Part shown: positions 1-64,000 of the stretch, in pieces | Layout: each line of letters opens with the position of its first letter | Position numbering within the stretch: the stretch's first letter is position 1 | From: the human T2T-CHM13v2.0 reference genome, Homo sapiens | Direction: 5' to 3' | Assembly: GCA_009914755.4 (NCBI GenBank) | Contig: CP068257.2 | Location: 18,816,001-18,880,000, forward strand | Length of the DNA: 64,000 bases | Position numbers and translations under genes: made by a program | The notes under the pieces: generated by a model | Databases searched by the model: none | Seen by the model: only the letters and a program-made list of their open reading frames with translations | Told to the model about the DNA's origin: nothing

Positions 1-3330
<3,330 letters not shown>

Positions 3331-4699
3331 GTGGTCTAGTGTTATGAAAGTGTCATATGAAATTGTAACTGTTTTTGAATACTATTACAATTCATGAAGA
3401 GTGTCTAAGAACAATGTTGTAAATCATGAAGAGTATCTAAGAAGGTCTTGAGGCCTGTCCCCATAATTGGCACAACACCGAGCTCCTGCTAGTGCTGGTA
3501 ACCTTGTTTAATTAAAGTGAATAAATTTAAAATGAATAGGTTTGTGAACTTGATGAAATATTCTAAATTAAATAATTAACATAGTATATAGAGAGGTAAT
3601 ATACTACATGAATGTGTTTCTTGTGACTACCAGGTATCATCGGCTTCAGTTGATGTATAATAATTAAGAATAGTAATCTTAATCCCACAGAAAAAGTGGA
3701 AACATAGCAAATGAACACATCTCAAAATTATCCTATTTGAGGGCAAAGATAGCTAGAATATGTTTACACAAAATACGAAGTCGTTGTTTGGGGGTTCTGA
3801 TGGTGCCAGCACTTCTTTAGGCTGGCAATTCTGCATGCAACAGTTATAGCAATGAAAGTCTTCAGGCCATTGAAATTGTATCCTGGAAGATCTTCAGGCC
3901 ATATATGGGCCAAGGATAGCAGCTGTCACAGGAAAAAAATCATCATGATGACTTATGGTAAGCCAAGCTCTTACATATCAAATGTAGATTGGAATGGCAA
4001 GATAGTTTACAGACTAGGTAAGATTGTGATTGTGATTTTTAAACTAAAAAAATTTAGGCATCCTTTCTATTAAATTCCGAGCATTGTCTTTTATAATGCC
4101 CATTCTCTTTCCAATTCCATGACTTTACATTTTCCTCTACATATTTTCTTCCGCTTTTCAAATTCCTTTTGATAATGTTGATTTAATATTGGATAATCAA
4201 AACAAGGATGAGTGAGCGAAGTTGAAATGCCTTCTATAAAACAATTGGAATCTTCTTGTCATATTTTGTTTTACCTTAAATTTATTGAAACTCATTTTTT
4301 AGAATCATACAGTTCTATTTCTCAATGGAAAAGAAAGTGTTCTATAATAAATGTTGAATTAAAGGTAACTTTGTATCTTCTGCTTTATCATTTTAATCCT
4401 TATTGAACATTCTGTTGACATTGCATAAATACATTCTTATAATCTTTATACAAAATTTATTGTAACAAATTACATATTTGTAAATAAAATTTTAAAATTT
4501 CCCCTAAATTTAAATTGAATAATTTTAATTTCTTGATTTTTTGAAACCAATATTGTGTGTGGTATTTAAATAGAAATCTTTGAAAATACATTCATTAAAT
4601 ATGTTATCTCATTATAAAATATTTTCAATTACTGTTTTAAATAATGAAGAACATTTTATACTTTTCCCTTATTTTCACTATTTTAAAAATTTCATTAAG

Positions 4700-5790
4700 A
4701 TGTAAGCAAAATGGTGAAACAGGAGGTACCACATTCATATCTCCCCACAGCAAAAATAATCTGGCAGCCAACCATGGATAAAAGTGTCTTCGTGGGATCT
4801 TTGGGATCCAGGTAGGAAAAAGGCATGAATCCAAAGTAGAGCCCAAGACCAACGAGGGTCATTTTGAGAAAGCAGATCCTCACCGGTGACAGGCTCACTG
4901 ATCAGAGTCCAGGATACAGACCTGGAAAGAGTCCATCTCATTGTGGGCTTAATTACATCCCCTGCTATGAGCATCATCCACCAAGAGACCCTGGAGAAGC
5001 CAATCCTGCCAGCTCCTTAGGTATAAAGACTACTGACCTTGGTCCTAGCTGTGGACCCTGAAGCATCTTGTGACCCACCTTCAGCTCCTCTCAGCCTTGA
5101 TCTGGGTACAATCCTGTTCAAACAGGGACGCAGCAGAAGACATACCCATGTATGCCTCAAAGTTGAGGCTGCCAAACTCAGTAGAACTGTGGATACTGAA
5201 GCAGCCCTGTAAACCATCGCCAGCCACTCTATTTTACAGTCCCACCTACCCAGGGCCCAGGGGAAAGAGATACCAATCCTTGTCCCCAGAGGCAGGACTG
5301 TTTACTTTGATCTAACCACAGATCTTAACAGGGCCCTGTGACTCACTTTTGATGTCATCGCTGAAAAAAATCATTGCCACTGTTAATGTCCAGGAGCTTT
5401 TTCCCCATGTTTTCTTCTAGAAATTTTATGGTTCCAGGTCTTAAATTTAAGTAACTGCCCCTCCCATCTATGGTCTGAGAGTTGTCCTGTCTACCTAGGG
5501 ACCCAACAAGAGACACGCCTGGCCATGACCCAGGAGGCAGGCCCACTGACCTTGGCCCTATTGCCAGCCCTACTGATCAAGGTCCTGGAGACAGTCTAGT
5601 CTGCCTAGAGATCAGATGGGATCCCTGCCTGCCTGAACCCCTGGTAATAGGCCTGTGGATATAACAGCCTCAATGTCACTAAGCTCCAGCCCCACAATCC
5701 CAGAAGCAAGCACATAATCTCAGAGACCTGAGAGCAGTAGGTCTTTAACTGCCAAAAGAAATCCGTAAAGACTGGAAGAGGTGTTTGATC
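4700..5790 (+). mobile_element. Possible L1 5'UTR, contiguous with the sense L1 that follows; family unresolved
   Basis: This moderately GC-rich, CpG-poor block sits directly upstream of a recognisable L1 ORF1 start at ~5800. I cannot match it confidently to a consensus, so the call is inferred from adjacency only. Confidence 0.35.
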
Positions 5791-5886
5791 CTTCAAATAA
5801 ACAGACACCAATGCAATAATACACAAATTATGAAGAATCAAGCAAACATGACATTACCAAGGAAACCAATAAAGCTCTAATAATGG

Positions 5887-5887
<1 letters not shown>

Positions 5888-5963
<76 letters not shown>

Positions 5964-5972
5964 AGAGAGAGA
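5888..5972. repeat. Compound microsatellite (CA)~21(GA)~20 inside the L1 ORF1 region
   Basis: Direct reading shows 'acacacac...' from ~5888 to 5930, then 'agagagag...' with a few interruptions to ~5972. Confidence 0.95.
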
Positions 5973-7608
5973 AGAGATTTTGGCTTTCCTGGAAAATAAT
6001 TCCAAATAATCCTCTTAAGGAAATGCAGTGAGATGCAACAGAACACAGATAAAAAAGCTAAACAATTTTTAAATGCATAAACAAAATTATAAGTTTAAAA
6101 AGAAATAGAAAAAATAAAAAAGGACCAGGCAGAATCCTGAGCTAAAGAGTACAGTGACAGGACTGAAAATTTTAATAGACAGTTGCAATAGCAGACAGTC
6201 ACTCAGAAGAAAGAATCATCAAACTTGAAGTTAAGTTATTTGAAATTAGCCAGTTGGTGGATAAAAGAAAGTGAAGAAATATACTAGATCTAAAATTAGT
6301 ATGGAGCTACAAAAGACCCTGAAGAGCCAAAGCAATCTTGAGTAAGAAGAACAAAGCTGGAGTCATCACACTTACTGATTTCAAACTACATTACAAGCCT
6401 TTAGTAATCAAAACAGTACGGTACTGGCATAAAAACAGATACACAGGACAATGGAACAAAATAGAGAGCTCAGAAATAAACTCATGCATACACAACCAAT
6501 TTCTGAGAATCTACAACCATCTTTGAGAAGAGCTCTGAAAGTACCCAAGGAGGAAAGTTTCATCTCTTCAATAAATGGTGTTTGGAAAACTAGATAGCCA
6601 TATACAAAATGATGAAACTGGGTCCTTTTATCATATATAAGTTAACCCAAATGGATTACAGACTTAAAAGTAAGATCTGAAATGGTAAAACTCCTAGAAG
6701 AAAACATAGAGAAAAAGCTCCTTGACATTGGTCTTGGAAATAATTTTTTGGATATTGCATCAAAAGCACTGGTTAAACAAAACAAAACAAAAATAAACAA
6801 GTGGGACTCCATCAAACTAAAAACTTACTGCAGAGCAAAGAAAACAATCAACAAAATGAAAAGGCAATCTCAGACTGGGAAAAATATATGCAAACCACAT
6901 ATACAATAAGGGATAATATTCAAAATATTTAAAGAACTAAATTCAATAGCATAAAATAAATAAATAACCTAATTAAGAATGGGCAAAGGACCTGAATAGA
7001 TATTTCCCAAAAGAAGACATACAAACGGCCAACAGGTATAGGGGAAGGTGCTTCAAATCAACCATCACCGGCGAAATATAAACTAAAACTATAAGTTATT
7101 ACCTCACATCTGTTAGAATGGTGGTTATCACTAAAGACAGGATAACAAAAGTTGATTAGGGTAAGGAGAAAAGAAAACTCCTGTACACTGTTGGTGGGAA
7201 TTGTATATTGGTACAGCCATTATGGAAAACAGTGTGGAAATTCCACAAAAAATTCAAAATAGATCTATCATATGATCCAGTATTCCATTTCTGGGTATAT
7301 AACCAAAACAACTGAAAATAGAATCATGAAGAATTATTTGTACGCTCATGTTCATTGTAGCAGTATTCCTAATACCCAAGCTATGGAAATAACACAAACG
7401 TCCATCAACAGATAAATAGATAAAGAAAATGTAATAAAGATTATCTGTGTGTATATATACATGCAATGGAATATTATTCAGACTTAAAAGGAAGTAAATC
7501 ATGTCATTTTCAATAACATGGATGAACCTAGATTGTGCTAGTGAAATAAGACAAAGAAAGACCAATATTGTATACTACACTTATCAGTGGAATCTAAAGA
7601 AGTCAAAC

Positions 7609-7908
7609 TCAGAATGAAAACTATCGCAAGTACAGAAAACAAAACACCGCATGTTCTCACTCACAGGTGGGATTTGAACAATGAGAACACTTGGACACAG
7701 AGCAGGGAACATCACACACCAGGGCCTGTCGTGGGGTGGGGCGATGGGGGAGGGATAGCATTAGGAGATATACCTAATGTAAATGACAAGTTAATGGGTG
7801 CAGCACACCAACATGGCACATGTCTACATATGTAACAAATCTGCACGTTGTGCACATGTACCCTAGAACTTAAAGTATAATAAATAAATAAATTAATTAA
7901 TTTAAAAA
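7609..7908 (+). mobile_element. L1PA-type 3'-terminal fragment (~300 bp, 5'-truncated) nested inside the older L1, with a target-site duplication
   Basis: It carries the classic young-L1 3' end 'ccgcatgttctcactcacaggtgggatttgaacaatgagaacacttggacacag...cctaatgtaaatgacaagttaatgggtgcagcacaccaacatggcacatgt...gtaccctagaacttaaagtataataaa' plus an A-rich tail. The flanking direct repeat is 'gaagtcaaactca' at ~7596-7608 and again at ~7910-7922. Confidence 0.85.
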
Positions 7909-9906
7909 AAGGAAGTCAAACTCATGGAAATAGAGAACAGAATGATGGTTGCCAGGGGCTGGGTTTATGAGTGGGGTGGATGGGGAGATGTTGGTCAAAA
8001 GTTATAAACTTTCGGTTACAAGGTAAGTTCTGGCAATCTAACTTACAGCATGATGACTGTAATTAGTAACAATGTATCATATACTTGAATTTTGAGTCTT
8101 ATAGATCTTAAGTGTTCTCATCACTCACACATATAAATGATAATTATGTGAAGTGATGAATGTGTTAATTAGCTCGATTATAGTCCTCATTTTAAAATGT
8201 ATGTTTATATATATATAAAGTGTATATTATATACTATAACATATATATCTCAAATCATCACATTTTATACTTTAAATATACCTTTGTCAGTTATACCTCA
8301 ATAAAATCAGAAAACATCATTATTCTATAAAATCCATAGAACTGTAAAATACCAAATACATCTATTTTCACCTTTTTTCATATTTGATACACTTACCAAT
8401 CATATTCTTATAATATTAGGTGTATTATTAACATTTTTGTGAAGTTGTTTAAGGTTGGAATACATAAATTCAGCCAATATCAAGGAATTGATTTTTGAAA
8501 TATCTTTAAGATCCATTATACATTTTGTCGGATGTAGTTTAAGTAACATTTTCGCATTCAATAAAATTTACCTATATTCAACCTTTTATTTATCAATGAA
8601 AATATTCAGCATTAGAAGTACTTTGACATAAGTAACACATGCTGAATCAGTTTATTTTGAATGTAAATTCTTTGTAAGTATGGGTAGAGACATCACATTA
8701 AAAGGAAAAAAGCTTATGTTTTCTACTCTATTAAAAAGAAATCTGGTCTATTAGATTGTTTTGCTGAGTAATAAAATATTCTCAGCATAGTTATCATTAC
8801 AATGCTGTTCCCAGAAGCTCTTCAAAATCTTAGGCAAAACAGATTTATAAAGGTGGCTTTTAAGATAAGTCAGCATTTTTTACTTAACTACAACTCAAGT
8901 TATCAACACAGCCTGGGCACACAGTTTTACTCTTAGGCATTTATTTAGATCCTTCAAATCACTTACAGTGCTTGTTTTAATCCATACACTTCTTTGGTCC
9001 TAAACATTTGTATTAAAATACAAACAGCTAGAGGATTCATAAAATGTACTGTGAAAAGCAGAAAACCAGTTCTGAGATAAGAAGAGTTTCTCAATTTAAA
9101 TATGCTATACAATTTTAGTTAAAATTCTGTCTTTGTGAGTCACTGTGAAAAATCAGCCATAAAAACAAATTTTCCCTTTTACTTCAGATGTGTTTATGTA
9201 AAATATTTTAATAAGGAAAAATAATATCTTTGTAGGTTTACTGATATACTTTCAAACCATCACAAAATGAAAAAGAAAAAGTTCAGAATTTTAATCACAA
9301 TTGTAAAATGAAGAATGCTTTAATAATGCAAACTGAATTATTATTTACCAATGAATTCTGTCAGGTTATTTCATCAACCTCTCTACTCACATTTGATGAA
9401 AAGACTGCATTTTAAAAACTGATAAAACTACTTGGAATAGTTTGACAGCGTTTGGGTTATTTGAACAAAGAAAGATTAAATAATGTATTACCTGAGCTCC
9501 TATTGAGGATAATTAGTGTTTTCATTAAAAACTAAAGTAACAAAGAAAGTGAAATTTTAAGTTATTTTCTGTCATATTCTTATAAGGAAATAAAAGTTCA
9601 TTTCAGCTGGTGACTTGGCTCAGACACATAGCACTGTCATTGCCGTGTGTCCATCAACTATGAATAAAAATGCAATGAAGGATTTTCTAGTGGCATTTTA
9701 AAGCAAATATTCAAACAGTCCTTTTCTTGGATTGAAGATAATTTCTCCATAAACCTACAAATAAAGAGAATATAAAATTTTTAAAATGTTATTTTTGTCT
9801 CCAATACCTTTTCTCACAGCGTAATATTAGTGATGACTATTTCTTGTCTTTCCGCTAACAAGAGTTTGCAGAACTGGATGTTAGTATTTTGAAATATTCA
9901 AGCTTT

Positions 9907-9957
9907 CTTCTTTGAAATGCACTAATGCAGTGCACTAATGCATTTCAAAGAAGAATG
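9907..9957. other. 51-bp near-perfect palindrome with 17-bp perfect arms: 'ttcttctttgaaatgca' ... 'tgcatttcaaagaagaa'
   Basis: I computed the reverse complement of 9907-9957 by hand. The arms are identical and the 17-19 bp spacer ('ctaatgcagtgcactaatg') contains a tandem 'gcactaatgca' and is itself about 75% self-complementary. Confidence 0.85.
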
Positions 9958-10839
9958 TTTGAATACTTTATATATGTATTCATATATATATATGAAACTC
10001 ACTATTACTGCGAGACAATTACTCTTTTATTCTCTACTTTTCACAACTCTATACATATACATCATCTTTAAGAAATTATAGCATTAAGTCTGATGTATAC
10101 ACTGTTTCAAGCTGTGCACTGGCCAAATACACTGAGTGACACATAAGAGCTTAAATCCAACTTGTGTTCTTCACTACATAATGAAAAGAGGGATGGGGCT
10201 GTTTGCACCTGCAAGAAGGGAAATGTATTTTAATTTATATGAGGTTCCATATGGGCTACTCATGTACAAGTACAATATCATACATACTTTTAAAACTAAT
10301 AGACTGCAAACCACATATGAAATTTCCTTTATTTTCATATTTTATATTTACATTGAAATTGAAGACTTGATTCTGCCTTTGATTACATTTGAATTTTCAG
10401 CTCTTGGACCCATAGTAAAAAACTGAAATTGCATAAGAATATAACTAGTACTTTACCAGTTTTAAAAGATCGCCATATTCTGAACCCACTGGGAAAGAAT
10501 CACTTCCCAGAGCTTCCCAATTATGTGCCTATAGATCTGAACACCTCTATTTAACCCAAGAACTCATAGACTTTTCCATAATAAAGCTACAAAGGGATCA
10601 ATTCATAGCTCAATAGGGTGCTTATAGGATCCTACTGAAGCTGAGAGTGGTGTATATTCTGATTATGTTATTCTATTCTAAATAACAACCTGGCTAAAAG
10701 ATTAGGAAAAAAAATTATTTTTTTAAATTTAAATTTCTAAATTAAACTTACATTTAAATTTTTATTTGTATGTTTCTAGAAACACCCTAACTTTATTTAG
10801 CGCACTCCATTCACACTGGAATTTTTTTTTCTACGTGCG

Positions 10840-11460
10840 TTTTTTTTTGTTTGGTTAATTAATTGACAAATTGATATTGTATATATTTATGGTGGGCAAT
10901 GTAAAACTTTGATATATATATATATATATACGTTGTAGAATAATTGTCGAGCTAGTTAACATATTCATCACCTCACATATAGATAATTTGGGGGGAGGGT
11001 AAAATGATTTACAAATCTACTCTCAGCAATTTTCAAGTATACGATACATTATTGTTAACTGTAGTCACCACACTGTTAAATAAATTTCCCATACTTATGC
11101 CTCCTAACTGAAACTATGCACCCTTTCACAGCATCATCTCCTCATATTTCCATCCTCAACCCCCAGCTCCTGATAACCACCATTCTACTTTTTACTTCTC
11201 TGAGTTTGAATATTTCCAATTCCACAAAAAAGTGAGATCATGCAATATTTATCTTTCTGTGCTTGGCTTATCTCCCTTAGCATCGTGTCCTCTAGGTTCA
11301 TTCACATCGTCACAAATGAGAGGGTTTTCTTCTTTTAGACTGAACACTATTGTGTCGTGCATATATGCCACATTTCTTTTGTCTTTTCATCTGCTGATGG
11401 ACACTTATGCCATATGTTGGTTGTTATGAATGATGCTGAAATGAGCATGGGAAATGTCCC
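10840..11460 (-). mobile_element. L1 3'-end fragment (older L1M-type), antisense, beginning with a T/TA-rich tail
   Basis: It reads as the reverse complement of the L1M 3' region, with strings 'gtagtcaccacactgttaaataaatttcc', 'cctcaacccccagctcctgataaccaccattctactttttacttctctgagtttgaatatttccaattccacaaaaaagtgagatcatgcaatatttatctttctgtgcttggcttatctc' and 'ttcattcacatcgtcacaaatgagagggttttcttctttt'. Confidence 0.7.
10909..10931. repeat. (TA)n microsatellite (~11 units) in the tail of the L1 fragment
   Basis: Direct reading: 'gatatatatatatatatatatac'. Confidence 0.9.
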
Positions 11461-13779
11461 CGAAAGTCCGTGTGTCAGTACCCTTTTTATTTAAAATTAC
11501 TCCGTTTCCATGTGTGTTTTCAAAAAGCAATACCAAGGGGCACACTTTTCAAAATGCAGCATTTGCTTTTTGTTTCATTTCCTAAACTTGAAATTTTTTA
11601 AATTATAGTGTTTATATTTTAGGATTTTCTATAACTATTCATTGACATAATGTGGGATTTTGCTATTTATACTACTTTGTAGATTTGACAAATCTCCTTC
11701 CCATTCTTAGTGAACAACAACAAAAATATATAGTGGAGAGCTGTAAATCTTGCATTACATTTTCTTTTTTTTTCTTAAATATAATTTTTAAAAATTCAAT
11801 ACAATTAAAATTTTGAGATTTTTTTGAAATTTTGAGAACGTTGTAATTTTTGTGATCTAATAATTTCTTCTCAGCAAGAGCATCATATAGTACAGTTCCA
11901 AAGATTTTGAACTTCATCATTGTCTTTTTTTAAAAAAAAGTTTTTAATGGCATATTTGATATGCATTTAATGTGTATAATGCATATTTTAAAAATTATGT
12001 AGCTGTTATTACTCTAGGATGGGAAACTCTCAGATATTATGTGAATTTATGTTTTTAAATGCTGAAACCCTTAAAAGTATTTCAGATGTTACAGTGTTCT
12101 TATTAAAACTGTCATACAATGTCATAGAGAAAAACAATGAGGCATTTTTTCTTTATCTTCTTCCTCTTAATAGTTTAGTAATCAAGATAAACTGATGCAT
12201 CTTTGTGAGCCTCCATTCCACTGACGTAAAATACAAAAAAAAAAACAGTTATTGTAAATGTTTAATGAAATACTCTCTGTAAATATAGTTTATACATTGA
12301 AAAGAACTATAAAAATGGAAATTATACACACATGTGCATGTATGAACACACTTATATGTTATAGATATATGCATATATACTCACTAAATTAGTGACAGTT
12401 TAGAAACTTACTTGTGTGCAAAATTCAACAAAATGTCAGAATATTATTGTTTTTGTTTAAAGCCATTTGAAAACCTTCAAAACAAAGAAGAGCTGCAAAG
12501 TATTTTTCAGATTTTGATATGTGAGGAATTTGACTTAGTTTTTCCGGACAGATGCTGAAAACATTGAAAATATATTAAGACTTCTCCTATCTAATCAGAG
12601 ACTGAGAATAAATAAAGAGAATTTTGATTTTGATCCCATATAATTTGTTGCACATTTCAGAAAGTCCTGGAAAATGCAAATAATATGTATATATTTTTAA
12701 AGCATTTTCTTTAGTTAAAGAAAAATGGTTTCCTTCTGTGATTATGAGACTTATATGTTAATTCTTACACAGGTCAAAGCCATAAACCATGGTCTTATCC
12801 ATAATGTAGGAAACAATGATTAGATTACAAAGTATCACCAAAGGATGCATGGTTATGAATTTCCATTTAGGAAAAGAAAGCATTACAGTACTCATGTTAA
12901 TAGTTCTTTTTACCTTTAATCTATTCTGTTATTCTCATCATCATATCTCATGTACTCAACAAAAGTGAAATGGAATGAAAAGTCCTTTGCTTTCTTAATG
13001 CTGGCCTAAAAGCCCTAACACTTAGATTTGCAATACAATTTAAATATGTATACAAGTGTCTTTGTTTCATTTTTTAGTATATGATACATGACCATCCATT
13101 TATTGATGTGACAACTGTGTCTGAAACATTTAGGTTGCTGAAAAAAATTCTACTAAAAAAGTATCTTAAATAGCATTGAGTCTACTGTTGTATCAAATAA
13201 CATTCCATGTATTAGTAACTAAGAGCCAGAATCACAGCTCTGTGGCATTAAGGATCCAGAGTCCTTTTTATGTTTATCTTTGATATCTGTGGGTTTTGTC
13301 TTTTTTAAAATTATGTTCATAAAGACTCTTCACCGGTGTACATTCCTGCCAACAAGAATGGAATAAAGAGAAAAAATAATGTTGTTTTTTTTTTAAAAAA
13401 AAAGGTCAGAAAACATAATTGCCTACACCACCTCCACTTCGTCCTGCTAGCCATATCCATAATCTACTGTCAGGACAGTCTTTACATGAATATTCATATG
13501 TCCAGCCCCAGCTAGCAACTCTATTGCCATAGAAGAATGCGCCAAAAATGCAAAATAACTTGCCATCTCTGTCAAAGTGTTGAACACAATCTAAAATCTA
13601 GGGTTGCTCTGAATTTCTGATAGTCTGTTAGTGTTGATTGTTATACTACAGTCTCAATAAAAATGGAATCTATGTGTTTTCATGCCCAGAATTGTTGTAT
13701 GCATATACGTTGAAAGAAAAATGAATTTACAGTGACCCTACTTAGCTTCAGCTGTTTTCATTCAAACAAGTATGTGTGT

Positions 13780-13990
13780 GTGTATATATATAAAATATAT
13801 AATATATAATAATATATAATATATATTATATAATTATATATAATTATATAATATATAATAAAATTATATATAATAATATAATATATTTATATAAATATAT
13901 AATATATATAATATGTATATATAATTATATTATATATTATATATAACATATATATAATGTAATATATTATATATGTGTGTATATGTAGCA
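13780..13990. repeat. ~210-bp AT-only low-complexity block made of irregular TATAA/TATAT/ATAAT units, flanked by short (GT)n
   Basis: Direct reading shows essentially only A and T across this stretch. It is bounded by 'gtatgtgtgtgtgtatatatata' on the left and 'tatatatgtgtgtatatgtag' on the right. Confidence 0.9.
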
Positions 13991-15479
13991 TTCAATAGGT
14001 ACATATGCAGATATAAAAAATTTATCCATATGATGCATAATTAATGACTCAAATTTAAACAAAACTTGCATGTGAGATATCTAGTATCATTAAAAGTGAT
14101 TCAGAATAAGCAGAACTCTTAGAAAGATCAAGTTGCTCTTCTCTATCACAAAATATGTATCTACCACAAAATATTGAATCATGTTAAGGGCTAATAAAAG
14201 CAGACTCTTCTTGTATCCATTCTCGGCCATTGCAGAATTTTAACATATATATTTTTAAACTTTACGTTTTGTACTTTATTCCTGGTAATCTGATACCTCT
14301 TTTCAAGAAGATGTATTGATCCCATAGGGAAGTTTGTTGCTTTAGGAAGGATGCTCAAAAAAGTAGAAGGAAGGAAAAAGATCTCTTCCGGGAGACCTGA
14401 CAAAATCATTTAGGTAACATTTGTGTTATTGGACACTTCTAGTAGCATCTCTAATATACTATATACACGAATTCAATAGCAAACAGAAATGAAGCATATC
14501 AAATAAGGAGAAGAAAATCATATTAGGACAATGATGAGTGCTAATCTTTTGTTGTATTTTCAAAGTTTCTAACATTTACAAATGAAATTATATGAGTTGA
14601 CATTACTAAGAATTAAAATAGTGGATCATGAGGTGACTAAAATAAGTACAGCTGTTTCATTGCATTTTATTCTTCTTAATTTTGCTCCTGACTGGTCCCC
14701 ATGAAATGCTAGATGATTAACAAAATATTTAGATAGTTGAAGGAAGATATCACTTAAAAGCATTCTGCACAAGATTGCCGATCATTTCAAAAGGACAAAA
14801 TAGTGGAGAACGTAACACATACATTAATTGAAATGATTTTCGTGTGTGAGAATGGGAGCATACTAAAGAAATAAAACAAATCTTGGCAGAATTTCCACTT
14901 ATGTTACTCTCTGTCTTTACTCCTATATAAATAAGAAAGATTGTAAAGAAACAAAAAAACCTCTTGAACCGTCTGAAATCTTGCCAATTTTTTTGGAACA
15001 CTAATGAATCTTGGAAATCTTATCATTCAAAATATAGCTGTACTACTTAGCAGGTCATCAATAGACATTTTTTTTTTTCTCTCTGTATTCTGAGGCCACA
15101 CAGGCTTTCTCCTTTTTGTTTTCCTTTCAATCTAAACTCTGCATAACACTTTCTCTACAAAACCCTTCCTTTCTGTTGAGGTTAATATGGCTTGTGTGTG
15201 GCTTAGGGTAGATATCATATTGCCTTAGGGGTGCTCCACCATCTCACACTGTTAATTCCAATTCCCCATGTTGTTTGGTCAGATACTATGAGTTGGCTCA
15301 TGAAGAATGAACTTTCAATTCCTTTCTCAGTATCTTTTCCCTATCATAGAGGTTTAGAAGTGAAAAACATAATTTCTTTCTTTTAATAAGGGTCTCCATG
15401 TCACCTATTTCTGCCGAATGAAACACAGTGTAAAATCTAACAAGGTTTTTTGAGAAAAACTTGTTGTTTGAAAAAGGCA

Positions 15480-16025
15480 TCTATGTTGAATTTTATGAGT
15501 CAACTTGACGGGGCTGAGGGACGCCCAGATAGCTGCTAAAACATTACTTCTGAGTGTCTCTGTGACGGTGTTTCTAAAAGAGATGGACATTTGGGTTGGC
15601 AGACTGAATAAAAAAGATCACTCTTCCTAGTGTGGATGAGCATTATCCAATTGGTTGAGGGCTGGAATAGAACAAAGAGGCAGAGGAAGGCTGAATTCAC
15701 TCTCACTTTCTGAGTTGGAACATCATCTTCTGCCCTCAGACATTGAAGCTCCTGGTTCTTGGCCCTTTAGATACTAGGATTTACACCAGTATCCCCCACC
15801 CAATTTCCAACTTTCAGGCCTTCAGACTGGGAATTATACCACAAGCTCTCCTGGTTCTCAGGCCTTTGGACTGAATTACAACACCGGCTTTCCTGGTTCC
15901 CCAGCTTACGTACTTCTCAGCCTCCAAGGTTATGTAAGTCAATTACTATAGTAAATCATATGTATGAATTCACAGAATGAGACATATTTATAGGTCCTTT
16001 TGGTTCTGTTTCTGTGGAGAACTTA
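15480..16025 (-). mobile_element. MLT2-type ERVL LTR, minus orientation, near full-length
   Basis: Its reverse complement matches the MLT2 consensus end to end: the start 'tccacagaaacagaaccaaaagg' (~'tgtagtcagggttctccagagaaacagaaccaatagg'), the middle 'ggaggctgagaagt...ccaggaaagccggtgttgtaattcagtccaaaggcctgagaaccagg', and the 3' end 'cccagatatt.../gtcaagttgac' seen on the + strand as 'gagtcaacttgacggggctgagggacgcccagatagc'. Confidence 0.75.
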
Positions 16026-19000
16026 ATACAATATCACTACTTCCTAATTTTTCTTCGTCTTGCCTGAAATGCAAACACAATGACAGAGGAAGAGCAACTG
16101 AAGATATTTCTAAGACATACATTCTCTCCGTTTGAGTCAAGAGTTCTCCATAATGCAGTCATTTATGGCTATGGTTTAGGCTGACATACTACATATGATG
16201 TCTTAACTAAACGCTGGTCAGAAAAGGAAATGTTATGAGTAGAGAAGAAATGATGAGTAATACTAATAAGGCTCAAAGTCTATGATCACATTTCTTTGAT
16301 CTCTGTGAATACTGTTGACAGTTTATTAATTTACAAATGATAAACATTTTATCCATCAAGTAAGACTGCAAATGTTATTGGGAAAAAGTCTCATTTTTAA
16401 AGAGAAAGTATGACAAAATAAAAAAAGAAATTTATGAGAAAATTAAATATTTTATATTTCAATGTAAATGTTAAGTATCACAAAGCGTTAATCTTGCAGG
16501 TGCAAAAAGAAAAGTCATCACAATGTTAATACATTAAAATTTTTTGGACAAATGTAATTTATTAGATTCCAAAAAAATAATTCTTTCATGTATTTAAAAT
16601 TTACTAAGAACTGACAATAACCCATTCACTGTGCTCATTGACTTGGTCCTTGCCTTGAAGGAGTTCAATTTCTTAAAAGAAACACAAAATATATTAGGTA
16701 AGTGTTTTACTAATATTATGGTTTCTCACTGTAAAGCAATTCAGTCTATCTGCATATCAAAAAAATTTCCCCCCAAAATTATACATTAGTATTGGCTTCC
16801 TAAGATGTTAAGAATTCTCAGACATAGAATTATCAGGGGAGAGAGGGTGAGCAAAAGCATTCAGGCAAACGCAATAACATGAACAAGGTTTAGTGACCTG
16901 AAGTTACTCCATGTGTTAAAAACTGATATTGAATATATACAACTCCATAGCTAAAAGTTAGGGGCATGGCCAAAGATGAACTTGGAAAATTATGCCAGTG
17001 CTGGATTGTGGAAGTACTTGAAGATCATGCTGAAGGGTTTAATTAAGTCTTTTACTGCTGGCAGTGGGGAGCATTAGAGACTAAAAATTGCAAGAGACAT
17101 AAATATATCGAAGCTTTTGGAAAGGCACTATAGTAGTCAGTTGCTTATGTGCTCTCAGATCCACTCACTGCCCCAGCCCAGTCCTGCTTGGCATAACATC
17201 TGGAGTGGCACACATTTCCCAGGTTCCCTTGCCTATTTATTGCCTTCTGGGGAGGGTCAACCAATAGGAGGCACAAAAGAAGATTCAGAGATAGAAGGAC
17301 ATTTGAAAGTTGGGTGTTTCTCACACATTTCTCTCTGACAGTCTCTGGCAGAAGCTGCATCTTCTCTACATCTCCAGCTCCCATACAACCACACCATGTT
17401 TCCATTGTCCCAGCTCCCTTCAAGCTGATTTGCTACAATCCCACATGCTCTAGGAACCCCCGAAGTTGTTATCACCACATTTTCCTATGTTTATTCAGTC
17501 CTATGAGTGATAGTAACCTCCTGTATTTGTTGGAATTGAAGTTTCTTCATTTTTGCATTTTCTTCTTATGAAAATTAGGAATTTATTTTCCATATTAAAT
17601 TCTCTCTATTGAATTACATGGCTTGAATTTGGGTACCTAGTTGTACTCTGGCAAGCAGAAAATTAAGACAGCTTTGAAAAAAAATAGAGTTAAAAGTATG
17701 TTTCATCTCTTTATATGCTTTTGAATGAGCAGTGTAATAAGCAACTTCATATATTAAGTTGTCATCATGAGAATGACCTCAAAGTTGAACTGGACCATTA
17801 ACTGGACCAAAGTTGTTTTTATTTTTGTTGTTGTTTTTTTTTAAAAAAAAGAAGAATTTTTCTTTTTTGTTTTGCCAATCTCTCCATTAAAGCCTCTGCA
17901 CAGCTTAACTTATGATTTTAATATTACCTGGTGCTCTTTGAAAATGTCAATACAAACAACCAAAATAGGGCTATCTTATTTTCCTGTTTTCTTCTTTGTA
18001 TGTCTTTCTTTTTCACATCAGTCTTCTTTTTAAAGACATTAAAAATTTAATGGCTCAATGGTTAAAACAGACAAGTACTTCAAGCTTACCTGGCTTCATT
18101 TTCAAGACAAAAATGTTTGTCCCAGTTGCTATGCAGGTGTAACATAAACACATCAAGAGTAACAACATACTGTGTTTAACTTTTAAGTCGTTGTTGTCAC
18201 CACTATATTTATAACGTGAATTTAGTAACTTTACCACAGAGATAGCAGGTGAGGTTGATAGAAAACAGGAAGGAACTGATTTGTCCTAAGTTAGATAATA
18301 CAATTTATTTAAAAATAGCAGTTGTAATCATTTTATTTAACTTTTAACAAATAAAATAGAAGCTCATTCATAAACATTTCAGATATACAAAAGCATTAAT
18401 ATTTAATCTTATCTTTGAAATATCGTATTTGACTTCTCTGGAATTCAGTATTTTTTAGATAAATTGGGAGATGAACCTTATACTTAGAAATACTTTAAAG
18501 GTCTTTAGAAATAAAAATGGTTCTGTTCTTAGTCAATAACATATCTCCCTTTATATTATATAAATGAAGAAGTTTCAATGTAAGACCAATGTAAAGTTTG
18601 CTTGGATAGATAGGTGGGTAAATAAGTACATTTATCTTCATTAAACTTTCTCTAATTGTTTAAGGTAAAAGTATATTTTTAAAAGCATTCTAACAATTTA
18701 TTTTATTTCTAAAACAATACTAATCCTGGAGCACATAATAGAACATTGTAAATTTTAATAAGATGTCCTTCAGATTTCTGAGTTTGTCAGTTAAGTTGAA
18801 GACTCCCTTTGAAAAAAATACTTAAATGTTCCAAATATTCCCAAACATTTCCTCAATGCATGTCATCAAAAATAGCTACAATGTTTGGTTGGATAGTGTC
18901 TCAAGCCCATGACTTCTCATTGAAACTCTGATGGTTATACGTGATTATGGTAGTGTTGACTCACCCTCAGAGCTACTTACATTTTAAGTTTTACCTTTTT

Positions 19001-20966
19001 CAATAATAATAATGAAATAATGTTGATATATAATCACCATGTTCCACGTTTCATGGTTTAGCAAAATACATGGACAGAGAAAAAGTAAAGTTTGGCCAAT
19101 ATAACTTGGCTATAAAAGTCAGGCAGAGGTTCCTGTTTTCAGTAATCTAAGTAAATGGTCCACCAATAAAATACAAAAACTGAACTGACATACTTTAAAT
19201 CACTACAATACTCAATAAACATAAAGACTCACTATAAATTGTTATGCACACATTTGTATTTGCATCTATTGTTTTCACACAAGTGGGTGTGTGCAATTTA
19301 CAGAACGTTTCGTTTCCCTTTCCAAATGAGTTTACTCTCTTTGCATTTTAAATGGAAAATACAAGCAGACTGAGTTCTTTTACCTTCCATGTAGACTATA
19401 AAGACATGCTGTTTCCTTTATTCCATCTACAGTAGTCCGTCCTGTTTTCAAACACTTTTTAACAAAAAGAAGTATCAGCATTAATTCATTCATTATTTCC
19501 AATATTAGTAATATTCATAGATTATTTCGATGATATAATCAAGTTGCCCTGGAATCTCCTCTCCTCAACTGATTGTGGAGTGACAGCCATATTTTTAACC
19601 ACAAAATATTTCAAATCATGGATTATTTTGTTTAAATATAAGAATTTTTCTAGGGGTCACTAGAGGAATCTGAGTAGCCTGATAAAGGTATATACCAAAA
19701 CAAGCAGCTGTTTGCACTCTGTAATTAATGAAGTATCATAATCTATTACTCACCAAGAACATTAGACCATGGATAATTTGCTCACTGCTCTATGCCTTGC
19801 AATATATAGTGCCTAATATAACATAGATGCTCAAGCACTGTTTTTGAGTTGATGTGTAAGATACTTCTCCCAATTTGTCTAATAGTAGAATTTATGAATG
19901 ACCAGGGTCAACATAGGTGGAGTCATAGAACCATAACTCCAATCCATGTGTGCTTACATATAATAAGATCTCAGTTACTTTTTCTTGAATGATCAGGAGA
20001 TTAAACATAAACATGGCAAGTTTATGGGCAAGTAACCCCAAATTACTTAGAAGGAGGAAAAATTCTCAAAGCTACTTAGTGAATTATTTGAAAACAAATA
20101 AGTGTTCAGAGAAGAATGTTTTTTAAAATTCATAGTCCAGTGTTCTTCGTTTATGTAACAGAAAGGCAATGTTCTCTTACTCTTCCAAACCATAGCATTA
20201 GAAAATCAAGTCTCATATAGTCACAATTTTTAAAAAATATGAGAGCTAAGATGAAACTTATCTCAAAAAAATTTTCTCAGTAAAGACAGGAACTTGCAAT
20301 ATTGTGGTACTTTTCTGTCACAAACATGTCTGGTCTTCAGCACAGTCAATCCTCATTATAAGCAAATACATATTTGCAAATATGTCTACTCACTAAAATT
20401 TATTTGTAACCCTAAAATCAATAGTCACAGCGTGTTGCGGTCATTTGCAGATATGCATGAAATAGTGAAAAGTTTGATTCATTTGTCACTCTCCTCCCCA
20501 GCTGAGGTACAACAAGGCAATATTCTAGCTTCTTGTTTCATAACTCATAATGTAAATGTGCCTTTTTGTGAGATATTTGGTGCTACAGTTTTCACTTCTT
20601 TGGGGGGTGATTCCAGCTGTTTCAAAAGACCCCTAAACAACATTGGAGTGCTATGAAGTTTTTCTACGGGCAGGAAGACGGTGATGTGCCTTACAGAGAA
20701 ATTATGTGTTTAGTTAGGCTTCATTCAAGCATGAGTTAAGGTATTGGCTGTGAGTTCAATGTTAATTAATCAACAATATATATTAAGTAAGTTAACTTTA
20801 CAAAGAAATTTGTAAAAGAGGTTACGTACTGATCAGTTGATGAAATGTGACCAGAGGCTCCCAGGACCCCAAACTTGTATTTTCCTTGGGAACAATGATT
20901 CAGTATTCACTAATTCAGTGTTCATGGTGACTTTATAGAGCATAACAACCACAAACAATAAGATAT

Positions 20967-21246
20967 GGCCGGACGTGGTGGCTCACGCCTGTAATCCCAG
21001 CACTTTGGGAGGCCGAGGTCAGGAGATCGAGACCATCCTGGCTAACACGGTGAAACCCCATCTTTACTAAAAATAGAAAAAATCAGCTAGGCGTGGTGGC
21101 GGGCACCTGTAGTCCCAGCTACTCAGGAGGCTGAGGCAGAGGAATGGTGTGAACCTGGGAGTCAGAGCTTGCAGTGAGTCGAGCACGCCACTGCACTCCA
21201 GCCTGGGCTACAGAGCGAGACTCCATCTCAAAAAAAAAAAAAAAAA
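20967..21246 (+). mobile_element. Alu (S/Y-like), plus orientation
   Basis: It runs 'ggccggacgtggtggctcacgcctgtaatcccagcactttgggaggccgaggtcaggagatcgagaccatcctggctaacacggtgaaacccc...' through 'gcctgggctacagagcgagactccatctc' and ends in an A17 tail. Confidence 0.95.
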
Positions 21247-21425
21247 GTGACTGTATATCTCTTTACTTCATCTTGTGACGTGTTTGGAATAACTGAGATC
21301 TCACCTCACCTACACACACTCACACACAAATATAAATGCATTCGCATATACTTACTGCAAGAATATGAATTTATTCTGTATTTTTACCTCAACTGTGTAT
21401 ATATTCACTATAAGAGGATTAATTG

Positions 21426-21720
21426 TCTGGCACAGTGGCTCATGTATGTAATCCTAGCACTTGAGGAGGCCAAGGCAAGAGAATGGCTTGAAGCCAGGAG
21501 TTCAAGACCAGCTTAAGCAACAATGTTGTGTTTTTTAATTAGCCAGGTGTGGTGATACATACCTGTAGTACTAACTACTCAGCAGGCTGAAGTGGGAGGA
21601 TCACTTGAGCCCAGGACTTCAAGGCTGCAGAGAGCTATGATCATGCCACTGCTCTCTAACCTGGGCAACAGAGACAGAGGGAAATCATGTCTCCAAAAAG
21701 AAAGAAGAAGAACAAGAAGA
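21426..21720 (+). mobile_element. Alu (older, AluJ-like, diverged), plus orientation
   Basis: It reads 'gtctggcacagtggctcatgtatgtaatcctagcacttgaggaggccaaggcaagagaatggcttgaagccaggagttcaagaccagc...gtgatacatacctgtagtactaactactcagcaggctgaagtgggaggatcacttgagcccagga...' and ends in an A-rich tail. Confidence 0.9.
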
Positions 21721-21943
21721 TTAATAGCTACATAATTATTTCCTCTGGTAAAATTATTATCTTTGTCATAGCTATGCTACAGCATTTTAGGTACCACATG
21801 TAATCAATTCCAAATTACTAATGCTAGAGAGAAAAGGTAGACTATAGTGAATTGTTCCATCATTCTTACTGTAGAGAGCTATTGAGGCTTCCAATGAAAT
21901 GACTATGAGATCTTAGAGCAGCTAATAACATAAAAAAGGGGTA

Positions 21944-24280
21944 CAAGTATACCTTGTTTTATTGTGCTTTTCAGATGTTCCTTTTTTTGTTTTTTACAAA
22001 TTGAAGATTTGAGGCAACATCTGTCCAACAAGTATATCAGCACCATTTTTCCAACAGTATGTGCTCACTTCATAACCCTGTGTCACGTTTTTGTAATTCT
22101 TACAATATTTCAATCTTTATTATTATTATTATATGTAATTTTTGAAGTTACTATTGTAATCGTTTTGGAGCACAACAAACTACACCCATATAAGATGGCA
22201 AACTTAATCAATAAATATGTATGTTCTCACTGCTCCAGCTGCTGTTCATCTTCCAGTCTGTCTCTCTCTCTGTGGGCTTCTCTATTCCCCAAAACATAAA
22301 AATATTGAATTTAGACAAATTAACAATCCTACAATAGCTTCTAAATTTTCAAGTGAAAGGAAGAGTTGTGCCTATCTCACATTAAGTCAAACACTAGAAA
22401 TAATTAAGCTTAGTGAGAAAGGTGTGTCAAAAGCAGAGACAAACTGAAAGCTAGGCCTCCTGTGTTAAAGAGTTGGTCAAGTTGTGAATGTAAATAAAAA
22501 ATTATTGAAGAAAATTAAAAGCGCTATTCCAGCGATCACATGAATGATAAGAAGGTGAAATGGCCTTATTATTGATATGGAGAAAGTTTGAGTGGTCTAG
22601 ATGGAAGATCAAACTAGCCACAACATTCCCTTAAGCCAAAGCCTATCCAGATCAAGGCCTTACCTCTTTTCAATTCTATGACGGTAGGCTGCGAGAGGTG
22701 AGGAAGCTGAAGAAGAAAAGGTGGAAGGTAGCAGAGGTTGGTCCATGAAATGTAAGGAAAGAAGCCATCTCTGTAACATAAAAGTGTGGCAACAAGTGCT
22801 GATGTAGAAGGTACAGCAAGTTTTTCAGAAGATCTGGCTGAGATAATTGATGAAGAAAGCTCACTAAACAATAGATTTTCAGTGTAGCCAAAGCATCCTT
22901 CTATTGGAAGAAGTGCAACCTAGGACTTTCATAGCCAGAGAAGAGAAGTCAATGCCTGGCTTCAAATCTTCAAAGGATAGGCTGACTCTCTTGATAAGAC
23001 TAATGCAGATGACAAATGTAAGTTGAAGTCAATCTTCATTTACTATCTGAAAATAATAGAGCCCTTACAAATTATGCTAAATCTACTTTGCCTTTGCTCT
23101 AGAAATGAAAGAACAAAGTCTGGAGAACAGCACATCTGGTCACAGAATGGCTTACTGAATAATTTAAGTCCACTGTTGAGACCTACAGCTCAGAAAAAAA
23201 AAGTTTCAAAATATTCCTTCTCTTTAGCAATGCCTCTGGTCACCCAAGAGCTCTGATGAAGAAGCACAAAAGATTAATGTTGTTATACCTGCAAAAACAA
23301 TGTCCATATTGCATATTATGGATCAAGGAGTAATTACAACTTTCAAGTTTTATTATTTAAGAAATACATTTTGTAAGACTTTAGCTAGCATAGGTAATCA
23401 TTTCTTAGATAGACATGAGCAAAGTAAATTGAAACCTGAAAAGGACTCATCATTCTAAATGTCATTAAGGACATTTGTGTTTCACAGTAGAAGGTCAAAA
23501 TACCTACTTTAACAGAAGTCTGAAAACAGTTGATTACAACCCTCAAGGAAGACTTGAGGGGTTCAAGACTTCGACAGAGGAAGAAGTAATTGCAGATGTG
23601 GTGGAAATAGCAAGATAAATAGAATAAGAAGTGGAGCCTTAAGATGTGACTTAATTGCCACAATTTCATGATTAAACTGGAATGCACAAGGAGTTGGTTT
23701 ATATGGATGAGCAAAGAAAGTGGTTTCTTGAGATGGAATCTACTCCTGCTGAAGAGGCTGTGAACATAGCCAAAATGACAGCAAAGGGTTTAGAATATGG
23801 CTTAATTGATATTGCAGTGGCAGGTTTTGAGAGGACGGACTCTGATTTTAAAAGAGATTCTATTGTGAGTAAAATGCTATCAAATATTGTGGCATGCTAC
23901 AGAGAAATCTTGCATGAAGGGAACAATCGATGTTCCAAACTTCATTGTCTTATTCTCAGACACCGTCTCAGCCACCCTAAACTTCACCAACAACCATCCT
24001 GACCATTCAGCTGCCATCAACATCGAGGCATCATCCTCCATAAGCATACAGACTGTGACTGGCTGAAGGCTCAGATAATTGTTAGCATTTTTAACAATTA
24101 AGGATTGTACATTTTTTTAGACACAATGCTATTACACCCTTAATAGAGTACAGTATAGTGTAAATATAGCTTTTATATGCACTGGAAAACCAAAAAAATT
24201 GTGTGACTTGCTTTATCGCGATATTTGCTTTATTACGTTGATCTAGAACCAAACTGGCAATATCTCCAAGGTATGTCTAT
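21944..24280 (+). mobile_element. Tigger1 (pogo/Tc1-mariner superfamily DNA transposon), near full-length (~2.3 kb), flanked by TA
   Basis: The 5' end is 'caagtataccttgttttattgtgcttt...tttacaaattgaagatttgaggcaacatctgtccaacaagtatatcagcaccatttttccaacagtatgtgctcacttcat'. Internal transposase-region strings include 'agtgaaaggaagagttgtgcctatctcacattaagtcaaacactagaaataattaagcttagtgagaaaggtgtgtcaaaagcagagac', 'cattcccttaagccaaagcctatccagatcaaggcc' and 'ggatgagcaaagaaagtggtttcttgagatggaatctactcctgctgaag'. The 3' end is 'gtgtgacttgctttatcgcgatatttgctttattacgttgatctagaaccaaactggcaatatctccaaggtatgtcta'. ORFs 21964-22299, 23385-23714 and 23682-24002 are transposase remnants. Confidence 0.9.
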
Positions 24281-25370
24281 AATTTCCAACCATATAATTT
24301 AATCCTGTTATTTACCAGTGAAGCAGGATTATGAATCATTGTGGTTCATCAAGAAAAATGGCCTTCCAAATTCAGCATTTGTATTATGCAAATAAATGTT
24401 CTATAGATTTACTTTTTTTTTATTTTGGAGTTTGCTGCATGGTTTCATATTTGTACATGATGCTCTTTAAACCAAACTGATAAAAACAGCATATTAAGTA
24501 ATACATTTTTGTTAGAACTTTCACTATTTGTATATATATTTTGAATATTTTTACTTAATATTATTTAATATAGAGAATAGTGTCCTCTAAATATAGCCTT
24601 GGAGACAAGAGTTCTGCCATTTTAGATTTAATTCATATGAACACCTTAACATTCCTAAATTCCATATTCTGTTACTAATTGCTACTTAGCATTCAATTTT
24701 CAATATCTTTGAATTTAAGCTCATAAGGCCCTTTGAAAATCTCCTGAAAGTAATTGTTTTGATGTAATGATGTCAGCTCATTACCTAATTCATCAAAGTG
24801 ACACTACATTTAATAGACTACCAAAGTATTAATGCCCTATTTCATGTAGAGATAAAAATCCAGAAAACGATCTAGTTAGAAAATCCAGTTAGAAAAAATT
24901 TGTAACTTGAAGCTTCTTGTTATGAAGTTTCCATGTCTATCTGTCATTTTCCACTGGCAATTCATAGTAAATGAAATTGAACAACGGCAGACAAAATTAT
25001 TTTTAAAGCTACACTAGTCCACTATATGTAATTAAATATGACCAACAAAAATTACATATTCCATTAATTATTTACATTGTATTTGCCTTTTGTTCAAGAA
25101 TTGCTAACCATATCAAAATTTTTCTGCTCACTTTTATTATTAGTTTTAAAATATAGAATGAATACCAATATCCCTAACTCCTGTATCTGTACCAAAACAT
25201 TTTTGGACAAGGTCATTGGTTGGTTAACTATTTTTCTTTCATCTCCAAATATGTAGAACTTTTTTTCTGAGTAATATTTGAGGAACAGAACTACAAATTC
25301 CACTAAGAACATGCTTTTCATATAAATTATTCTGATGAATCCAACAACTGCTCTCTATCTGCCCTGTGAC

Positions 25371-25418
25371 CACCTGGCTGCAGCCATCCTCATCTCCTGG
25401 CTGTAGCCATCCTCATCT
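25371..25418. repeat. Tandem duplication, 2 x ~24 bp ('ctggctgcagccatcctcatctcc' / 'tggctgtagccatcctcatctcc')
   Basis: Direct reading. Confidence 0.85.
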
Positions 25419-26049
25419 CCCCTCTGGAAAACTGCAAAATCCTTTTTTTAATCTGAGGTTCTACTTTAGTCCATTATCAACCATTGGTAGCTTAAAGACA
25501 AGTACTGTCCAGACAAAATACATTAAAACAGCTCGCACCCTTGCTTGGACATTTCAATGGTTTCTTTTTGTCCTTAGATGAAATTCCAAACCACTTTTTT
25601 AGAACATACTTCATGAGTCATCACCTGTTACAACTCAAGCATCAGTTTGTAGCATCCCCTCATTTTATTATTTTCTTATTAGAGTCCAGAAATACTTATA
25701 TTGTTGTTAATTTAACTCAAGCACATTCAAGCCCCGGGTGTTTGAACACTTTCTTTTCTTGGCATGCTGTTCTCTCTATCTTACTCCTAACATTTGATCA
25801 TCTCCTCACAGAGGCATTGCTGCAGCCTCTATACAGTACAGAACTATGACATCCCCAGTCACTCTCAGCTCACACTGCCTAACTTCCTTAGAAACAGGGC
25901 ATAAAGGCGCCATGAGGTCAGTCAGGAGTCCTGTTTTTGTCTTGTTTTGTTTTTCCTCTTGAAATATTCCAGGAAGGCCACTTATGAGAAATCCACGTTA
26001 AATGAACACTTCCACATACTATCTGTATTAGTGAAGACAACATTAGATT

Positions 26050-26215
26050 CTGTAAAAAAGAACCCCCCAAATTTCAATGGCTTGAGGGTTTATGATTTCT
26101 GTGACTGGCTAATTTCACTTAGCTTAATATTCTCAAGGTTCTTCCAGTGGTTACATACAGCAGATTTTCTTCTTTTTAAAAACTGAATAGTATTCTGTTT
26201 TATGTGCATATTGCA
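26050..26215 (-). mobile_element. Short L1 3'-end fragment (old L1M-type), antisense
   Basis: 'gtgactggctaatttcacttagcttaatattctcaaggttcttccagtggttacatacagcagattttcttctttttaaaaactgaatagtattctgttttatgtgcat' resembles the antisense L1 3'UTR motif '...tgactggcttatttcacttagcataatgtcctcaaggttcatccatgttgt...aaggctgaataatattccattgtatg'. Confidence 0.5.
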
Positions 26216-27139
26216 TTTTCTTTACCCGCTCTCACAGCACCGTGCACTTAAAAATGTAAGAGAGTAGGTCTCATGTTGTTTTCTTAGCACAATTTTAAAA
26301 ACAAAATTTTATTCCTCACTCACCTAATTATGCAGTGTTTGTAATCAATAGGTTGATGTCTTTTTCACATTGACTGTTCTTTCATTGGGTAGCTTAGCCA
26401 TTAGGTGATTCTGCTGCCCAATGGAAACAAGAATCTCTGTAGAAACAGACTGTTTTTAGCACAAACTCTCTCACCTTAGGTTTTTTTATTTTTTGGTTTA
26501 GCTTAATTAAGCATAATACGGATTTTATTTTTTAAACAATGATATCTTAAAAATCTTTGTCTAGCAAAAGTCTTCTCAGCTCTATCCCTCTCCGTTTTTG
26601 TTACAATAACAAAAGATTTCATGCTTATATAATCTCACAGAGATAAAAAATATTAATTCATTGCAGTAAGTTTCTCAGTGGTCTGTCTTTTCTTCAGGGA
26701 TTTTATCCAACAAAGGAAACAATATTTTGAGATTTATCATATGCCAAAATCAGTAGAGTTCAATGGTCAAAAAAAAGTACAGACAATTTTAGAAACCACA
26801 ACAGAATGTGTCTCTATTTTACACATTCCACTGTTCAAAGGGCCTTTACATTCATAGTATATGTTGTGAAATAAACATATAATGCCAATCATTGTTCTAA
26901 TAATTGGAAGAATATCAGGTGCATAGTAGGTACTTATACTTGTGAGGTCTTATGCCAATAGCATAAGGTACCACTGAGGAGCCCACTCCGAACTTTACAT
27001 TAGACAAGATCTGTCAATCAGGTAATAATAAATTTTGCTGATAATTGCTCGACATTAGAATAAAAACAGAAATTAAAGTAAAAGTAAACAATTATAAAGG
27101 AAGACAGTATCCTTGTCCTTTTCGCACCAGATATCTGTA

Positions 27140-27228
27140 TGTTTCTACTGTGGAAGGAGGTACATCAAACATTTTAAGCATGTACATTAAACATTTCTAC
27201 AGTGGAAGGAGGTACATCAAACATTTAA
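27140..27228. repeat. Tandem duplication, 2 x ~45 bp ('tctactgtggaaggaggtacatcaaacattt...')
   Basis: Direct reading: 'ttctactgtggaaggaggtacatcaaacattttaagcatgtacattaaacatttctacagtggaaggaggtacatcaaacattt'. Confidence 0.85.
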
Positions 27229-27413
27229 CTCCATTCCTTCTGCTTCTGTGCTAATCTAACTTGTGATTTAATTCAGTTTTTCATACAAATGACAATAGTC
27301 ATGATTGGTGGCCCTGATAGCCACCAGTCATCAGAGCTACTGAAGTTCTCATTATGGAAAATATTTTTTTAATTTATTAATTACATATATTGTTGCTTTA
27401 GGTATATTTTGTT

Positions 27414-27422
27414 CTCTCTCTC

Positions 27423-27449
<27 letters not shown>
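27414..27449. repeat. (TC)5(GT)13 compound microsatellite
   Basis: Direct reading: 'ctctctctctgtgtgtgtgtgtgtgtgtgtgtgt'. Confidence 0.95.
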
Positions 27450-27453
<4 letters not shown>

Positions 27454-30194
27454 AGCACTCAATAGCTGCTCATCTCAGGAATAGTGAAAAAATTGAGATT
27501 CTGAACCTATAAAATACATGATTGTACCATGTTGATGTTTCTCTTCTCTTTTTGTCTACAAACCAACACCTGTGTTCTTTGGGAAACATCAGGTCTTGCT
27601 CTTTTTTATTTTGTAAAGCTTTAGATGAAGGAAATAATAATACTCTTGTTTTCATAAGAAAAAAAGACTATAGTTCAATACCAGGATTTTAAAGGCGGTC
27701 TTATCACATGGTTTCTTCTGTGTAATGGATAAGGCAAGATGATCTACTAAGAGTGAATAGGTTTAAATATTTATGGATAATAGATTCTATTTGAGTAATT
27801 GCTGTAAAAAAGGTGAAAAGTAATTTCCAGGAAGTAGAGCAAAACAAGGTGAAAACAGAAAGAATTTGACAGCAGGTTTTAGGAACTATTACACTTGGTG
27901 ACAATAGGAGCACGGTAATTCATTCTTTTAAAAAAAAAAAATTCTCATAGCATGCTTCTTCTTCAGAAAAACTCAGAGATGGCTGATGATTAGGCACAGA
28001 GTGAGGTTGTTTTGTAAAAGACCAATCTGAGGGCAGTGAATTATGGAGTCAAAAAATGCCAGCAAAATGATAAATGAAGAGAAATACAAGAAGGTAAGGT
28101 CTATAGGAACCATTCTATTACCATCACCTCACACAGTATGTGATATGTTTTCGGTACCTAATTAATGAAACCTTAAGCTATATAAAGTTATAATCCAATA
28201 TTTCCATGTTTAGAAATTTATACCATAAAAATGCTTACACAATTATACAAATATGTGACTACAGAGATATAAGTAAAAACATTATTTGTAACAATAAAAT
28301 GCCAAAAATAAATATACACCATAATGTGGAATATTATTAAGTAGACATTAAAGTGAATATGAATCTACAGGTTAAAGAAAATTATGATCTTTCCTAAACC
28401 ATCATGAAGACTAGTTTATGCAATTATACAAAAGAATAAGACAAAAGAAATGGCTGGATATGGAATTGGTTATTTTCATGCCTACCTCTGAAAATGTTTG
28501 AAAACAGTAAACTTATTTTCTTCACTTTTCACGACCTAGAAAGTGGTGAAAATTTTTATAATAAAGGAAAATTTTTTCATTTTGTTATTAAAAATATTTC
28601 ACTGCCAACCTCAGTAAGAGTATATGAATAGAAAAAGGAAAACAGCATTTTAAATTTAATGAAATAGGAAAAAATAGTACATAATTATTTCTTTAGCTCC
28701 TTTTAAATAACTCTACTCTAAATGAATTCTTTGAGTAGTGTGGAAAAGGTAAAATCAATTCTTAAACTTTGTAATTTATATATCCTTTTGAAAACCTTTT
28801 TGAATGGTTCTGCTCAAGTGTGTTTCATTGGCAATGAAAATTATATGATTATATATAGATACCCTTGAATTCAGTAAGCAGGGTTTGTAACAAATCAGAA
28901 AATTGTATTTTAATTTGCAGTTTCTTCTTGATCTACTACTAATGAAAGTTTCACTGAATTATCTGCTTAAAGGTCAAAATGCTAATTAAGAGTTTCTCAT
29001 CAGTGATAATTCAGATATGTGGAAAAATGATGACATTAGGTCTTTGTCTTCTTGAGTTAACTTATTTTGTACTCGGTCTTCTCAAAATTCTGATAAAAAT
29101 GAAGACAGTTTATAATTAATACTTTCTGTTTCATAATACTTTCTGTTTCATTCAATAGACATTCCCCTTTAAAGGAACACATAAGGAGTTTCCCCCTTTT
29201 CTAATGTAACTTTATAATATACACCTTAATAAGCTAAATCTTGCAGACCACTTTTTAAACTACAAATATAATGCTATACTTTAGGTAGCATCTATAACAG
29301 TTACTCTTTCAAAAATATATGTTAAATTTTTAGAATTATTGATCTACCAATTTGACATTTCTACATCTAGGGAGAATAAATCATTTCATGTTTACTATTC
29401 TATCATATGTGATATATCATTTCAAAGTTCACAACATATACTAGTCTGTGTGTTAGATAGTTCATGGGACATGGATATCCATCCAAGCAAGTAACTATCC
29501 CTCTATATACAAATATAGCTATGGCTTACAAAACGAGGATACATTTTAAAAGGCCAGGTCATCTGATTTAAGCCATAAACATGTAAGTATACTTACCAAC
29601 AGTAAAGACTGTGTGTGCGCATGTGTGGTGTGCCTGATTGCTTGTGTGTGTAATCAAATTTATATTGTCTTACAATAACACTATACCTAAAAATACTTAT
29701 ACCACGACATGATCATGGTGGTAAAGTGATGGCATATTCCAAAGGCGTACTTTTAAAAGGTCTAACAGAGAAACAGTTGCAAAGGCTTTGACAAAGACTT
29801 AATGACTATCAATAAAGTATAGTGAATATCGTTGCCAATTGTAACCCTGAAAAATAGTACCCCAGTAAGAGTTATAATAGTGGAAGAAGGCTGCCCAATA
29901 GGGACTGTGTCTTTGGGACTGAAACAGCCCCTGCCAAAACCACAGCCTGAAGAAGAATGGCCAAAATGCTTCATGATTTCTTATCTTCTGATCTCTAATC
30001 ATCTGTTGTTAAACCCACTGGGCAAAGACAATTAAAATCCAGAGGGTAAGGAAATCCTTGATGCAGTCCATAGAGGTCAGTAGTAGAGAGGGGAAAGAAT
30101 GGAACTGGAGAGGAAAATGGAAAACATCTCTATTGTATTTACAGCATGTATTATGCTCATGGATTAGAAGAATCAACAAATAAAGGTGTCAGGG

Positions 30195-30229
30195 TTTTTT
30201 TTTTTTTTTTTTTTTTTTTGATGTACATA
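30195..30229. repeat. Pure mononucleotide run T35, not attached to an Alu
   Basis: Direct reading: 'aggg' + 35 x T + 'gatgtacatat'. Confidence 0.95.
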
Positions 30230-30299
30230 TAGATTAAGCACAAACCAATAAAATCTCTAGGGAAAAATGTTTATTGGAAACTACAACCTGAATTCTAAA

Positions 30300-30560
30300 A
30301 TATAGAAGACAAGGTGAACTGGAATAGCTCAATACTCCAATCAATTTCTCTGAAAAAGAAGAAAAAAGTTAAAGCAGCCACAGTACCTGATATCAATACT
30401 CATACATAAAACTACGAAAATCAAGATAGCATGGTATAGATGAAAGGACAATGAAACAGAACAGAGTATAGAAATAGACCCACATATGTAAGTCCTTAGT
30501 AAGAGGCCACAGAGTCCTTTTAGCACTAAAATAAATTATTGCAAAATAGTACACAGTTGA
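30300..30560 (+). mobile_element. Probable ancient L1 ORF2 fragment (L1M-type), sense strand
   Basis: 'gaaaaagaagaaaaaagttaaagcagccacagtacctgatatcaatactcatacataaaactacgaaaatcaagatagcatggtatagatgaaaggacaatgaaacagaacagagtatagaaatagacccacatatgtaag' parallels the L1 ORF2 stretch '...aaagaacaaagctggaggcatcacactacctgacttcaaactatactacaaggctacagtaaccaaaacagcatggtactggtaccaaaacagagatatagatcaatggaacagaacagagccctcagaaataatgccgcatatctac'. It is strongly diverged. Confidence 0.45.
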
Positions 30561-32399
30561 TCAAAACTAAACAAATATTCTGTAGGTTTTCATTGTATTA
30601 AGTCTTAAAATAATATATTTAATTGAAAACACAGCTTCTAATGAGACAGGAATATCTCTAGTTTTTCCAATCATTACTTTTATCTATGGATGAATGTTAT
30701 TTATTTTCAGAATGAGACAAAATTTCAGTATTCTACTTCTCCCCACCCTTTTTAAAAACAACTCTAAGCACTTAATAAGTTGCTTTCATAAATAAATAAG
30801 TAGAAAGAAATGGAACAGACTTTTCATAACAATATAACATGTTTATTCTACGTTTTCCTAAATTATATCCAAAACTTACTACAATTTAATATAAAAATGT
30901 TTATTAGTAAATAATTAGATTAAGTTTTTTTAATTTTACTAAAATTATGATTTAGAAATAGCCTAAATTGAAAACGGATTTGATTAGTTCAATTCTTCCT
31001 TGTAAATATATCATTGACAGGAATTATCACATTTTTTAGAATTTTACACTGTAGGGCAGAATAACATTATAAATATGGGTAAAATATGTCATTCCCTTGA
31101 AAATCAGAACAAAAGTGGTCCTTTGTAAAGGATGCCTGAGTAAGGGATACTGGCATAGCCACTAGCCTATGGACCTTTTCTGATGCACATCAACTTTAGA
31201 AAATTGGACATTTAAATGTCCCAGTTTAAGACTATTGCTCTAAAGTAGAGTAGAGGGAAAACACTGTATCTACTCAGCATATAATGCTTTGATTTCCTCT
31301 GATTATAAAATATCCTGAGAAGACCCATTAATCAGTCATATATCTGCTGAAGCTCTTAAATGTCTTTAGTCCTTTAGGACACTCGAGTTTATAATTAAAA
31401 ACGAATTATGAAATCAAGATAATTACAAAATCATACCTTTAACAACATATTACAATTAATTCCAAAAAGAAAAAAAATCTACTTCAATTTGCCAAGAACC
31501 AATTAATATTAAATGCAGCATTACTTCTACCATTGTAACTTTAATTTGAGTATAAAAAAGAATAAGGACAATGAAAACATATTTTTGTCTTTCCTTCCTT
31601 ACTTCTCTCTTTTTTACCAAATGAAGGAAATAAATATATGAGAATGACATATACATTCACACATACACACAAAGGCACATTTATACATATATATTTGTCT
31701 ACTTACAAACCCACAAAGAAGCACACAAACACAAATTTACATATGACTAAAGTCAATTTAATTAGCTCCAAAGGAATGTTAATGTAGAAAGGAGTGAGGA
31801 AGAAAAGTCACCTAGATTGAGGAGATATTTCTACCAGAGGGACTTATGTCTTCTCTGCTCCTTCCTTCACTCAGTACTATGTATGTGAGAATCATAGAAA
31901 TAAAGGTGTCAGCATTTTGCTTATACTTTTTACTGTTACTATTGTTATTTTATGGTTTTCTTTTTCTTTTTTCTTTAAACATTTGTTTATCTGGGAAACA
32001 TTCTAATTTTCTTGATTATATCTTCCCTAATGGATTCAGTGACCTAGTCCAGGGTCCTCAATGATGTCCAGGAGAGTTTTACCAGTAGCAGACCTGAGAC
32101 ATAGATTCCAGTGAAAGTTACAAATTAAGGAAGTATACCCTGAAGAAAGCATTAAATGTATCAAAAAAACAAAATGGAAAATAGTAAGAACAAGCTAGAG
32201 TGGGAATTTTCTAGGAAGGATCGCACATTCACTCTGATCTTGCTGGACGATCTAGAGTCCAAATTATACCCAATTGTCTCTCCTTGAGTCAAAGGAGTTG
32301 GATAGGGCCAAATCTCTAATAGTCATAGGTGCCACCTCTGAGCAGCAAAACGAACAAGACCTGGGGGATGAGTACAGAGAGTTGGTAAAGAGATCTGAA

Positions 32400-32552
32400 T
32401 TAGCTGGGTGTGATGGCACGTGCCTGTAATCCCAGCTTGGGAGGCTGAGGCAGGAGAATCGCTTGAACCTGGGAGGTGGAGGTGGTGGTGAGCCGAGATT
32501 GCGCCCCTGCACCCCAGCCTGGGCAACAGAGAGAGACTCGGTCTCAAAAAAA
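32400..32552 (+). mobile_element. 5'-truncated Alu (right arm only), plus orientation, with a 12-bp target-site duplication
   Basis: It reads 'ttagctgggtgtgatggcacgtgcctgtaatcccagct...gcttgaacctgggaggtggaggt...gcctgggcaacagagagagactcggtctc' plus an A9 tail. The TSD 'aagagatctgaa' lies at 32388-32399 and 32553-32564. Confidence 0.9.
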
Positions 32553-32904
32553 AAGAGATCTGAAGGGGGATTTGAGTGACTTACAGTAGTGTCAGCGCCA
32601 GGGCCTGATATAACTGATATACTCTTTGTACCTATCAAGTGGTCCCATTTATAAATAAAGGGGGAAAAACTTTTTGGGATAGTTGCAAAATAAACATTCT
32701 AGATAATCAAATGTCCCGGTTAGTTATTAATATTTCAAAGGTCTTAAAATAAACTGACACTATAAAATACTGGGAAGTGCCACTGCACTATTATATTTAA
32801 TATTATTATAATGTTGTTGCTATAAATAGTGCAAGAAAATAGTTTTCTTATATTTAAAACTGAAAAATCAGATGAATCTTAACTGTATCAGCATAACCCA
32901 GCAA

Positions 32905-33045
32905 AAGACGGGCACAGTGGCAAGCACCTGTAGTCCCAGCTACTCTGGAGGCTGAGGTGGGATGATTGGGTGAGCCCAGAAGTTTGAGACCAGCTTGGGC
33001 AACATAGCAAGACTCCATCTCAAAAAAACAAAAACAAAAACACAA
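32905..33045 (+). mobile_element. Free Alu monomer (FLAM/FRAM-like), plus orientation
   Basis: It reads 'gggcacagtggcaagcacctgtagtcccagctactctggaggctgaggtgggatgattgggtgagcccagaagtttgagaccagcttgggcaacatagcaagactccatctc' plus an A-rich tail. It is ~130 bp long, the size of a single monomer. Confidence 0.75.
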
Positions 33046-34725
33046 TACACAAAATTATATTGGCATATGTTTTGGGTCCTTTACTAATAAGTATGACAAT
33101 ATGATATCAGAGGAATACCACTCCACATTGTGTGATTTTTCTAGGTTAAAAAGTAGAATGTAGTAACAGAGTTACTTATTGACATCAAGATGTCAGTGAA
33201 CACAAGGAGAAAAAAAGTTTAAGCAATGGTCTCATCTGACAGTCATGAAAATAGCATAATGGGTAAAAGTTAGGAAGTGGTGTTAGATCTGGTGGTTCCA
33301 AATCTTGTGCTGCCACTTACTAGCTAGCTGTGTGACCCTAGACAAGCTAATTCACCTCTAGATGCTTCAGTCTTGTCATCTCTAATTTTGGGATAAACTC
33401 TAACTCCTAAATATAGTTGTTATGAATATTAAATAATTTAATATAGGTATAGTGATCAGAAAAGAGTCTATCAGATAGGACAATTTTTAGCTGTTATTAT
33501 TTTTACTATTATAAGAAACATTGCTAGGCAAAAAACTAAAATTCAAAATGATTTATTCTCATAGCAAAAGTCAGCAAACTTTTCCTCTAAAAGGCCAAAC
33601 CATAAATAAATGTTGATTTTGCTGGCCATATGCGCTTTGTCACAATTATTCGACTTTGCTCTTGTAGCTTCTAAACACTCAAAAATAATATATAAAAGAA
33701 TGGGCGTAGCTGTGTCTCTAAAACAAGCATCATATCCAAACACAAGCAGCAGGCTGGAATCAGCCCATGAGTTGCAGTTCCTTGAATCCTGTCATAAAGT
33801 AACAACTAAAAATTCTTTTTTTTAACCAAAAATAAAATTAAAGAGATTCTGTCTCATTTTATAAATATCATAAATATTTTATGAATATACCAAAGACAAT
33901 CTACTTGATGAATGTCCACCTGAACAATTTATTAATTGTATTCAAGGGAAATCAATTTGAGATTTGACTCAGGAGAGAAAATCAATTGCAAAACTCAAAG
34001 AGAACATACTGGCCCTGGTTCAGGAACAGCAAAGATATAAAATATCTGGGACACCAAACACTGAATATTTTTATTAAGATGGTACATGGCCCATAGGCAA
34101 CATGCCAAGAGAAGCCAACAATAAAATAATCTTTTCCCAATTACAAGATTGAATTGACATTACACTACTTGGTTTAATTGAAAGTCCAATACAATGAGGA
34201 GTGTTATCTTCTTGGATGTTATTATTGCAATAGATAAACGACCTAATCTCAAAGATTTCTAAAATAGCAGAGGATAAAACTTTAAACAGCCTAAAGATGT
34301 TAAAAGAAAAAGTTAAAAAAAAAAAAAACCAACGCTATGTCAGACTTTATATAGAGTATATTTGCTACATGTACATTTGCTACATGTATCATTTGAAACA
34401 CCAAACAGAAATAAGACTTTTTAAAGACTTTTTTTCTGAAATGATTTAAAATCTGTCTACTTTTGCTTACAACTATACTTATATAGTTTATTTTTCACAG
34501 CACTCATTAAACTGACAAAAATGCATACGCACATGCATGTATACACTTACAGATGACCAAAGAGATTAAGTACAACTGGATATATATATATATATATGAT
34601 ACATGCAATGAAATCTGAAGGACACAAATGTAGCTCTAATAACAATTTTATCCTTCATTCACTATGGAATATTGTTTTATCCAAAAGTGACAAACGAAAA
34701 GGTCTTTAAAAATTGTTTTTATTAT

Positions 34726-35076
<351 letters not shown>

Positions 35077-35940
35077 TAAGCACTTTAATTAGAATAATTT
35101 TATATGATTAGTTACTATGTTGGTGGTTGTATTTTTTTGTTATAATTTTTCATTTTGCTCTTCCTGCTTCTTTTTTCATTGGTAACACCATCTATTTTCA
35201 CCCATTTTATGTCCTAATAAGAAAGGTAAATGAAATATTATAAGCAGTTTTTGTATTTAACGTAAAATAATGCATCTGTAATTTTGTAGAATTCAGTCCA
35301 CATTTATTGTAATAACTGATACATGATTTATTTTTCAATTTTTTTCTGTTTTTTTTCATTTTTCTTTTTCCAATTATTTTCTGGAAGCATCAGGGTGCTA
35401 TTAAATCTCTTTTCTTCTTTTTTTATGCATATTTATGGAGATTTTCTTTAATTATTAATCTGTTAAAGTTTACTTTTCCTTTCCTGGTATTCATATTCAA
35501 ATCTATTTTCTCAACTATTATGTGAAGACAAGGTAATTATTTCCCCCTCCAAGGCACTCTCTTCTTCCAATGATTTCTTTAAAATAATTTCACTTCCACA
35601 CATCTCTCCCACCCTCACGAGATTATGCCTCTTCTCAGTCTTTAATATTAGGTCACATTGTAATAATTAATATTTTGAGTCCTTGTTTATTACAAAGATT
35701 TACTTTGAAACGCGTCTCTTGTTGCATCTTTTTAAAGGATTCATGCTAATTTTTGGAAGTCTGTTATTTTGTATATAGATCTATTACACATATACAGCAA
35801 GGCCTGTGCTCATTGTTTTCTTCCCTCTTAATTTTTCCTGTTTTGAATCTGCAGTTCCGATTCACTTACCATTTACTATGGCTTTTTTCTTTAGCATTCC
35901 CTAATTCGGAGGCTGCAAGTAATCCTTGTGGAAGTCTTTC

Positions 35941-36104
35941 ATTTATTTTATTTTATTTTATTTTATTTTATTTTATCTTATCTTATTTTATTTTATTTTA
36001 TTTTATTTTATTTTATTTTATTTTATTTTATTTTATTTTATTTTATTTTATTTTATTTTATTTTATTTTATGTTATTTTATTTTATTTTATTTTATTTTA
36101 TTTT
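35941..36104. repeat. (TTTTA)n pentanucleotide microsatellite, ~33 units. The longest pure run is ~17 units at ~35986-36070. Interruptions are 'atctt' x2 and 'tgtta'. It is the expanded A-tail of the adjacent antisense Alu.
   Basis: Direct reading. The array abuts the Alu at 36101-36390 with no spacer, so on the Alu's own strand it is (TAAAA)n derived from the poly-A tail. ORFs 35753-36326 ([10 protein letters not shown]...) are pure repeat translations. Confidence 0.95.
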
Positions 36105-36390
36105 GAGACGGAGTCCCACTCTGTAGTCCAGATTGGAGCGCAATGTCGCAATCTCGGCTCACTGCAACCTCTGACTCCCGGGTTCCAGTCACTCTCCTGC
36201 CTCAGCCTCCCGAGTATCTGGGATAACAGGCGCCCGCCATCACGCCCAGCTAATTTTTGTATTTTTAGTAGAAATGGGGTTTCGCCATCTTGGCCAGGCT
36301 GGTCTGGAGCTTCTGACCTCAGGTGATCTGCCTGCCACGGCCTCCCAAAGTGCTAGAGATTATTACAGGCATGAGCCACCGTGCCCGGCC
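36101..36390 (-). mobile_element. Alu, minus orientation
   Basis: 'ttttgagacggagtcccactctgtagtccagattggagcgcaatgtcgcaatctcggctcactgcaacctctgactcccgggttccagtcactctcctgcctcagcctcccgagtatctgggataacaggcgcccgccatcacgcccagctaatttttgtatttttagtagaaatggggtttcgccatcttggccaggctggtctggagcttctgacctcaggtgatctgcctgccacggcctcccaaagtgctagagattattacaggcatgagccaccgtgcccggcc'. Confidence 0.95.
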
Positions 36391-39790
<3,400 letters not shown>

Positions 39791-40024
39791 TTACATATTT
39801 GTGAACCATTGTTATTGCCATTGATATAACTTATGTAAAACTTACAGGTATATAAAGACGCATAAAGGAAAGGCAAAAGCACTGATGATTGAGCCCATTT
39901 CAAAGTCTGTCAGAAATTTTTCCTATAGTTTATTTCAGAAGCTAATATTCTTCCCTTTCTCAATACTTGTGATGGACAATTCCTCTTTTTTGTCTGTTCC
40001 ATGTTGACAGCAACTAGATGCAGT

Positions 40025-40379
40025 ATGTATTTGTTTGTTCTCACACTGATAACAAAGACATACCCGAGACTGGGTAATTTTAAAGGAAAGGAATTTAATT
40101 GACTCACAGTTCAGCATGGCTGTGGAGGCCCAGGAAACTTACAATCATAGCAGAAGGGAACGCAAACATGGTAGCAGCAAGGAGGAATGCAAAGCAAAAG
40201 AGGGAAAAACCCCTTATTAAACCAACTGATCTCATGAGAACTCACTCTCATAAGAAAAGAAGCATGGGGACAACCACCTTCATGATTCAATTACCTCTTA
40301 TCAGGTCTCTCTCATGACACGTGGGTATTATGGGAACTACAAGATGAGATTTGGGTGGGGACACAGCCAAACCATATCA
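40025..40379 (-). mobile_element. Solo THE1/MST-type (ERVL-MaLR) LTR, minus orientation
   Basis: 'tgtatttgtttgttctcacactgataacaaagacatacccgagactgggtaattttaaaggaaaggaatttaattgactcacagttcagcatggctgtggaggcccaggaaacttacaatcatagcagaagggaacgcaaacatggtagcagcaagg...ccaactgatctcatgagaactcactctcat...gagatttgggtggggacacagccaaaccatatca' is the reverse complement of the THE1/MST LTR consensus (TG...CA). Confidence 0.85.
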
Positions 40380-40773
40380 TAGTGCATCTTCGGTATTTCC
40401 ATTCCTGGAAGTGGGAGTGTAAACTCTGCCTGTGGAAGCATAAGGGTTCAGTGATCATATTTAACATCTTGATGAAACTGCAGAAGGAAGACACAATAGC
40501 TCATCATGGCCATAATCTTTAGGATTAAGGACAAGAAAGATTTAGCCAGGCTAGTTAAGTGCTTATCGAATTTTTGCTTAAAAAAGTGGACTAGCTACTC
40601 TCTTATGGGATCTTATCCTAAAAGATAAAATTCTGTAATGGATTCTAGCATATTAGAATTCTAGTAGAATCTGATATCTCACTTGAACCCCAAAATTTAC
40701 CTGTTGCAACTTTTGCTTATTTGTAAAGAAGTAGGTATATGTGTTAGATTTGGGAAAAAAAAGGAACCCTGCC

Positions 40774-41142
40774 TGTATTAATCCATTCTCATGCTGCCAT
40801 TAAAGATACACCCAAGTCTGGGTAATTTCTAAAGAAAAGAGGTTTAATTGACTCACAGTTCAACATGGCTGGAGGGGCCTCAGGAAACTTACAATCATGG
40901 CAGAAGGGGAAGCAAATATGTCCTTTTCCACATGGTGGCAGGAAGAAGTGTCAAGCAAAGGGTGAAATGCTCCATGTAAAACCACCAGATCTCATGAGAA
41001 CTCACTCACTATCATGAGAACAGCATGGTTATAACCACCCAGTAATTTAATTATCTCCCACTAAGTGCCTTCCATGACACTTAAGGATTATGGGAACTAC
41101 AATTCTAGATGAGATTTAGGGGGAGACATAGCCAAACCACGT
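40774..41142 (-). mobile_element. Second solo THE1/MST-type LTR, minus orientation
   Basis: 'tgtattaatccattctcatgctgccattaaagatacacccaagtctgggtaatttctaaagaaaagaggtttaattgactcacagttcaacatggctggaggggcctcaggaaacttacaatcatggcagaaggggaagcaaatatgtcc...ccagatctcatgagaactcactcactatcatgagaacagcatgg...gatgagatttagggggagacatagccaaaccacgtca'. Confidence 0.85.
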
Positions 41143-41329
41143 CACTGCCCAACTCAAGCTACCATCTTCCCATGTGTTCTGTCTGGTAATAGTGATTACA
41201 ACAGAGATGATCCTGAATTCAATGGGCTTTATGCTCCCCATGGTCATGCTATTTTGAATGCTAGTATAGTTTTCAAAACAGATGAAATTAGATAAATTAA
41301 GCACCAGAAAATAAATTTTCTTATATTAT

Positions 41330-41685
41330 TATACTTTAAGTTCTAGGGTACATGTGCACAACATGCAGATTTGTTACATATGTACCCATGTGCCATGTTG
41401 GTGTGCTGCACCTATTAACTTGTCATTTACATTAGGTATAACTCCTAATTCTATCCCTCCCCCCTCCCCCAACAGCACAACAGGCCCTGGTTTGTGATGT
41501 TCCCCTTCCTGTGTCCAAGTGTTCTCATTGTTTAATTCCCACCTATGAGTGAGAACATGCAGTGTTTGGTTTTCTGTCCCTGCGATAGTTTGCTGAGAAT
41601 GATGGTTTCCAGTTTCATCCATGTCCTTACAAGGGACATGAACTCATCCTTTTTTATGGCTGCATAGTATTCCATGGTGTATATG
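41330..41685 (-). mobile_element. L1PA-type 3'-terminal fragment (~360 bp), antisense
   Basis: 'tatactttaagttctagggtacatgtgcacaacatgcagatttgttacatatgtacccatgtgccatgttggtgtgctgcacctattaacttgtcatttacattaggtataactcctaat...cccacctatgagtgagaacatgcagtgtttggttttctgtccctgcgatagtttgctgagaatgatggtttccagtttcatccatgtccttacaagggacatgaactcatccttttttatggctgcatagtattccatggtgtatat' is the reverse complement of the young L1 3' end. The related ORF 41374-41622 is L1-derived. Confidence 0.9.
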
Positions 41686-42889
41686 AGGCACTAGAAAAAT
41701 TCTTGGACAAAATTTTATAATGTAACTTCCATAAATGGTATAGAGTTTAGGTAACTAGTTCTTTAGGCACACAGGCTGTTTATGATATGGTAGTTAAAAT
41801 AATTTGCATAACATTGACTATTTTCTATGACTTCTGATTAAAATAAAATAGGTGAAGTAAGACTATTTTCATGACAAGTGGGAAAAGCAAACATGCTTCA
41901 TTGACATTTCATTAACATAATGATTGTTCTCACTCATTCATTAGTTTGTAATTCGAAGTATAAAATAGCAAATACTCTCTAAGCATAAAATGATGGCTGT
42001 GTCATCAAGCATAGAGAAACAATAAGTTTATTGCCTCTAAGTTAAAAAAGCATATTGTTTATGTTTTTAGAAATAGAATTCAAAATATTTAAGGTCTGTA
42101 GTCTTAGAGGATTTAAGACTCTCACATGATATTTAAAGAAAGGAAATACAATCTCATTTAAGAAAAAATACCTTCAACATTTTGAGGCATGTGATTCAGA
42201 AAACAATACCAAGTCTTTCTTTAGTACTCCCATATTAGAGTTGGGCATTTGAAAAATGTATCCATCTATCCACTGTATCATTGATTTTAGAGGTGATTTG
42301 TCACTCTGCAAGGGGTCTTCTCTTGAGTTTGACAGCTTTTGATGAAAATCTGAAATTAGAGAAGAATTACCTGAGCAGAGACAGATGAGCCAAATGACAT
42401 GAGGCACTGAAGATAAGTACCCCAGTCTTGTTCTCAGATTGATGATTTATTTATCAGAATGCACTGGGGAAAGTAAAGTTTATCACAAGTGATTGAGGAA
42501 ACAAGCAAAAAAGATAAAAGACAATAAATAAATAGTGTAAATTGAACACGTTACTCCTGAAATGTCCACTAATACTTAAACAAGATGGAGAAGAAGAACA
42601 ACATTATGAACACACATACAATCACACACACACACATAACAACAACAACAGCACATTATAAGCCATTCTAATGAGAACAAAACAGAATATTTAAGTGTTT
42701 GGTGAAATTGTAGGGTAGACAATAGGTGAAGTGACATGAAATTTGTTAATGAGAAAATAGCTTATTCTGCTAGCAACAAAATAGGGAGCATCCTCTACAG
42801 CACAAATTATTCTCATCAAATTTTAGTAACTTTTAAGTTTAAGTTATGGAAATTATAGATCAAAACCAATAGAAACTACATAGTCGATA

Positions 42890-43100
42890 TTTTACTTCAT
42901 TTGGGCTGCTATAACCAAATACCATAAGCTGTCTGGATTATAAACAACAGAAATGTATTTTTCACAGTTCAGGTGACTGGTAAGTCCAAGATTAAGGTGC
43001 CAGCACATTTGGTATCTAGTGAGTGTATGCTTCCTAATAAATAGCTGTCTTCTCACTGTGTCCTCACATGGTGAAGGGAGCAAAGAAGCACTCTGGGATC
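42890..43100 (-). mobile_element. MaLR LTR 3'-end fragment (MLT1/MST-like), minus orientation
   Basis: 'ttgggctgctataaccaaataccataagctgtctggattataaacaacagaaatgtatttttcacagttcaggtgactggtaagtccaagattaaggtgccagcacatttgg...tcttctcactgtgtcctcacatggtgaagggagcaaag' is the reverse complement of the shared MaLR LTR tail '...tgtgaggacacagcaagaagg...ccagcaccttgatcttggacttcccagcctccagaactgtgagaaataaatgtttgttgtttaagccacccagtctatggtattttgttatagcagcccaa'. Confidence 0.55.
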
Positions 43101-43139
43101 TTTGGTGTTGAATTTTATTGAAAACTTTTTCTGCATCTA

Positions 43140-43305
43140 TTGAGATGATCATATGGTTTATGTTTTTTAACACTGTTTACATAGTAAATCACATTTATTG
43201 ATTTTATGTGTGTGTGCATGATGAATCAACCTTGCATTCCAGGAATAAAGCCTGCTTGATTGTGGTGAATTAACTTTTTGATGTGCTGCTGAATTCAGTT
43301 TGCTA
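43140..43305 (-). mobile_element. L1 ORF2 mid-region fragment (antisense), out of collinear order. It duplicates the L1 interval also present at ~46350-46560 but is diverged from it.
   Basis: 'gaaaactttttctgcatctattgagatgatcatatggtttatgttttttaacactgtttacatag...gatgaatcaaccttgcattccaggaataaagcctgcttgattgtggtgaattaactttttgatgtgctgctgaattcagtttgctagtattttgttgagaaat' parallels 46350-46560 'gaaaactttttctgcatctattgagaagattatatggtttttgttttttaacactgtttatgtgg...(GT)n...gaatgttgaaccaaccttgaatcccaggaataaaaccttgattgtggtgaattgaatgttgatgtgctgctgcattcagcttgctagtattttgttgagaaat'. Confidence 0.75.
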
Positions 43306-43526
43306 GTATTTTGTTGAGAAATAATAACCATTCTGAGATGTGGAGAGATGGTATCTCATTGTGATTTTAAGCATTAGTGATACGAGCTTTTTTTTGTATA
43401 TTTGTTGGCCACTTGTATGAATTCTTTTGAGAAATATCTGTTCATGTCCTTTGCATACTTTTTAATGGGGTTGTTTTTTGCTTATTGAGCTGTTTACATT
43501 TCTTATAGATTTTGAGCATTAGACCT

Positions 43527-55234: not shown

Positions 55235-57533
55235 TTGTATTAGTCCATTCTCATGCTGTTATAAAGAACTGCCCAAGACTGGGTAATCTACAAAGGTAAG
55301 AGGATTAATTGACTGACAGTTCCACATTGCTGGGAAGGCCTCAGGAAACTTACAATCATAGTGGAAGGCAAAAGAGAAGCAGGTACCTTCTTCACAGGTG
55401 GCAGGATGGAGTGAGTGCAAGTAGGGGAAATGCCAGATGCTTGTAAATCCATCAGATCTTGTGAGACTCCCTCACTATCACAAGAACTGCTTGGGGTAAA
55501 CTGTTTCCATGATCTGAGTTCCACCACCTGGTCTTGCCCTTAACATGTAGGGATTATGGGGATCATAATTCAAGATGAGATTTTGGGTGGGGACACAGCC
55601 AAACCATGTAAGTCTGTACCTGGCCCCTTCCAAATCTCATGTCCTCACATTTCAAAACACAATCATGCCCTTCCAACACTTTCTCAAAGTCTTACCTCAT
55701 TCCAACATTAACCCAAATGTATGAGTCCAATGTCTTTTTTGAGACAAGACAATTCCTTTTGACTGTCAACCTGTAAAATCAAAAGCAAATTAGTTACTTT
55801 CTAGATAAGATGTGGTTACACACCTTGGGTGTGTAAATGTAACCATTCCAAACAGAAGAAATTGGCCAAAACAAAGGGGCTGCAGGCCCCATACACGTCC
55901 AAAATCCAATAGGGCAGTCATTAAACCTTAAAGTTCCAAAATAATATCTTTTGACTACATGTCTCACGTCCAGGTTATGCTGATGCAAGAGGTGGGCTCC
56001 CGCAGCTTTGGGCAGCTCTGCCCTGTGGTTTAGCAGGGTACAGTCCCCCCCCCGGCTGCTTTCATGGGCTGGCATTTAGTGCCTGTGGCTCTTCCAGGTG
56101 CTCAGCGCAAGCCATTGGTGGATCTACCATTCTGGGGTCTGGAGGATGGTGGCCCTCTTCTCATAGCTCCCCTAGACCGCAGTGGGGACTCTGTGTGGAG
56201 GCTCTGACTCCAGATTTCTCTTCCACACTGCCCTGGCAGAGGTTCTCCATGGGGCCTCTGCCCCTGCAGCAAACTTCTACCTGGACACCCAGGCATTTCC
56301 ATAGGTCCTCTTAAATCTAGGCAGAGGTTCTCAAACCTCAATTCTTGACTCCTCTGCACCTGCAGGCTCAACACCATGTGGAAGCTGCCAAGGCTTGAGG
56401 CTTGCAACCTCTGAAGCAACAGCCCAAGCTGTATGTTGTCCCCTTTTAGCCACGGATGGAGCTGAAGCAGCTGGGATGCAGGGCACCATGTCTGGAGGCT
56501 GCATACAGCAGGGGGGCCCTGAGCCAGGCCCACGAAACCATTTGTATCTCCTAGGCCTCTGGGCTTGTGGTGGGAGGGGCTCCCATGAAGGTCTTTGACA
56601 TGCATTGGAGACATTTTTCCCACTGTCTTGGTGATTAACATTTGGTTTCTTGTTACACATGCAAATTTTTGTGGCTGGCTTGAATTTCTCCCCCAGAAAA
56701 TAGGGTTTTCTTTTCTGTCATATTATCAGGCTGCAAATTTTCTAAGTTTTTATGCTCTGTTTCCTCTTGAACGCTTTGCTGCTTAACATTTTCTTTTGCC
56801 AGATACCATAAATCATCTCTGTCAAGTTCAAAGTTCCACAACTCTCTAGGGCAGGGGCAAAATGCTGCCAGACTCTTTGCTAAAGCATAGCAAGAATCAT
56901 CTTTGCTCCAGTTCCCAACAAGTTCCTTATTTCTATCTGAGACCACTTCAGCCCGGACTTCATTGCCCATATCACTATCAGCATTTTACTCAAAACCTTT
57001 CAAGTCTCTAGGAAGTTCCAAACTTTTCCACATCTTCCTATCTTCTTCTGAGCCCTCCAAGCTGTTCCGACTTCTGTCTGTTACCTAGTTCCAAAGTAAC
57101 TTCCCCATTTTTTGGGTATTTTTACAGCAGAGCCCCACTACCTCAGTACTAATTTACTGTATTAGTCCATTCTCACACTGCTATAGAGAACTGTCCGAGA
57201 CTGGGTAATTTATAAAGGAAAGGTGTTTAATTGACTCACTGCTTTGCATGGCTGGGGAGCCCTCAGAAAACTTACAATCATGGTGAAAGGCAAAGGAGAA
57301 GCAGGCACTTTCTTCACAGGGTGGCAGGATGGAGTGAGTGCAAGCAGAGGAAACGCCAGACACTTATAAAACCGTCAGATCTGGTGAAACTCACTCACTA
57401 TCAAGAGAACAGCATGGGAGAAACTGCCCTCATGCTCTAATTACCTCCACCTGGTCCTGCCCTTGATACATGGGGATTATTGGGATTATATTTCAAAATG
57501 AGATTTTGGGTGGGGACACAGCCAAACTATATC
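55235..57533 (-). mobile_element. THE1/MSTA-type (ERVL-MaLR) element, copy C, full-length (~2.3 kb): LTR (55235-~55610), internal region (55611-57157), LTR (57158-57533). Minus orientation, in unique DNA.
   Basis: The LTRs run 'tgtattagtccattctcatgctgttataaagaactgcccaagactgggtaatctacaaaggtaagaggattaattgactgacagttccacattgctgggaaggcctcaggaaacttacaatcatagtggaaggcaaaagagaagcaggtacc...' and 'tgtattagtccattctcacactgctatagagaactgtccgagactgggtaatttataaaggaaaggtgtttaattgactcactgctttgcatggctggggagccctcagaaaacttacaatcatggtgaaaggcaaaggagaagcaggcac...gagattttgggtggggacacagccaaactatatca'. The internal region is homologous to copies A and B, with ORFs 56653-56970 and 56102-56641 on the minus strand. Confidence 0.9.
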
Positions 57534-58077
57534 ATGCTTCTCTGTGAATGTATCTTTGGAATTCTTAGATTTGCAGCAGCAGCTCTTCCCAGGCCATAGC
57601 TTTCTCTTCTCATTGTCGCAAATCCCACCATCAATTTTCCAAAGCGAATAGATATTCTCCTTCCAGGCTAGACTCTGTCAGGCTGTCATGACTGCTTTCA
57701 GAAACAACTGTGCTTCTGGTTTTGAAAGCAGACTTTTCTGTGTTTGATGGAGGATGTTTATATCATGAAGGTTAACTTATAGGGACTGCAGAATCATCAC
57801 ACAGCATAATGGAAGGAAAAGTAACTGGATGAAGGCTGAATTACAATCTATAAATAAGGGTAGCTGCTGCTATTCTATTTAGACGGCAGCAAGAAAAGGT
57901 AGGACAAAAAAAAAAAAGCAATGAAGGAAAAATAGATGAAGTAGGAATTAAAATTTAACTTTTTGCCAAATGGAATTCTTAAGGAGAATGAAGCAAAGAT
58001 GATTAAAACCTTAATGTTTCCAAATCTCTCAGTTTTGCCTAAATCCCATTTCTTACATAGGCTCTAGATGCTAGCAT

Positions 58078-58294
58078 AGGTGTCCAATCTTTTGGCTTCC
58101 CTGGGCCACATTGGAAGAAGAACTGTGTTGGGCCACACATTAAATACACTAACACTAACGACCGCTAATGACCTAAAAAAAATGACCAAAAAAACCGCAT
58201 AAAGTTTTAAGAAAGTTTATGAATTTGTGTTGGGCCACATTCAAAGCCACCCTGGGCCACATGTGGTCTATGGGCAATGGGGTTGGACAAGCTT
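58078..58294. mobile_element. Palindromic non-autonomous DNA transposon (MITE), ~215 bp; family name uncertain (MER53-like is my best guess)
   Basis: 'aggtgtccaatcttttggcttccctgggccacattggaagaagaactgtgttgggccacacattaaatacactaacactaacgaccgctaatgacctaaaaaaaatgaccaaaaaaaccgcataaagttttaagaaagtttatgaatttgtgttgggccacattcaaagccaccctgggccacatgtggtctatgggcaatggggttggacaagc'. The left half ('ggcttccctgggccacattggaagaagaactgtgttgggccacac') is the reverse complement of the right half ('gtgttgggccacattcaaagccaccctgggccac'), giving terminal inverted repeats around 'tgtccaa'. Confidence 0.6.
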
Positions 58295-58394
58295 GATCTA
58301 GACTTGAGAATGGTATTGACTATCAGCAAAGTTCAAACGATATGAATGCTAAACTTCAATCTTTTTAGAAACTCTGTACAATAAGTTGATGTAA

Positions 58395-58761
<367 letters not shown>

Positions 58762-60370
58762 TAAAAATTATTTTAAAATAACAGGTAAGTTGTGCTTTTT
58801 TATAAATTCAAGTGATTGTTACTTTCCTGGGTGCCAGGAAAATCAAAATTGGCTAGTTGGGTTTCAGAACTTTAAGAAAAGTCTTTCACTTACATGTTCC
58901 ACTTGAAGTAAATATCGAAGACATTTGCTTAGCAATAATTATATTGTTTAAGGAGGTTTGTGATTGTTTGTGCTTATAACCATTTCCTGATTTAGTCTCA
59001 TGAAATTACTTTAACAACTTTCACCCTTCAGCTGCCATACAAACAGGTATGTCTAAAAGGCAGTTTCCTCAGAAGCAGACTCTGTGGGAGAGATACTTAC
59101 ATAAGTGATCTTCAGGGGGTACTGGCAGAAGAAACCTACAGGGCAGTGAGAGATACATAAACAGGGAAGGGAAAGAGGCTACGCTAAGGCTCAGGTGAAG
59201 GGTAGTCTCATATGAGCACGTGAGTAGCTCTGGAGCATAAACTCCAATACCAGATTTTTCCCAAATATTAGGGAACTGAGCTCAGGAATTGTCTAGAAGC
59301 TGCCCTAAGAACTGGAGGACGGTATAGCATCCCAGGCATTAGCCAAGAAGTTTCCTATTGGCTATGGGCAATTTTTGATGAAGAATGCAAGTATGAGTTG
59401 CTGGTTTCTAACACCTGCAGCAGCTAATGGTGAGAGTAGTAGCCTGGTTAAAAAAAAAAATCTGGGTGGAACATCATCAATATTGGTTACAAGGAAGAAC
59501 AGAAGCAGTGAGCAGTAAATTAAGTTGAGAAAGTCTTCAGAGTTATTTTCCTTAAAGATCGTAAATACTCTAGTGAGCAGTTGCATCTTTGAACTTATAG
59601 AAGCAATAATTTGCCACTACAAAAACCCCCAGATGGATTGAACCAAGCATTCCCAGAATCTTGTTTCAAATGATGTTTTTTTTACATTCATTCATGACTT
59701 TCCCTTCATCCTGCATCATATAATATCATGTAAATGTCAAACAAAGAAATCATGCTGTAATTTCTCCATAGAACTAGGGGAAAAATGAACAGGGCCAGCC
59801 TTAGCTATCTAACTCTACCTTAATCACCGAAGAAGATAGTAAATACCTTGCAAGGCAAAAGGCAATGCCAATGGACTGCAGAGAAAAAAAAAGAAAGAGG
59901 AATGCAAATCGAGTTAAATTTGAAATACACTCTGGTATTACCTGCCCCTTAAGTTGGAGATAAAGTCATGACAGCATTTTATTAAATATTCTTCCTTAAT
60001 CTTACACAATAATCTATATGCCTTACATATATGTCAATTGTCTTCCAAAGAAACTGATTATGTAATAACTGCATGTATTCAAACCTTTACTAACAACTCA
60101 GAAAAGAAAGTATATATTCATCTTAATATAATGAAAAATATACATCAATATTCAATGCAGATAATATATGTAAATGCTCAATTTAGGCAAAATATTTATA
60201 GACAATACATTATGAAAAGTAACTAACAATAGAATAATAATTTTTTGCTGTTTAAGTATAAGTTCTTCTGGGGAAAGTATAGACTATTTTAAGCACGAAT
60301 CAACAATAAAGTTCATATTTCACTTAAATTTATAAACACAACACATGCATGTATAAATACATATATATAG

Positions 60371-60697
<327 letters not shown>

Positions 60698-63466
60698 ATA
60701 TGTATACATAAAGTTTTAAAAGCTGATTTAATCATGTCCCTTCTGTCAAGAGAATGGAATAAATAGACTATGTGTGGAATGTGTTCATGGTAATACTCTA
60801 TTGCTTTGAGGCTGGTTCCTCTTATCATGTTATTACTGCTCATTCTTGAATGGGTGATTTAATCAGAGGTTTTTAAGATAAAAGAACATAGTGAAGGTTC
60901 TGCATATAGAGTTTTCCCAGTTTCACAACATGCAGCTATTTAGCATAGGTGTTTCTATAACTGTTATAACACTGCCAGCTTTTGATTTTGTTTATAGTGC
61001 CGTGGGGATCCACTGCAGCCTGTGGCATCACAGACAAGGCAGCATCTGGCGCTGTGAGATGGGAGAGGAGAATTCTAGTTGTAGAGTACTAAAACATTTG
61101 CTAGCACAAATCTGCTCAGGATTTCCTTTTCTCCCTCCCCATGGTAATTTTGTTTTTCTCCATTTATACAAAGTGTAAATAGATCAAAAACCCGTTTATT
61201 GAAGAATCACAAACAGCAAAGTGAGAAATCTAATTTAGAAGAATAAGCCCATTCTGTGCCCAAACATTTTTTTGTGTTTTTTTTTTATTCATGCAGTTTG
61301 GCATTATCTAACATTTGGTTTTTCCTTCATTATACTGAGAAACATTTTAGTCATCTTATATAGTTCTCTGATAATTTTTTTCTTTCAGAGGTCATATTGA
61401 GAAGCTATGCCTTTTTCATCCTTTATAGAAGTGATATTCTTGGAACACACTCTGCTTGCTATTCTTCTAATATCTACAAAAATATACAAAAGAGATAATG
61501 AAATATTTATAATGAAACATTGTACTACAAATTAAGTTTCATTGGAGTGAAATAGAAGCCTATCTCAGAGTATGATTCCATTGGACAATATGGTCATTAT
61601 ATATATATATTTTCCTATATTACTTTGCTCTAATTGTACTATGATTTATTTCTATAATTTCACATACTTAGTTCTTCTACATGTAAATTATATATGAATT
61701 GCATTTTATATTTTGAATATTTATAAATAAATACTAATCTATAATTTTCTTTGAAGCAAATTTTTTCCAGTTATAAAAACACAAATGCTATGAAATAAAG
61801 CAGAATCACTTCAGTACTAGTTAATAGATTCTTCTCCGGTGGCTGTAAGAGGCATTTTCTTGTTTATTGACACTTTATGGCATACGTTTTTGGGTTAGAT
61901 TCTTAATAAAATGGATGTAACTGTCAGTCCAAGAAACATATCTTTTCTACAGACATGTTTAGTTTGATTTTACAGTGTTAAAAATAGCGCCACTAACATT
62001 CAAAAGTTGGAAGATTTCACATAAACATGTTAAAATAAGGCTTCTCTTGAAAAAAAATGGGAAATGCTGGTTGTAATAGACCCTAATTTTAACCTGGCAA
62101 CACTTGGCTGCAGTTGAATGGCAATGTTTACTTCAGTTGGCAGTGCCCACCATATTCTCTGGTGACATAGTGAATGCTTACAAACTTCAACTCAGCCTTT
62201 TGAGTTTTTTTTTTTCTTTTTCCTATTTAAACAAACAACAAGGTCCCAGTAGAGACTTGAGTTTGGGAATCCTGCCCAAACAGATTTTGTTTATTATCAT
62301 TGTTACTTTTTTTTGCTTTTGCTTTTACACAGTCTAAGGTAAGTATCCTTCAGTTCAAACAATCAGAGGTATTCTGGTCAAGCTTCCTGAAAAATTAGAT
62401 GAAACTTTCATTCAATAAGATCATAATTCACTATATTTTTTCTTTAATTTTTATACAATTATTCTTATACAAACCGTTCATTAATAAAAATAAAATGTAA
62501 CACGTTTAAAATTTAAAAGTACATGTTTCATTCACAAAGAACATTTTGATGTAATATATTCCAGATCACTCACATAGGTTAAAAAATATTTAAAACAGAC
62601 TTTTAACAGTCAGCAATATGCTGGTAACATTACATATATATGTATGTATAAATGAATATTTATTTATTTTTAAAGTGATTATAGTCTAGTGACTAATTTA
62701 CAACATATGTTTACAATGAAAATATAAACCCATTCGATGCCAAAATAATACATGACTGCATTATCATTTTAATGGCTATATAATATTCTATTTCATGGAT
62801 ATTAAAAAGAATTACTACTATGGACTACAACGGATCTTCCATTATGAGCATTCAGATTCCATGGACGTTTTTGCTATTAGGAACATTGCTTCCTGGACAT
62901 CACTAATGCAGAAATTTCCCAGCTGTGCTTAGTTATTACCTGGAGATAAATTCTTGATGAAATTTAGCCCGATGAAAGTACCCATATTTCGAAGACTCTA
63001 ATGCCTGTTATCACATTGCACTTAGAAATATTACAACGATTCACACTTCTACCAACAGCATATGAGGAAACCAACTTCTCCTCACCACATAGTGGTATTA
63101 GCATTCCATTAACAGAGAGGTATTCACTTAATGAGGTTTTAGAATACAGAAAACTAATTTGTAAATAGCAGTCCCGATGTTATTTCAGCACAGGGATGTG
63201 TCCATTAAAGTCCGTGGTGTCCAATCATTCATTTTGCATGAGTGCTATGGCAGAGTGATCAAGGCCCCGTGACCTAGGGTGAGTTCTGGAGACAATCTGC
63301 CCAGATTTAAGTGTAGCATTACTGCTTACTAGCAGTACTATTTCAATTGCAGACTACTTATTTTGTCTCTTTTTTGTGCTTTTAGAAAATGCAAAATATC
63401 TTACAGAGTACGTAAAATGAAAACTTTTATAATATCATAATATATATTATTTACTTTTCTTTTTCA

Positions 63467-63590
63467 TTATACTTTAAGTTCTAGGGTACATGTGCACAAC
63501 GTGCAGGTTTGTTACATAGGTATACATGTGCCATGTTGGTTTGCTGCTCCCATCAACTCGTCATTTACATTAGGTATTTCTTCTATGATT
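63467..63590 (-). mobile_element. Very short L1PA-type 3'-terminal fragment (~120 bp), antisense
   Basis: It reads 'tatactttaagttctagggtacatgtgcacaacgtgcaggtttgttacataggtatacatgtgccatgttggtttgctgctcccatcaactcgtcatttacattaggtat', preceded by a T-rich tail 'tttacttttctttttcat'. Confidence 0.85.
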
Positions 63591-63669
63591 TACTTTTCAA
63601 TGAAGTAGGTAAAGACTAGTTTACATACCTAAAACATATCATTCAGAGTTATATTATTAGCAAACATGA

Positions 63670-63999
<330 letters not shown>

Positions 64000-64000
64000 A

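What the first reader, a model, noticed from the sequence alone, without database searches (positions are those of the whole stretch)
35941..36390. Long (TTTTA)n pentanucleotide array (~33 units, 17-unit pure core) grown from the poly-A tail of an antisense Alu, the same architecture as the familial adult myoclonic epilepsy expansion loci
What I see directly is ~164 bp of TTTTA units on the + strand, fused without spacer to the T-side of a minus-orientation Alu (36101-36390). From established knowledge, every known FAME/BAFME locus (SAMD12, STARD7, MARCH6, YEATS2, TNRC6A, RAPGEF2) is an intronic (TTTTA)n that arose from the tail of an antisense Alu and becomes pathogenic on expansion and gain of TTTCA units. 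The reference lengths I recall for those loci are ~35-105 bp, so this array is longer than any of them in the reference genome. Most flanking LTR and L1 insertions in 34-58 kb are minus-oriented, which is the usual bias inside a + strand transcription unit, so the array would be sense-strand UUUUA if such a gene exists. The existence of that gene is inference only.
Basis: partly seen in the sequence, partly recalled or inferred. Interest (0 to 1): 0.55.

Follow-up and report, generated by a model that had tools for sequence, protein, structure and literature searches.

The report
Ordinary long Alu-tail TTTTA microsatellite
A real 164-base run of TTTTA units sits on the tail of an old Alu element, but it is one of thousands of such Alu-tail repeats in primate genomes. 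It carries no disease-type TTTCA units, and I found no evidence that it lies inside a gene.

Summary
Positions 35941-36104 hold a period-5 array of 32.6 copies at 97% match. It reads ATTTA (TTTTA)6 (TCTTA)2 (TTTTA)17 TGTTA (TTTTA)5 TTTT. It abuts the last consensus base of a full-length minus-strand AluS at 36105-36390.

A TTTTA array on an Alu tail is the usual architecture of human pentanucleotide repeats. Of 28,446 such loci, 68% lie in Alus, and AAAAT is one of the three commonest motifs. So the architecture does not single out a FAME-like locus.

The array has no TTTCA unit. It is far below pathogenic size, and TTTTA-only expansions are reported as benign. It is not the SAMD12, MARCHF6 or DAB1 locus.

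It is longer than the reference alleles of the six listed FAME loci (35-103 bp). It is also much purer than its host Alu, so slippage has been active and it is probably polymorphic.

Gene context could not be established. No exon, CpG island or RNA gene was found.

Verdict: an ordinary Alu-tail microsatellite of low interest.

The parts
35941..36104 (+). Whole pentanucleotide array. On the + strand it reads ATTTA (TTTTA)6 (TCTTA)2 (TTTTA)17 TGTTA (TTTTA)5 TTTT. On the Alu sense strand this is an (AAAAT)n tail.
   Evidence: TRF period 5, 32.6 copies, 97% match, score 305.
35986..36070 (+). Longest uninterrupted tract: 17 pure TTTTA units (85 bp).
   Evidence: register parse.
35976..35985 (+). 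Two adjacent identical variant units, TCTTA TCTTA. This looks like one point mutation later copied by a one-unit slippage. It is not a rotation of TTTCA.
   Evidence: The duplication history is inference.
36071..36075 (+). Single variant unit TGTTA.
35937..35941 (+). The only TTTCA pentamer near the array. It is a single copy in the left flank (GTC TTTCA TTTA TTTTA...), not a repeat.
36105..36390 (-). Full-length AluS element. Its 3' end (...GACTCCGTCTC) abuts the array directly.
   Evidence: consensus 1-282 aligned, 86.4% identity, best match AluSx; non-CpG divergence 9.0% (21/234), CpG-site mismatches 14/48.

Best explanation
This is a neutral, Alu-derived A-rich microsatellite. An AluS retrotransposed in minus orientation tens of millions of years ago, bringing a poly-A tail (poly-T on the + strand). 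A substitution in the tail created an AAAAT unit, and replication slippage then amplified it unit by unit. Occasional point mutations (AAGAT, AACAT on the Alu strand) were themselves carried along or duplicated. The present allele is a 164 bp array split into pure tracts of 6, 17 and 5 units. It most likely has no function. With an 85 bp pure tract it is probably length-polymorphic in the population. In this sequence it has none of the features that make the FAME/SCA37 loci pathogenic: kilobase expansion plus a TTTCA/ATTTC run in a transcribed intron. Shown here: the array, the Alu, their junction, the purity contrast and the absence of TTTCA. Inferred: tail origin, slippage history, polymorphism and neutrality.
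For: - The array starts at the base after the last Alu consensus position, with no spacer.
- The motif is one substitution away from A5. AAAAT, AAAAC and AAAAG make up 78.8% of 28,446 human pentanucleotide loci. 76.7% of AAAAT loci intersect an Alu, and about 96% of Alu-associated loci lie in the poly-A tail. AAAAT is among the most frequent motifs at Alu 3' ends.
- The array has 4 mismatches to perfect periodicity in 164 bp. About 15 would be expected at the host Alu's non-CpG divergence of 9.0% (P <= 7e-4). So the array was homogenised or expanded after insertion, as slippage predicts.
- The doubled variant unit TCTTA TCTTA is a footprint of unit-wise duplication.
- Other Alu tails in the window are the usual A17-A26 runs or short mixed A-rich repeats. 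This one is simply the long end of the same class.
- There are no TTTCA units inside the array, and the RNA is unstructured (MFE 0 kcal/mol).
- No exon-like Pfam hit was found in any of 430 stop-free segments. There is no CpG island and no Rfam family.
Against: - No target-site duplication could be recognised (p = 0.38). An Alu landing next to a pre-existing T-rich repeat, which is a good L1-endonuclease target, is therefore not excluded.
- At 164 bp the array is about four times the mean pentanucleotide locus length of roughly 40 bp. It is longer than the reference alleles of the six tabulated FAME loci. AAAAT loci are over-represented among the most expansion-prone loci. So it is not an average member of its class.
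- Neutrality and polymorphism are inferred. No population or expression data could be consulted.
Confidence: 0.85

Rival explanations
1. This is an unrecognised expansion-prone locus of the FAME/SCA37 type. It would be an intronic, sense-transcribed (UUUUA)n that in some people expands to kilobases, gains a TTTCA run and causes disease through toxic RNA.
For: - It has the same reference motif and the same Alu-tail setting as most known loci.
- The reference allele is longer than those of the six tabulated FAME loci.
- It has an 85 bp pure tract.
- AAAAT loci dominate the highest expansion scores genome-wide.
- About 8 of 9 L1/MaLR insertions in the window are minus-oriented, the bias expected inside a + strand gene.
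- The repeat itself, rather than the host gene, is thought to be the pathogenic factor.
Against: - There are no TTTCA units in the array, and the allele is 32 units against 440-3,680 in patients.
- TTTTA-only expansions are reported as benign.
- No exon, CpG island or RNA gene was found in 64 kb.
- The unique sequence shows no + strand transcription asymmetry (TA +0.003 +/- 0.007, GC -0.030 +/- 0.010).
- Alus are 6 plus and 6 minus.
- Thousands of loci share the architecture, but only seven FAME genes plus DAB1 are known, so the prior for any one locus is very low.
Confidence: 0.05
2. A T-rich microsatellite already existed here and served as the L1-endonuclease target (TTTT/A) for the Alu. 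On this reading the array is not derived from the Alu tail.
For: - No target-site duplication was found.
- Only TTTT separates the last unit from the Alu body.
- The right flank (TGTTTCTCTTACTTTA) is T-rich and contains a TCTTA pentamer.
- The Alu lies close to, and possibly within, the 3' part of an old minus-strand L1, whose detected ORF2 pieces begin at 37109.
Against: - The array is far purer than 9%-diverged surrounding sequence, so its present form post-dates the Alu in any case.
- 96% of Alu-associated pentanucleotide loci are tail-derived.
- There is no periodic TTTTA sequence on the far side of the Alu.
Confidence: 0.07
3. The array acts as a functional AT-rich DNA element, such as an unwinding element, or an enhancer-modulating Alu repeat like the one described at DAB1.
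For: An Alu-embedded ATTTT repeat lies within a DAB1 enhancer region. The array is 100% A/T apart from three bases.
Against: There is no CpG island or other regulatory hallmark nearby. Nothing distinguishes this array from thousands of neutral Alu tails. No conservation or chromatin data are available.
Confidence: 0.03

Closest known systems
Alu poly-A-tail-derived pentanucleotide microsatellites (AAAAT/TTTTA class)
   Same: The position is directly on the Alu 3' end. The motif is one substitution away from A5. The array is interrupted and purer than its host element. Xu et al. (bioRxiv 10.1101/2025.05.27.656002) describe this as the dominant class of human pentanucleotide repeats.
   Different: It differs only in degree. 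It is 164 bp against a mean locus length of about 40 bp, so it sits in the upper tail for length.
FAME loci (SAMD12, STARD7, MARCHF6, YEATS2, TNRC6A, RAPGEF2, RAI1)
   Same: The reference motif is TTTTA. It is an Alu-associated, primate-specific microsatellite, as most of these loci are.
   Different: - There is no TTTCA run and no expansion, and intronic location is not shown.
- The interruption pattern differs from every tabulated reference structure.
- SAMD12 and MARCHF6 locus-specific primers are absent from the window.
- RAPGEF2 is not Alu-derived.
- The window has no CpG island, whereas I would expect a promoter island near the intron-1 repeats of STARD7, MARCHF6 and YEATS2. That expectation is my inference, set.
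DAB1 (ATTTT)n / SCA37
   Same: The motif is the same (ATTTT is a rotation of TTTTA), and it lies in an antisense Alu within a very large, AT-rich gene region.
   Different: The DAB1 repeat is in the middle A-rich linker of a degenerate AluJb next to a CpG island. Here the array is at the 3' tail of a full-length AluS, with no CpG island.
RFC1 (AAAAG)n / CANVAS and BEAN1 (TAAAA)n / SCA31
   Same: These are A-rich pentanucleotide repeats. Ten of the eleven disease-associated loci, these among the eleven, map to Alus. In them a non-reference motif, not the reference motif, is the pathogenic part.
   Different: The motif (RFC1) or the inserted motif differs. Nothing comparable is present in this allele.

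Membership tests
Alu-tail-derived A-rich pentanucleotide microsatellite | The array abuts the 3' end of an Alu on the A-rich (tail) side. | tested here: met
   Alu consensus positions 1-282 align to 36390-36105 on the minus strand. The array ends at 36104.
Alu-tail-derived A-rich pentanucleotide microsatellite | The motif is derived from poly-A by a single substitution (AAAAT, AAAAC or AAAAG). | tested here: met
   The unit on the Alu strand is AAAAT. 28 of the 31 full units are the pure motif.
Alu-tail-derived A-rich pentanucleotide microsatellite | Target-site duplications bracket Alu plus array, which would prove the array lies inside the insertion. | tested here: inconclusive
   The best local alignment of the 50 bp flanks is a 7-mer, no better than shuffles (p = 0.38). 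This is expected for an Alu about 9% diverged, but tail origin remains unproven.
Alu-tail-derived A-rich pentanucleotide microsatellite | The array is younger or more homogeneous than the host element, showing slippage turnover. | tested here: met
   4 mismatches in 164 bp, against about 15 expected at the Alu's non-CpG divergence. P <= 7e-4.
FAME/SCA37-type pathogenic TTTTA/TTTCA expansion locus | The reference motif is (TTTTA)n. | tested here: met
FAME/SCA37-type pathogenic TTTTA/TTTCA expansion locus | A TTTCA (ATTTC) repeat run is present within the array. | tested here: not met
   There are no TTTCA units in the array. The variants are TCTTA x2 and TGTTA, which are not rotations of TTTCA. 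One isolated TTTCA lies in the left flank at 35937-35941. This describes this allele only.
FAME/SCA37-type pathogenic TTTTA/TTTCA expansion locus | Large expansion: hundreds to thousands of units, 2-18 kb. | tested here: not met
   32.6 units (164 bp), against 440-3,680 units in patients. This describes this allele only.
FAME/SCA37-type pathogenic TTTTA/TTTCA expansion locus | The array lies in an intron and is transcribed so that the RNA reads UUUUA/UUUCA. | tested here: inconclusive
   - No exon-like Pfam hit in 430 stop-free segments, no CpG island and no Rfam hit.
- L1/MaLR orientation favours a + strand gene, but the TA/GC skew of unique sequence does not.
- The window could not be mapped to an annotated genome.
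FAME/SCA37-type pathogenic TTTTA/TTTCA expansion locus | Length is polymorphic or unstable in the population, with expanded alleles. | not testable with these tools
   No population or long-read data are available. Scans of metagenome and genome contigs for the flank found no other copy.
Identity with a known disease locus (SAMD12, MARCHF6, DAB1) | Published locus-specific flanking primers, or the described local anatomy, are present in the window. | tested here: not met
   - SAMD12 STRF, PreF and PreR2 are absent at <=4 mismatches; only the Alu-derived primer hits other Alus.
- Six MARCH6 intron-1 primers are absent at <=3 mismatches.
- DAB1 anatomy (mid-Alu tract of an AluJb next to a CpG island) does not match.
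- STARD7, YEATS2, TNRC6A, RAPGEF2 and RAI1 were excluded only by their different reference array structure or context. They were not tested with primers.

The most novel reading that the evidence does not exclude
The array marks a previously unrecognised, expansion-prone TTTTA locus inside a long intron of a + strand, brain-expressed gene. Rare expanded alleles that gain TTTCA runs would then explain some unsolved families with cortical myoclonic tremor, epilepsy or ataxia.
Probability: 0.02. Interest if true: 0.6.

Novelty: already known. Interest (0 to 1): 0.12.

Why it matters
As it stands it matters little. It is a routine product of Alu retrotransposition followed by replication slippage, of a kind catalogued in the tens of thousands. 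It has one practical value. Long, fairly pure TTTTA arrays are the substrate from which the FAME and SCA37 mutations arose, and AAAAT loci are over-represented among the most expansion-prone loci. A 32-unit reference allele could therefore reasonably go on a watch-list when unsolved myoclonus-epilepsy or ataxia families are screened with long reads. That value depends entirely on facts not available here: map position, host gene and population allele spectrum.

Tried and rejected
**Locating the window**
- I scanned metagenome contigs and GTDB genome contigs for a 24-mer from the left flank and found 0 hits.
- I looked up two window ORFs by exact sequence, including the one that spans the array. 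Neither is on record.
- I searched full text for six flank k-mers and found 0 papers.

**Looking for exons**
- I ran all 430 stop-free segments of >=45 aa outside Alus against Pfam.
- Only transposon domains matched: DDE_1 plus CENP-B_N (probably a Tigger-type DNA transposon; the segments were not individually located) and RVT_1 (L1).
- A Sushi hit at E = 0.0098 is what chance gives across 145 tests, and no segment looks Sushi-like. Weak FAM27, Zn-ribbon and EGF hits are likewise noise.
- Ranking the non-repeat segments by human-like amino-acid composition produced nothing that looked like an exon.

**Searches I chose not to run**
- I did not use the search for homologous proteins. A concatenated multi-kilobase query would overload its word index. 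A short query of guessed exons had an estimated success chance of about 3-5% for about 13 CPU-hours.
- I also skipped a PDB scan of the same segments, for low expected yield.

**Other null or side results**
- Rfam at gathering threshold gave no match.
- The CpG observed/expected scan found no island.
- No target-site duplication was recognisable.
- The RNA fold of the array has MFE 0, so it has no structure.
- A supplement of the SAMD12 founder paper and the Xu et al. supplement hold no usable tables.

**Considered and rejected**
- The window is not the SAMD12, MARCHF6 or DAB1 locus.

Full report
**1. The observation**

The sequence at 35941-36104 is a period-5 tandem array. Tandem Repeats Finder gives 35942-36104, 32.6 copies, 97% matches, no indels and score 305. 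That is the best score of any tandem repeat in the window. Parsed in the TTTTA register, it reads:

| Positions | Content |
|---|---|
| 35941-35945 | ATTTA |
| 35946-35975 | (TTTTA)6 |
| 35976-35985 | (TCTTA)2 |
| 35986-36070 | (TTTTA)17 |
| 36071-36075 | TGTTA |
| 36076-36100 | (TTTTA)5 |
| 36101-36104 | TTTT |

Base 36105 is the last consensus base of a full-length Alu on the minus strand. Consensus positions 1-282 align to 36390-36105. The best match is AluSx at 86.4% identity.

**2. What the array is**

On the Alu's own strand the array is an (AAAAT)n tail. The literature held here describes this as the standard origin of human pentanucleotide repeats.
- Xu et al. (bioRxiv 10.1101/2025.05.27.656002) genotyped 28,446 pentanucleotide loci.
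- 68.4% of them map to Alus, and about 96% of those lie in the poly-A tail.
- AAAAC, AAAAT and AAAAG together make up 78.8% of loci, and 76.7% of AAAAT loci intersect an Alu.
- A second study lists AAAAT among the most frequent motifs at Alu 3' ends.

Within this window the other ten Alu tails examined are A17-A26 homopolymers or short mixed A-rich repeats. This array is simply the long end of a common class.

**3. Evidence for slippage turnover**

The host Alu differs from the consensus at 21 of 234 non-CpG positions (9.0%). At that rate a 164 bp array of the same age should carry about 15 substitutions. It carries 4 departures from perfect periodicity, probably three events (P <= 7e-4). The two adjacent identical variant units TCTTA TCTTA look like one point mutation later copied by a one-unit slip. 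That is the same two-step process proposed for the birth of non-reference motifs at disease loci (discussion of Xu et al.). So the array has been growing or homogenising since insertion. With an 85 bp pure tract it is probably polymorphic, but that is inference.

I could not find target-site duplications (p = 0.38). Tail origin is therefore the parsimonious reading, not a proven one. An Alu landing beside a pre-existing T-rich run, which is a good L1-endonuclease site, remains possible.

**4. Comparison with the FAME loci**

The hg38 intervals printed in PMC11006339 are:

| Locus | Reference interval |
|---|---|
| YEATS2 | 35 bp |
| TNRC6A | 40 bp |
| STARD7 | 55 bp |
| MARCHF6 | 73 bp |
| RAPGEF2 | 90 bp |
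| SAMD12 | 103 bp |

So 164 bp is longer than all six. It is also about four times the genome-wide mean locus length of roughly 40 bp.

The resemblance stops there.
- The array contains no TTTCA unit. TCTTA and TGTTA are not rotations of TTTCA, and the only TTTCA is a single pentamer in the left flank at 35937-35941.
- Patient alleles have 440-3,680 units.
- TTTTA-only expansions are stated to be benign (PMC12273606 abstract).

- RAPGEF2 does not map to an Alu.
- There are now seven FAME genes, including RAI1.

**5. Is this one of the known loci?**

No.
- The interruption pattern matches none of the tabulated reference structures.
- SAMD12 locus-specific primers from PMC7055650 are absent at up to 4 mismatches.
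- Six MARCH6 intron-1 primers from PMC6820781 are absent at up to 3 mismatches.
- DAB1 anatomy does not fit.
- The other loci were excluded only by array structure or context (no CpG island anywhere in the window; low Alu density). They were not tested with primers.

**6. Gene context**

Attempts to place the window failed.

Internal evidence is mixed.
Across the window about 8 of 9 insertions are minus. Several pieces are one L1 broken by MaLR insertions, so the number of independent events is small. With the antisense bias I recall for intronic L1/LTR elements (roughly 2:1, from memory), this favours a + strand gene only modestly.
- *Against.* Alus are 6 plus and 6 minus. There is no CpG island and no Rfam family. 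None of 430 stop-free segments of >=45 aa gives a non-transposon Pfam hit. The 34 kb left after masking recognisable repeats has TA skew +0.003 +/- 0.007 and GC skew -0.030 +/- 0.010. Germline-transcribed introns are expected to show several percent excess of T over A and G over C on the sense strand (established knowledge, recalled from Touchon et al. 2003). The skew test is blind to genes that are silent in the germline.
- *Verdict:* cannot tell.

**7. Mechanism and rivals**

The best explanation (0.85) is a neutral Alu-tail microsatellite grown by slippage. The rivals are:
- an unrecognised expansion-prone FAME-like locus (0.05);
- a pre-existing T-rich target rather than tail origin (0.07; this concerns origin only, not function);
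- a functional AT-rich or enhancer-modulating element (0.03).

If transcribed from the + strand, the RNA would be an unstructured U-rich run (MFE 0 kcal/mol) followed by an antisense Alu.

**8. Novelty and score**

The kind of feature is thoroughly known, and nothing in this allele departs from it except above-average length. Interest is 0.12. The only reading that would raise it is an intronic, unstable locus with TTTCA-bearing alleles. That reading has a very low prior, because thousands of loci share the architecture against eight known disease loci with this motif. It needs map position and long-read population data to test.

Noticed in passing
window 41535-52066 (minus strand): tblastn pieces look like one L1 running from ORF1 through the end of ORF2, colinear on the minus strand. 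It is interrupted by two MaLR-type internal sequences at 44066-44662 and 47197-48528, with a third MaLR copy at 56105-57123. All are minus-oriented.
   Followed up: partly
window 52100-53900: A GC-rich block (0.51-0.60 GC) that is strongly CpG-depleted (observed/expected 0.11-0.22) and open in all six reading frames. It lies directly upstream of the minus-strand L1 ORF1. It is probably an L1 5' UTR or an LTR, not a CpG island or an exon.
   Followed up: no
window ~22600-24300: Pfam DDE_1 (E = 2e-7) and CENP-B_N hits occurred among the stop-free segments. I attribute them to a Tigger/pogo-type DNA transposon remnant here, mainly because the 106-aa ORF at 23682-24002 looks Tigger-like. The Pfam output did not say which segments matched.
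   Followed up: partly
window 13783-13974: A 192 bp imperfect (TA)n / TATATAA-type AT-only tract. It is the second-largest simple repeat in the window.
   Followed up: no
window 5889-5977: A compound dinucleotide microsatellite, (AC)21 followed directly by (AG)24.
   Followed up: no
window 753-876: A 41 bp unit repeated three times at 96% identity. It lies inside an old minus-strand L1 region (465-3298).
   Followed up: no
window 53954-53991, 30195-30219 and 63712-63737: Other T-rich tail-like runs on the + strand: (TTTTG)7.8, T25 and T26. The last is the tail of the minus-strand Alu at 63738-63939. The hosts of the other two were not identified.
   Followed up: no
window 34756-35033, 36105-36390 (both minus) and 38868-39147 (plus): Two same-orientation AluS elements lie 1.1 kb apart. 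An oppositely oriented AluS lies 2.5 kb further on, inserted in an old L1. If the region is transcribed, this inverted pair could form double-stranded RNA.
   Followed up: no
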